From assembly GCA_965285935.1 (NCBI GenBank), contig OZ260661.1, forward strand, positions 123,132,001 through 123,196,000: 64,000 nucleotides of DNA. Direction: 5' to 3'. This DNA comes from Ophelia neglecta (lineage: Eukaryota). This document shows positions 1-64,000 of the stretch, piece after piece. The notes beneath the pieces were generated by a model. That model had not been told where the DNA came from. It searched no databases and was given only the letters and a program-made list of their open reading frames with translations. A program made the position numbers and the translations under genes. The stretch's first letter is position 1, and each line of letters opens with the position of its first letter.

Positions 1-929
1 CCTGCAATTTGAGATGAAATCACGGAGTGTAATATATAGTTGGGCGTATTAAATGGAACCAGATGCATCTAACTGAATTGGTTTGACTGATGTTGGCCTA
101 CGACCACAGACAGATCAAGTTGGTGGGCCAATGTAATTATGTGGTGTGAAATTTTGTGGGATAGTTGTCTGCGGTATAACAGCGTTGGGGTGTTGGCAGG
201 ATTTTTTTTTACAAGCATGCTGCGACTGGTGCTCACTTGCTTTGATTAAATCTTCTAGAAGGGTAGGGGTGGGGCGGTATATTTCGTTATTACCTTATGA
301 GCTATATGGCCTCCTATATAGGCCGGAAAATACCCAAGTAGCGCCAATTTAGATCATATTTTCGTTTCCATTCAATCTGAAATTACATGCTGCATTGATA
401 CGAATTCCGTAATCTATAATAAATTTATAAAAATCTTTCAAGAAGGGCAATCTGGGTGTTTTAATTCGGACTATTAGTTAAGTATTTGGGTGTATGGCGC
501 AAAACCCCTTCAGAGTAATTCCGGTAAGGAAGAAAGATGACCACTTTCTTGAAAGGTTGTTAAGTGAAAATTATGTTTGAAACCGCATTGACATAACACA
601 ATCATGTCTAGTGGACAACACCATGTAAAGGGCATTAACGACACTGACGTTCATATTGCTGTTTATGTATTGAAGCTTATTGCCAGAGACCTATAAATTA
701 TTCTCAGATGGGGCTACAACATACTAGAATGTCAACTCATAATTATATATTTGTAGGGCTAACCCCCATCATATTAAAAACGGCATTATAAATAACCTAT
801 GAAGAATTTGCTCAGATTTTTATGCCAGGCCTACTGCAGGTATACTGTCCAAATGAACGATTCGATTGCACTTGACTTCTAGTGATGTCATCACATTAGA
901 GGAGTGATTTTAGTGTTCGCAAGGTTGAG

Positions 930-967
930 GCTATTGCATTCTGGGCAGACGCCGTTTGGAGTATGCG
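930..967 (+). promoter_or_regulatory. Conserved non-coding block upstream of receptor paralog 1
   Basis: 29/38 ungapped identity to 11547-11584; the two blocks start 148 and 142 bp upstream of their start codons. Confidence 0.6.
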
Positions 968-1077
968 CGCCAAACGCCCAGTTGGCTCACTTACCGCGTC
1001 GCGAGGCACAACGCAGGCTGTAAGCATCTCCTGGGACCAATAGTTGATGTATAACCGGCCTTTAACTGCAATACAAG

Positions 1078-4000
1078 ATGGCTGCTAAAATAGCAGGATT
1101 GTTCTTCGCTAGTTTTATGATTTGGATTAATATGGTGGCGTCAGTCGATCGGCCCAAATTCGGTAGGTATATATGAAAGTTCACAGCGCACTTTGCAAAA
1201 GAGGTAAGTTTTTATACGTCGATTAAAATATAGTAACAGGTTGGTTGTGTTTCCTATAGNNNNNNNNNNNNNNNNNNNNNNNNNNNNNNNNNNNNNNNNN
1301 NNNNNNNNNNNNNNNNNNNNNNNNNNNNNNNNNNNNNNNNNNNNNNNNNNNNNNNNNNNNNNNNNNNNNNNNNNNNNNNNNNNNNNNNNNNNNNNNNNNN
1401 NNNNNNNNNNNNNNNNNNNNNNNNNNNNNNNNTCGCATGCGTTTAATTTTGTCCACACCCTGACATACATACACATATACCCGGGTTAAATATGTTGAAA
1501 AAATGAATAATAAATAAATAAAGAAAAACTTCATTTCAGAAACGGGCCAAACGTACACCGTGGCAGCGGTCTTGGTAAGCATTTTCATTTGATATCTATC
1601 GGTTTAATTCGTCAATGTAGTTTCTCTCCCTCACATTAGTGTGTCATAGGTCAGAAAGACACATTTGTAAACTTAAGGGAACGGGATTACTTTTTGATTT
1701 CACAGTCGACTTTTTGATATAATTAATTGAGGGGGTTGGCGGGAGGGGGGGGGGGATCTCGTGTTATTGGACTCTTACTCTGTAAAAGACGGAAGGGCTT
1801 ATATTAACACTCAGAAATGGCGCCATTCGAATAGGGATACCGAAAACTGCCAGATAATACAATACATTTATCTTATGTCCATATTTTCAGGCAATAGTGA
1901 GCCCTGTGTCAATGCCCTGGAGGAATATAGCAATAAAAAATTGATAGTCGTGCGTTAAAATAAAAAATTGCTTATGTTATTGTTAAACGTCGTGTCTTTG
2001 CCCTTTCAGGAGCATCCTTTTCTGATGAAAAATGACTCCCACCCAAAAGGGTATAGTGGCTATGTGATGGACTTTATTAAAAAGTTGGAAGACTTTAAAA
2101 GTGGCGTGCAGTATGTCATTCGTGTAGTCGAACAGCACGGCTTAAAGCAGTTAGGAGGTCACTGGAATGGAATCATCGGTGACGTAAAAAGTAGGGTAAG
2201 TGTGCAATAGCGCATGCGCTGACCAGTTAAACCCTTTCTATTATTCTTGTTCGTAAACATGGCTGTATATAATACGTACCCCAATATTTTTGGTTTATAT
2301 TTGCAAACCGGCAATGTGTAGCGGTATAAAATTCATACTCGGAGTACCGTATACTTCTTCTTGATTGACGTTTGAGATGGTCATTCTTGTTAGAAAACGC
2401 ATTTTAACATATTTAGTATATGGGGAGGTTTTAATGCAAACTTATCGTAAATTTTATCTTTAAGTCTTTATTGCTTGATCGATTTGATACTGTTTAACTC
2501 AGGCAGCCGACATTGGCATAGGTCCAGTGTCGATAACAAATGAGCGGAGTGCAGCGGTGGACTTTTCTAATCCCTTTATGAAGTCGAAAACAACTATGGT
2601 GGCATATAAAACGGCTTCTCATTCCATAGATGCGGCGTACAGGAAACCCTTTCAATTCCCAACCCGACCCTTTCACCCATATGTATGGGTTACCATATGT
2701 ATATCATATGTTTTGGTGAGCAGTGTTATTCAAATTTATATTTTTTTGCATATCGACGATCGCCAAATAACTAATTTGTCAACAACAGCAAAACTAGGCT
2801 GTTAGACTGTCCTTCAATATGAAATGTAGAAAAGAAATATTTATTTAGCTGCCTTTGGTTTTGACTGTTGTTATGTTAATCTAGTTTAAAGGGTCCCTTG
2901 GCTCAAAAACATGACAGCGATGAATGGCATTTGTCTAAAGCTTATATTTCCCAGGCCCAGTATGTTTTTAACAGTTTTCGACTTGCGTAGGCCTTTTAAG
3001 CTGAACGGCTTCAAATTTAAAATGTTCTTATCTAATTAATAGTTTGAAAGTTATAGTAATATGTTATAGTTAAATCACTATAGTTAACACTTCATTTTGC
3101 AGATCAGTGTTTTAGCAGGGATATTAGAACGGGTTACCCAAGGAGACCGATCCCCTATTCCCAGATGCATTGGACACGGTTTCTGGTGGGCCACTCTGGC
3201 ATTTACTTTTCAAGGCAGGCACATGTTTCTCTTATAAATAAATCCCCAATTTAATCGCCAATCCCCCCCCCCCCATGTCGCGCAAACACGTCCCCCCCCC
3301 TCTCGAAAATAAATCAAATGTAATGCTCCCTGACTGGGGCAAATTCGTTCCTTAATAAAGGGGGAATCATGTATTTTTGCCAATGCAATAATGAATGTAA
3401 CAAAGCGTCTAAATAAGTATTTGACTACTTATTGGCTCCCTTTTATGTTTGCCTCGTCGGTGATCAGGCCAAAGGGTAAAACATTCCTTTATTTGTTTCG
3501 TTGACAAAGTTTTTTGTCGTATGTCGCAGTTTCAGCTGCTCCTCTTTCATTTTCTTACGGGGCGGAATGTTGCTCAGGAACGCTTAAAAACGACCCTGTC
3601 CCTGGTTACCTCTCTCCTCTCTCTTATGTTTACTTTTTTGACTGTGCAGGTTTTGTGAAAGCCCCAAGAAGTATTGCTGTCCGTGTGTTGATAGCGTTTT
3701 GGGCCATTATGTCGATCCTTAACATCTGTCTGTACGTCTCCGGCATGGTCAGTTTAATGGGATCAGAACTAAAGCTGGACCGTTTGTCCACTGCTAAATA
3801 TTATAGATTTGAGAATCACATCAAAAGCCTACAGGACCTTGAGAAACAGAGCCACGTGAGGTACAGTTGGGTTGAGGGAAGTAACACCCACGCTCTATTC
3901 AAGAACGGCCTCCCAGACGATGTCTATGGGAAAATGTTCCAGGTGAAGGACGACGAGGATCAAAGCACTGCTTACCTAAAGACTGTGGAAGAAGGCATTC

Positions 4001-4688
4001 AAAAAGTCAGAGACGGCAAGGGCAACTTCATCTTTATAGGCGAAACCGTGCCCAGTTCATACTTTACTCAGCAGAAACCATGTGACCTCGAGTTTATTGG
4101 AGACGACAAGAAGAATTTGGATTATGCGGTAGTGATCCGAAAGGACACCGATTATAAAGAGCTCATCGATAACATGATTGATTTTTATACGAATAACAAA
4201 GCATTGGAGAATATGAAGAAGAAGGTACGCTCTCTATGTTACTATCTGCCATAGATACTGATGCAATAACGTCGATCAACTAAAATTTAATCTCCTATCT
4301 GTAATTACCACCATACATTAAACAAATCTATTTTTAGTGGTTCCCCGATGAGTGTAAAGATGACGACGAGACAATCGTCATTAAGCAGGAAGATGACATC
4401 GTTAACCGCAATGTCCTGCACATCGCCGAGTATTGTGGCATCGTCCTCGTGCTTCTCATCGGCGTGATCCTGGCAGTGGTCGTCTCAATTGTGGAATGTG
4501 TTCTTAGAAGAAAGAGAAATGTAAATATAATTAGCTGAAACAAATCACGTTCCCTCTTTGATTTTGGTTGGCATTTTATTGTTTAGCTTATTAACAGTAA
4601 AGCGATAATATATATCTTTGCGATTGATAAAAATAAATAAATTTTTCACTCTCAGAAAGCGGACGATGCAGATGCAGTCGGAATGTAG
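1078..4688 (+). CDS. Ionotropic glutamate receptor-like protein lacking the amino-terminal domain (paralog 1)
   Basis: Exons 1078-1162 (signal peptide MAAKIAGLFFASFMIWINMVAS), probable exon 2 inside the N gap (acceptor ttcctatag ends at 1259), 2010-2195, 2503-2715, 3103-3214 (GC donor), 3650-4224, 4338-4520, 4656-4688. Motifs: S1 WNGIIGDV and GPVSITNERSAAVDFSNPFM; pore FWWATLAFTFQG; S2 YSWVEGSNT, FIFIGE and KPCDL; M4. Intron positions and phases match paralog 2. Confidence 0.88.
1260..1432. other. Assembly gap (173 N)
   Basis: Run of N directly after a splice acceptor; probably hides exon 2 of receptor paralog 1. Confidence 0.99.
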
Positions 4689-4769
4689 ACCTGGCTAAAA
4701 GCTACCTTACCTTATTCTCAACACGCTGCACCATATGTGACAACGCCCTGTGAAAAATGTATTTTGCAT

Positions 4770-5650
4770 GTTTCACACAAAAACAGAATGATATATTTGA
4801 ATGCCAATGATACGCCATTTTGTATCATCTGGACAAGTGGACTTGTTGAGAAATTCAATGTTTACCCAGGACCAGGCATCACCTGTTGCAAATAGACCAC
4901 TGTAAGGTGTTTTCAAGACTCCCACCCCTGTTCAAGTACCTTTTAACCGATGCGAACCTTGTTACATGAGGAATTTTCACCTGAATATAAACATGTTTTC
5001 TTCTTGAATATTCGTTCATATTCATAAGTTTGTCTTAGTGATCTTTGGAATAACTTTCTGTTTGCTTCATTTTATATTTTTCAATAATATTAGTTTAGAA
5101 TTTGTAATGTTCAATACATGCTCAAAGTATGTGAAAATCCCAATAGTTGTTTTATATTATTCACATGTAAATTCCACATTAAGCTAGCATCCCTTGAACA
5201 GATAAGCCAGTATATTGTGGCGCTAGTAAAAGATGGGTTGACATTTGGCAGGTTTTCACCACCATAGAACGTTAGCGCTATACCAAGTCATACTCCCAGG
5301 TACTCTGCTGGACTAAATCCCAGCTGTTGAATGAATAACATCCCAGTACAGTTTTCCCCAGTTGATATCAAATATCAGCCGCGACAGTAAATAACGATGA
5401 ATGATGTCGTTAGCCACGTATATAAGTCAAACACTCTAAGTCTGTTGATCATACCACGCACTCAAGTGCGATCCGATATCCATATATATGATTTTTTATA
5501 CAAAAACATAACACTTGATCTTAGGCCATGTATCGGAAAATCAAAGTTAAATGCCGATCCTTTTATTTCACTTAGCAAATTGTTACCTTGGCATATTTTG
5601 CAACACACAAATGGAATATCTTCACAAAATGTCTTATGCTGATCCATATG
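4770..5650 (-). pseudogene. Probable decayed, intronless ionotropic-receptor-like sequence
   Basis: Hand translation across frameshifts and stops gives, in receptor order: FDFPIHGLRSSVMFLYKK (end of S1), LRVFDLYTWL (pre-M1), LYWDVIHS..SSRVPGS..VLWW..NILAYL (M2-M3) and FATG..W..EFLNKSTCPDDTKWRIIGIQ..SVF (pre-M4). Confidence 0.4.
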
Positions 5651-8600
5651 TATTTGGCAAATTTAATGTAAGTGGAATGACAATCGGAAAAAAAAAGATA
5701 TGAAAAATGTCAAACGTTTTCGCCCTTTTCGCTTATATATAGCGTTCAAGCCAACTATAACGTGGTCCCATATGTTCATGTTGAAGGACTATGGATAGAA
5801 GAGTGTTAATGGGTCAAAAAAAGATACCAACAGGACGAATCCGATCTAACCATTAAAACAATACGATTTTTGAAAAAGAATTTTCTTGCTATAGACTGAT
5901 GGTATATCCTATCATACGCTGAAAAGACAAGGCATTCTTATTATTGCCGACGCGTCTTACACTGATGATTACCAATTGATGTAGAGTGAGATATGCAAAA
6001 AAAGAAAGAAAAACAGGCAAAATTTAAGTAAAGCAGATGTAAAAAATATTGTGTTGACAAATATCTCGACCCGTTTATCCGTCATCAGTGTACAAATGCG
6101 AAGTCACTCTATTTAAAGTCTCCGACAGTCATCCTCCGCGAAATTTTTACCAATACCACCTTTGTACACTTATTTTTTACACGTGTATTACTTATACCTT
6201 TTCCAGTTTTTCCTGTTTTTTCCATTTCCGTTTTCCATTTCACAGGTGTGCACAGCAATTTCATTTGGTATGTATGAGATAATGCCTTTAGTTGAACATC
6301 AAGGGAACTTCTATCAGAAATGTGCCTTTGTGTTGGGGAAATTTATATTAATACTTTTAATCAAATACAATGTTTTAACCAAACTGGACATTCGTATTGA
6401 ATGATAGCCAAAGCCTTAATGGCAGTTTTTATGTATATAACTCGAGTGGATTATTACACAGGAATCCACTGTTTCGAATGAGTTATTTGGCTTAAACCAA
6501 TGGCCTATCAATTCACGGCTTTTAACCTATAGGTCAGAGTATCTGTATGGTTCTAGTTTGAGAATTTTGCAGTGGTAGACAAGTTATGCAACTAACATAG
6601 CTTGTGCTTGACCAATATGAAACATGTTAGGTAGGGCACCACTAGATTCTATGAAGCATGCAATGTGTAAGTCTGAAACTATTGGGATGTTATGAGTATT
6701 TCGAGCAAGCTCACTATGCACTGCACATGGAACTAGGTCGTTGTACACGACCAGGATAAGATATAAGCACACTTAGATGGTCTACCTATTTGACGTGCCA
6801 AGGAAACTCGTGGCAAGTTTTTATATGTAAAAGACGAAGTGCTTTGAATATTGTGGCCCTTTCTTTGAATATGGCCAGTACGCTTTAAAGTAATACCCAA
6901 AACACACCTTGATGGTAACTCGATTGAAGTTGACAAAATCAGTGCCGGGTATTCATTTGTATCGTACACCGAAGCGTCAATTTGAAGATTCAATTTTGAA
7001 GGAAGCATGGCAATCTTTGGCTGTAACATCTCTTTGAGTTACAGTAATGACTGTGAAAGTGTGTTACTTGCACAAACTAAGCTTAGCAATAAGCCAGTAT
7101 CAGAGGAATGTAACATTAGTGATAATCCTGACGAGGGTAGCATTTTGGAGTTATTGTCGTCTGATGAAATTGGTGAATTTCACGATTCTCGGTTTGTGAA
7201 AACATTTCTAGTGATGATGAAAATCTTCTCTGCACCGCAGCATCAAGTGCAGCAAGCTGCTCAAAGCTCCAAGTCAGATTTTGTAAACCCAAATCAGACT
7301 GTGTGATAATTTGAATACTCAATGACGCTATCTTGCTTTTACTCTGAATGATTCTATTTTCTTGTAGTTGATTAACAAATGTCCTAAAGGTTATAATTAC
7401 GACTTTCTGTAGTTGATAATATCAGTTGAAATAATTGACGGTTATCGTGAAGCCACAAACTTGTTCCCGCGAGTGATGATGTTTTCGGAAATTCGTAAAA
7501 TTATTGAACCGTTACAGTATATTAAACTGCAATCTGCACATTAACATGTGTATGTAAAATGCTTTTTTTCTGTGTCATTATTTTATTTGTCGCTACATGA
7601 CAAGAAAAAAAAAATGGTGGGCTGTTGGCTTTTAAACAGATGAAAGACGGCCCGCAATGTTTTAGACAGAAATCGATCCGACTTCAAAATGTCACGTGCT
7701 TCTAGAGATTACAAAAGATGGAATGACATATTGCATTAGCAGCTTCATATGACAAATTAAAAAAAAGAGGATGGCGGTGATTAACCAGGAGCCATTCTCT
7801 ACGAGATGGACATATGCTTACTGCAATAATTGGAGTCAAGAGTGTGATTTAGGCACGCAGGTTTCTGTATGAACCACGTTTCTAATTTTCGAACACAACC
7901 ACAACTATCCAACTTCAAACTATGTAAAGCCGTTAAAAATAATACTTAACTGTGATAAAAACTGCGAAACGCTCATGAAAAATATGATTGGAACTCGGTT
8001 CAATAACTAGGACCTACACAATCCATAATGTTCTTACCAATGCAAACTACATGTTTGGATCCGATTCAGGAATACATGTGGTTTTCTTTGGGTGTCAAAC
8101 CATGTAAAACCATTCAAATGAGTACTGTAAAAGGATGATAAGGCCGTAAAACCCCCGACAGACATGATAGGAATAATAATGCCCGTTAACTAAGATACGT
8201 ACTCTCACATTAAAAAGTACAATTTACCTAACTATATAATGTCCTTGCAAATAACACTGTGTTCCACATTCAACCCATGTAATTTGGATAAATTGAACCT
8301 TTGAAAATTGAAAGTGATAAAAAACTAGACACGAAGATTCCAAATACACCATAGTAAGATATTTTATTAATATCTAAATGGCAGTAGTATATATTTATTG
8401 AAATCGAGGCAGGATATAGTTTCTCATTATAGGCTGGGCCATATAGGCCTTTTTTAACCTACAGCGGAAATCCAAGCGAACATTTCAATTTTTTGGGTTG
8501 TATGAAATTTCAAATGTCGTTGTAAATAGGGTGGGACCCGAACCCACAACCCCTCACGGTACCATCCACCTAGCCCAGCGATACCGGCGACTCTCTCCAT

Positions 8601-11546
8601 TGTGCTACATCCCCAATGGATAGAGTCGCCGCAAGGGTTGACTTTATGGGTGCTATCGAAGCAACCTTTTTGGGGGTTGGGGATGTTGCACAATGGATAT
8701 AGTCGCCGTTATGAAAGAAATAATAGCTTCTGAATTCGTTTGGAATGTTTTAAAGTCGCTGTATTGTCAATTTATGAAAATAAGCATGAACAATGATTTG
8801 AGATGATTGTTTTGGGAAACGGTAACCTGTTTCCTGCATTATCATATTCCAAGAATAAAGCGTAACACCCCTGACAATAGAATAGCCCTGTTATATGGTT
8901 AATAACAAAACTGCAGACTACAAAGCAATCATGCAAGAAGAGATATTCCCCAATCTTTAATTTTAGTGTTATTTAATCCTTATCGGCTACCAGTTTTTGT
9001 ACAGATTAATAAGATGCCCCACTGTTACACCTCTGACAAAAGTATGGTCATCACATTCTAGCAAGTTAGGCGACATTTATATAATACATGCATGTATTAA
9101 AATTTATAAATGGCCCACATCGGAATAATCCAGTGATTATAGATACATGACACAATAGTACATTACCAGAGTTGTTGGTTGTTTCAAAGACAATATAGCA
9201 TCATTAAGAAAGAATGCTAGTTATTAAAGGGGCAAATAGGTTATTCAATTCTATTTCACGCTGAATCTTAACACACTGACAGCTTTTCGACACGTAAAGG
9301 ATGACAAATAAGAACCCAAGCAGCATAAGGACTAATATTTTTCCGCATTGCTCTCTGTACTTAGCCTCGTCATCCTGAAATACTTTGAGACACTCATTTA
9401 TCAACCGTGTATAGCTTAGGGACATTTGTTATATAACATCCTATGGGGTTATTTTCGAGACAGGCCATTATATCTAGGCATTTGCGAAGATGTGTGTTCG
9501 ACAAATGTACGCATCAGAGGATATCTGAACAGCTGAACTTGGCCTACAAGATGCTTTCAGCATCATCAACAAAATATCCGATGGTTCATCACCATAAAGC
9601 TGGTTAAAAATAATGTTAACTGGAACATACTATTCAATTGAGGTCGAACAAAACAGGCAATGTGCGCGTTTTGCATGATCACAGCCAAAGTTTTGTACAG
9701 CATCTTTTGATTGGTTATCTATGTCATGTGACCTTTTTGTATGGTGCGGACTCAGTAAGAAATCTTCACCGACATTCGGCCTTTAAACCAGAAATGCGAG
9801 GGTTATAGTCCAAATCAGTTATTGTTGGTAGAGATTGGTATAGGATATGACAATGCATTAAATAAAAATCATTAAACAATGCAACGTCGCTTTCGATCGC
9901 TTATGATTTGGCGGAGCGGTATGCCAGTCTCGACGAATGCCCTCTGACGGCCACTCTCGACTGAAGCGTGAATACATGCGAACTAACATTCCCAAAATGA
10001 CGTCATTTGGATATGAAAACACGGTAAAAAAAAGTCTGCAATATATCAATCAAGAGCGCAAAAAAATAAACACAACGTTACAAATTCGTCCCGAAAAAAC
10101 ACACCGTTTCACTATTAAATACAAAGCATTAAGGATAGGGAATTAAGACGGAATATAGAAATTCTCAGATTCGGTGGGAATGCTTCTTATCAAATGGTTC
10201 AATGGGTGAAGAAGAAACAAAACGGTCTGAATGAAGGGACTGTTTTACTCCATGTGAATACTCATAACTAAACGTCTAGATTGGCCTCTACGGCATATTT
10301 TATCTCTGTCATAAAATTCTTATCTGAATACTAAGAGTAGAACAATATGGTTAAATATAGGAGTATTTTTTTTCATCCAACAGGTTTCCCCAGGTATCCC
10401 AAGATGGCAACACACTTGGCATGAATTCAAAACATGCAGTGCAGATGCTGCTCCTGTTAGGTAGAAAAGAATAGCTTTAAATAAACTAGCACAATTTTAT
10501 GTACCAAATGACTGAATGTAACCTAAACCTAGAGTATAAGAATGATTTTTATCACCATTAGCCCACTTTGTAAGCCTTATTTTATCTAAGAATCTTTATA
10601 AGAAGCCTTTGATTAATCTTTTCAATCTTTATATTCATATACATCATGAAAAAGTTGGTGTTATATAACCCATGGGATTCCGAGAGTAACTTAATACCTT
10701 TCTCTACTTTGAAGGTATAGTAGAGCAAATTTAACACTTACAATATCGCACAGCGGGTATTATTGCATCTGCTTCCTAGTCATATAATATCGAGTGTTAC
10801 AGATGCTCGTGTTAAGTCTCAATAAGAGCGTGACTGATTCACTTGTCAAAAATGAAATGTTCAAGCGTGCACCCTCCTATCTCATCTACACCTGCCTATT
10901 CGGAGTATTTCCTCTCTTTCCTACTCTGACTACTGACTCGGTTATTTTTTATCTGATTCGCATCATGGAAAACAGTTGATTACTTCTTAGTGTAAATGCT
11001 ATTAAACTTGGGATTATTTTATCTTGTTAAATGTTTATTAATGCTTGAGAGCCGGAGATTGATTTATTGATGTGTTTGGTGCTGTGGCTGCTGTTTACAT
11101 CCCGACTGGTAGTCATTTACTAGAATGATGATTTGGTGTTTTCTGCTGGGTATCCAATCCAGTTATTTTGTGCAGGCGTCATTTTATTCCAATAATATAT
11201 TATTAATTATAATTATATTAAAATCGCCCCCGCTTTCAATGCAGTGGAAAGTTTCTACTATCATCAAAACGTTAAGGATCTGATAGTAGAGCATGCAATA
11301 AATGTATATAGTCCGAGGTGTAATTTGTGTATTGCCGGACTAAAAATGTTGGAAAAGTATCGGAAGATGTGGAAAGCAAGGAATTGTACACCTGCATTTA
11401 TTAAGTTATTCTAAATAAACAATGTTTACATCTTTAGTAATATGATTTGTCGCAGTAAAACCTTAATCTTAAAAAGTGGGTCAAAAGCTTAATATTGCAA
11501 AATAGTTTGGCCCAAATATTACATCAGTTACGTACCTTGTCTAGAC

Positions 11547-11584
11547 GCTACTGCTTGCTGGGTAGACGCTTTGTGGATTAAGCG
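11547..11584 (+). promoter_or_regulatory. Conserved non-coding block upstream of receptor paralog 2
   Basis: gctactgcttgctgggtagacgctttgtggattaagcg aligns without gaps to 930-967. Confidence 0.6.
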
Positions 11585-11688
11585 TCAACCGAGCCAGCTC
11601 CGCAACTGTCTCGTGGAGTCATTAATCAGAGGATGTATGCATATGTCAGAGAACGAGGGTGTTTAAGCGCTTAAGTGCAACTAAGAGG

Positions 11689-14600
11689 ATGGACACTAAG
11701 CCCATTGTAATGTTCTTTGCCTGCATCACTGTTTGGATTAAACTAGCGGTTTCTCAAAATCAAGGTATGTTTCGATCACTTGAACTGTGTACCGTTTCCG
11801 TTAAAAGGCCATACGGAGATTGCTTCGCCCCAGCTAAAGTACTTTTTTCATTTTTGGTGTGCCTGGTATTAATAAGAATATTTCAATCGTAACAATGCGT
11901 AAGTAGGTGTCTGAGGTTTGTTATTGGTTTTGAACAACAATACTTTTTTCTAGCCGTTATTTTAAGCACATTAATGCTGACATGTAAACAATAAGATTAT
12001 CAATATAATCTGTACCATTTGACTAAGTCTTGTTTACTTACCTTGTTTAGTTAGGAAGAGGACATACAGGGTGGTGTCGATTCTGGTAAATACATTCAAT
12101 TTCATTTTCTAAGATTTACCAGTCATCAATTGAATACTAAGCATGGCAGTGATGGATAAACATAGTGTTCAGAAATAGGTTTAAGATATTTTTACGTAGC
12201 CAAAATATTGCATTTACTATATTTTGTTATACATTGTTTTCCTTTTACTTTCAGTCTCCCCCATTTTTGATGAAAAATACAAAACAAGGTTCCAAGGATA
12301 AATATGAGGGATACATTGCAGACTTAGCAGATGAGATAAGCTTGGTTACTCAACTAAACTTCTCCATATACTTGGCTCCAGATGGCCTGTTCGGTATTAA
12401 AAAGAGGACAAGGTTTTGGTCAGGCATGATAGGTGAACTTAAGACAAGGGTAAGATTAGCTTCTATAGACTATGCTTGTTGTCTTGATATTATATTCTGG
12501 GTCCGAACCCCGCAATATTAACATATTTAACTTAACCGACAATTGCCGAGAACAGACGATTTCTACATTACATGGTGTTCAGCAAGAAATGTTGAATCAA
12601 CAAGACAATCAAACTGCATATTTTGGAACGATCTTATGCATGTCCTTTTAAAATGCTCATAGTTTTTAACACCTGGTTATTGGTTTAGTATTGTTTCGCC
12701 ACAGAGGGCAGATGTTGCCATGAGTCCAATGACAATAACCCATAGAAGGAGCGCAGTGGTGGACTTCACCACTCCCTTTATGAAATCTGGAACAACTCTG
12801 GTGGCACGTAGAAACATGCGTCTCCCCGTTGACAAGAAGGGCCCCGGAATCAGTTACCCTTTCAGTCCCTTTCACAGTTTGGTCTGGTTTATTATACTTG
12901 TATCCTTTGTTTTGGTGAGCATGTGTATTTATTGGAATATGGCTATATTGTTAATATTGTGGCGTATCTTCATTACTCAAATAAGTACTTCATTCAATTA
13001 TTCGCAGTACGTTACTTTAACGAACGTGTAAAAAGTACTGACAGCGTATGCTCTAAACATTCCGAACGCCTTTCGAGTGAATATAAATGGATGAGTCAAA
13101 ACATATGTTGAAATCGTTTTCGGCCTTGTTATAGACATACTATCCAAAGTCTGCCGATCCGGCAGAAAGTTATTTTTTTGAACTTTGTTCAAAAAGAAAT
13201 ATTATGAACATTTCAAACTGACGAAATGATATATTTTCCAGACAAGCTTCTTGGCCGCCGTGTTAGAGCAAGTCAGCCAAGGGGACGGATTGTATTTACA
13301 TAGATCCATAGGTTATGGCTTCTGGTGGTCAACTCTAGCATTAACCTTTCAAGGTACTTTGTGTTTCGCTTAAAAAAATAGATAAGGTTTAATCCGTTTC
13401 TGAATTCTTGCTCTTGTCAGTTGCAAAATAGGGGTATGACTTTTGGTTGACTGTGGAATGTGTATTTTAGATTTCCAAAATGAATAATCTAATCGATACG
13501 CAGGCATTGGGTAAAAAATAGCAATTCGGTTATGGAACTAAAGTCACTTTTATGAAATTGGAAGTCCAGGGGAATCAGAAACGAATGTAAAAGAACTACA
13601 TTTTATTTTAAACAAAATAAGGAAATAAATTTGGCTAACGTAGAGAATTGAATAAACTTAACATCAATGAAAGCCCAAGCCAAATGATATGTCCTCCCTA
13701 GTTGCAACAACACTCTCGTGCATGGATGATGATAGGACATTTCAGTTGGGCAATTTCCGTTTTTTCATTGATCAAATTGTCTTTTCATTAAATCACTTTA
13801 ATTGAGACCCATTGTTCATCTATACATGAAAGGGATTAATAGTATGAGTGGAAGGTCAACAGATAGGGACAACGACATCTCACCTATATTAGTAACAATC
13901 AATAAGTTGTATATGAACCAGACATATTATTTTTATATATTCCTATCATTTCTATTCTTCAGGATTTGTGAGGAGTCCAAAAAGTGCTGGAGTTATTGTG
14001 CTAGTGACCTTTTGGACCTTGGTATCCATCATTAATGTAGTCCTTTATGTCTCCGGAATGACCACCTTTATGACGATGGAGCCAATTTATAGTAAGATCC
14101 AGAATGCCCCCCATGTCACACACGTACGTCAAGCCAATCCCATCAAAACAGTCAGGGAACTTGGGCAACAAACTAAGGTTAAGTATGGTTGCATCGAGAA
14201 AGGCAGTACTTACGCGTTTTACATGAACAGCGAGGACGATGTCTACCGAAATATGTGGACACATATGGAAAATGAGGAGCCAAAACCTTACTTTAGAAAT
14301 ATGAAGGAAGGCATAGACAAAGTGAATGCAGGTGAAGGAAACTTTATTTTTCTGGCAGAATCCAAGCTAAGCTCCTTTTATGCTGGTCGCAAGCCATGTA
14401 ATCTCGACTTGATCGGGGACGACTTTAATGTGGTAGAGTATGGAATAGCGACCCCTCGTAACAGTGCACTGAGAGAGCTGATGGCTGAGGCAGTTGAAAC
14501 TCTGAAACAACGTGGTACACTGGACAATCTAGAGAAGAAGGTAACACTTCCTGACGCTTTTGAAAACTATTGCAATATTGCTTTTAATGAAAAATAAACT

Positions 14601-15110
14601 CATAGGTATATCCATTCTATCCAATCTATTGCATCCTATATATTAGAATTAAAAAAAGCGTCATCATCAACTATTCTTTAATCAAGTCATTTTCGTCGTA
14701 GTGGTTTAAAGATGACTGTAAAGACGACAATGATACGCTGATGGTTGATGGCAAGCTGAACATCGTTGCCGGGAAAGTCCTACTATTTTCCGGCAAGGCC
14801 CTTCAGGTCTCTTCGTACTACGGCGTCATCCTTCTGATGTGTGTCGGTATGGTACTGTCAGTCATTGTATCATTGGTAGAATGTGATCGACGGCGGAAAA
14901 GAAAGGTGACTGACCATGTTATATATCCAGAGTCTATAAATGCAATCTTTTCAATGAGAAAGCGAATGATAGTGCTAAAACATCAATTTTCTTATTTGGC
15001 TCCCAATAAATTAATATTTTTATTTCAACGAAATTCATCATTATGACCAAAATGCTTTTACTTTTTATTTTCTTCAGAAATCGGAAGACCTAGATTTGAT
15101 TGGATTATAG
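11689..15110 (+). CDS. Ionotropic glutamate receptor-like protein lacking the amino-terminal domain (paralog 2), about 480 aa
   Basis: Exons 11689-11764, 12051-12085, 12255-12449, 12705-12914, 13242-13353, 13963-14540, 14702-14905, 15078-15110. All introns GT-AG and phase-compatible; total 1443 nt. Signal peptide, then RTYRVVSILSPPFLM, YEGYIADL, WSGMIGEL, SPMTITHRRSAVVDFTTPFM, M1, FWWSTLALTFQG, M3, YGCIEKGST, FLAES, KPCNL, YGIATPRNS, M4, C-terminus DLIGL. Confidence 0.92.
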
Positions 15111-17777
15111 AAGTCGTTGAAACCAAGCTTGTGGTCAAGATACTTTTTGGATTCTTTTAGCTTGTTGTTCGCGAGGATTCGAAAACTCACATGGATATCA
15201 CTTGAATGGTGGGAAGATACTCTGTAACATGTCAATGGCAATACCTAGCAAACAAATGTGAAATCACTCTACTTTTGCTTTTGGTTGGTGGAATTGGTGA
15301 TCATTTTTTAACCGTGCAACGTAATTTTTCGATTTGAAATTGCTAGTATAGTGAATTATATTTGCTCCCTGTCTCTCCTTCTCTCTCATCCATCACTGAT
15401 AAAAGTTTCTTCTCTTAAATACGACACTTATCTAATTTGAATTGAACACGACACTGTCAGATTGATAATGGGACACAATAAACGTAGCTGATTTGATACA
15501 AATGGTGTTGACATTCCAGACTATAATAGACCCCCCCCCCACATACACACACACACAAACCTCCCTCCCAATAAAATGACAGGCAGGCAAAATAGAAGAT
15601 TGGATGATATAGTGTATGCTCCCCGCCATCATTTGTCGTTAACGCCATGCAACAAATTCCCTATACTCCATGGCACTTGATAAAAAATCCCAGCTGTTAT
15701 GATAATCAAATTGGCGCCCCACATTTGCTAGACTCTAATGTCAAAGGTGAATCCTACCACTATAATTCACTTTGAAAAACCTATATTAGTGTTGATTCTG
15801 GAGATTAAGTATGCAGTAAGACGTTTATTACTTGTGCAGGCGCAACATGTCCCACTATTCACTTCAAGTGACGAAAGTCCATACAAAATTGCATAAATAA
15901 AGTTTACCGCACACCCCCAACCGCCGCCTGCAGTGAGTTCGTCTGCCCCACATTAAGAGTTGGGACGCGCGCCTGCCGAGTACCTTTTTAATAAGGTAAA
16001 CAACTTGTACTTTTACCGACTACATGTACATGGAAAAAATATACTGGATATAAAATAGCCCGATGTCCTTTTTATTTGACTGTTTTGCCAATAACTGCCT
16101 ACATTTAAACACATGACGATGTAACTTGCGTAGTAAGTGGAAACAGACAAACCGTAACTTAATAGAAATAACATCTGCAAAATGGCGACTGTCCCCGTGT
16201 TGTCCCAATGTAAAATACTCTTTAGTAATAATTGGTAGTAAAGAATAATTACCAGGGAAAACGAAGGGCTGCTTCAATTCAATAAACAATTCATGGAGAA
16301 GCTCATCAAATGTACAATTCCGTTTTGTGTGTTTGTGATTGCGTATGCCTGATGATATGAAAAAATATGTGGACTGTAGTTGCTACGAGAAATTCTTAAA
16401 CGACAGGTGCACGCCACGCCCCCCCCCCCCCCCGCACTCTCCAGGACCCTTCCGTCCTCTGAAAAGTGTGTCCATTCTTCTATCAGTAAGATACTATTCT
16501 CTTGATAGAACGCAGTGTTAAGATCTCTTAATCTAACAGTTAAAACGAGTGCTTATATGAACATCTGTCTCTCTCGGATTTTGCCACTTTAATGATTGAC
16601 CAAGTAATATTTTAGCCACACCTTTTTTCAATATCTGTGAAGCAGTATGCGATAATCTGCTTCAGTGTATGATATGTTTGTCCTTGAAACTACTACTTTT
16701 TCAAACCAGGTCATATATAGGACTCATAAAGTTAATCCGCCCAAAATTTTTTTTATAGTACCCCTATGTTACATACAGAATAACAATATATTATAATGTA
16801 TAACATTATATAGGTATTGCTGCATGGTGTCTTTAATTCACCTACAGGTAGTAGTATTGTCTGATCATAATATAGTAGTATGATTCAGGGGGTTCGTCCA
16901 GCAAGAAATCGGCTTGTGGATGGAGGAAGTTCATCACGTTACGCAGAAATCGTAGTTCCGGAGTTTAGGCATGACGAGATATTTGGATATATGGATAGTT
17001 ATCAAGCAACTTTCAGTTTTCAACGATTAATCTGAATATTTCAAAGTTTTTTTTTTCTTAAACTTAGAATGGCCAGCTATGTAAGTACCTGTAACAACTA
17101 AGAGGTTTAAACAAAGTATACCTGAGATACACATTCACTATGTGATGTTATAAATTGTACTGCCATGGTATAAACATGTATTACGTTTGTAAGGTAATGC
17201 CGGTTACTAAGTTGTTATAACTTGTGGCCAAACCTACTTGCAGGTAATAAGGCAATAAAATGTGTTTAAACTAAACACCTGTTTGTGCAGTGTGTTCATA
17301 GTGCAAAGTAGTTAAATTTACATCATAATGTATTTTGTTATTTTCTCTAATGACAGGACCAATACGCCATTGAGCGTCCAGTCCTCATTGTTGCGTGATG
17401 CTTATTAGTATTTGATATTACTTCACGGATTTTTTTGATTTTCTTTCTGCTTGTGTTATTAGCACACGCAGGTCATGTATATGCTGTTAATAATATTATT
17501 ATAATTGTTGTAGCTTTTATCACACGACAATAAATAATCATTATTATAAGGGCATGTGATTTTGCCAGTAGTAGGCCTACACACACACATGCACGCAAAG
17601 AGTAGTACTGCGCAGTGTTGTATGAACAGCTTTGCTTCACGTAAGTAACTATCATTTTTTCACTTAGGCCTATATCAGTTTTATTCTTTTTCGCCTTGTA
17701 TTTCTGTTTAACCTTTCATTGTCAGGTTGTCAAGCTTTTATGGTGTAAAAACAGTAAAGAAAGTTACTGGACACATA

Positions 17778-17955
17778 CAGTGAAACCTGTGAATTAAGAC
17801 CACCCAAGGGACTGACGAATAATGGTCTGATTAGAGAGGTGGTCTGTTTACACAGGCCAGTTTACATTGAAAGGGTATTCTTTGGTCTTCATAATAGTGG
17901 TCTTAATTTCCAGGTGGTATGAATATAGAGGTGGTCTTTAAGGCAGGTTTCACTC
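17778..17955. mobile_element. MITE, Tc1/mariner/pogo type (copy 1)
   Basis: Terminal inverted repeats CAGTGAAACCTG...CAGGTTTCACTC, TA on both sides, internal repeated GGTGGTCT motifs; second copy at 20163. Confidence 0.85.
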
Positions 17956-20162
17956 TACATGTAATTTCGACTACCAGTACATCATTTAGAAGACTTATAT
18001 TTTCTCATGATAATCCCGAATTGTTTCAAAGGGTGAACATGGAGTGCCAAAGTTTGTAGATTGCCCTCGCTTTGTTTGGGCCAATGCCTGGAAGTGTGCA
18101 CAATTGTTTCTCCTTGGCGTGATTGAGATTTATGCGAAAAGGTAGAGCAGGGCCCTCTTATTCTGCTGAGCTATTTACCGTGTTTGAGTTTGAGGGGTAT
18201 ATATTCGAGAAACTATTTTCAATTAAGTGTATATTATCGAGCCATTTTGCAGAAAATTCCCTCTCTTCGGCTTGGCCCGGCATTCATTTTGTTCTGATCA
18301 GTTAGGTTAAAGCAATGTATTCTCAACTACTTATTCTTTAAAATGTGTTGGTAAGTATTCTAAATACTCATGGGATACTGAGGTTGGGCCTGGTGAATAA
18401 AAAACTGATCAATAGAATCCCTAAACCCTATCCGTGCAGTACCCCATAGTATTAACACCTATCCGAATATTCCAATCAATTATGAAGAGAACTATAACCG
18501 ACTGAAGCTCATTTTTCTCCAATTCTGAATAGTTTGGGTGTGACTAATACTTTTGTGACAAATAACCAACAAATCTCATTTATCTCCCAATATACTGGAT
18601 ATCATTATATATCTCGTGTCTATTTTCGTTACAGTTACTATGTTACTATCACCAGAATCTGACATCCAGCTACTCCGGAAATTAGCACCCTGGAGAACTA
18701 GCTGATAGCCTTTAACCATATAAGTACTTAACTACTATGCTTGTATCTCAGATAAGATAGGATGGGGCTACACCTAGGTCAACACAAACATAATAGCTAT
18801 TTTTTGCTCCATGGCATACTATTCTAAAATAAATAGCAAATAATCAAGTCTATCCTTTTTTTGCACAAGGGCCGACTGATCATAACTTAAATGAACTTTT
18901 CAGCACATGAAGTCTTACTTATCACGCTTACAACTGTCAATTCTCGACAAGCAGAGATAGCTGAGCGATAACAGGCGAACTTATCAGTGAGCCTGTAACT
19001 GTGACCTCACACGTCTAGGTGAAGCTACAATTGCAAATGACTGAAATATCAACTATGTGGTTTCGGCTGATAGTGTAATTTACACTACACCTCGCAGGTA
19101 AATTCAATTGCCAACTGCGACATTGTTGCAGGGACCTGTGTTAATAATAAGGGTTATTATAACCTAAATATACTTTATATAGTATTAATTTAAGGGGGCT
19201 AATTCAATTTTAAAGTCTGTGCCGAAGGAGAGATCGCGGAAGTCCAATATTTGTCTTAAAATTTCGAGCTTCTCAGTGTCATGCCCGAAGTTAGTAATAA
19301 AAGAACTATGGGTCCAATTTCGGACGCCGTCATTTATTAAAGGAGCTATAATACAATACTGCGCCCTTTGTTGTATCTAGCCAAATACGAATTTTGCATA
19401 TAAACCCAAATATGCTAAAAGCTTAGCACATTAGTTCACACTACTTGAAATTTCCAAACCCGTTTGAAATTCGGACATGGCCTGACTGGACTTACCTGCT
19501 ACAAACGATGGATTGCACAATGGCCAAAAGAGGTGTCGGCCTGGAGTATGCTTTTTTAGCAGTCAATTAATATGATAATCAAGCTGAATAAACACTCAGT
19601 AAGCCAGGAACATGTTTAACAACAAGTAGGCTACATATATAACTTTAACAAAGCAATATGTAAAAATCCCATATTCCAGTAAAACTAAATAAACATTGCG
19701 AGCAGTTAAAAATCGTAGTTACTGCATGTCATAGCGGGTGTTGCATTATAGGAAACAAAAAATATGCAAACTAGGTCGATTGGATTTTTAGTTATGTTAG
19801 ACATATGGTATCACAAGTCACTTGTTATGGCATGTATCCTTCTAATATACACATCTACTGTCGAAGATGGTGAAAGAAATTGACGAAAATATAAAGTCAT
19901 CATCTTTCTCGGTATGCCCCTCTTCTATTTCCCTGGCTGCCATCTTAAGTTATATGAAGCTTGGATGAAGGCTCGCTTCGAGGCCAAAACATTGCTCTTT
20001 AGTAATCACTATTTTACAATAGGCTCATCATTATTTCTTGAGAGTGAAATTTTAAAGCTAAATTGACTATAAGTCAAAGCAACAAGTTACCTGAATCGCA
20101 AAATGGCGGTCATATTAGCTTTGTGCATATAAGGCTTTACCGAGAAGAACGCAATACCTATA

Positions 20163-20342
20163 CAGTGAAGCCTAAGAATTAAGACCACCCAAGGGACTGG
20201 AAAAAGCTGGTCTGATTTCAGAGGTGGTCGGTTTAGAAACGTTTTTTAACATTGAAAGCATACAGAATGATCCTCCTATATTAGTGGTCTTAATTTACAG
20301 GTGGTCTGATTATAGAGGTTTTCGTTAAAGCAGGTTTCACTG
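20163..20342. mobile_element. MITE, Tc1/mariner/pogo type (copy 2)
   Basis: TA-CAGTGAAGCCT...CAGGTTTCACTG-TA; colinear with 17778-17955 (shares AATTAAGACCACCCAAGGGACTG). Confidence 0.85.
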
Positions 20343-20970
20343 TATATGCTTTTCCGTGGGTTAAATTTATATTATTGTAGTTTAAAGTGTCAAGATACCT
20401 TATCCAGCTGCTGAAGTTTGGCAATATCAGTAAATTTTATTGCCAGGAATTAATACTGTCGGTTGTACTTCAGAATGTTTAATTTAAGCAACATTGCACC
20501 ACTCAAGAACTCAAATTGATGTCAGGACACCCCTCCTGATTCATAAGATCGATACAATTGTATCAAGACAATATTTATGTGACTAAAATAAAATCTTGTG
20601 GGTCAATGGGATGTGAAATTTGCATTTGGTTTCTTGCTATGAACTTAAGAAATGTCTGGGTATGTGTCATTGTAGTTGAAAGCCAAGTGTACAATAGCGG
20701 CAAAGTAGTGCGGGAGGGGGGGGGATGGGGGGGGGAGGCTTCTTTGTATATAATGAGGAAAGAAAATTCAGATGAAACCTTCAACTTTAACGTTTTTTGT
20801 TGTTGTGCAGCATACACTATGGGAGCAACAATGATCCACCAGGTAGGATTCTGGGGAGGGTGCACGGTTAGTCAATCTGACCCACGAACTCACGCAGATG
20901 ATCATTATTTATTTAATATTTTAAATACAAACAGGCGAATATAAAACAATCACTGCAATGATAATAGTTA

Positions 20971-23900
20971 TTAATAAGCAACTCGTTTATCTATAAACTT
21001 GATGTGTTCATGACGCTTCAGACTTCTTGGGACTTTCAGCTGGCTCACTGAAGTTTTGGAGTGATGAACTATATACTGCTGGAAATCCCAAAATGTTCCA
21101 GGGCGTACGAAGTGCATAGAGGAATACCCCAGTATCTCCTTGCTCAGATAGTAGGCATATTGGCTTAACTGTTCTCCAAGTTTGACGTCAAACTGCGGGA
21201 AGTCGAGTATTTGCAGATAAAATAATAAATAAGGCATCAATAGCAAATTCAGAACATCAGAACTATTATAAATAGGGTAATTATTAAACCAAGCTTGAAC
21301 TTAACCTGAGAGAACCTCGGGCATACCCGGCAGACGATGAAAAACATAAATACGGAATAATCCGAATTGTCGGGAACGGGCACAAGTACTAATAAACGCA
21401 TGAGCACCAACAAGTAATAGTTTATAAAGATACAGAATATACTGATATCTATACTTTTAGGATATATGAAAAGTATTCTTTACAGTTGCTTTTAGCTCAT
21501 CTGTAATGTTCAAATTGGCGACATCTCCTTCGAGTTCTATGAAAACGACAAGAGTGGTACTTCCTGGCACATCCCCTGAAGAAAATAAGTTAAATGTTGA
21601 GGAGTCTCGATATCAAATGTGCGTTGTTTTAAATGCATGTGGTGATAACGATTATTTTTAATATTGGTAATTCTGGATTTTCAAATCCACTTTCCATTAA
21701 ACATACCCATCGCCAAACCCTTCAGCACACTGGTGGTGATGGTATAATCATGTAAGATCACTCCAGGCCATTCTTTTACTGTGGCTACAAGTGCCCTGTA
21801 GATATCCGAACCTGGGATGCCCATTCCCTGAATCTCTATAACTTCGCCAAGTCTGTTTAAAGCAGAAGACGTGTGAGATAACGAAGTACACTCATTATTG
21901 ATGAAATAATCCAGCATGTCTTATCCATTAAATCAATAAATGAAATATGTACGTGTATATTTGTAATTCGCGATCGTAAATATCCGTTTTAACCTACAGA
22001 GCTTGTCAGTAACACATCACAAATGCAATTGATGGGTCACAAGTAATGAAGAATATAATATTATTGAGAAAATAAAACGTTTTAAAAGAAAACAGAGCAT
22101 GGTTTGTGTTCGTTTTTTTTCTTGACTTATTGTAACTAGGTGGAAAAATGGTCGGATATTATATCAAAGGAATGCATAACTGATGATCAATGATTGATAA
22201 CGTTACCAGAAACCAATAAAACCAGAAAATTAATACTAGATCGCGATCAATAAATACACCGTAGAATCGCTAAGGGCAAGATGTATATGATCTTATGTTA
22301 TTAATAACAACAATACTAGGGGCCACTTGCAGTTTAGTAAATAAGATTATGTTGATTTCATATCATGGTGCTTATGTGTGCAATTCTTGTTTGCAAAAGG
22401 CATTGTTGCTGATTGTTTTTCTCAAAACTTGTCATTTTTCTATATAATATTTTGTTTAAACTTAGGTGCCTAAATAACTGACCAAGAAATATGAACTCTG
22501 CGGATTAAAAGAGCTTTTGCAAATTCATAGATAACTATTCCATCCGGTTAAAGACTTACAACTAACTATCGATGACGCTCTGTTAAACTGTTCGAGTTCG
22601 AGCGAAGCTTCTAGTTGCCATTGTTTTAATACCTTCGCAGTAAAATACTGCAATGGCTCTGAGTGATGACTTCCGCTTATCCTAGGGCTAGAGGTCATGT
22701 GCATCTGTCTCGTTCTGTAATTCATACATCGCAAGTTGCAGATGCAGATCCCAATAAAAGCGTGGCTGGTTCACATTACATAATTATCATTTTATTGCAC
22801 TTCGATGAGATTTAATCCCTATATATCTTTGGTATATTTTATATATGCAGGACTGGTACGGTTAACTCCCTTCTCTGGTTTTGTGTTAACTGAGACAACT
22901 TTTTTCCAGTCTCTTAATCATGATTGCCATTTATCCAAAGCATACTCTTTGACATCATATTTCATATCTGTCCTACGTCAAACACTGACTCGTTTGTCAT
23001 GTCCTCTGACTCTCATCGGGGCAATAAGATGGCTACTTCTCATTGCAATGGATGTACAAGAATGTGACGTCGTGTTAGTGAAGTAAAAGGGTAGTGGTCT
23101 AGATTAATTCGGAAATATAGGTTATTAATGTTAATTTTACCAAGATATGAATTGTATTCAGACCAACCTATGTGAATATTCCAACAATGGGAACTCGTTA
23201 TGTAGTCCTGCCACTTTGAAGACGTCCCCTGTCCTATACCTGTATAATCCATGAAGTGTGGTGGCCACCAATTCATACAACTCTCCAACCTTTACCTAGG
23301 TTCGAAAAAGAAAACTGCTTGGCGATTCAGTGGAGTTTGTTGCTTAGACCTTTCTTAAACATGTAGCGGTGTGTATTTTGTATGTCTTAAATATATACAG
23401 GTGTATGGAGGTTAAGTATAGTTGTATGGTTTTACATCTATGGTTCTATCTGTATGTATGGGTATGAGTTGTACCTATTATTATGTGTGTGCAGAATGTC
23501 AGCTTTACAGTGTGTTTGTGTGTGGTTGACCTGAATCAGCTGGGTTCATTGGACCATAGCCACAGGCCTGTCTCAATTGCCTAATGAATATAATTAGATA
23601 TGTGGACAAGGGCATGACTTAGGTATGTCAAAGGTCAGGTACTGAGGTCAGTGGCTACCTTATTTGGTATATAGCAGTATTGATTTTATTAAGGGCCAAT
23701 CAGAGAGGCTTAAATATCCTTTGTCTCTGAAAGTTTTGGTGGGAAAATTGGCTAGATTAAGCACTTAGCCTGGAGACATTGAAGGAGGAGCATTGCATTG
23801 TATATAGGACAGGATTGTGATGGAATGATTCATAATTAGGTTTGTCAAATGAATTGGTCATGAATTAGTGTTTTCCTTCATTGTAGTACAGTTTCCCCCC

Positions 23901-26900
23901 TTTTTCTAGGCTAATTTCAAGTATATGAAATATAGAATTGAGTATTATAATGTAGGAGAAAGTTCATAAAACACAATTGAACTTATGTACTAGGAGTTTG
24001 CTTTTAATTAAAGCTTATATAAGCTCTCTTCAGCTTGTGAGGGACTTATGATTGTCAAATTGAATATATTGTTTCTTTAATAGTAATTCCCTAAATCATG
24101 TGTATGTAACTATATGGGAGTTGTTGCTTTGTAGTCATCCGATTGAGTTGGGAGGATTGTTAGCTGTCCCAATTGTGTTCCCCATAGCCAGGCTATTGTC
24201 ACTGGACAAGAGACACCCTTACTTAGGGTAGGCATGCAATTGTGAAATTATTAATGAACATAAATTATGATGACAAGTATAAATGTATGGAGTGGAAGAA
24301 TGAATATAGTGCGAATGTATTAATTAATTGTATAGTGTGTTAGTAGAGAATGGTGTGTAGTATGTGAAGTGTTTTAAGTAAAAGTGGAAAATAGTTTCAG
24401 TGTGTATGAATGACTAAATGTGATGCTAAATGTGGATTGGATTTTAAGTATATTGTTGTCTGTTACAGGTGTTTTTACTTAGGGTAAAGTGTGTAGGAAT
24501 GAAAGATCGAATAAATGAAATGAACTCACCCCCTCTTGGAAATTCACTATAATAGCCAAGATTACAATGGAGCCCCCAGTGAGATGTTTTTCAACCCAGA
24601 CCATAGAGAAGTTCAATTACCTGACTCAATTTGAGGACTCAATCCGGACCTGTGAGATTTCTACCTAGACTTTTGAATTGTCAAGCCCCATAAGGTTTTG
24701 AAAAATCCTGAAGTCTTACTACAGTAAAATTGTATAGGAGGATTTGAATGGACTGGTTAAATGAAATATATACATCAGCAACTCTGTAAGTGTGAGTTGA
24801 AGTGAGACATTTAAATTTGAAATGAATAGAAATTAATTAACAATTATTATCCCTGAGTTATTAGCATTGGCCTATAGTTGAGGTGATAATTGCTTAATTG
24901 TATGTACATGCATGTGTGGTTGAAGTATGGCTTGTGTTCCTGTGTGAGAGTAGTATGTGTATTATTGTGACAACCTTTGAATATTGGATGTTCTTGGTTA
25001 TACTGTGTCTATGATAGTGAAATTCTTTGTTGAGCTACCGACTTACAGTGGCTACCTAATGTCACATGGTTGTACTTAAGACGTGTGTGTATGAAGTGAA
25101 AACTACTATAGGGTGGTTATACATTTAACAATTTTTGCTTTGCATTGCACAGAATAATTTCAACGAATCACATAAATTATATATATGTCAAGAATTACTT
25201 AAATTTGAGATATGGAGGATTTTACTCAGGAGGAAATTGATAAATTGGTTGATGCTTTCAAAGACATTGGAGTCAAGCCAAAATGTGACTCAAAAGAGGA
25301 ACTTCAAGAGTGGATCTGTCAACAAGGTCAGCAATGGTCGGTAGCTAACGCCAGACAAGATTATGCCAATCAGCCAGTTCGTGTTCTGCCTTCAACCAGA
25401 CTTCCTTTTTTTTCTGGCGAAATTAAAGATTCAGACTATGAGATTTGGAAATATGAAGTTCAATGCCTAGAAGCTGCCCAGGGAGAAGCAGTAACAGCAC
25501 AATCATTACGTAGAAGTTTGAAAGCTGACGCAGCTAAGGTAGTCATGGGATTAGAGACAACAGCAACGGTGAATGAGATCCTTGAAAAAATGGACGGAAT
25601 CTATGGCCTTGTAGACAAGAGCGAAAACTTACTTTCGGAGTTCTACAGTACGACACAGCGAGAAGGAGAGTCTGCGGCAGCCTGGAGTTGTAGGTTGGAA
25701 GAAAATCTGAGACAGGTTCAATTAGACAGCAAGTTCAAGATGCAACCTGAATTAAGAGATGAGACACTGAAAATCCGGTTTCACAGCGGTCTACAATCTG
25801 AGTTAAAGCTTAGGACACTGCATAAGTTTGAAAGCTGTAAAAAGTTTGATGAACTCAGGATAGAGGTGAGAAAGATTGAACATGAGATAGAACAGGAAAA
25901 GGGTACCAATGTAAAAGGCAAGTCAAGGTCAGTGAGCAGTCTTTCACATGTCGAGAATAAGGACAAAAATAGCAACAGTAAATTAGAAGAAAGAGTGGAT
26001 CAGCTGACAACGGTAGTCAACAGATTAGCTCAAGTTATAGAGAAATCTGAGAACACGGTACCACCACAACATGGCCGACAGGGTGACTACCAGATTGGCA
26101 ACCAATATGGCGACCAACTTGGCAACCAACGCAGAAATCAATATGGCAACCAACGTGGCAACCAACGCGGAAACCAATATGGCAACCAACACAGTGGCCA
26201 ACGTGGCGGCCAACGTGACAATAATGATTTCTACCATAGAAACAACACTACTATGTTTAACCAAGACAATGTAGCCAGAGCAAATCCAGCAAACTCACAA
26301 CAGCAAGAGTCGAAACACTGGAACCCAGCCTCCTACCAAGGACCTCAGCAGCAAAGCCGTCCATATCTAAGTGATGTCCAGTGCTACCGATGTGGCGAGC
26401 TTGGGCACATTGCCAGATACTGTACAGTAATAATTGACCACAGTCGGGCTGCTTTAAACGCGAGAGAGCCTATGAGTGGGGCCAACGCATAGGCATGAGT
26501 AGTATTGGAGGGCCAAGAAAAGCGGGGAAGCGCATACCAGGTGAATTGATTGGAGAAACTAATGAAACTGAAATATTATTAAATGACATACCTTGTAGAG
26601 CACTAGTGGACACTGGGTCATCCGTGTCTATCATTACTAAGGAATTTTATGATACTCACCTGCAGAATACACCACTTACGCCATTGAAGGAACTTCTTAG
26701 ATTGGAATCTGCAACTGGCCATGAATTACCCTACCTGGGATATGTATCAGCTGAATTGGAAATACCAGGCGTCCTATCCAGGGCATTATATCTGTTTCTT
26801 GTAACCCCAACAAAGAGTAGACGGGATTCTGATGTACCTGTGTTGGTTGGTACAAATGTCTTATGTCTTGTCCGCAATGAATTAACTGAACAATTTGGAG

Positions 26901-29900
26901 TCAAGTATTTACAGAAAGCCCCTTTAAAGACCGCATGGTTACTTGGTTTGAAAAGTCTAGCCAATAGTGAAAAAGAACTTGAAAGGAAGGGTCATTTAGC
27001 TCTGCTTAAAAGTGGTGAAGTCAATCATGTGGTGATAAAGCCCAATGAAAGGAGAACAATACAGGCCTACTGTAGTGACAGTATTAATCATCATACTATA
27101 AATGCCATGGTAGAAAAGTCATCTAAATCAGCAATACCTAAAGCACAGATTGAGATTTTACAAGTTGCTGTTTCCTATCAGGCAGATGGTAAGGCAACAG
27201 TACCTGTTGAGATAAGTAACCATTCAAGTCAAAATATTGTTGTATCACCCAGAGCTGTCATTGCAGAATTACATCCTGTAGAAGTACAACCGCCTCCAGA
27301 GGACTTTGCCACTGAAACAGAGGAGACCGATGAAGAGACGGCACCATTTGATATGGAAAGTACTGCAGCCAGTGATGGTGAAGTGACAGAACTGAAAAAT
27401 TTTCTCAAGAACTGGAGCAGAGTATTTTGTATGAAGGATGGTGATTATGGATACACAGATAAGGTGGAGCATGAGATTCATCTGTCCGATACAGCCCCCT
27501 CTAAGAGTAGATATGGAAGAATCCCCCCAGGAATGTATGATGAATTAAGAGCATATCTAAACCAACTACTTAAGGCAAAACTCATTAGGAAGTCCACAAG
27601 CCCATGGTCATCAAATATGGTTATATGTCGAAAATCCAATGGCAGTATACGACTATGCATCGACTACCGGACCCTTAATCAAAAGACTATTAAAGATTCA
27701 TATGCATTGCCAAGGATAGAGGAAATATTGGATTGCCTACAAGGGGCTTGCTTCTTTAGCACCCTAGATATGAAAAGTGGGTATTACCAGATCCCAATGA
27801 AGGAGGAGCACAAAAAGTACACAGCTTTTACCGCAGGGCCACTCGGGTTTTATGAGTGGAACCGTCTCCCCCAGGGACTTTCAAATGCACCAAGCACCTA
27901 CCAACGCCTGATGGAGGACTGTTTTAGTGATTATAACCACAAGATTTGTTTGATATACTTGGACGACATAATTGTTTTTTCCACAACATTTGAGGAGCAT
28001 CTTGAAAGACTAGGAAAGAATTTTCAAAGACTGGAAGACTGGGGCCTTAAACTGTCGCCAAAGAAGTGCAAATTTTTCCAAAGTAAGGTCAAGTTTCTCG
28101 GACAAATTGTGTCAAAAGATGGTATCCAGGCTGATAGTGACAAAACAGAGAGAGTAGTTAACTGGCCAGCACCAAGAAACCAAGATGAACTACGAAAATT
28201 CCTGGGATTTGCAGGATATTTTAGAAGATACGTAAAGGGATACAGCCAGATAGCCAAACCACTAAATGAGTTATTGGGAGGACCACAAAAAAAAGGCAAA
28301 AAGAAGAAAAGGTCAGAAATGCCAAAGCCATGGACATGGGGGAAAGAAGAAGATAATGCTTTTCAAGGTATAAAAACTGCACTTACCTCTACTCCAGTAT
28401 TAGCTTATCCAGACTTTAACCTACCTTTCAAACTGCATATTGACGCGAGTGGATTAGGATTAGGAGCAATCCTTTACCAGGAACAGAATGGGACAGATCG
28501 TGTTATAGCCTACGCCAGTAGAGGACTGTCACACTCTGAGTGTAATTATCCAACTCACAAATTGGAATTTTTAGGACTCAAATGGGCAGTTACTGAGAAG
28601 TTCAAGGAGTATTTGTATAACAATCAATGCACTGTTTTAACAGACAATAACCCACTTACCTATGTGATGACTTCGGCCAAATTGGATGCTACAGGACACC
28701 GCTGGGTTGCCGCATTATCAAATTTTGACTTTAATTTGAAATACAGACCAGGAGTATCCAATGCAGATGCTGACGGGTTATCTAGACTGCCCAGAAAGGA
28801 TGATGACTATACGCAGACAATATCTCAAGAATCTGTGAAAACTGTGTGTGGTAGTATTCACTTTTCCCCTCTTATAGAAACCTTGCAAGCAAACATAAGT
28901 AGTGTGTACAACATAGAACATGAGATTGGAGACCAGATAATAGACAGCGTACAGATGAGGAGAGCTCAGGCACATGACCCTGTTCTCAAGCCAGTGATCA
29001 GACTCCTTACAAACAAGGAAGTACCAGTTAGGTCCAGAATGTCAAATGACCCTGAAACCAAAACACTTATCAGAGAGTTTGATAGACTGATTTTACAACG
29101 TGGTGTTCTACATAGGAGATACATGCAGGATGGAGAGCATGAATGTAGACAGTTAGTGTTACCTGAACAATACAGAGAGCTCGCATTACACCATCTCCAT
29201 GATGAAGTGGGCCATCCAGGTAGAGATCGCACATTACAGATGGTAAGGGAGAGATTTTATTGGCCTAAAATGACTAAAGCAGTTGAGGAAAAGGTCAAGT
29301 CATGCGAGAGATGCCTGCGGAGCAAATCAAGTCCAGACAAGGCTCCCATGATAAGCATCCGAACAACAAGACCCCTAGAGTTAGTATGCATAGACTATCT
29401 GACACTGGAAATGTCAAAGGGAGGCTATGAAAACATCCTGGTAATCACAGATCATTTTACTCGCTATGCAGTAGCTATACCGACAAAAAACCAGAGCACA
29501 AAAACTACCGCTGATACACTTTTCAATCATTTCATTAAACATTTTGGATTTCCAACCAGAATACATTCTGACCAGGGAGCCACGTTCATGAGTAAACTTA
29601 TGGAAGAGTGTTGTAGGATGACTGGAATCAACAAATCAAACACCACTCCATATCATCCAATGGGGAACGGTATGACGGAACGATTTAATAGGACACTACT
29701 CGCAATGTTAGGAACATTAGAAGAAGAGGAAAAAGTAGATTGGAAATCTAAAATACCTACATTGACACATGCCTACAATTGTACTAAGCATGAATCTACG
29801 GGTTACAGCCCCTTTTATCTTATGTATGGAAGGCAACCACAACTACCGATTGATGTTCTGTTCAACACTTGGGAGCCAGAGAAAGTTGTGGATTACTGTG

Positions 29901-32900
29901 ATTATGTCACAGACTTGAAAGGTCGACTCCAAGATGCTTACAATAGGGCAAGTGAAGCTGCACTGGCTAGCCAGCAAAAACAGAAACAAGGATATGACAG
30001 AAGGGTAAAAGCAAACCAAATGAGTATAGGGGACCAGGTCCTGGTAAAAATAGTGGCCTTCAAAGGAAAACATAAGATTGCAGACAGATGGGAGAAACAA
30101 CCGTATGTGATTCTCGAACAGCCAAACTCCGATCTGCCAGTGTATGTTGTCCAAAGAGAGGATGGGGAAGGCCCCAAAAGAACACTACACAGGAACCTGC
30201 TATTGTCATTGCCAATAACATGTACCAATGACATTCCTCAATTTGAAGGAGGGGAGGGGGATGGAACTGAACAGAAAAAAACAGACGGTGGCACTGATTC
30301 CAATAAATCTGAGACCAAAAAAAACAGACGGTACCCCTGATCCCAATAAATCTGAGACCGAAAAAACAGACGGTGCCCCTGATCCCAATAAATCTGAGAC
30401 CGAGGTTGTCCAAGAATGCGACAATGATGTAGACAACGATGATGGTGATAGTGAGGTGTATCTACTAGGCATTCCAGACATAGCCTCGCCAGATACAGTG
30501 ACAGATATACAGATAGGTTCAGATCCTGAGGTACAGGATGAGTCTGAGTCAAGTGCCTCAGAAACAGAGCATCAACAGTTAGAGGTTCAGGCACCTATAG
30601 AGGTCCCACTAAGGCGATCAAAAAGGGAGAGAAAACCGGCAAAACAATATCAAAGTGATGAGTGGGTTACAAAGGTTAGTGTAGCACCATGTATAAAAAG
30701 TCCGCCAGTGTATGATCTGTCATATTTTACAGATCTGTATACCAAGCATTTAATAACTGAATCCCTTTTTGAGAAAATGTGTATGAAATTAATGAATGTA
30801 TAAGTGATTAATGTTGTAAATATATATGAAATTGACCAGTGAAAGGTTTCACAAAAAGATAATCAATTGAAATTGAAAGTTCATGAAGGCAACTTGGGGA
30901 TAAATCATAGCTCATCCTTATTAAATAATTCACCCTGTGAATTCATATATGTTACCGTTATCGTAGTAAATGACGGGACGTCATTACGTAGAGGGGGAGG
31001 ATGTAGCGGTGTGTATTTTGTATGTCTTAAATATATACAGGTGTATGGAGGTTAAGTATAGTTGTATGGTTTTACATCTATGGTTCTATCTGTATGTATG
31101 GGTATGAGTTGTACCTATTATTATGTGTGTGCAGAATGTCAGCTTTACAGTGTGTTTGTGTGTGGTTGACCTGAATCAGCTGGGTTCATTGGACCATAGC
31201 CACAGGCCTGTCTCAATTGCCTAATGAATATAATTAGATATGTGGACAAGGGCATGACTTAGGTATGTCAAAGGTCAGGTACTGAGGTCAGTGGCTACCT
31301 TATTTGGTATATAGCAGTATTGATTTTATTAAGGGCCAATCAGAGAGGCTTAAATATCCTTTGTCTCTGAAAGTTTTGGTGGGAAAATTGGCTAGATTAA
31401 GCACTTAGCCTGGAGACATTGAAGGAGGAGCATTGCATTGTATATAGGACAGGATTGTGATGGAATGATTCATAATTAGGTTTGTCAAATGAATTGGTCA
31501 TGAATTAGTGTTTTCCTTCATTGTAGTACAGTTTCCCCCCTTTTTCTAGGCTAATTTCAAGTATATGAAATATAGAATTGAGTATTATAATGTAGGAGAA
31601 AGTTCATAAAACACAATTGAACTTATGTACTAGGAGTTTGCTTTTAATTAAAGCTTATATAAGCTCTCTTCAGCTTGTGAGGGACTTATGATTGTCAAAT
31701 TGAATATATTGTTTCTTTAATAGTAATTCCCTAAATCATGTGTATGTAACTATATGGGAGTTGTTGCTTTGTAGTCATCCGATTGAGTTGGGAGGATTGT
31801 TAGCTGTCCCAATTGTGTTCCCCATAGCCAGGCTATTGTCACTGGACAAGAGACACCCTTACTTAGGGTAGGCATGCAATTGTGAAATTATTAATGAACA
31901 TAAATTATGATGACAAGTATAAATGTATGGAGTGGAAGAATGAATATAGTGCGAATGTATTAATTAATTGTATAGTGTGTTAGTAGAGAATGGTGTGTAG
32001 TATGTGAAGTGTTTTAAGTAAAAGTGGAAAATAGTTTCAGTGTGTATGAATGACTAAATGTGATGCTAAATGTGGATTGGATTTTAAGTATATTGTTGTC
32101 TGTTACAGGTGTTTTTACTTAGGGTAAAGTGTGTAGGAATGAAAGATCGAATAAATGAAATGAACTCACCCCCTCTTGGAAATTCACTATAATAGCCAAG
32201 ATTACAAACACACCATGCTTAATGCGTAACATATTGCACGTATAAGTTAAATTACACCGTGTGAGAAAAATGTGCTTCTGATCGCATCAGCATAATACAT
32301 AAAACATTACTTACAGTATACTGATAACATGACGCGAGAATCGATTTTACCTCCCAAAAATATGGAAGCATTGTCCTTGACAATTTTCAGGTTCTAGTTG
32401 ATTAATTGTGTTTACCTACCTGATCAGCAAACATGATATGATTTTCAGGCCTGTCATTCACGAAATCGACTGGTATGAATTCTAGAAACTGGTCATTTGG
32501 GAGAGGAAGATACGAAACTGGGTTCATACGAGGCCATAGGTTGACGGCATAGCAACCTTCTGAACAACCATATGTGTGTGAATAGAACGGCAGTCCTTTG
32601 CAGTATTTATTGGCCAGTAAGTCGCGGTAAACTGACATTGAGCCGGTAACTATGGCCTGAATAGAATCTAAATGAGGCCAAAGTCGTGTAACAATGCCAG
32701 CAAAGCCTTTCGCAAATTCTTCTCGCAATTCCTTTGCCCTGGTCGGATCAGCTTTCAATTTCATGTTGATCTTTAAGCGAATGTCGTCTGTAATGTCCAG
32801 ATAAGGGTCGATTCTTCCACGTTCAATATCATCAACCAACTGATAATGTTTATTCTCTAAAATGCGAAACGCAAAGTACATCGCGCTTGTGTAAGTAGAA

Positions 32901-33974
32901 AATATAATTCCCAGCCCCTTTTGTTTGAGAGCAAACAGCAGTTTGATATAAAAAACTGTGTTAGCGTTGGACATTCCTTCCACGGCTTCGCCAGGGCAGC
33001 AATCAATGTCATCCATGAATTTGTTTTTCATGACACTACTAAGGGCTCCAATCGGAGTACCACCTGGTGTGTATTCCAACGAGAAATTGAACGTTAAACG
33101 TGCCATCTGGCGCAATTCATTTACAATTGGGTAATGGCGAGCGACCGCTGTAAAAATCATCTGATTAACTTTCTTCGTCACTAATTCAAATGCCTCATTT
33201 GGCATTGGAAATAACTTCTTTTGTCCTCCGCCCGTTCCAGATGACTCAACAAACAGTTTAATCTTATCATTTATCAACACGTTGTTTTCTCCATCAACCA
33301 TTCTTTGTACAAAGCCACGATAATGTTCATAGTCAGTCAAGCATTGTCGTTTGACAAAATCTTCCCGAGTTTGTATCGTTGAAAATTTGTGTATTCTTCC
33401 GTATTCTGTGTTTTGGAGTTTTTTCAGATGGCGGAGAAGGAACCTTTCCTGGGATTCCCGGCAATGATGTGTCTGATATTCCAGTTGTCTTGAAACAAAC
33501 ATTGCACCGATTAGTGTGTAGACCTTGACAACGTACAAGCGTGCGTACACGGGCCATGACAGTGGTCCATCTGACGGTATACGTCGACAAAAATCCAGAA
33601 GAAGCAATACCAATAATAACACGTACATCCAGACAATAGCTGCAAGTAAAGAGAAATGAATATGCAATATTGGCAAAGTTCTGATATAAAAATCAATTTT
33701 GTTCGTACAACAAAGCAGGACATATACCATAACAAAGGGAGTAGTTTTGTGCAACAAATAAAATATACATATAAGAACACTAGGAACACTAGGAAACACG
33801 TATTTGACCTAATTTGGAAGTACCCGCTAGACACCTACCTTTGAAAAATGTTAACAGAAGTGACCAGAATGAGGTCGATGGTGGAAATAAGAATAACATT
33901 AAACTTAGTAGCAATCCAACAACTGGTAGAATGGCCATCTTCCCCATCGGAGTTTCACTAACTTGACGTCGCAT
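20971..33974 (-). CDS. GHDC: GH3 domain-containing protein (GHDC-like acyl-adenylate/amido-synthetase fold), about 647 aa
   Basis: Exons 33974-33839, 33639-32420, 23295-23168, 21852-21707, 21575-21484, 21192-20971; all introns GT-AG and phase-compatible (1944 nt). GH3 motifs SSGTGGGQKKLFP, YGCSEG, FLEFIP, GELYELVATTLHGLYRYRTGD, VRPGTF, QLKVPR; hydrophobic N-terminus. The start could be a downstream Met. Confidence 0.9.
23362..24566 (+). repeat. 5' LTR (1205 bp)
   Basis: TGTAGCGG...GATTACA; no differences from the 3' LTR in the blocks compared by eye. Confidence 0.97.
24568..24584 (+). promoter_or_regulatory. Primer binding site, probably tRNA-Thr
   Basis: TGGAGCCCCCAGTGAGA one base after the 5' LTR; complementary to a CCA-terminated tRNA 3' end. 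Thr assignment is from recalled tRNA-Thr(TGT) ends. Confidence 0.8.
25212..26492 (+). CDS. gag: Gag (PNMA-like capsid, GNQ-rich repeats, CCHC zinc knuckle)
   Basis: LPFFSG..YEIWKYEV capsid-like region; CYRCGELGHIARYC knuckle. Confidence 0.95.
   Translation: MEDFTQEEIDKLVDAFKDIGVKPKCDSKEELQEWICQQGQQWSVANARQDYANQPVRVLPSTRLPFFSGEIKDSDYEIWKYEVQCLEAAQGEAVTAQSLRRSLKADAAKVVMGLETTATVNEILEKMDGIYGLVDKSENLLSEFYSTTQREGESAAAWSCRLEENLRQVQLDSKFKMQPELRDETLKIRFHSGLQSELKLRTLHKFESCKKFDELRIEVRKIEHEIEQEKGTNVKGKSRSVSSLSHVENKDKNSNSKLEERVDQLTTVVNRLAQVIEKSENTVPPQHGRQGDYQIGNQYGDQLGNQRRNQYGNQRGNQRGNQYGNQHSGQRGGQRDNNDFYHRNNTTMFNQDNVARANPANSQQQESKHWNPASYQGPQQQSRPYLSDVQCYRCGELGHIARYCTVIIDHSRAALNAREPMSGANA
26453..26494 (+). 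promoter_or_regulatory. -1 programmed ribosomal frameshift signal
   Basis: T TTA AAC heptamer in gag phase, 8-nt spacer, stem GCCTATG/CATAGGC; pol lies in the -1 frame and is open from the heptamer. Confidence 0.8.
26495..30803 (+). CDS. pol: Pol polyprotein (protease, RT, RNase H, integrase); acidic C-terminal tail frameshifted at about 30320
   Basis: LVDTGSS protease, YLDD RT, DASGLGLGA RNase H, HHCC and DDE integrase. ORF 26495-30340 continues as 30228-30803 after one extra A in a homopolymer. Confidence 0.96.
30275..30400 (+). repeat. Three copies of a 42-bp coding repeat (EKTDGAPDPNKSET) in the pol tail
   Basis: aaaaaacagacggt...ccaataaatctgagacc occurs three times. Confidence 0.9.
30990..31001 (+). 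promoter_or_regulatory. Polypurine tract
   Basis: AGAGGGGGAGGA abutting the 3' LTR, preceded by hairpin AATGACG-gga-CGTCATT. Confidence 0.9.
31002..32206 (+). repeat. 3' LTR (1205 bp)
   Basis: Copy of 23362-24566 at offset 7640. Confidence 0.97.
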
Positions 33975-36900
33975 TTTTTCCCATAATTGCCTTTTTTCAA
34001 ATTAGTGTCCTACGTAAACATGTTGATGCCCTATTAAATCGCGCAGTTTTCTTCTAGATATTAACTCATAACTAGGCCAACTGTAATGAATATGTTGCTC
34101 CTCCTTTATAATTGCCTCCATTGGCAAACAGTAGATGACTCCGATACAGTTGAATATGTATAAATAACAGCATAACGTCTTTTAACACTCCACTTGATCA
34201 TTGGTCGAGGTTATTATCATATCTCAAGTTAAAAGCTATGTTACGTCCATAAGGGCCATTCCAGATATTGTCCTCTGAAGGTCGGGGGGGGGGGGGGGAG
34301 GCACGACTTCCATGGCAGGGATACGGGGGTAAAATAAAAAAATAACCTGTCCGGCACATGGGTTTGTGTTTCAAAAAGCGTGTCCTGGGTGGGGTGGGAT
34401 TCTGGGGGGGGGGGCGGGGGGGCGGGAGGAGACGTATTTCTAAACTCATATCAGGGAGATCGGGGAGCGGGGGAACCTTCAAAATCAGCTGAAGGCAAGT
34501 TCCTATTGTATACCTTATACCAATTACAGTTTTATCCGGTAAAGTAATAGCTTACACACTAAATAACGGGCACCTTTTTCTACTTCAATGTTGAAAGACA
34601 ATCCATGAGGTCATACATTCCAAAAAATATCAAAACGGGGATCGGAATCTATTGACTGAAAAATGACGGACACTGTTTGAATTTTGTATTACGCCCTCTC
34701 AACTACTGTATAATTAAGATAAGCACATAATGATGTATGTACACCCACGATTTACCACTCTTTATTGATAAGACGACTAGTTTGACCGTTTGATAAATGT
34801 CAAAAAGAGCGGCAGCCCCTTGACGTGTAGTACTAGCGTATTATTAGGCATTATATAGGCCTTTATATATGCCAGAGACTTTCGACTATGCCCTCAAAAG
34901 CTTGAATAATCTGTATGCTTTTTTAATGGTGTGTTTCATTTTATCTAATTCCAAATTCCAAATGCATGCACAGCTGAGTAATGTAAGGTAGGATTTCGCG
35001 TATGTATATAGGTCTAACCAATACGTGTCCCAGTATTAATTCTGCTGTATTTTGAATGCAGTAAATTGGTGAAACGTCGTAATTTCCATTCAGTTGGGGG
35101 GGGGGGGGAGGGGGGGGGGAGGTTGAATTAACTAGAATACTTTCTACCTGATGGAACAAATTTCAAAATAACACATCTACAGTGTTGTATTCTGATATGT
35201 CCGAGTTAAAGTTAAAGTAACCAAGTTGAAGACTTATGAACATATTAATTTTTTTCTTCTTTTTGATAATATGTATATACATTCTGGATCTGCTAGATGG
35301 GTATTTTGACATGTTTGCTTATAGATGTCAGAATGCCCTTCAAGCATATAACATTACGTATATGTAATAAGCAGTGTCTCATTATTCAACGCAAGGGAAT
35401 GGGGAAGGCACTTTCCCTGAAAGTACTAGTGTCCAACAAAACTCCTAAGCCCTTTTCACATCATTTATAATTTATGTTTACTGTATTTAATTATCTGTTT
35501 AGACTTAACTAAAAATAAATGAATGTATAAATATCATAAAATATAGTACTCCCATGGCTAATCGGAAAGCCCATGAGCCCGAAATTTACATAGCTATTGA
35601 GAGTATGAATATTATATATTTGGGAAGCGTTTGAGAATAGATTTCACTGTAGTTGAGTTACACCTATTCATATTAAAAACCCTAGTTTGGTGTACCTGAA
35701 GTCACTTGCTAGTTAGGCTTTAGAGCAACTTACACCCGGGCACTATTATTACCAAATCCCCGATTTGACTCGGATGTCCCTAACGTATTGTCAGACTTGC
35801 CGATAAGCTGACTTTAAAATATAGTAGTTTTAAGGGTAGGCCTATTATGGTCTTCCGCGTCTACTTTCGCATTCGCGTTTCGCACAATGCCACATAGAAG
35901 GTGATAATATGCTTTTTTTTGAGTTTGCTTAATGACAATTTTTCCTGGCAAGCTGAAACAAAGGTTTCGGCTGCCCCCCCCCCCCACCTAAAATCATTTT
36001 ATGAACAAATGCCCCCAGTCAAAATGAGTAGGAGGTGGGGGGGGGGGTTAGTCAAAATGTGGTCGACAGGTATCCTTGAGGGTGTCGGGTAAGGCGAAAT
36101 GGATATGTCTCCGGTTGGGGGGGGGGGGGGGGGGGAGGGAGGGATAAGTTGTCAGGCGTCCCCCGGGCGTTGGATGGGTAACTATAATTTAACAGCATAA
36201 GAAAAATTAACAATTAAAGACACTTGTTTTCAATGGAAACACATTTTTAATATACTTCACACGGAATAAGTTAAAATGTAACAAATATAATATTAATTCG
36301 ACATGCAAGCACTTACGGCTTGATAATGCAGTTTGACATAACTTTCTTATTTAAATTGGGCACAATGATTCCCCATAGTTTAATTGGGGAAAATGTATCA
36401 TGGCGTTCAACCCCATGTGGGCATGGTGATGTCCCACATAATCCAAAACTCTGTTATCCTCTATATCAAGATGACTAGTAAGTCCTGTTAATATAGAAAT
36501 AGTTTTTCCCACCATTCTCTTCAACGAAAAAGCATTTCTGAGGATTAGGGTCCTTGGCCATATGTAAATCCGCTTTAAACCCGACATTCATAGAAAATGA
36601 ACATCTATTATTAATATTATTATTTATACTATTATTATAAGTTTAGTTTGTTTTATAGTTCTCTAATAAAAATAAGGGCTGGGGAAAACTACATTCGCTC
36701 CTGATAAATTGATACAAGCTGTCTAAGATGGACACACTGGCTATCACTGAATATGTTGTATAATTTGGGTATTCGAATATATCTATTTCAAAACAGAACA
36801 TAAAGTAGCTTGTAATACGTCATATGACAACGTTGTAGTGCGTGTATGAAATTGTGAAACATATATATACAAAATACTATGTTTTACCTAAAAAAATGAA

Positions 36901-39900
36901 TAGAAAAAACGGTCTGTAAAGCATATTTCTGCCTTTATGTGCCAACAATTGAGGAAGTTCTTTTGTGGATTCAAAATCAAAATAACTTCGCTTGAGAAAC
37001 ACATCTCCCCTTATCATTTTAACTAACTATCTGGTCCTACTAATTCATCATTGAAATTGAGGCCCAGGCTGTAATGCATGCATGCTATACTACACATACA
37101 TAAAGACTGAAACTTGTATGCCAAATGTCAGCTAGCTAACTGCGCACACTACCCCAAGGCTCGCGCTACAGGGCTTCACTATGAGGTATTTCTTGGACAC
37201 TTTTTAACAGTGTTCTTGAATTCTATTCCCTTCCAAAATTATGCAGCCCACATGTACCAGTGAACTGTGTTGGACATTAGTATGAAAAGTTATAATATAT
37301 TATTGTTTTCAACTATTTGTAATCGTTTTGATCGTTACTTCAATATATCAAGATGTGCTATAATGCTTGAAGTAGAATCTTAGTGTATTTTTTATATAGG
37401 TCTTAAGAGTTAAAGATGACAGGGGTAAAGTGTAATTTAGCATGGTAAATATAGGAAACTATGGGCAACGTTTATGATATCTTTATAGTTATTTTAGCAT
37501 GTTTACTTTATCAATAAACTATTGGTTGAACTAGATGAATTATTGTAGTTATCATTTACGCTTATTACGGAGGGATTCATATATTGTATATTTAAAATGT
37601 TATAAGTAAATTGGAAAGTGTACCATTACGTCTGATTTCGCTCAGCTCAAAAAAAAAGAACGAAAATAGATAGGGGATGATTCTACTTTACAACTATGAA
37701 GGAAGTTGGGGCCGGATTTATTTGATAATATAAGGTCCTTGGGGATCAAATAGGGCTTTTATTTATCCCTAAATACTTATAAATTTTTCATTTTCAAAAT
37801 TTGTATATGGAGGTCTGATTACACTCGCAAAATTGGTGTATCGCTCGCCGAGCGTAGCAGGAATTTCTTTGAGATACAATTTTTGTGGCGAAATCGGGCT
37901 TTTGGACATTTTTCATGGTCTTTTATAACTTTCAAACATGAATAGGTGGTGGGGTACCAATGCATTCTTATTAAAATAGAGTTTGAACAGTACATTTAAA
38001 CACTTTTCCCGGATTCCTAAGATGAAAACAACTAGTCGAAAAACAATGCCGGGCAAATCTTGTAGAACCTGAGCGAAATTACCCACTTTTACCCTATAAC
38101 ATGCATTCATTATAGTCTGTGCCTCCATTTCAATTCAAATGATAAGGGATGCGTTCCTCAAACAGTTCACCAAATGACTTGCCTTGAGCTTGGGACAATC
38201 CCTTATTGGTAACCAAGTCCCCAATGGAGGAAGCATAGATTGATTCCATGATGGGTAATTTTATTGTTTAAATGGGTTTAAAGTAGTACACATTGTTATT
38301 TCAATGTACCAGCTTAATAGTGGAGCGTAGTATCGGCCTTTTCGTTAGTCGTGTTACAAGCAGCGTCGCTTCCATTTTTTGGAAATCGGCAACTTATGTA
38401 AAGGTACCGAAAATGGCCGTAACTGTATAGCCATACGCTACAGTTCATAAAGCATACTTTGGCAGTTGCCTACACCAACTTATTGCATAAAGAAAAGGGT
38501 AGTAAGTATGGCTGTAAATGCTGCCCTAGTTCGGATACCTATGTCAAACGATATTTTATTTTTAACTTTCCAAAGAATACAAACGTATTATAGAATATCT
38601 AATGCGATTGATTGGTGATATAACCTTATAATATGTTAAGTGCACGACCCAGTATATTTCCTAATATGACAGTATCGAGAGAAAATATATGGATTTACCT
38701 ACAGCCTTCGATGTATATGGCTGCCATTCATATTGGGCGTTTATTTCAGTTGCAAATGGTTACCGTTGAGTATAACAAGTGCCATAGTTAAAGAGATTTT
38801 GAGAGAGGTCTAAGGTACTGACAGTAAGTAATTTGGAAACCGCGTGAAAACAAAACCCTCAGACGGAGGCAGTACTTGTAGTCTGTGTATCTCAAACTAT
38901 TGAATATTTACCATTGCGAAGGTTATCAATTCTTTGTTTAACTTTTGTTTTGGTAGTATTAATACTTTTTGCATTCACTTGGCACAATTTGTATTTTCGC
39001 ACTACTCTTGTTTCCCAAAACAAGCAGCATTTGTCCACGTTTAATTCAGATTATATATTGAAACAGTTATGGAGTTCATGCCGCATAATCTGTGATAGTA
39101 CCAGATCCTTTCCTGGCCATTGCTGTATCATTTCTTCTTTCACGGCTTCATCTCCCATGGGTTCTAACTTCATGATACTTATTTCGGGTATTGACACGTA
39201 TTTTACCTGATCTGGCAAATGTTATCCGCTTAAGCCGTCAGCTTGTGCATATATTATGGTAAACACATGTAGAGCGGTCCTATAAATATTTTAGCTAAAT
39301 GGAATTTCTTCAGTCTTAAATAAACACTTCATAGGTTAATATTTATCTCATTATATTTATCAATCAGTACTCACAGGATAATAAGGATAGGGCCTACCAA
39401 TATGACTGCACAGTAGATGACATGAAAGATTTATATTGACCTGGCACATATCTAAAATTAGTTTGGAAAACCGAAGTTATGAAAATATGTTGTCTTTATG
39501 TTTGTGAATATGTCAGCTGCTAGCAAGAATCATAGAGCGTATACTTACAAATAATATCCCTCAATACTGCACACGGCACAGCCGACCAGGTTAGTATATG
39601 TCTGACGAATGTTCCCCAATCTTCCAGCCCTCTGCGGTAGCATCCTTAATGACTTCTTAATTACTGATTACTGTTATAGCCTTAATCCTGCTTAGGTTTA
39701 ATATTTATGATTTGTTTACCGTAATCTGTATTGTATATTTTTGGTGGTTAGGCCCAACTCTCACTATTTATATCGTTGATCATGAATGGTGGTGATTATT
39801 AATGCGTTTGGAAGAAATGTACTTAGGGTTAATATGTAAAGCTATTATTTTTCTTTTCACATTAATATGAAAAAAGGGATAATGACATTCATCCCTACTC

Positions 39901-41939
39901 TACGGCTATTTCACGGTTTTCGTAAGCCATTTTCATATGCCTCTCTCGGGGTACTATACAAACGTTATCCAGAATGTAGTGTGCTAGTTTTGTGTTCCTG
40001 TGTACCAGTTGCCATCTGAATAACCTATAAGTGACACATCACGTATTTCGAGTTCTACGAGAGAGATTAAAAAGACAGAAATTTGTTTAAAAAAGTTGCA
40101 AAGTTTACATTTTTATTTCTAACTGCATATGTTAAAGACTGAGATAATCAACTAGACATTATACGCTTCTAATAACTTTTTTCCATGGAAGCATACGTAA
40201 AACATTATCTAGATAACTCTCAATATCATATTGTTACAGTTGTTAAGTGGTATATTACAAATCAGAGAAATTAGTCAAGCTACAAAAGGTTACAGACTGG
40301 CTACAAATACGTTACAACTAGTTTCAAATCATCATACAAATGGGTAAAATGTTTGGAAACCAGCACACACATCGGATGAAATCGAGTACTCTACGGAAAC
40401 TAACGTCACCGGGCATGCACATTATTTAGTCTCAGGATTTCTTCGATGGAGGCAGGATCCCGCAAACCAAATATTAAATACTTTAATCAATTTTATTTTA
40501 GAGAATGTTTAACTGGATCAATTGAACAGTAAATCTAATAAAGTCTATAGGTCCTGTAATTTGTGTGTGTTAAGGCCGGGATTTGTTTTAACGATGTTTG
40601 GAAGATTTTTAGTTTACAAAGGTGGATAACTATCATGCTTTACAAACGTTATTGTAGCAGGATGAATTTTCTTTAAATGCTGATCCCAATGCTTCGTGTT
40701 CGGATGATGGGAATACAGGTGCCACGGTAGAGGGGTCGTGCCTTCAAGGATCACAAGACGGAAAGTATTGAACTAAACTGTTGCAATATGTCGGAATTGA
40801 TTAGATACAGTTTTATTGTACTTTTGCTTCTGGGCCTTGTACAAAAATATTTCTATAAAACAATTGTATATTGCTTCCGGTTGACACTTTACATAACGAT
40901 TAAGGTTTAGTTTAATAATAGATTTATAAATCGACAACACTTTGATTTAATGATATATGAACGGATTCTATTCCCAGCGAGCATAGCCCACTGCACTAGC
41001 AGCCGCCTACCGCCACCACCCCCGGGAACCACCCACAATCGCCCACAATATGGGCAGTACACGGGGGCCGCAGCAGATAACGACAGCCTGCGACCCGACT
41101 GGCCATCATCACATACCACTAGTATAACATAGGAGCGATACCAAACCTAGATGTTCAACAATATTTATAACCCTATTGAATGCCTTCTACACAACAATTT
41201 TGTCATCCCTATTATAAGAGTTTACCAGTTCAATATAAAAACCTTTAATTATCATTGTGACGACTATGCTTTATACTAGTTTCTTCTTTGATGTCTGTAA
41301 GGAGGGTAGGTTGCAGCAAAATGTACCTCATTTCAATCACTTCTACATTCAAGGTGTTTTAAGAGAACAAGCAGTGTCGTAGAGTCCAACCAATCCCCTG
41401 ACTTCTACATTCATTTATTATAAGATTATGTTCACGACATCTTAATTTTGCTTAAGCTTAATAAGGCATAATTACTGTTGCACTTTCTTACTTTCAGTAA
41501 CTTGAGCTTTTTCAAATTATTTGTAATTTTCTCCTCTGCTTATTCGAAATATATTTAGCATATGCGTAACCTGAAATCTGGCCTGATCCCAATCAGAGTC
41601 CCACCATTCAGCTCCCAGCTGCCGTCGGTCCCATTTATGTACAATAAGTCTCTTGAGTTTCGCTGAGTTTTTTATTGCCGTAGTTGATATATTAACACTC
41701 ATCTAAATCTCATTGTTCAAGTGCCTCAGTGTATGCAGGACCTACATCGCTAGGGTTGAGTCTTAATTTATCACTTACACCTGAGCTTATGTGGGTTGCT
41801 ACACATATTTTAACATTTGCTGAAATACACTTTGACTATTATTTAGTAGTCCTGGCACACAATACAATTCAAACGAAGTAGGGGAATGATCAGATTCGCT
41901 GCGTTTTAATGCATCTAAGCAAATAAAACCAACAACAGG

Positions 41940-42580
41940 CCTATTAGCCCTTGAATTTAGATTTGAACGTTGTCTGTCCTTTGTAGACCTATTCGCGGGC
42001 TAGTGCCCATTCTGTCTTAAGTCTGAATTTTCATCCCATACATACTTTTCATGGCCGTATATGAGCTTATCACATTGCAAATATGACTTCACAGTGGGTA
42101 GGTCACTCTTAAACTGCAACAATATATGTGGCGCCAACTTTCTCCTAACATCTTTCACCCTTTTGGTCAGATCCTCAACAAATTGTACAGGACGTTTTAC
42201 CCCACCATATTCCTTTCATTCGTTATGCATACTTCTAACAACATCCAGCACATCTTGTTTTGCTTTGAAGAAGGCGAACTTGACGATGACAGGTCACGCC
42301 TCATAAGAATTACCTCCAGTGTGAAAGGAGTTGCCCTGAGAATTAGTTGAAGCATCCTCCCCATTAATCTTGTTACTGTTTGGTATTCTTCGAGGCCTGC
42401 CCACGTTCGCTGTCACCTGTCTGAATTCGTCCTAATCCTAGCATGTTTCTAATTATCCTCCTAGTTTTTTTCTTCTTTCTCCTCCAATGTTTCTAGTTTC
42501 CTCTCTGGAATACCTCTGATGATCAGATTATTTAGCCACGAATGGGATTCGAGGGTATCATACTTAGTTTGCATAGTTTC
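41940..42580 (-). mobile_element. Decayed LINE ORF1 fragment (L1/CR1-type RRM), copy A
   Basis: LESHSWLNNLIIRGIPE, IVKFAFFKAKQDVL, FVEDLTKRVKDVRRKL and YLQCDKL, with frameshifts. Confidence 0.75.
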
Positions 42581-43970
42581 CATATTTTGTTAACAGTATT
42601 TTTATGTGCTTTATTCGCCTCCCGTAGCTCAAAAACTTCGTTTTCTAACCAAGATAAACTGTTACTTATCCTATCACCGTTCGTACTGCTGTTGCCCTAA
42701 TTGGAATGAGACAGGGTGAGAGAGGTGAGCCTCTTGTACACGCCAGCTTCCCTATCAGCTCCACGTCCTCTTTGCAGTCCTTGTCCGGGCCCGGGGTTAG
42801 TCTCCACAACTCCAATCACTGTCCTATGTAACTATAGTTACACATAGGTAGCAGCCGACAGGTGCCTCGCCTGGTACGCAAGGCGCCTCGAGTACCTGTG
42901 AACGGTTGTTGGAATCTTTAGCCAGTCCTGAGAAGATATTGCGATATGCATTTTGAGGAACATATCATAAAATGTATACAAACTTCTATCACTAATCAAT
43001 GCATTTTCTTATTTAACACCCATTACTCACTACCCATTGGAGAAGATTTATTTTGAAGAATCTAGCAAAATTTTAATATAAAAATCCTATACTACTGGTA
43101 CATTATTTTGTTAGTTTGGCCTTAGAAACATCTCCCCCTCCAAACCCTTAAATAATGACCACTCCCCAACACCTGGATGCCTACATGTCAAATATTATGG
43201 TAAAATTATGGATTGTCATATTTTGGCTTTCTTCCTCTTCTTGTTCTCCTTTCTGTAAATGAGACATATTCTGTCACATTACTAGAATCTTGTCTTTTGT
43301 TTTCTTTTCGTTTTCTTTTTTCCCCATGATTAGAGTTTTACGAGTTTTCTTATATAATAAAAGATAGCATAGTTTTATACATGGATAGCAAACAAAAATC
43401 TAGCCTGTAACACTCCGAAACAAAGTAAAAATATCAATACTATAGAGTGACATATCGGTTTCATAACGGTTACAAAGCTTACAAATGTTTTGTAGCTTTG
43501 TCCACGTGACATTTCCTGAGTTCTAATGACTTTGTTTAAGCCTCCAACACTAAATAAAGTTTCTACGTTACCGCGAACTCTTGTTACAATAATTGTAAAG
43601 CGGTTGGGGATAGTACTCCATATTTGTGCTAGAATAAATATAGTTTATTGTATCAATAAAGTAATTTCTATTATTGTGTTATTATTTAAAACTCTTTGAA
43701 ACATCACCTTGTAATTCTCCAGTATGTTTTGTATGCTATATGCCATCTAGATGACTGCATGTTATTTTGGAACGCTCTGTAGTGGTCAGCTGCAGCGAAA
43801 TTTGTAACCAGCTGTAGACACTTATAAGGCATATGTTAATGATCACATGATCATGTTCAGCCAAGTGTGCCAGACATAGTCTGGGTTGGTCCTTTTCAGC
43901 CTGACCCTCCAGAGAGAAGGTAGTACATTTTGCCCACCTCCTCCCCTGCTCCACCTGTCTTGTATTTTTT

Positions 43971-44081
43971 TTTCGACATTTCTGATGACATATTATTCTA
44001 GTTTAATTTATATTAATTTGCATTTTTGTTTCGACATTGCTGATGACATATTATTCTAGTTTAATTTATATTAATTTGCAA
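43971..44081 (+). repeat. Two-copy tandem repeat of about 59 bp
   Basis: tttcgacatt.ctgatgacatattattctagtttaatttatattaatttgca occurs twice. Confidence 0.85.
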
Positions 44082-45611
44082 GTGCATGTATGTTGTTCAA
44101 AACACTATTATCTACTCATTTGCAGTAAAATTGTGCATTTATTAATGTTCTTCTGTAAATGATATTACCAATACTCTTATGTGGTGGGTAAGTTCCCCCA
44201 CCTTTGTGAATTTAAGACTTGTTATATTTCCAATATAACCATATTCAACACAGTCACGGCTTTGTTTTCATTCACAAATGTAACTGCGTCGCTCGGTAAC
44301 ACATAGGAATAGAAAGATATTTACTCACTGTTTTCGAGCGCGGATCCTTTAGACCCTGCTTTCTGTCTATTGCGCATGCGCCCTTCACACAACTTCATCC
44401 GCTTTGCGATCTCGCTAAAGATTTTTGCACACAATTGTAAATATATGTTACTGCAAATATATATGATTGCAAATTTAATCATATACATCATACAATTCTT
44501 GGCGGGCCATCTACATTATTCATTATTAAAGTTTCATGAACAAAGCACTGTGGCGCGACACAGCGAATCTTTCTACAAATACGGCAACAAAATTGAAAAT
44601 ATTGAGGCGCCTAAATAAATATTCAACCTTGAAGAGATAACTTTAAGAAGGAGATTCAAGGACATTAACCCGCAACAATGATTTGTGGGTAATAAAGTTC
44701 AATGGTAGAACAAAGAAAAGAGATCGTAAAGAAGAAAGAGATTGCAAGAGACTACAATAAATATGTAGAAGCAGACTACTTAGGTAAAATTTGTCATTTT
44801 ACTACCATGTTTATTAGACATGTTATTTTTTAATTAAACCTCTTGCACATGAATAGGTGCAGATTTTGTTCAAATGCATTGGCGATTTACGGTGGAATCT
44901 AGTTTGGTATCAAAAAAGAAAAATACCAAGCGTTTCGATTTTTGCTCACTGAAAAATGACCAGAGAGTGAAATTGTGCGATAGGGCGACCGGAAGGGACT
45001 ACACATTTGACATTCGTCAACACCGGAAGTAGTGGGCCGCGCACCTGACCACCAGGAGAGAGGTCCAAACTTTGACCTTTTTGTGACATTATTTTAGCTT
45101 TGACCCGGCCTCTCCGTGCTGACGCGAAATAGAGCTGTGAGATTTATATGCAAATTTTCTAGGACACGGCGATTTGGCGATGTGACCAACTGGTACAGGT
45201 CGGACCAGTACTATTCGGGATACTACACTCAGATAGTTTCACCATCGGGACGCCATTTTTCCGCCGCCATATAACCGAATGACATCCGGTTTATCTCAAA
45301 ATCATCTATAGGGCAGGGTCTTCCTTTCATGCGCGGACTGAGGAACTGTGATCATTTAAAATTTAGATTATTAATTTTTCCTCGATTATTTTTTATTCCT
45401 CCCAGACAATAAAAGTCCTACCTTAACTACCCCTGTCGGCCGTTCAATTTCGTGAGTATGCTTGTCTGTAATACTCTATTCCTAATTATTCCGATACCTC
45501 ACGTAGCACAATGGATCGGAATGAGCTGTAGGAGCCAGTGAGCATGCACGAGCATGCATGAGCAACAGGGAAGGGCGGGGGGGGGGGGGGGGGGGCGTTT
45601 GAGGTGGGTTT

Positions 45612-46839
45612 GGGGTGGAGGTTGAGGGTAGTGGTGGGAATGTGACATGTAGTATAATATCATCCATGGTAATATCGACCAACATGGGATGGGGGTCTGG
45701 GATGTGGGGGTGGAGGTTGAGGGTAGTGGTGGGGATTTGACATGTGGTATAATATCTTCCATGGTAATATCGACCAACATGGGATGGGGGTCTGGGATGT
45801 GGGTGTGGAGGTTGAGGGTAGTGGTGGGGATTTGACATGTAGTATAATATCTTCCATGGTAATATCGACCAACATGGGATGGGGGTCTGGGATGTGGGGG
45901 TGGAGGTTGAGGGTAGTGGTGGGGATTTGACATGTGGTATAATATCTTCCATGGTAATATCGACCAACATGGGATGGGGGTCTGGGATGTGGGGGTGGAG
46001 GTTGAGGGTAGTGGTGGGGATTTGACATGTGGTATAATATCTTCCATGGTAATATCGACCAACATGGGATGGGGGTCTGGGATGTGGGGGTGGAGGTTGA
46101 GGGTAATGGTGGGGATTTGACATGTGGTATAATATCTTCCATGGTAATATCGACCAACATGGGATGGGGGTCTGGGATGTGGGGGTGGAGGTTGAGGGTA
46201 GTGGTGGGGATTTGACATGTGGTATAATATCTTCCATGGTAATATCGACCAACATGGGATGGGGGTCTGGGATGTGGGGGTGGAGGTTGAGGGTAGTGGT
46301 GGGGATTTGACATGTGGTATAATATCTTCCATGGTAATATCGACCAACATGGGATGGGGGTCTGGGATGTGGGGGTGGAGGTTGAGGGTAGTGGTGGGGA
46401 TTTGACATGTGGTATAATATCTTCCATGGTAATATCGACCAACATGGGATGGGGGTCTGGGATGTGGGGGTGGAGGTTGAGGGTAGTGGTGGGGATTTGA
46501 CATGTGGTATAATATCTTCCATGGTAATATCGACCAACATGGGATGGGGGTCTGGGATGTGGGGGTGGAGGTTGAGGGTAGTGGTGGGGATTTGACATGT
46601 GGTATAATATCTTCCATGGTAATATCGACCAACATGGGATGGGGGTCTGGGATGTGGGGGTGGAGGTTGAGGGTAGTGGTGGGGATTTGACATGTAGTAT
46701 AATATCATCCATGGTAATATCGACCAACATGGGATGGGGGTCTGGGATGTGGGGGTGGAGGTTGAGGGTAGTGGTGGGGATTTTACATGTAGTATAATAT
46801 CTTCCATGGTAATATCGAGGAACATGGGATGGGGTCTGG
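45612..46839 (+). repeat. G-rich minisatellite, 95-bp unit, about 13 near-identical copies
   Basis: Unit GGGGGTGGAGGTTGAGGGTAGTGGTGGGGATTTGACATGTGGTATAATATCTTCCATGGTAATATCGACCAACATGGGATGGGGGTCTGGGATGT; repeated ORFs start every 95 bp. Confidence 0.98.
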
Positions 46840-46902
46840 CGGTACACAGTATATAGGAGTCGAACATGTACTTGATCTATCATGACACCGGAAGTACGTT
46901 AA

Positions 46903-47305
46903 GGCAACAAAATTGACAGTGTTGAAACGCCTATATATATGTTCAACCTTGAAAACATAAAAATAAGTTCATTCAATGACACTGACCCGTAACAATGATT
47001 TGTGGGTAATAACGTTCAATGATAGAACAAAGAAAAGATATCGTAAAGAAGGAAGAGATGACAGGAGACTACAATAAATAAGTAGAAGCAGATTACTTAG
47101 GTAAAATTTATCATTTTACTACCATGTTTATTAGACAAGCAAGCTTGGGATTTAGGTATGTTTATTGCAGTCTTAGAACTAGTACTGATCATGTTATTTT
47201 TAATTAAGCCTGTTACTCACGATTTAGTGTAGACTTTGTTCACAAACATCGGCTATTTACGGTGGAATCTAATTTGATATCCAAAAAGAAAAAACCTAGC
47301 GTTTC
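46903..47305 (+). repeat. Local diverged direct duplicate of 44583-44940
   Basis: Both begin ggcaacaaaattga and end near aaaaa.acc.agcgtttc; a single copy is present in duplication copy B (~58420-58825). Confidence 0.8.
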
Positions 47306-48480
47306 AATTGTTTTCATGTTGACCTTTATAACTGTAATTAGAGACATGTTTAAAGTATAGTTTTACCTGGTATTACCATCCATACCTCGATTTACTTGAT
47401 ACAGCCGTTTATAAATATTAAAGTAGAAGCATCTTAGAACACGGTCAAATATGTGTTTGCTATTTCGCTTGTACATCTTGTACATAGCCATTAGAGTAAT
47501 AGTATCATATATAGGTGATTTTCCTGCAGCGACTTTCATACAAATTGATTTTACATATCAGGCTGCATGATCTGACCCAGCGCCGACATCCCTGTATTAA
47601 TACTAATAATAATTATAAGTAGTGGTACAGAGATGTTGGCACTGCAAGTTAGTTTATATAACACGTGATAAGCCGGCTTGTTTACTGTCTGATTGATGAA
47701 GCTCTGTGCAGATTTGTGCCCGAGCGTCACCGTGAGCAGTGAGCACGTGTTAGCCTTGCATGAAGAAATAAAAAGGACAAAATTATGGTTTAGATAGCAA
47801 ATGACTACGTTATACATGACTACAGACCGACTGGTATGGTCCATTGTAACTGATGTGAAAAATACCGAATCCTATATTTGTGTCTATGGAGTTATTATGG
47901 TAAACAAACGCCAATATGTAAATTTATTGTCAGGTTTGGGTTAGCATATATATAGTTAACTTTTATTCTGAAGCCCAGACGAAGGGCGTACGTACTAGTA
48001 TGTGTTATCTCCTAGTATGTGTGTTATTTACTGGCGTGTGTATATTTTCCTAAATAAAAAATAACCAATTTTATCAGCCAGTGACATTTTTTTGCATTTC
48101 CACATGAGGAAAATCACCTCGAAAAATTGTATCGTGCAGAACAGGAAAATAAAAATGCTTATGTTTAGAAAGCTTAGAAAAAAAACTTTCCCTATTGAGT
48201 GCTGTTTGTTTTACTGGTTTGCCTGCTATGTTCAGGGCATGTGACGCGCCACTGAAAAAAAAACCACTTATAAAACCTTTGAAGTTGAAAAATAAAAAAT
48301 ATATGGACCGTTCTTGAGTGTTAATCATAGGAATGTTCTAAAACTTAATATAGTTTAACCTAACCCCCCCCCCCCCCGCCAAATGTACGTAAATTGTGTT
48401 TAAACATCAACGTGTCACATTTCCAACTATAATTCATTTAAAAAGTAGATACCAGAACACTTAACGTCCAGTAGGCTGTG

Positions 48481-48488
48481 TATAAATA
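48481..48488 (+). promoter_or_regulatory. TATA box of the peptide/EF-hand gene
   Basis: TATAAATA about 30 bp upstream of an Inr-like TCATT (48513) and 58 bp upstream of the ATG. Confidence 0.65.
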
Positions 48489-48538
48489 CCGGAGCTTGAC
48501 ATCCAATTCGGTCATTAGAGCCATCTCTGCCGAACAAG

Positions 48539-49242
48539 ATGATACGGTTTCATTTGATGTTGGCCTTTATTTTGGCTTTTGTCGCTGTGGAGGTGGTCGC
48601 CTGGTTCGGCCCGATAACGACTACCATCAGAATCGGGCTAGGCGCCCGAAAAGTTATCAAATGGGGCAGAAAACGACGTAGAGACTCAGCATTGCCTATC
48701 CCATTTCACGGGGCAGATTACTTGTCAGGACATCTGGGCACGACCTTGAACATAATAGACGTGGATGAGAAGGTCAACGAGGAAGTGGTGGAAAGGCTGG
48801 TCAATGACATGTACCGCAGACAGCAGACGGGCGAAGACGAGGACGCCGCGGAAATGTCGCATATTTCCGGGGAGATTCTTTTCCTGTTGTGTAATGCAAA
48901 CGAGGACGAGCATATCGACTTCAATGAGTTCAAGAAATGTTTCCGAGGAACAAACGTCCCTGTGTCCCGACAGCAGTATCAGGTGTTTGATAAAGACGGT
49001 AAGAGTTGCAGATTTACGCATCATTTAATAGGCGCTATAAACAACTGTTTTCCGCGGAATTAGGCTATTTCCTGCTACTTACTGTTCAGTCATTTAAAAA
49101 CCGTAACCCTCTTATATTGACCATACAGAGAAAAACGCATACATTTATTTGAACATTTCTTTTTTTCACAGATGATGGTGTTTTAGGTCCTGAAGAGGTT
49201 GTCAATTATGATTTCCTGCTCAAGATACGTGGTACGGATTGA
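48539..49242 (+). CDS. Secreted precursor: signal peptide, cationic peptide, GRKRRR site, acidic spacer, two EF-hands (176 aa)
   Basis: Exons 48539-48998 (G/gtaaga) and 49172-49242 (ttcacag/), phase 1. Splicing completes the second EF loop DKDDDGVLGPEE; the first loop NANEDEHIDFNE is bracketed by two Cys. Confidence 0.88.
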
Positions 49243-49649
49243 CTAACTGATTTACTTTAATTCAAGCAGCATTTCGAGAGGTAGCATTTATGTTTTCTGG
49301 CACTCACGGCATATAAAATACCGTTCTAAATATAATTATTACAATGACCCGTAAATTCCACACCGAGGGGAAGGGGGGAGGTGTTAGTCGAAAGTTGGCG
49401 CCCCTTACCCCCAAGAATCTTCTCCTGAACAGCGGGGCGCGGAGCCTGGCGGGGGTAAATCACTAGCCCTATATATATAAACCTGCCCCTTACCCTATCC
49501 CTAACCCTAAACACCCAGCCCTAGCCTTAGCCTAGTCATATTTTGCTTTACGCCACTCACATATAATACCCATAACCTCCACCTCTGCCGAGCCTCCGCC
49601 TTTAATCAATAGCCGAATATATATGCGAGACACGTGCTTTTCTCTTGGC

Positions 49650-51024
49650 ATGCCCACTGTCGGGATCAGACATTGGAATTTAAGTCTGCCTATTATTTCA
49701 GCAGCGTCCTTAGGACAGATTTCTTTCGGTTAGTCCCCTAAACTGCATTTTCCCCTTTTTCACTAACTAAGTCGTTGGCGCAATTACTAACAGGCCCAGT
49801 AAGGCAGTTTATAAAGACGAATTCGAAAAGCACAGTTGTCGGGAAACCTCAAAGGGAGGGATAGTTATCTGAGTTAAGTAGTAAAGATATTGGGGCTGAA
49901 ATAATTCCCATAAATAGGCACTATAATTTTATTTTTGCAGGCAGCTATGATTGTTACAGCACCCTTGCGGTTGACTGTGCCAGTAGATTTGTCATGTACG
50001 TGAGGGCTAGAAACGCCACTGGCTCGTCTCTCTGTGGGGGAATTCAGGTGAGTAGTACGCATTTCATTTGATTTGCCGGGCGGGGTGGTGGTGGGAAGAG
50101 GGGGCGGGAAAGTGTGTGGGTGTTATACCCGTAGAGGCTTGCATTTGCACGAGAGATAACCTATTCTCGTCTCTTATCTTTGAATTATGCTATAGGCATT
50201 TGATGACTGCATCAAACAGAAGTACGACCTATGTGAAGATCCCCGGATGGACGACCTCGCAGAAGTACTAACTGGAGCGGAAAAAAGGCTGTCAACAATT
50301 TGCCCGGAAGGCGCGGAGACAGGTGGGTTGGCATGTTATATTCAACAAGCTGAACGATTAATTCAACTATTTGTCTCTCGTGAATAATTTCCCTGCATTT
50401 CTACTAAAATTGTACTTATTTTTGCACACGCCACTGCCTTCTCCGATTCATTGTCATGACTATGATCATGATATTGGTACGAGTAGTTTTTAGATATACA
50501 ATGGGCACATCCTCCCGGGGGGGATTCCTTATGGCGTATACATTTTTAAAAAATCTATGAGCGTGAAGGGTGAATGAGTCCACGGATTTATCTCCTAGAG
50601 CCTCTAAGGAATAGCTATCTCACACCCTCGAGATACTCGAGGAGCAAGTTACTGGTGTTTTAGGCGTCTCCGAACACCCATGGACTCCCCTTTCCCTGAA
50701 CCGGTAAGTGCTAAATAGAAACCTTTAATTAACATACTAGCTGATTTGTGTTTCTGTCTCTCAGAGGTGACATTACCGATGGACTGTATCGGCCTGGAGA
50801 CGGTCCATTGTGCCCGTAACTTGATGTTCGATCTCCACACGCCAATGGCTCCCTGCGTGGCAATGCACCGCTATGACCACTGTGTGCTGGAGAGGGTCCG
50901 CCGCTGTGAGGGAGAGGCCGGGGGAGACGCCATGCCCCTCTTCGGAGAATACTACCGCCGGAATGGGCCCGTTCGTTGCCCCGTACCAATTCCCATTAAA
51001 AGTGACCGCCGCGACCGCAACTAA
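49650..51024 (+). CDS. Putative secreted protein with two 6-Cys helical domains (190 aa)
   Basis: Exons 49650-49728, 49941-50047, 50196-50322, 50765-51024; GT-AG, phases 1/0/1, 573 nt open. Domain 1 C-x7-C-x18-C-x8-C-x7-C-x22-C; domain 2 C-x7-C-x14-C-x8-C-x7-C-x23-C. AATAAA near 51099. Exon 1 is the least certain. Confidence 0.78.
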
Positions 51025-54000
51025 TTATCAAACATAAGTGATAGGCTTTTATCGCGTTTTGACTTGACGCATGTAATAGTAGAAACTAATTCTCAGACAA
51101 TAAAAACTCCAGTCACGTAATGCATCGTTCCTGGAGAACGGATGAGTCAAACGACCAATGAATGTTATTGATATTAGTAAACTGCCGAGAAAATGTTATT
51201 CTTTATAAGTACTTTATTTAGTGATTTCTAATAGGACTATGCACATACGATTTCTTTTCTATATGATGAAATTATTGATACTTGGTGGGATATATTCAGC
51301 CTACTATATAATAACTGTAGCGAAATGAAAGTCCCTGTCTTTTCGGCCATGTTTTGTATATTCAAACTCTACCATTTAACGCGTGTCCAATGGATATTAC
51401 ACGTGGTATGTCTAAATTGTCCTCATAAGCTTCAAGATTTTTGTTTTCGAGTAGTATATTCTAATGAGTAATATATTCTGCTAGTAGTATAACCTGATAT
51501 GCTGTACGCTTTTTGTATTTAACAGTGATTTGATAATATTGATAACAATTCTATTATCCTGCTTTAGAAATTAAAGTTTATTAGGATAAACATTAATCCT
51601 GGTCGATTTTATATGCTTCCTGTCTCTTGATTTAATAAACGATTGATAAGTCACATCTGATGTTGGTTCTTTGACAGTGGAAATATGGAAATAGGCTCAA
51701 GATCTTAATATCGCCCGTTTATCATTCAATTAATTGAGCCAAATGAAAAGTAAGTGTGCAAGACTAAAATGAAGTATTTCATTTCATATTGTAAAATGAA
51801 ACTTATCCCCGAAAAGATGGCAAATCCCGCTTGTCCAATTTAAATCTATACGAAGACTGCCTACGTCTCGCTGTAGTCTATTCCTCCGCTGTTCCTCATT
51901 TATATTAATGAATATATCTATTTTTTTGACATTCTCATTTTAATAGTCTAGGGATGTTTCAAAGCCTCAAGGTTTGGGAAAGTTGTACCACCCACTTCTG
52001 GTAATCTTTTCCTGGCACTGTTCTACAGTCATTTGGCGTCCGAAAGGACATTGTTGTCGATATAGGCAAATTTGGCTAAGTTTTACATTGAGCGCTCTTC
52101 TCTAATATCAAGTATATATCCATAAAGTCTTAATGAGTTTTCGTGGCACATGTATGCAAAATCAAACAAACAAAAAACGGCTTTTGAAAGTAACAGTGGG
52201 TTAATAGTGGGAACTTGGTATTTGACATTACAGGGAATCCTGAAAATTTGTAAGCAAGTCTTTATATAAGTTTATCAATATCACTTTTTCTTTATTTACA
52301 AAAGTAAAAGGTCAATGCGGATTTCTAATGGAGGAATTCCACAATAAAACAGAATCAAACTTCTCAATAAAATCATCAATATCAGCTGTTTCAAAACATT
52401 TGTACAGCGCCAATCTAGAGACAAAAAAGTAAGTTACCATGAAAAGAAAATGAACATAAAATACCTAAATGCAAGCAAATATCAATTCACTGAAGGATCT
52501 TAGAAATAATCACAGTTAGATCTCTAGAATATCAATTGTCCTCGTTTTGCTGACTGCAATTGTTGGTACATACGTCATCGGTGGATTTAGGGTTGTCATA
52601 TTTTATCTCTTGCATAGAGAATTCAGTTATCACAGCTAAGAGTCTGCTTGGCTCGTCGCTCTGAGTTCCTACGTCATCTCCGACCCCCTTCCCTCAATGT
52701 GATTCGTCTCTACCTCACCTTCCGGTCTCTCGCTTTTTTCAACATTCGAGTTTCTTCCATAGCAAAAGATGTTATAAATGTCAGTATAATTTCGCTCATT
52801 CCATGTGTTTAAACATTTTAGTATGATCGAGATGAGTAATTTATTATTGTTTTCAACTATTTGTAATCGTTTTAATCGTTACTTCAATATATCAAGATGT
52901 GCTATAATGCTTAAAGTAGAATCTTAGTGTATTTTTTATATAGTTCTTAAGAGTTAAAGATGACAGGGGTAAAGTGTATTTTAGCATGGTAAATATAGGA
53001 AACTATGGGCAACGTTTATGATATCTTTATACTTTTTTTAGCATGTTTACTTTATCAATAAACTATTGGTTGAACTAGATAAATTATTGTAGTTATCATT
53101 TACGCTTATTACGGAGGGATTCATATATTGTATATTTAAAATGTTATAAGTAAATTGGAAAGTGTACCATAACGTCTGATTTCGCTCAGCTCAAAAAAAA
53201 AGAACGAAAATAGATAGGGGATAATTCCACTTTACAACTATGAAGGAAGTTGGGGCCGGATTTATTTGATAATATACGGTCCTTGGGGATCAAATAGGGC
53301 TTTTATTTATTCCTAAATACTTATAAAGTTTTCATTATCAAAATTTGTATATGGAGGTCTGATTTCACTCGCAAAATTGGTGTATCGCTCGCCGAGCGTA
53401 TTAGGAATTTCTTTGAGCGGAGATACAATTTTTGTGGCGAAATCGGGCTTTTGGACATTTTTCATGGTCTTTTATAACTTTCAAACATGAATAGGTGGTG
53501 GGGTACGAATGGATTCTAGTTACAATAAAGTTTGAACAGTACATTTAAACACTTTTCCCGGATTCCTAAGATGGAAACAACTAGTCGAAAAACAATGCCG
53601 GGCAAATCTTGTAGAACCTGAGCGGAATTACCCACTTTTACCCTATAGCATGCATTCATTATAGTCTGTGCCTCCATTTCATTTCAAATGATAAGGGATG
53701 CGTTCCTCAAACAGTTCACCAAATGACTTGCCTTGAGCCTGGGACAATCCCTTATTGGTAACCAAGTCCCCAATGGAGGAAGCATAGATTGATTCCATGA
53801 TGGGTAATTTTATTGTTAAAATGGGTTTAAAGTAGTACACATTGTTATTTCAATGTACCAGCTTAATAGTGGAGCGTAGTATCGGCCTTTTCGTTAGTCG
53901 TGTTTCAAGCAGCGTCGCTTCCATTTTTTGGAAAATGGCCGTAACTGTATAGCCATACGCTACGGTTCATAAAGAATACTTTGGCAGTTGCCTACACCAA

Positions 54001-55469
54001 CTTATTGCATAAAGAAAAGGGTAGTCGGGCTAGTAGGTATGGCTGTAAATGCTGCCCTAGTTCGGATACCTATGGCATACGATATTTTATTTTTAACTTT
54101 CCAAAGAATACAAACGTATTATAGAATATCTAATGCGATTGATTAGTAATATAACCTTATAATATGATAGGTGCACGACCCTGTATATTTCCTAATATGA
54201 CAGTATCGAGAGAATAAATGGGTTTACCTACAGCCTTCGATGTATATGGCTGCCATTCATGTTGGGCGTTTATTTTAGTTGCAAATGGTTATCGTTGAGT
54301 ATAACAAGTGCCATAGTAAAACAGATTTTGAGAGAGGTGTAAGGTACTAACAGTTAGTAATTTGGAAACCGCGCGAAAACAACACCCTCAGACGGAGGCA
54401 GTACGTGTTGTCTGTGTATCTCAAACTATTGAATATTTACCATTGCGAAGGATATCAATTCTTTGTTTAACTTTTGTTTTGGTAGTATTACTACTTTTTG
54501 CATTCACTTGGCACAATTTGTATTTTCGCACTACTCTGGTTTCCCAAAAAAAGCAGCATTTGTCGTTTAATTCAGATTATATATTGAAACAGTTATGGAG
54601 TTCATGCCGCATAATCTGTCATAGTACCAGATCCATTCCTGGCCATTGCTGTATCATTTCTTCTTTCACGGCTTCATCTCCCATGGGTTCTAACTTCATG
54701 ATACTTATTTCGGGTATTGACACGTATTTTACCTGATCTGGCAAATGTTATCCGCTTAAGCCGTCAGCTTGTGCATATATTATGTTAAACACATGTAGAG
54801 CGGTCCTATAAATATTTTAGCTAAGTGGAATTTCTTCAGTCTTAAATAAACACTTCATAGGTTAATATTTATCTCATTATATTTATCAATCATTTGTGTG
54901 TGTTAAGGCCGGATTTTGTTTTAACGATGTTTGAAAGATTTCTAGTTTACAAAGGTGGATAACTATCATGCTTTACAATCGTTATTGTAGCAGGATGAAT
55001 TTTCTTTAAATGCTGTTCTCAACGCTTCGAGTTCGGATGATGGGGATACAGGTGCCACGGACGAGGATCACAAAACGGAAAGTATTGAAATTGATTAGAT
55101 ATAGTTTTATTGGACTTTTGCTTCTGGCCCTTGTACAAAAATATTTCTATACAATAATTGTATATTGCTTCCGGTTGACACTTTACATTCAGTTACGGTT
55201 TAGTTTGATAATAGATTTATAAATTGACAACACTTTAATTTAATGATATATGAACAGATTATATTCCCAGCGAGCCTAGCCCACTGCACTGGCAGCCGCC
55301 TATCGCCACCACCCCCGGGAACCACCCACCAGCACCTGCTTATGGGCAGTACACGGGGGCCGCAGCAGATAACGACAGCCTGCGACCCAACTGGCCATCA
55401 TACCACTAGTATTACATGGGAGCGATAGCAAACCTAGATGTTCAACAAATATTTATAACCCTATTGAAT

Positions 55470-55560
55470 CATCGTCACTTGTCACGGCAATCCCTACCAC
55501 TGTACACATAAGTGCGTCGGGAGATGCTCTCCGTGAGAGATGCTCTGGGGAACGAGAATG
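55470..55560. mobile_element. 91-bp insertion with 9-bp target-site duplication (Mutator-like miniature element)
   Basis: CTATTGAAT at 55461-55469 and 55561-55569; empty site with a single CTATTGAAT at 41173 in copy A. Confidence 0.8.
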
Positions 55561-56339
55561 CTATTGAATGCCTTCTACACAAAAATTGTGTCATCCCTAT
55601 CATAAGAGTTTACCAGTTCAATATAAAAAAAACATTTAATCATCATCGTGACGACTATGCTTTATAATAGTTTCTTCTTTGATATCTGTAAGGAGGGCAG
55701 GTTGCAGCAAAATGTACCTCATTTCAATCACTTCTACATTCAAGTTGTTTTAATAGAACAAGCAGTGTCGTAGAGTCCAACCAAACCCGCTTCATTCATC
55801 GCCATTCATTTATCATAAGATTATGTTCACGACATCTTAATTTTGCTTAAGCTTAATAAGGCATAATTACTAAAGTTGCACTTTCTTACTTTCAGTAACA
55901 TGAGCTTTATCAAATTATTTTTAATTTTCTCCTCTGCTTATTCGAAATATATTTAGCATATGCGTAACCTGAAATCTGGCCTGATCCCAATCAGAGTCCC
56001 ACCATTCAGCACCCAGCTGCCGTCGGTCCCATTTATGTACAATAAGTCTCAAGAGTTTCGCTGCGTTATTTATTGCCATAGTTAATACATTTACACTGTC
56101 ATCTAAATTATCGTTTTCAAGTGCCTCAGTGTGTGCAGTACCTGCATCGCTAAGGTTGAGTCTTGATTTATCACATACTCCAGAGATTCTGTGGGTTGCT
56201 ACACATATTTTACCATTTGCTGAAATACACTTTGACCATTATCAAGTAGTCCTGGCACATAATACAATTCAAACGAAGTAGGGGCATGATCAGACTCGCT
56301 GCGTTTCAACGCCTCAAAGCTAAAAAAACCAACAACAGG

Positions 56340-56945
56340 CCTATTAGCCCTTGAATTTAGATTTGAATGTTGTCTGTTCTTTGTGGACCTACCCGCGGGG
56401 TAGTGAGCATTCTGTCTAAAGTCTGAATTTTCATCCCAAACATACTTTTCATGGCCGTACATGAGCTTATCACATTGCAGATATGACTTCGCAGTGGGTA
56501 GGTCACTCTTGAACTGCAATGTGGCACCAACATTCTCCTAACATCTTTCACCCTTTTGGTTAGATCCTCAACAAATTGTACAGGACGTTTTACCCCACCA
56601 GATTCCTTTCGTTCGTTATGCATACTTCTAACAACATCCAGTACAGCTTGTTTTGCTTTGAAGAAGGCGAATTTGACGATCACAGGTCACGCCTCATTAG
56701 AATTACCTCCAGTGTGAAAGGAGTTGCCCTGAGAATTTGTTGAAGCGTCCTCCCCATTAATCTTGTTACTGTTTGGTATTCTTCGAGGCCTGCCCAGACC
56801 TAATCCTAGCATGTTTCTAATTATCCTCCTTGCTTTTTTCTTCTTTCTCCTCCAATGTTTCTAGTTTCCACTCTGGAATACCTCTGATGATCAGATTATT
56901 TAGCCATGCATGAATGTGATTCGAGGGTATCATACTTAGTTTCCA
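56340..56945 (-). mobile_element. Decayed LINE ORF1 fragment, copy B
   Basis: IVKFAFFKAKQAVL...FVEDLTKRVKDVRRMLVP; duplicate of 41940-42580. Confidence 0.75.
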
Positions 56946-59371
56946 TAGTTTTTTTACAGTATTTTTATTGCTTTATTCACCTCCCGTAGCTCAAAAACTT
57001 CGTTTTCTAACCAAGATAAACTGTTACTTACCGTATTCTATCACCGTTCGTACTGCTGTTGCCCTGGTTGGAATGAGACAGGGTGAGAGAGGTGAGCCTC
57101 TTGTCCACGCCAGCTTCCGTATCAGCTTCACGTCCTCTTTGCAGTCCCTGTCCGGGCCCGGGGTTAGTCTCCACAACTCCAAACAATGTTCCATGTAACT
57201 ATAGTTACACATAGGTAGCAGCCGACAGGTGCCACGCCTGCGTACCTGTGGCCGGTTGTTGGAATCTTTAGCCAGTCCTGAGAAGATATTTTGACATGTA
57301 TTTTAAGGAACATATCATAAAATGTACACAAACTTCTATCACTAATCAATGCATTTTTTTATTTAACACCATTACTCACTACCTTTTGGAGAAGATTTAT
57401 TTTGAAGAATCTAGCAACATTTAAATATAAAAATCCTATGTCTGCTGAACTACTGGTACAGTTTATTTTGTTAGTTGGGCCTTAGAAACATCTGTCACTT
57501 TACTAGAATCTTGTCTTTTTTTTTCTTTTCGTTTTCTTTTTTTCCCAATGATTAGAGATTTACGAGTTTTCTTGTATAAAAAAAGATAGCATAGTTTTAT
57601 ACATGGATAGCAAACAAAAATCTAGCCTGGAACACTCCGAAACAAAGTAAAAAATGTCAATACTATAGAGTGACATATCGGTTTCATAACGGTTACAACA
57701 GCTGACAAATGTTTTGTAGCTTTGTCCACGTGACATTTCCTGAGTTCTAATGACTTTGTTTAAGCCTCCAACACTAAATAAAGTTTCTACGTTACCGCGG
57801 ACTCTTGTTACAATAATTGTAAAGCGGTTTTGGATAGTACTCCATAATTGTGCTAGAATAAAGATATATGCTCACGGTTTTCGAGCGCGGATCCTTTAGA
57901 CCCTGCTTTCTGTCTATTGCACATGCGCCCTACACACAACTTCCTCCGCTTTGCGCTTTCGCTAAAGATTTTTGCACACAATTGTTAATATATGTTACCT
58001 TAGAAACCGTACTTTGGCATCCTTTTTAATCATTTTTACGAAAAATCTACAAATTTGGAGACCCTTTACCTGATTAAGAGAACGTATCTCGCATGTCTTC
58101 TGATAAATAGCAAGCCAATTAACACCATAAGAAAGCTGGATAGACGAGGAATCTAACGTACTTATTCGATATTGTTATCTTTACAGAGTCAAAGTTTTGG
58201 CAAATGAAATGCGAATTTTGAGTGGGTTATTGAGGACCGGGAATTAGGCGTCAAGAGAAAAGTAATATCAAGAATTCGTTCAGCATAAATGATTCGTTGC
58301 CATAAGCAAATTTTAGCATATGCATCCTAATATTCTTGGCCGGCCGTCTACATTATTCATTTTTAAAGTTTCATGCCCAAAGCACCGTGGCGCGACACAG
58401 CGAATCTTTGTACAAGTACGGCAACAAAATTGAAAGTATTGAGGCGCCTATATAAATATTAAACCTTGAAGAGATAACTTTAAAAGGTGATTCAAGGACA
58501 TTAACCCGCAACAATGATTTGTGGGTATTAACATTCAATGGCAGAACAAAGAAAAGAGGTCGTAAAGAAAGAAGGGATAGCAAGAGACTGCAATAAATAT
58601 GTATAAGCAGATTACTTAGGTAAAATTTATCATTTTACTACCATGTTTATTAGACAAGAAAGATTGGAATTTATATATGTTTTTACTGCAGTTTTAAAAC
58701 TAGTAGATCTTGTTTCTTTTAATTAAACCTGTTACTCGCGAATAGGTGCAGATTTTGTTCAAATGCATTGGCTATTTACGGTGGAATCTAGTTAGAGATC
58801 AAAAAAGAAAAATACCAAGCGTTTCCATTGTTTTCATGTTGACCGTTATAACTGTAATTAGACCCATGTTTAAAGTATAGTTTCACCTGATATTACCATC
58901 CATACCTGGATTTACTTGCCACAGCCGAATATTTTCAAGGCCGTTTATAAAAATTAAAATAGAAGCATCTTAGAACACGGTCAAATATGTGTTTGCCATT
59001 TTGCTTGCAACGCCATAGCCATTGGACTTGGAGTATTCGTATCATATAGGTGATTTTCCTGTAGCGACTTTTATACATATTGTTTTTACCTATCAGGCTG
59101 CATGATCTGACCCAGCGCCGACATCCCTGTATTAATACTAATAATCATTATAAGTAGTGATACAGAGATGTTGGCACTGCAAGTTAGTTTATATAACACG
59201 TGATCAGCCGGCTTGTTTACTGTCTGATTGCAATCACCAGATCAACCGACAAGCTCCCGCGGAGATTTGTGCCTGAGTGTCACAGTGAGCAGTGACCACG
59301 AGTTAGCCTTGCATGAAGAAATATTAAGGACAAAATTATGGTTAAGGTAGCAAATGATTACATTAAACATC

Positions 59372-59401
59372 ACTACAGACCGACAGATATGGTACCTTGT
59401 A
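59372..59401 (+). repeat. 30-bp direct repeat, left flank of the DIRS insertion
   Basis: ACTACAGACCGACAGATATGGTACCTTGTA, identical at 63947-63976; single homologous copy at 47819-47848. Confidence 0.95.
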
Positions 59402-59419
59402 CCCTTCAAGCAGCAGTTA

Positions 59420-60128
59420 TGGGCCAGTCACAAATCAGTTGCGATGCGTCGGCGATGAGTAAAACCCGGGAAATTTTAACAAAATCTTGAGACAGATCTC
59501 ACGATTTTGCACCCGTCGGAGGCGCTCTCCGGACGCCTGCGGCTTGTCGCAGATTTTTTAGGTATCGCCACACCCGTCGCGGTCCCCAACTTTGAACTTA
59601 AAATTTGAAGATTGCTCGCACGATTTTTCACCCATTTTGGGCATCCCAGACACAATCTCCGATGACCTACGATACCCTCCGATTAATCGGAGGCGTCCTC
59701 CGAATAATCTGAGACTAGTCGCAAGATTCTGTGTGGGATTGGAAATTCAGGTTGAGATTAAATATCTGCGAGTAGTCTCCGGCGCCTTCCGACTGAATCG
59801 GAGGCGCCCTGCGACGTTTTCTGTGATCGTCTCCGACGAATCGTACGGTGGAATCGTAGTAAATCGCCGTGGTGGGGGAAAAATTAAAAGAAAAGACGCT
59901 CGCAGATATCGTCTCCGATCGCCTCCGATTTGCATCGGAGGCGATCGGAGGCTTATCCCACGATTTGTCGACAAAACCGGGTCAAAATCCTTGAAAAAAT
60001 CTCAGACAATGTGACTGCTCCACTTTTATTAGGATTATTGCTAGGATTGTTCAAGGATTCTTTATTTTCTACGACGACCCCCGGCCAAAACTAATCCCCG
60101 ACAGATCGCCGACATTGTGACTTGGCCA
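59420..60128. mobile_element. PIF/Harbinger-type MITE
   Basis: TIRs TGGGCCAGTCACA / TGTGACTTGGCCA (11/13 match); TTA TSD at 59417-59419 and 60129-60131; repeated ATCGGAGGCG motifs. Removing it restores an exact match to 63088-63155. Confidence 0.88.
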
Positions 60129-60181
60129 TTACTCTTAACAACGTACAGACTACACCTGAACCCAGTCGAGGTTATCGGGGT

Positions 60182-61713
60182 TCAATCCACTATTTATGGC
60201 ATAAGTTGCTCCAGTAGGCCTGAAACATTTGGCAGAGTAGCCCTGGCCACCCAGGCCGGCAGTTTCAATAGCCTTATTCAAGATACCAGATATTGATCTG
60301 GCAGACAGAGCATTATAGGGACGACGCAGGGTAATAAACACTGGTCGACCAGGTATTGTAGATCTTAATACCTTGGTAAGAGATAGATAGCTTTGTAGAG
60401 CACGTCCAGGATCCAACTTCAAATTGTTCGAAGGAGGGATAGTTACACTAAATCCATCCCTGTTATAATCATTCTTAATCCCGTGGAAGAATATTGTCAG
60501 TTTATCCCCCATCCAAGAACTTTACTTGACTTTCACTGAACACAAGTCTCTCTGCCGTAAGAGATACAGGATCCAAAGCACTGGCCTGCGGAGCCACATC
60601 CGATGGACGTAGCATGAATACCAGGGCTAATAAGCATACAGCCTTCAGTCTGAGTTTTTCCAGAGTTAACTGTTCATTCTCCGGCCATCCCATAAAAAGG
60701 TCAAGGAACGGCTGTACCGGCATAACGGGGGTTTTCTGTAAAGGGGCAAATGTACCCGACTTGATGAGTCCAATGGATAACTTGCGTAAATGACCATTGC
60801 AAGCCGGGCTAGCCATACCAACTGCATCAAATAAGCATGTGAGTGCTGCCATTGTGCCATTAAGAACCGATTTAGGCCTATTTGATTCTCTGGCTATGCT
60901 ACACATGAAATCTGAAATATCTCCTTCATTCTGCGATGGAAAATGTACTTCCCGTGCAACACAGTAATCAAAGTACCTTTTGACATATCGGTTGTATTGT
61001 TGTAAAGTTGATTTGGCCCAATGCAAAATAAAACTTTCTATGGCGCATGCTGACCAGCCCAATGAGCGCAACTGATATCGCCACAAATCCTCCACGCAAA
61101 TATTTTCCAGTGTCGATTTTTTAGGGGCTCTGCCAAATCCCCCATCCTTAACATGGTGTGTCGCCCTTGCTTTATCTGGAAAGGAGGGGCAACCAGAAGT
61201 CCCTTTAATCTTTGACACCAAGGTTGTCCTGTCCACAGTGGTGCTATGATTGTGGCATGGGCTTTCTGCTCCACTATTGTCTGAATTACCCTGCTCAACA
61301 GCCGAAATGGTGGGTTCACATAGTTGTTGTGAACCGACCAATCTGTTTGAGCCAGAGCGTCTATGCCGTGTGTTAACGGATCGAGGTAGCGGCTGTTGTA
61401 GACAGGCAGTTGAGAGTTTGCCATTGAGGCAAAACGGTCTATTTTGTGGGGTCCCCACATGTTGTCGATGTAGTTGAAGATAACTGGGTTTATCAGCCAT
61501 TCGTATTGAACGGGCAGGCGGCTCAGAAAGTTTGCATGACCGTTGTCCACTCCCGGGACGTGCTTCGCTATCATATAAATCTTTTGGGCTATTGCAAAAG
61601 CCCAAATTTGTTCTGCAAGTTTTGTGAGATGCATGTGTGGCCCTTGATGTAGGCCACCACCGTGGAATTGTCCGTGAGAATTTGCACGGTTTTCCCTTGT
61701 ATACGTGAAACAC
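60182..61713 (-). pseudogene. DIRS tyrosine recombinase, frameshifted and C-terminally truncated
   Basis: WAKSTLQQYNRY core-binding domain, LLALVFMLRPSD (first Arg), IKND (Lys), SAKCFRPTGAT. Frameshift in the G run at about 60506; the sequence breaks off before the G-x-W and catalytic Tyr region. Confidence 0.88.
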
Positions 61714-62934
61714 ACGACCTGATACCTAAAAGAATGGCCAGAAGTTCCTTGTAATTTATATGCCTGGACGCCAATTTGATGTCCCATGTTCCAGCTGCTT
61801 CGAAATTATCACATAGACAACCCCATCCTGTATCAGATGCGTCTTTCCACAGTTGACAGCTTATAGGGTGATTTGTCAGTGGTGAACCATTCCACATTTC
61901 CACAGCATGAAGCCACCATTCCAAATCACTGATTGCACAGGTGTCAATGAACAAATTATCATTCCATGATTTTCTATTTTTCAGAATGGCATACAGGCTA
62001 CGTAACTTAAGTTTTCCAGGAATTATCGCCTTGGACATTGCTATACCTTGGCCAGTAATTTTGGCAAGAACCCTAGCCTGAATGTATCCTGTTGTAATTG
62101 CTCGTTTAATGTCCCTTTTCAATTTTCTGATTCTTGCAGAATTAATTGACATCCATGGTTGCCCATCATGGCCCACAGTGTCTATGATGTAGCCTATGAA
62201 CTCGAGTTTTGTTGAAGGTGTCAATATTGACTTCTCATAGTTAATGATAAAACCCAATTGTTCAAAAGTATGTACCACAAAATCAGTATGATCAGCAATA
62301 AATTTCTTATGAGCAATTATTAAACAGTCATCCACATACAATACAATTTTTATACCTTGTTCGCGCAGGAACGTGACAACTGGTCTAAGACACTTGTAAA
62401 AATAGTATGGGCTACAAGACAAACCAAACGGCAGCACGCACCAAACGTACCACTTGCTCTCAAATTCAAAACCTACATATTTGCGATAATTAACATGTAT
62501 TGGGATGTGAAAGAAACCATCCTGAAGATCAGTTTTGGTCAGATGATCTTCAAATGTTATCACTTGGGATACAGTGTTTATGCCTTCATTCTGGAAACTA
62601 GGTGTGTTTACATGAGCATTAACCTGCCGTAAGTCTGTAATTAATCTGAATTTTCCATTCTTTTTAACCACACATTTTATTGGTGACACACATAGAGGTT
62701 TAGTAAATACTTGTTCTATTGCCCCATTGGCATCCAATTTTGTGATTTCCTCTTTAACGAACTGCTTTCTTTATCACTAAGCTGATATGGCTTTGAATAT
62801 GTTTCTGCTGGTTCATTGTCATTGTAGAAGGGAATATGTACTCCGTCTTTTAACCAGCTTTGTATGTTCAACGGCGTTCCGATGTCCTTCCAGTCATTTA
62901 TATTCGAAGATAGTCTTTTACTGAAAACACACAT
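61038..62934 (-). pseudogene. DIRS RT / RNase H / N6-adenine methyltransferase-like ORF with two frameshifts
   Basis: DLQDGFFHIPI, LPFGLSCSP, LYVDD, DASDTGWG, HINYKEL, TDNSTVVAYI, HVPGVDN..AN.LSR, IDRFAS and YVNPPF. Frameshifts near 62762 and 61650. Confidence 0.92.
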
Positions 62935-62937
62935 GCT

Positions 62938-63810
62938 TTACTGAGCATTCTGTTGACTTGTATTAGCGGCTTGTTGGTGATGTTCTGGTACGTTAGGTAT
63001 ACCTCTAAAGCCTGGGAAACGTTGACCCATGCCATAGAAAGATCCACGGCCACCGCGGAAGCCACTACCACGGACAAAGCCTCCACGACCCCGATAACCT
63101 CGACTGGGTTCAGGTGTAGTCTGTACGTTGTTAAGAGTAACTGCTGCTTGAAGGGCTGTTATTGCTTCCGGAGTGAACTGGGAGGTATTTCTCCTGAAGT
63201 TTCTATAAATTTTTTCTACTCCTTCGCCGAAATTGTTGTTTACCAGTAACATGGAGTGTTCTTCTTGAAGGTAGCGAATCTGGGCAATTTGGACTGTTAC
63301 TAGGTCTTGAAGGTCTTCTGGGGTGACTGTTTCACTGGTTATTGAGGATAGAAGTTTTATACTAACTTCAGCGTATCGAGCGCATCTAGATACCATGTTC
63401 AGTTTAGCTTGATCCTTCCGTTGAACTCCCTGCCTTGTATCTTCCACTTTCAGCTCCGTAGGTAATTTCACCCGCTGAACTGCGTCTTTAATTACGTTGA
63501 ATTCCTGTTGAATATCCGAGTATGACTCTCTATTGGCCACGTTTTGGCAGAGAGCAATATTTTCATGGGGCACTGTATTGTCGCTCACCGCTGGCGTTTC
63601 ATTTTCTACTGGCCCGTCTTTGATCTTTTCGCGGGAAACTGTATTATCGCTCACTTCTGGCTTATCATATTGTCCTGGCCCTTCTTCGACTTTTTGTTTA
63701 GACTGGGCTTCCTCTAACGCCTTTAACCTCTCTCCGAAGCGGAGGTTATTTTCATTGACAATAGATACGGTTTCTAATAGCTTCTCCAGCTTTTCTTCTA
63801 CGGTGGACAT
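62938..63810 (-). CDS. DIRS ORF1 (gag-like; coiled coil, RGG-rich C-terminus), about 290 aa
   Basis: Open frame from the ATG at 63810, directly upstream of the RT ORF; RGYRGRGGFVRGSGFRGGRG. Confidence 0.8.
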   Translation of the reverse strand: MSTVEEKLEKLLETVSIVNENNLRFGERLKALEEAQSKQKVEEGPGQYDKPEVSDNTVSREKIKDGPVENETPAVSDNTVPHENIALCQNVANRESYSDIQQEFNVIKDAVQRVKLPTELKVEDTRQGVQRKDQAKLNMVSRCARYAEVSIKLLSSITSETVTPEDLQDLVTVQIAQIRYLQEEHSMLLVNNNFGEGVEKIYRNFRRNTSQFTPEAITALQAAVTLNNVQTTPEPSRGYRGRGGFVRGSGFRGGRGSFYGMGQRFPGFRGIPNVPEHHQQAANTSQQNAQ

Positions 63811-63946
63811 GACCAGACAATTTGTTCGTCCTTTGGCGGAAGTACACCAAAAATAGACTGACACTAGCGACACCTAGCAGGAATTCCTAGGTGTCGCACA
63901 GAAAACCTAAAGTAGTATTCTGGTGGCTGTGTTTCCCATAACTTCA

Positions 63947-63976
63947 ACTACAGACCGACAGATATGGTACCTTGTA
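63947..63976 (+). repeat. 30-bp direct repeat, right flank of the DIRS insertion
   Basis: Identical to 59372-59401. Confidence 0.95.
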
Positions 63977-64000
63977 ACTGATGTGAAAAATACCGAATCC

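What the first reader, a model, noticed from the sequence alone, without database searches (positions are those of the whole stretch)
48539..49242. Candidate host-defence or signalling precursor: amidated cationic 21-mer fused to a secreted EF-hand module
Seen: signal peptide (MIRFHLMLAFILAFVAVEVVA), then WFGPITTTIRIGLGARKVIKW (four basic and no acidic residues, Trp at both ends), then G-RKRRR, an acidic spacer and two EF-hands. The first EF-hand, C-NANEDEHIDFNEFKK-C, has C-x15-C spacing. Established: Gly followed by a basic cluster is the convertase/PAM amidation signal; signal-cationic peptide-anionic propiece is the layout of linear antimicrobial peptide precursors such as piscidins, clavanins and myticalins; C-x15-C is the disulfide-closed EF-hand of SPARC. 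Inference: one precursor releases an amidated membrane-active peptide plus an acidic Ca2+-binding domain that could neutralise the peptide and release it in a calcium-dependent way. I do not recognise this as a characterised family.
Basis: partly seen in the sequence, partly recalled or inferred. Interest (0 to 1): 0.82.

Follow-up and report, generated by a model that had tools for sequence, protein, structure and literature searches.

The report
Secreted EF-hand pro-protein, gene truncated by reader
The stretch is the first two exons of a five-exon worm gene for a secreted calcium-binding protein, a member of a little-known animal family, with a short fast-changing N-terminal piece that is probably cut off; nothing yet shows that this piece is an antimicrobial or signalling peptide.

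Summary
These are the signal peptide, the 21-residue cationic segment, G-RKRRR, the acidic spacer, the C-x15-C EF-hand and a second canonical EF-hand split by an intron.

The stop at 49240-49242 is very probably intronic. A GT donor at 49232 joins in phase to three further exons (49941-50047, 50196-50322, 50765-51024). The result is a 337-aa protein with two six-Cys, three-helix domains that are remotely RGM_N-like.

Support for the five-exon model:
- The 90%-identical tandem paralog keeps all five exons and every splice site.
- An annotated Owenia gene shares the last three intron positions and phases.
- The first plus-strand AATAAA after the promoter lies 75 nt after the distal stop.

The gene belongs to an uncharacterised bilaterian family: at least 16 genes in this genome, plus Owenia, Ptychodera and Saccoglossus. 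The family layout is signal peptide, variable short segment, basic site, EF-hand pair, then two six-Cys domains.

The scan met this family before on other DNA of this genome (s1-739848) and met the paralog (s1-746300).

The 21-mer evolves fast between the paralogs. It is not more amphipathic than shuffles and is predicted disordered. No RNA or peptide data exist.

Best reading: a convertase-processed pro-protein whose conserved core is the functional product. Peptide bioactivity remains possible but unproven.

The parts
48481..48488 (+). TATA box (TATAAATA), about 50 nt upstream of the ATG
   Evidence: Read. Conserved in the paralog.
48539..48998 (+). Coding exon 1: residues 1-153 plus the first base of codon 154
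   Evidence: GT donor at 48999. The paralog is 94% identical with the frame kept.
48539..48601 (+). Signal peptide, residues 1-21
   Evidence: Hydrophobic core with maximum KD 3.0. V at -3 and A at -1. Homologs have matching N-terminal signal-like segments. No SignalP run was available.
48602..48664 (+). 21-residue cationic, Trp-flanked segment (residues 22-42), the candidate released peptide or pro-segment
   Evidence: Net charge +4. 7.5 nonsynonymous against 0.5 synonymous changes versus the paralog. pLDDT below 50. Hydrophobic moment not above shuffles.
48665..48682 (+). G43 plus RKRRR (44-48): multibasic convertase-type site with a Gly amide donor
   Evidence: The paralog has G-RNRRR. Convertase P-domain loci and Cu-monooxygenase C-domain (Cu2_monoox_C) loci are present in the genome.
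48683..48814 (+). Acidic spacer, residues 49-92
   Evidence: Net charge about -7. Mostly low pLDDT, with one helix at 81-97.
48815..48820 (+). R93-R94, the dibasic pair that aligns with the family's conserved basic site
   Evidence: Alignments A2, A3 and A4.
48890..48940 (+). EF-hand 1 loop bracketed by Cys118 and Cys134 (C-x15-C)
   Evidence: The same bracket is present in C12 paralogs and Owenia. It is absent in the hemichordates.
48989..49199 (+). EF-hand 2 loop (residues 151-162), interrupted by intron 1 (48999-49171)
   Evidence: The same phase-1 intron position occurs in C12 and C5 paralogs.
49172..49231 (+). Coding exon 2 (60 nt, phase 1 in and out)
   Evidence: AG at 49170-49171 and GT at 49232-49233. 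96.7% identical in the paralog. A homologous 54-nt exon exists in the C12 gene.
49232..49940 (+).
   Evidence: The Owenia gene has an intron at the same place and phase.
49941..50047 (+). Coding exon 3: first half of six-Cys domain 1, including an N-glycosylation sequon (N198-A-T)
50196..50322 (+). Coding exon 4: second half of six-Cys domain 1
50765..51024 (+). Coding exon 5: six-Cys domain 2 and the TAA stop
   Evidence: The AF2 model is a three-helix bundle with pLDDT 73.8. Weak RGM_N match, E 0.11.
51099..51104 (+). AATAAA polyadenylation signal
   Evidence: First plus-strand AATAAA after 48296.

Best explanation
The finding covers the 5' part of a five-exon gene: 48539-48998, 49172-49231, 49941-50047, 50196-50322 and 50765-51024. 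The gene encodes a 337-residue secreted pro-protein.

Order of parts:
- signal peptide (1-21);
- a fast-evolving cationic 21-residue segment (22-42);
- G-RKRRR (43-48);
- an acidic spacer (49-92);
- a second dibasic pair (93-94) at the family's conserved site;
- an EF-hand pair, the first loop Cys-bracketed and degenerate, the second canonical;
- two six-Cys three-helix domains remotely related to the N-terminal domain of repulsive guidance molecules (RGM).

It is a lineage-specific, tandemly duplicated member of an uncharacterised bilaterian family.

Likely mechanism (inferred, not shown): the signal peptide is removed in the ER. A furin or prohormone-convertase-type enzyme then cuts after the multibasic site, and perhaps after R93-R94. 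Carboxypeptidase trimming and amidation of the exposed Gly could give a Trp-amide end.

The conserved, acidic, disulfide-rich EF-hand/RGM_N-like module is the main functional product, an extracellular Ca2+-dependent binding protein. The N-terminal segment is a pro-segment, and any independent activity of its own is unproven.
For: Gene model:
- All phases fit, and the exons sum to 1014 nt with no stop.
- The paralog keeps all five exons and all AG/GT sites, giving 338 aa.
- There are 15 residues between EF2 position 12 and the first Cys of domain 1, as in both Owenia proteins.
- The annotated Owenia gene L038 has introns of phases 1, 0, 1 at the same three places.
- No plus-strand AATAAA occurs between 48296 and 51099.

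Family:
- A profile of the exon-5 domain found Owenia and Ptychodera proteins among 1.84 billion.
- An alignment search added a third Owenia protein and a Saccoglossus protein.
- At least 16 genes on C1, C5 and C12 of this genome share the EF exon, the phase-1 intron and the six-Cys exons.

Domains:
- EF-hand Pfam models pass in all homologs.
- RGM_N passes its cut-off in Owenia P0003 (33.9 against 24.2 bits, two stretches).
- RGMA is the top, non-significant PDB sequence hit for the domain profile.
- The AF2 model is a three-helix bundle.

Secretion: signal-like N-termini occur throughout the family, the protein has 14 Cys (2+6+6) and one N-x-T sequon.

Selection: omega is about 0.17 for residues 83-337, against 7.5 nonsynonymous and 0.5 synonymous changes in the 21-mer.

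Processing enzymes: convertase P-domains and Cu2_monoox_C loci (the C-terminal domain shared by PHM and dopamine beta-hydroxylase, so not proof of an amidating enzyme) are present in the genome.
Against: - No RNA run holds the locus. The only public runs are DNA contigs that cross the introns unspliced, so the splicing, the expression and any short intron-retaining isoform are untested.
- Cleavage and amidation are inferred from motifs only.
- Several C12 paralogs have only a single basic residue after their N-terminal segment, so cleavage is not universal in the family.
- The RGM_N link for this gene itself is weak: E 0.11 and no hit in the genome-wide scan. The fold search does not discriminate it from generic helical bundles: Foldseek E above 4, VIA Z 4.6 against a top Z of 5.1.
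- The 3' half of the duplicated unit is 98-99.6% identical even in introns. Part of the apparent conservation therefore reflects gene conversion rather than selection.
Confidence: 0.6

Rival explanations
1. The precursor exists to deliver an amidated, membrane-active antimicrobial 21-mer, and the acidic Ca-binding part acts as a neutralising propiece.
For: - Cationic (+4), Trp-flanked and Gly-amidation-ready segment directly after the signal peptide and before an anionic region.
- Faster-than-neutral change between the paralogs.
- Tandem expansion with hypervariable N-terminal segments on a conserved scaffold, a pattern also seen in cathelicidins (my own knowledge).
- Linear amidated antimicrobial peptides exist in annelids, for example hedistin (PMC6780910).
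Against: - The hydrophobic moment is no higher than in 20-35% of shuffles at helix or strand periodicity.
- The segment has three Gly, one Pro and a Thr triplet, and is predicted disordered.
- An internal RK here and RR in the paralog could cut the 21-mer.
- The 'propiece' is a conserved 240-290-residue multidomain protein found across phyla, and hemichordate N-terminal segments are acidic.
- The annelid antimicrobial peptide review never mentions an EF-hand.
- No expression or activity data exist.
Confidence: 0.12
2. A neuropeptide, hormone or pheromone-type precursor. The N-terminal segment, or a short C-terminal Trp-amide fragment released at the internal dibasic pair, is a signalling peptide. 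This would resemble nesfatin-1 being cut from the secreted EF-hand protein nucleobindin-2.
For: - G plus a multibasic site is the classical amidation signal.
- An internal RK/RR would give a four-residue Trp-amide.
- The genome has convertases and many Cu2_monoox_C loci, a domain that the amidating PHM shares with dopamine beta-hydroxylase, so PHM itself is not shown.
Against: - The peptide sequence is not conserved even between 90%-identical paralogs, nor across the family, which is unlike receptor-constrained neuropeptides.
- Only one copy per precursor.
- No match to known peptide families was seen: Pfam found nothing on that part.
- No expression data exist.
Confidence: 0.1
3. The N-terminal segment is a membrane-association module: a hydrophobic-cationic stretch here, and Cys-rich, possibly lipidated stretches in the paralogs. 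It would hold the EF-hand/six-Cys module at the cell surface, and the basic site would act as a shedding switch.
For: - C12 paralogs carry very hydrophobic poly-Cys stretches right after the signal-like region.
- Most other members start with a single unpaired Cys after the predicted signal cleavage site; Owenia P0005 has 15 Cys.
- Here the segment is Trp-flanked and interfacial in character.
Against: - No lipidation motif could be tested.
- This gene has no Cys in the segment.
- The segment contains Arg, Thr and Gly and is too polar for a transmembrane helix; the maximum 19-residue hydropathy lies in residues 4-26.
- This is pure inference.
Confidence: 0.12
4. Two separate genes, or a short isoform. 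The EF-hand protein would really end at TGA 49242, and the six-Cys exons would form an independent gene with its own start near 49650 (note s1-751494).
For: - An ATG-initiated open segment at 49650-49728 ends at a possible GT donor in phase 1.
- No RNA evidence is available to exclude it.
Against: - That segment is a poor signal peptide.
- In every other family member and in three other species the EF-hand pair and the six-Cys domains are one protein.
- Spacing and intron phases match Owenia.
- There is no AATAAA after 49242 until 51099.
Confidence: 0.05

Closest known systems
Uncharacterised EF-hand proteins of Owenia fusiformis (CAH1802646.1, CAH1786138.1 and a third), Ptychodera flava XP_070575160.1 and Saccoglossus LOC100369605
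   Same: - Signal peptide, short variable segment, basic site, EF-hand pair and two six-Cys helical domains.
- The Owenia proteins share the Cys-bracketed first EF-hand and the positions and phases of the last three introns.
   Different: - This gene has an extra N-terminal unit not seen in those proteins: the cationic 21-mer, G-RKRRR and a 44-residue acidic spacer, all placed before the family's basic site.
- It lacks the N-terminal Cys.
- Its first EF loop is degenerate.
- It has an extra intron inside EF loop 2.
Repulsive guidance molecules (RGMA/B/C), N-terminal domain (Pfam RGM_N)
   Same: - A small disulfide-rich three-helix domain with the C-x8-C-x7-C core spacing.
- Owenia homolog P0003 passes the Pfam cut-off.
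- RGMA and hemojuvelin are the top weak PDB sequence hits.
   Different: - No RGM C-terminal (von Willebrand-type, autocleaving) part and no GPI signal region.
- The domain is duplicated and fused to EF-hands.
- For this gene the match is below significance, and the fold search is not discriminating.
SPARC/osteonectin extracellular Ca-binding (EC) domain
   Same: Secreted and acidic, with an EF-hand pair in which one loop is closed by a Cys pair 15 residues apart. The SPARC Cys256-Cys272 bracket is from my own knowledge.
   Different: - The bracketed hand is the first here and the second in SPARC.
- Pfam SPARC_Ca_bdg stays below its cut-off and aligns to the unbracketed hand.
- There is no follistatin-like or Kazal domain.
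- The hemichordate homologs lack the bracket.
Nucleobindin-2 / nesfatin-1
   Same: A secreted EF-hand protein from which convertases release an N-terminal peptide at dibasic sites (my own knowledge). This is the nearest functional analogy.
   Different: No sequence relationship was detected, the peptide is 82 residues and conserved, and there are no six-Cys domains.
Linear cationic antimicrobial peptide precursors (piscidins, clavanins, myticalins; hedistin in annelids)
   Same: The order signal peptide, cationic peptide, Gly/basic site, anionic C-terminal part. Hedistin is amidated (PMC6780910).
   Different: - The C-terminal part here is a large, conserved, folded protein.
- The peptide is not amphipathic beyond chance.
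- No activity data exist.

Membership tests
Uncharacterised bilaterian family (signal peptide, variable segment, basic site, EF-hand pair, two six-Cys domains) | EF-hand pair followed by two six-Cys helical domains in one polypeptide | tested here: met
   The five-exon model is in frame, the paralog is intact, and the spacing and intron phases match Owenia. The exon-5 profile retrieves the Owenia and Ptychodera proteins. The joined protein itself was not sent to any search tool.
Uncharacterised bilaterian family (signal peptide, variable segment, basic site, EF-hand pair, two six-Cys domains) | N-terminal signal peptide, then a short non-conserved segment ending at a di- or multibasic site upstream of EF-hand 1 | tested here: met
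   RKRRR at 44-48 and RR at 93-94; the latter aligns with KR, RRRR and RQRR of the homologs. C5 paralogs have FKR, RGR and RK at the exon 1/2 border.
EF-hand (Pfam EF-hand_1/6/7) | Helix-loop-helix with a 12-residue Ca-binding loop: D/N at positions 1, 3 and 5, G at 6, hydrophobic at 8, E at 12 | tested here: inconclusive
   Loop 2 (151-162) fits fully. Loop 1 has N at position 1 and E at position 6, and Pfam scores only E 0.11 on exon 1. The homologs pass the cut-offs, and the family profile hits calmodulin and troponin C at about 1e-9 to 1e-12. Ca binding itself is not testable here.
RGM family | RGM_N domain (Pfam PF06535) above the gathering score | tested here: not met
   Exon 5 scores 13.1 bits against a cut-off of 24.2, and the family loci do not appear in the genome-wide scan. 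The cut-off is met only by Owenia homolog P0003 (33.9 bits), so the relation is remote and transitive.
RGM family | C-terminal RGM part with an autocleaving von Willebrand-type domain and a GPI anchor | tested here: not met
   The protein ends 14 residues after the last Cys of domain 2. No RGM_C hit was found in any homolog.
SPARC family (EC domain) | Pfam SPARC_Ca_bdg above its cut-off, with a follistatin-like/Kazal module | tested here: not met
   No hit on exon 1. Owenia homologs score 19.6 and 14.4 bits against a cut-off of 22, on the unbracketed hand. There is no follistatin or Kazal domain.
Linear amphipathic cationic antimicrobial peptide precursors | Mature peptide with a strong amphipathic periodicity | tested here: not met
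   The hydrophobic moment is 0.29 at 100 degrees and 0.34 at 170 degrees. 31% and 20% of shuffles reach these values. Only an 11-residue C-terminal window is amphipathic (0.69).
Linear amphipathic cationic antimicrobial peptide precursors | Antimicrobial or membrane-lytic activity of the released peptide | not testable with these tools
   This needs a synthetic peptide and MIC or liposome assays.
Amidated secretory peptides | Gly directly before a basic convertase site, with processing enzymes present in the organism | tested here: met
   G43-RKRRR here and G-RNRRR in the paralog. Convertase P-domain loci are present in the genome. The 44 Cu2_monoox_C loci carry a domain also found in dopamine beta-hydroxylase-like enzymes, so an amidating enzyme is likely but not proven. 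Actual amidation is not testable here.

The most novel reading that the evidence does not exclude
The family could be a 'conserved carrier plus hypervariable peptide' system, analogous to cathelicidins but built on a Ca2+-binding EF-hand/RGM_N-like scaffold. Each tandem paralog would release a different bioactive N-terminal peptide, for defence or signalling. The chromosome-1 pair would have evolved an amidated cationic Trp-capped version, kept inactive by the acidic, Ca2+-sensitive carrier until cleavage.
Probability: 0.15. Interest if true: 0.8.

Novelty: new variant of a known kind. Interest (0 to 1): 0.45.

Why it matters
**Annotation.** The check corrects a gene model. Two first-stage findings in this window (this one and s1-751494) are one gene.

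**Biology.** The check places the gene in a bilaterian family of secreted proteins that no database names and no paper I could find describes. The family combines an EF-hand pair with two RGM_N-like domains. In RGMs that domain binds BMP ligands (my own knowledge), so the family may be unrecognised extracellular, calcium-dependent modulators.

**The N-terminal segments.** The family has expanded to at least 16 tandem genes here, with strikingly diverse N-terminal segments: cationic, poly-Cys and Ser/Arg repeats. If those segments are released and active, this would be a new peptide-delivery scaffold in invertebrate immunity or signalling. If they are only pro-segments, the interest lies in the conserved core.

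Tried and rejected
- **Word-based protein search with exon 1:** no hit. The length window of 84-268 aa excludes the roughly 300-340 aa relatives, so this blank means little.
- **ESM Atlas with Owenia P0005:** no usable hit.
- **RNA evidence:** no RNA run was found, and the three holders are DNA contigs of one sample with no joints. Expression and splicing could therefore not be checked.
- **Foldseek on the exon-5 model:** nothing at E below 4. In the VIA second look RGMC scored Z 4.6, tied with generic helical bundles, so the fold search neither supports nor refutes RGM_N.
- **RGM_N scan of the genome:** it picks up a presumed true RGM locus on C8 but none of the family loci.
- **Apparent open frame across the exon 2/3 junction in C12 paralogs:** this turned out to be read-through of a polypyrimidine/AG acceptor. 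A separate 54-nt exon 2 exists there.
- **Cytoplasmic model:** I considered an N-terminal transmembrane anchor with cytoplasmic EF-hands, following the positive-inside rule. I rejected it because of the 12 downstream disulfide-type cysteines, the N-x-T sequon and the classical signal peptides of the homologs.
- **Literature searches** (RGM plus EF-hand; Owenia neuropeptide precursors; annelid antimicrobial peptides): nothing on this family.
- **Complex prediction was not used.** The peptide is shorter than the 30-residue minimum, and I do not claim binding.
- **Handling of the joined model.** Those steps were done exon by exon by reference, and the joined search was left out.
Full report
**What is in the sequence**

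The window at 48539 opens with an ATG about 50 nt after a TATAAATA box. Translation gives these parts:
- a signal-peptide-like start (residues 1-21), with a 12-residue hydrophobic core and V and A at -3 and -1;
- a 21-residue segment with Trp at both ends, four basic and no acidic residues;
- Gly43 and RKRRR (44-48);
- an acidic stretch;
- an EF-hand loop bracketed by Cys118 and Cys134, exactly 15 residues apart;
- the first three residues of a second EF loop.

A GT-AG intron (48999-49171, phase 1) splits that second loop. Exon 2 completes a canonical loop at residues 151-162. Pfam recognises the first hand only weakly on this exon (EF-hand_1, E 0.11). That loop has N at position 1 and E at position 6.

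Two earlier notes of this scan raised the question. One describes a 'hidden' gene with two six-Cys domains 400 bp downstream (s1-751494). The other describes a six-exon gene elsewhere in this genome that joins a short peptide, an EF-hand pair and two six-Cys domains (s1-739848).

Reading on, the TGA at 49240-49242 lies 8 nt past a GT donor at 49232-49233. Splicing there, in phase 1, joins exon 2 to 49941-50047, then 50196-50322, then 50765-51024. All phases fit (1, 1, 0, 1). The sum is 1014 nt with a single terminal stop, giving 337 residues.

Four independent lines support this model:
- **Paralog.** The tandem paralog 17.8 kb downstream (this is note s1-746300) keeps all five exons, every AG and GT, and an open 338-codon frame.
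- **Spacing.** There are 15 residues between position 12 of EF loop 2 and the first Cys of the next domain. Both Owenia homologs have the same spacing.
- **Intron positions.** The annotated Owenia gene for P0003 (L038) has introns of phases 1, 0, 1 at the same three places as my exon 2/3, 3/4 and 4/5 junctions. The first is within one residue.
- **Polyadenylation.** There is no plus-strand AATAAA between 48296 and 51099, and the first one lies 75 nt after the distal TAA.

The alternative is a separate downstream gene starting at an ATG near 49650. It needs a poor signal peptide and has no parallel in any relative. RNA could not settle the matter. The only public runs holding the locus are DNA contigs of one sample, and they cross the introns unspliced.

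**Family**

*Genes in this genome.* Exon 1 alone found nothing in the word-indexed protein search. That tool only sees proteins of 84-268 aa for this query, so the blank is uninformative. Within the genome, exon 1 and exon 5 together find at least 16 related genes:

| Location | Genes |
|---|---|
| C1 | 2 |
| C12, 70.14-70.21 Mb | at least 6 |
| C5, 28.06-28.12 Mb | 6 |
| C5, 33.96-34.00 Mb | 2 |

All share the Cys-bracketed first EF-hand and the phase-1 intron after the third residue of loop 2. All also have the downstream six-Cys exons.

*Relatives in other species.* A profile of ten exon-5 domains (A1) was searched against 1.84 billion representatives. It gave six hits. The four that are family proteins of known or evident origin are:
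- two Owenia fusiformis proteins;
- one Ptychodera flava protein;
- an unnamed metagenomic fragment (P0001) close to the C5 genes.

A further alignment search added a third Owenia protein and a partial Saccoglossus protein. All are labelled 'unnamed' or 'uncharacterized'.

Each has a signal peptide, a short non-conserved segment, a basic site (KR, RRRR, RQRR), an EF-hand pair and two six-Cys domains. Other agents' notes call this genome an annelid. I did not verify that directly, but the closest external relatives are annelid.

**Domains**

- **EF-hands.** The homologs pass the Pfam EF-hand cut-offs. The family profile hits calmodulin, troponin C and calcineurin B at about 1e-9 to 1e-12.
- **Six-Cys domains.** Owenia P0003 passes the Pfam RGM_N cut-off (33.9 against 24.2 bits, E 3.6e-8, both domains). 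Exon 5 of this gene gives the same family as its only Pfam hit, but at E 0.11. Two of the ten paralog domains hit it (best E 0.007). RGMA and hemojuvelin lead the PDB sequence search at non-significant E values.
- **Structure.** The AF2 model of exon 5 is a three-helix bundle (pLDDT 73.8). Foldseek finds nothing significant, with RGMC at rank 2. The VIA second look gives RGMC Z 4.6, tied with generic bundles. I therefore call the domains RGM_N-like by remote, transitive sequence evidence, not by fold.
- **SPARC.** The resemblance is limited to the Cys spacing. The hemichordate homologs lack the bracket altogether.

**The N-terminal segment**

*Variation across the family.* The segment between the signal peptide and the EF-hands varies greatly:
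- short Cys-initiated peptides ending in an aromatic residue before FKR, RGR or RK in the C5 genes;
- poly-Cys hydrophobic stretches or Ser/Arg repeats in the C12 genes;
- a Gly/Arg-rich 36-mer or a three-Cys 18-mer in Owenia;
- long acidic stretches in the hemichordates.

*Which site is the family's site.* In alignments the family's basic site lines up with R93-R94 of this gene, not with RKRRR. The 21-mer, G-RKRRR and the 44-residue acidic spacer are therefore an extra unit specific to the chromosome-1 pair. The Gly amide donor is not a family feature.

*Rate of change.* Between the two paralogs the 21-mer carries 7.5 nonsynonymous and 0.5 synonymous differences. Residues 83-337 give omega of about 0.17. 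The counts are small. Identity of the whole duplicated unit also rises from 91% upstream to 99.6% in exon 5, introns included. That points to a conversion tract as well as to selection.

*Physical properties.* The peptide's hydrophobic moment is matched by 20-35% of shuffles at helix or strand periodicity. AF2 leaves residues 24-78 below pLDDT 50. An internal RK (RR in the paralog) could cut the peptide into a 15-mer and a four-residue Trp-amide.

*Processing enzymes.* The genome encodes convertase P-domains and many Cu2_monoox_C loci. That domain is shared by the amidating enzyme PHM and by dopamine beta-hydroxylase, so an amidating enzyme is likely but not proven.

**Interpretation**

The most economical reading is a secreted pro-protein. 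Shown by sequence and comparison:
- the five-exon gene;
- family membership;
- the EF-hand pair;
- the 14 cysteines arranged 2+6+6;
- the N-glycosylation sequon;
- purifying selection on the core;
- rapid change of the 21-mer.

Inferred only: signal-peptide cleavage after A21, convertase cleavage after RKRRR and perhaps R93-R94, amidation, Ca2+ binding, and an extracellular ligand-binding role for the RGM_N-like domains.

None can be tested without expression, peptidomic or biochemical data. A review of annelid antimicrobial peptides lists no family with an EF-hand precursor (PMC6780910). I found no paper on this protein family.

**Method note**

The joined 337-residue model was built only inside local scripts, for the frame check, dN/dS, composition and tblastn against loci already fetched. 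All database, family, structure and fold tools were given single exons by reference or public homologs.

**Verdict**

- **Observation:** partly confirmed. The features are real but the gene end is wrong.
- **Interpretation:** partly supported. The layout of peptide, processing site and conserved module is right. The roles of 'propiece' and 'product' are probably reversed, and bioactivity is unproven.
- **Earlier coverage:** the family was already met by this scan on another chromosome (s1-739848), and the paralog was noted separately (s1-746300).

Noticed in passing
L028-L037 (C5 28.06-28.12 and 33.96-34.00 Mb); proteins P0003, P0005, P0006, P0008: In most family members the first residue after the predicted signal cleavage site is a lone Cys, followed by basic residues. 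This gives an odd cysteine count (15 in Owenia P0005). It could form an intermolecular disulfide, tether the pro-segment, or be a site of N-terminal lipidation. The chromosome-1 pair has Trp instead.
   Followed up: partly
L022:4821-5168, L008:3750-4100, L026:1789-2157, L023:7444-7938 (C12 cluster, minus strand): C12 paralogs carry extreme N-terminal segments after the signal-like region: runs of 5-9 cysteines within 11-13 residues, or a 9-fold Ser/Arg repeat. Most have only a single basic residue before the linker.
   Followed up: no
window 47039-51524 versus L006:826-5822: Identity of the duplicated unit rises from about 91% (upstream, exon 1) to 98-99.6% (intron 4, exon 5, downstream), introns included. 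This suggests a gene-conversion tract covering the 3' end. Intron 3 is 148 nt here and 717 nt in the paralog.
   Followed up: partly
L003:900-1470 (minus strand), intron 1 of a C12 paralog: A long minisatellite of roughly 33-36-nt units fills the intron and is open in several frames. It could mislead ORF-based reading.
   Followed up: no
window 48363-48379: A poly-C tract upstream of the promoter shows a 6-C length difference in one read-derived contig.
   Followed up: no
G000 C9 5.8-8.8 Mb, C7 9.4-11.0 and 33.3 Mb, C2 82.9-97.4 Mb; also C1:123547797 and C1:123562814: There are 44 six-frame matches to the Cu2_monoox_C domain (PHM/dopamine-beta-hydroxylase type), many in tandem clusters. This is an unusually large expansion of copper monooxygenase-like genes. 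Two lie about 350 kb downstream of this window.
   Followed up: no
window 49480-49515 (intron 2): A short run of CCCTAA-like telomere-type repeats lies inside the intron.
   Followed up: no
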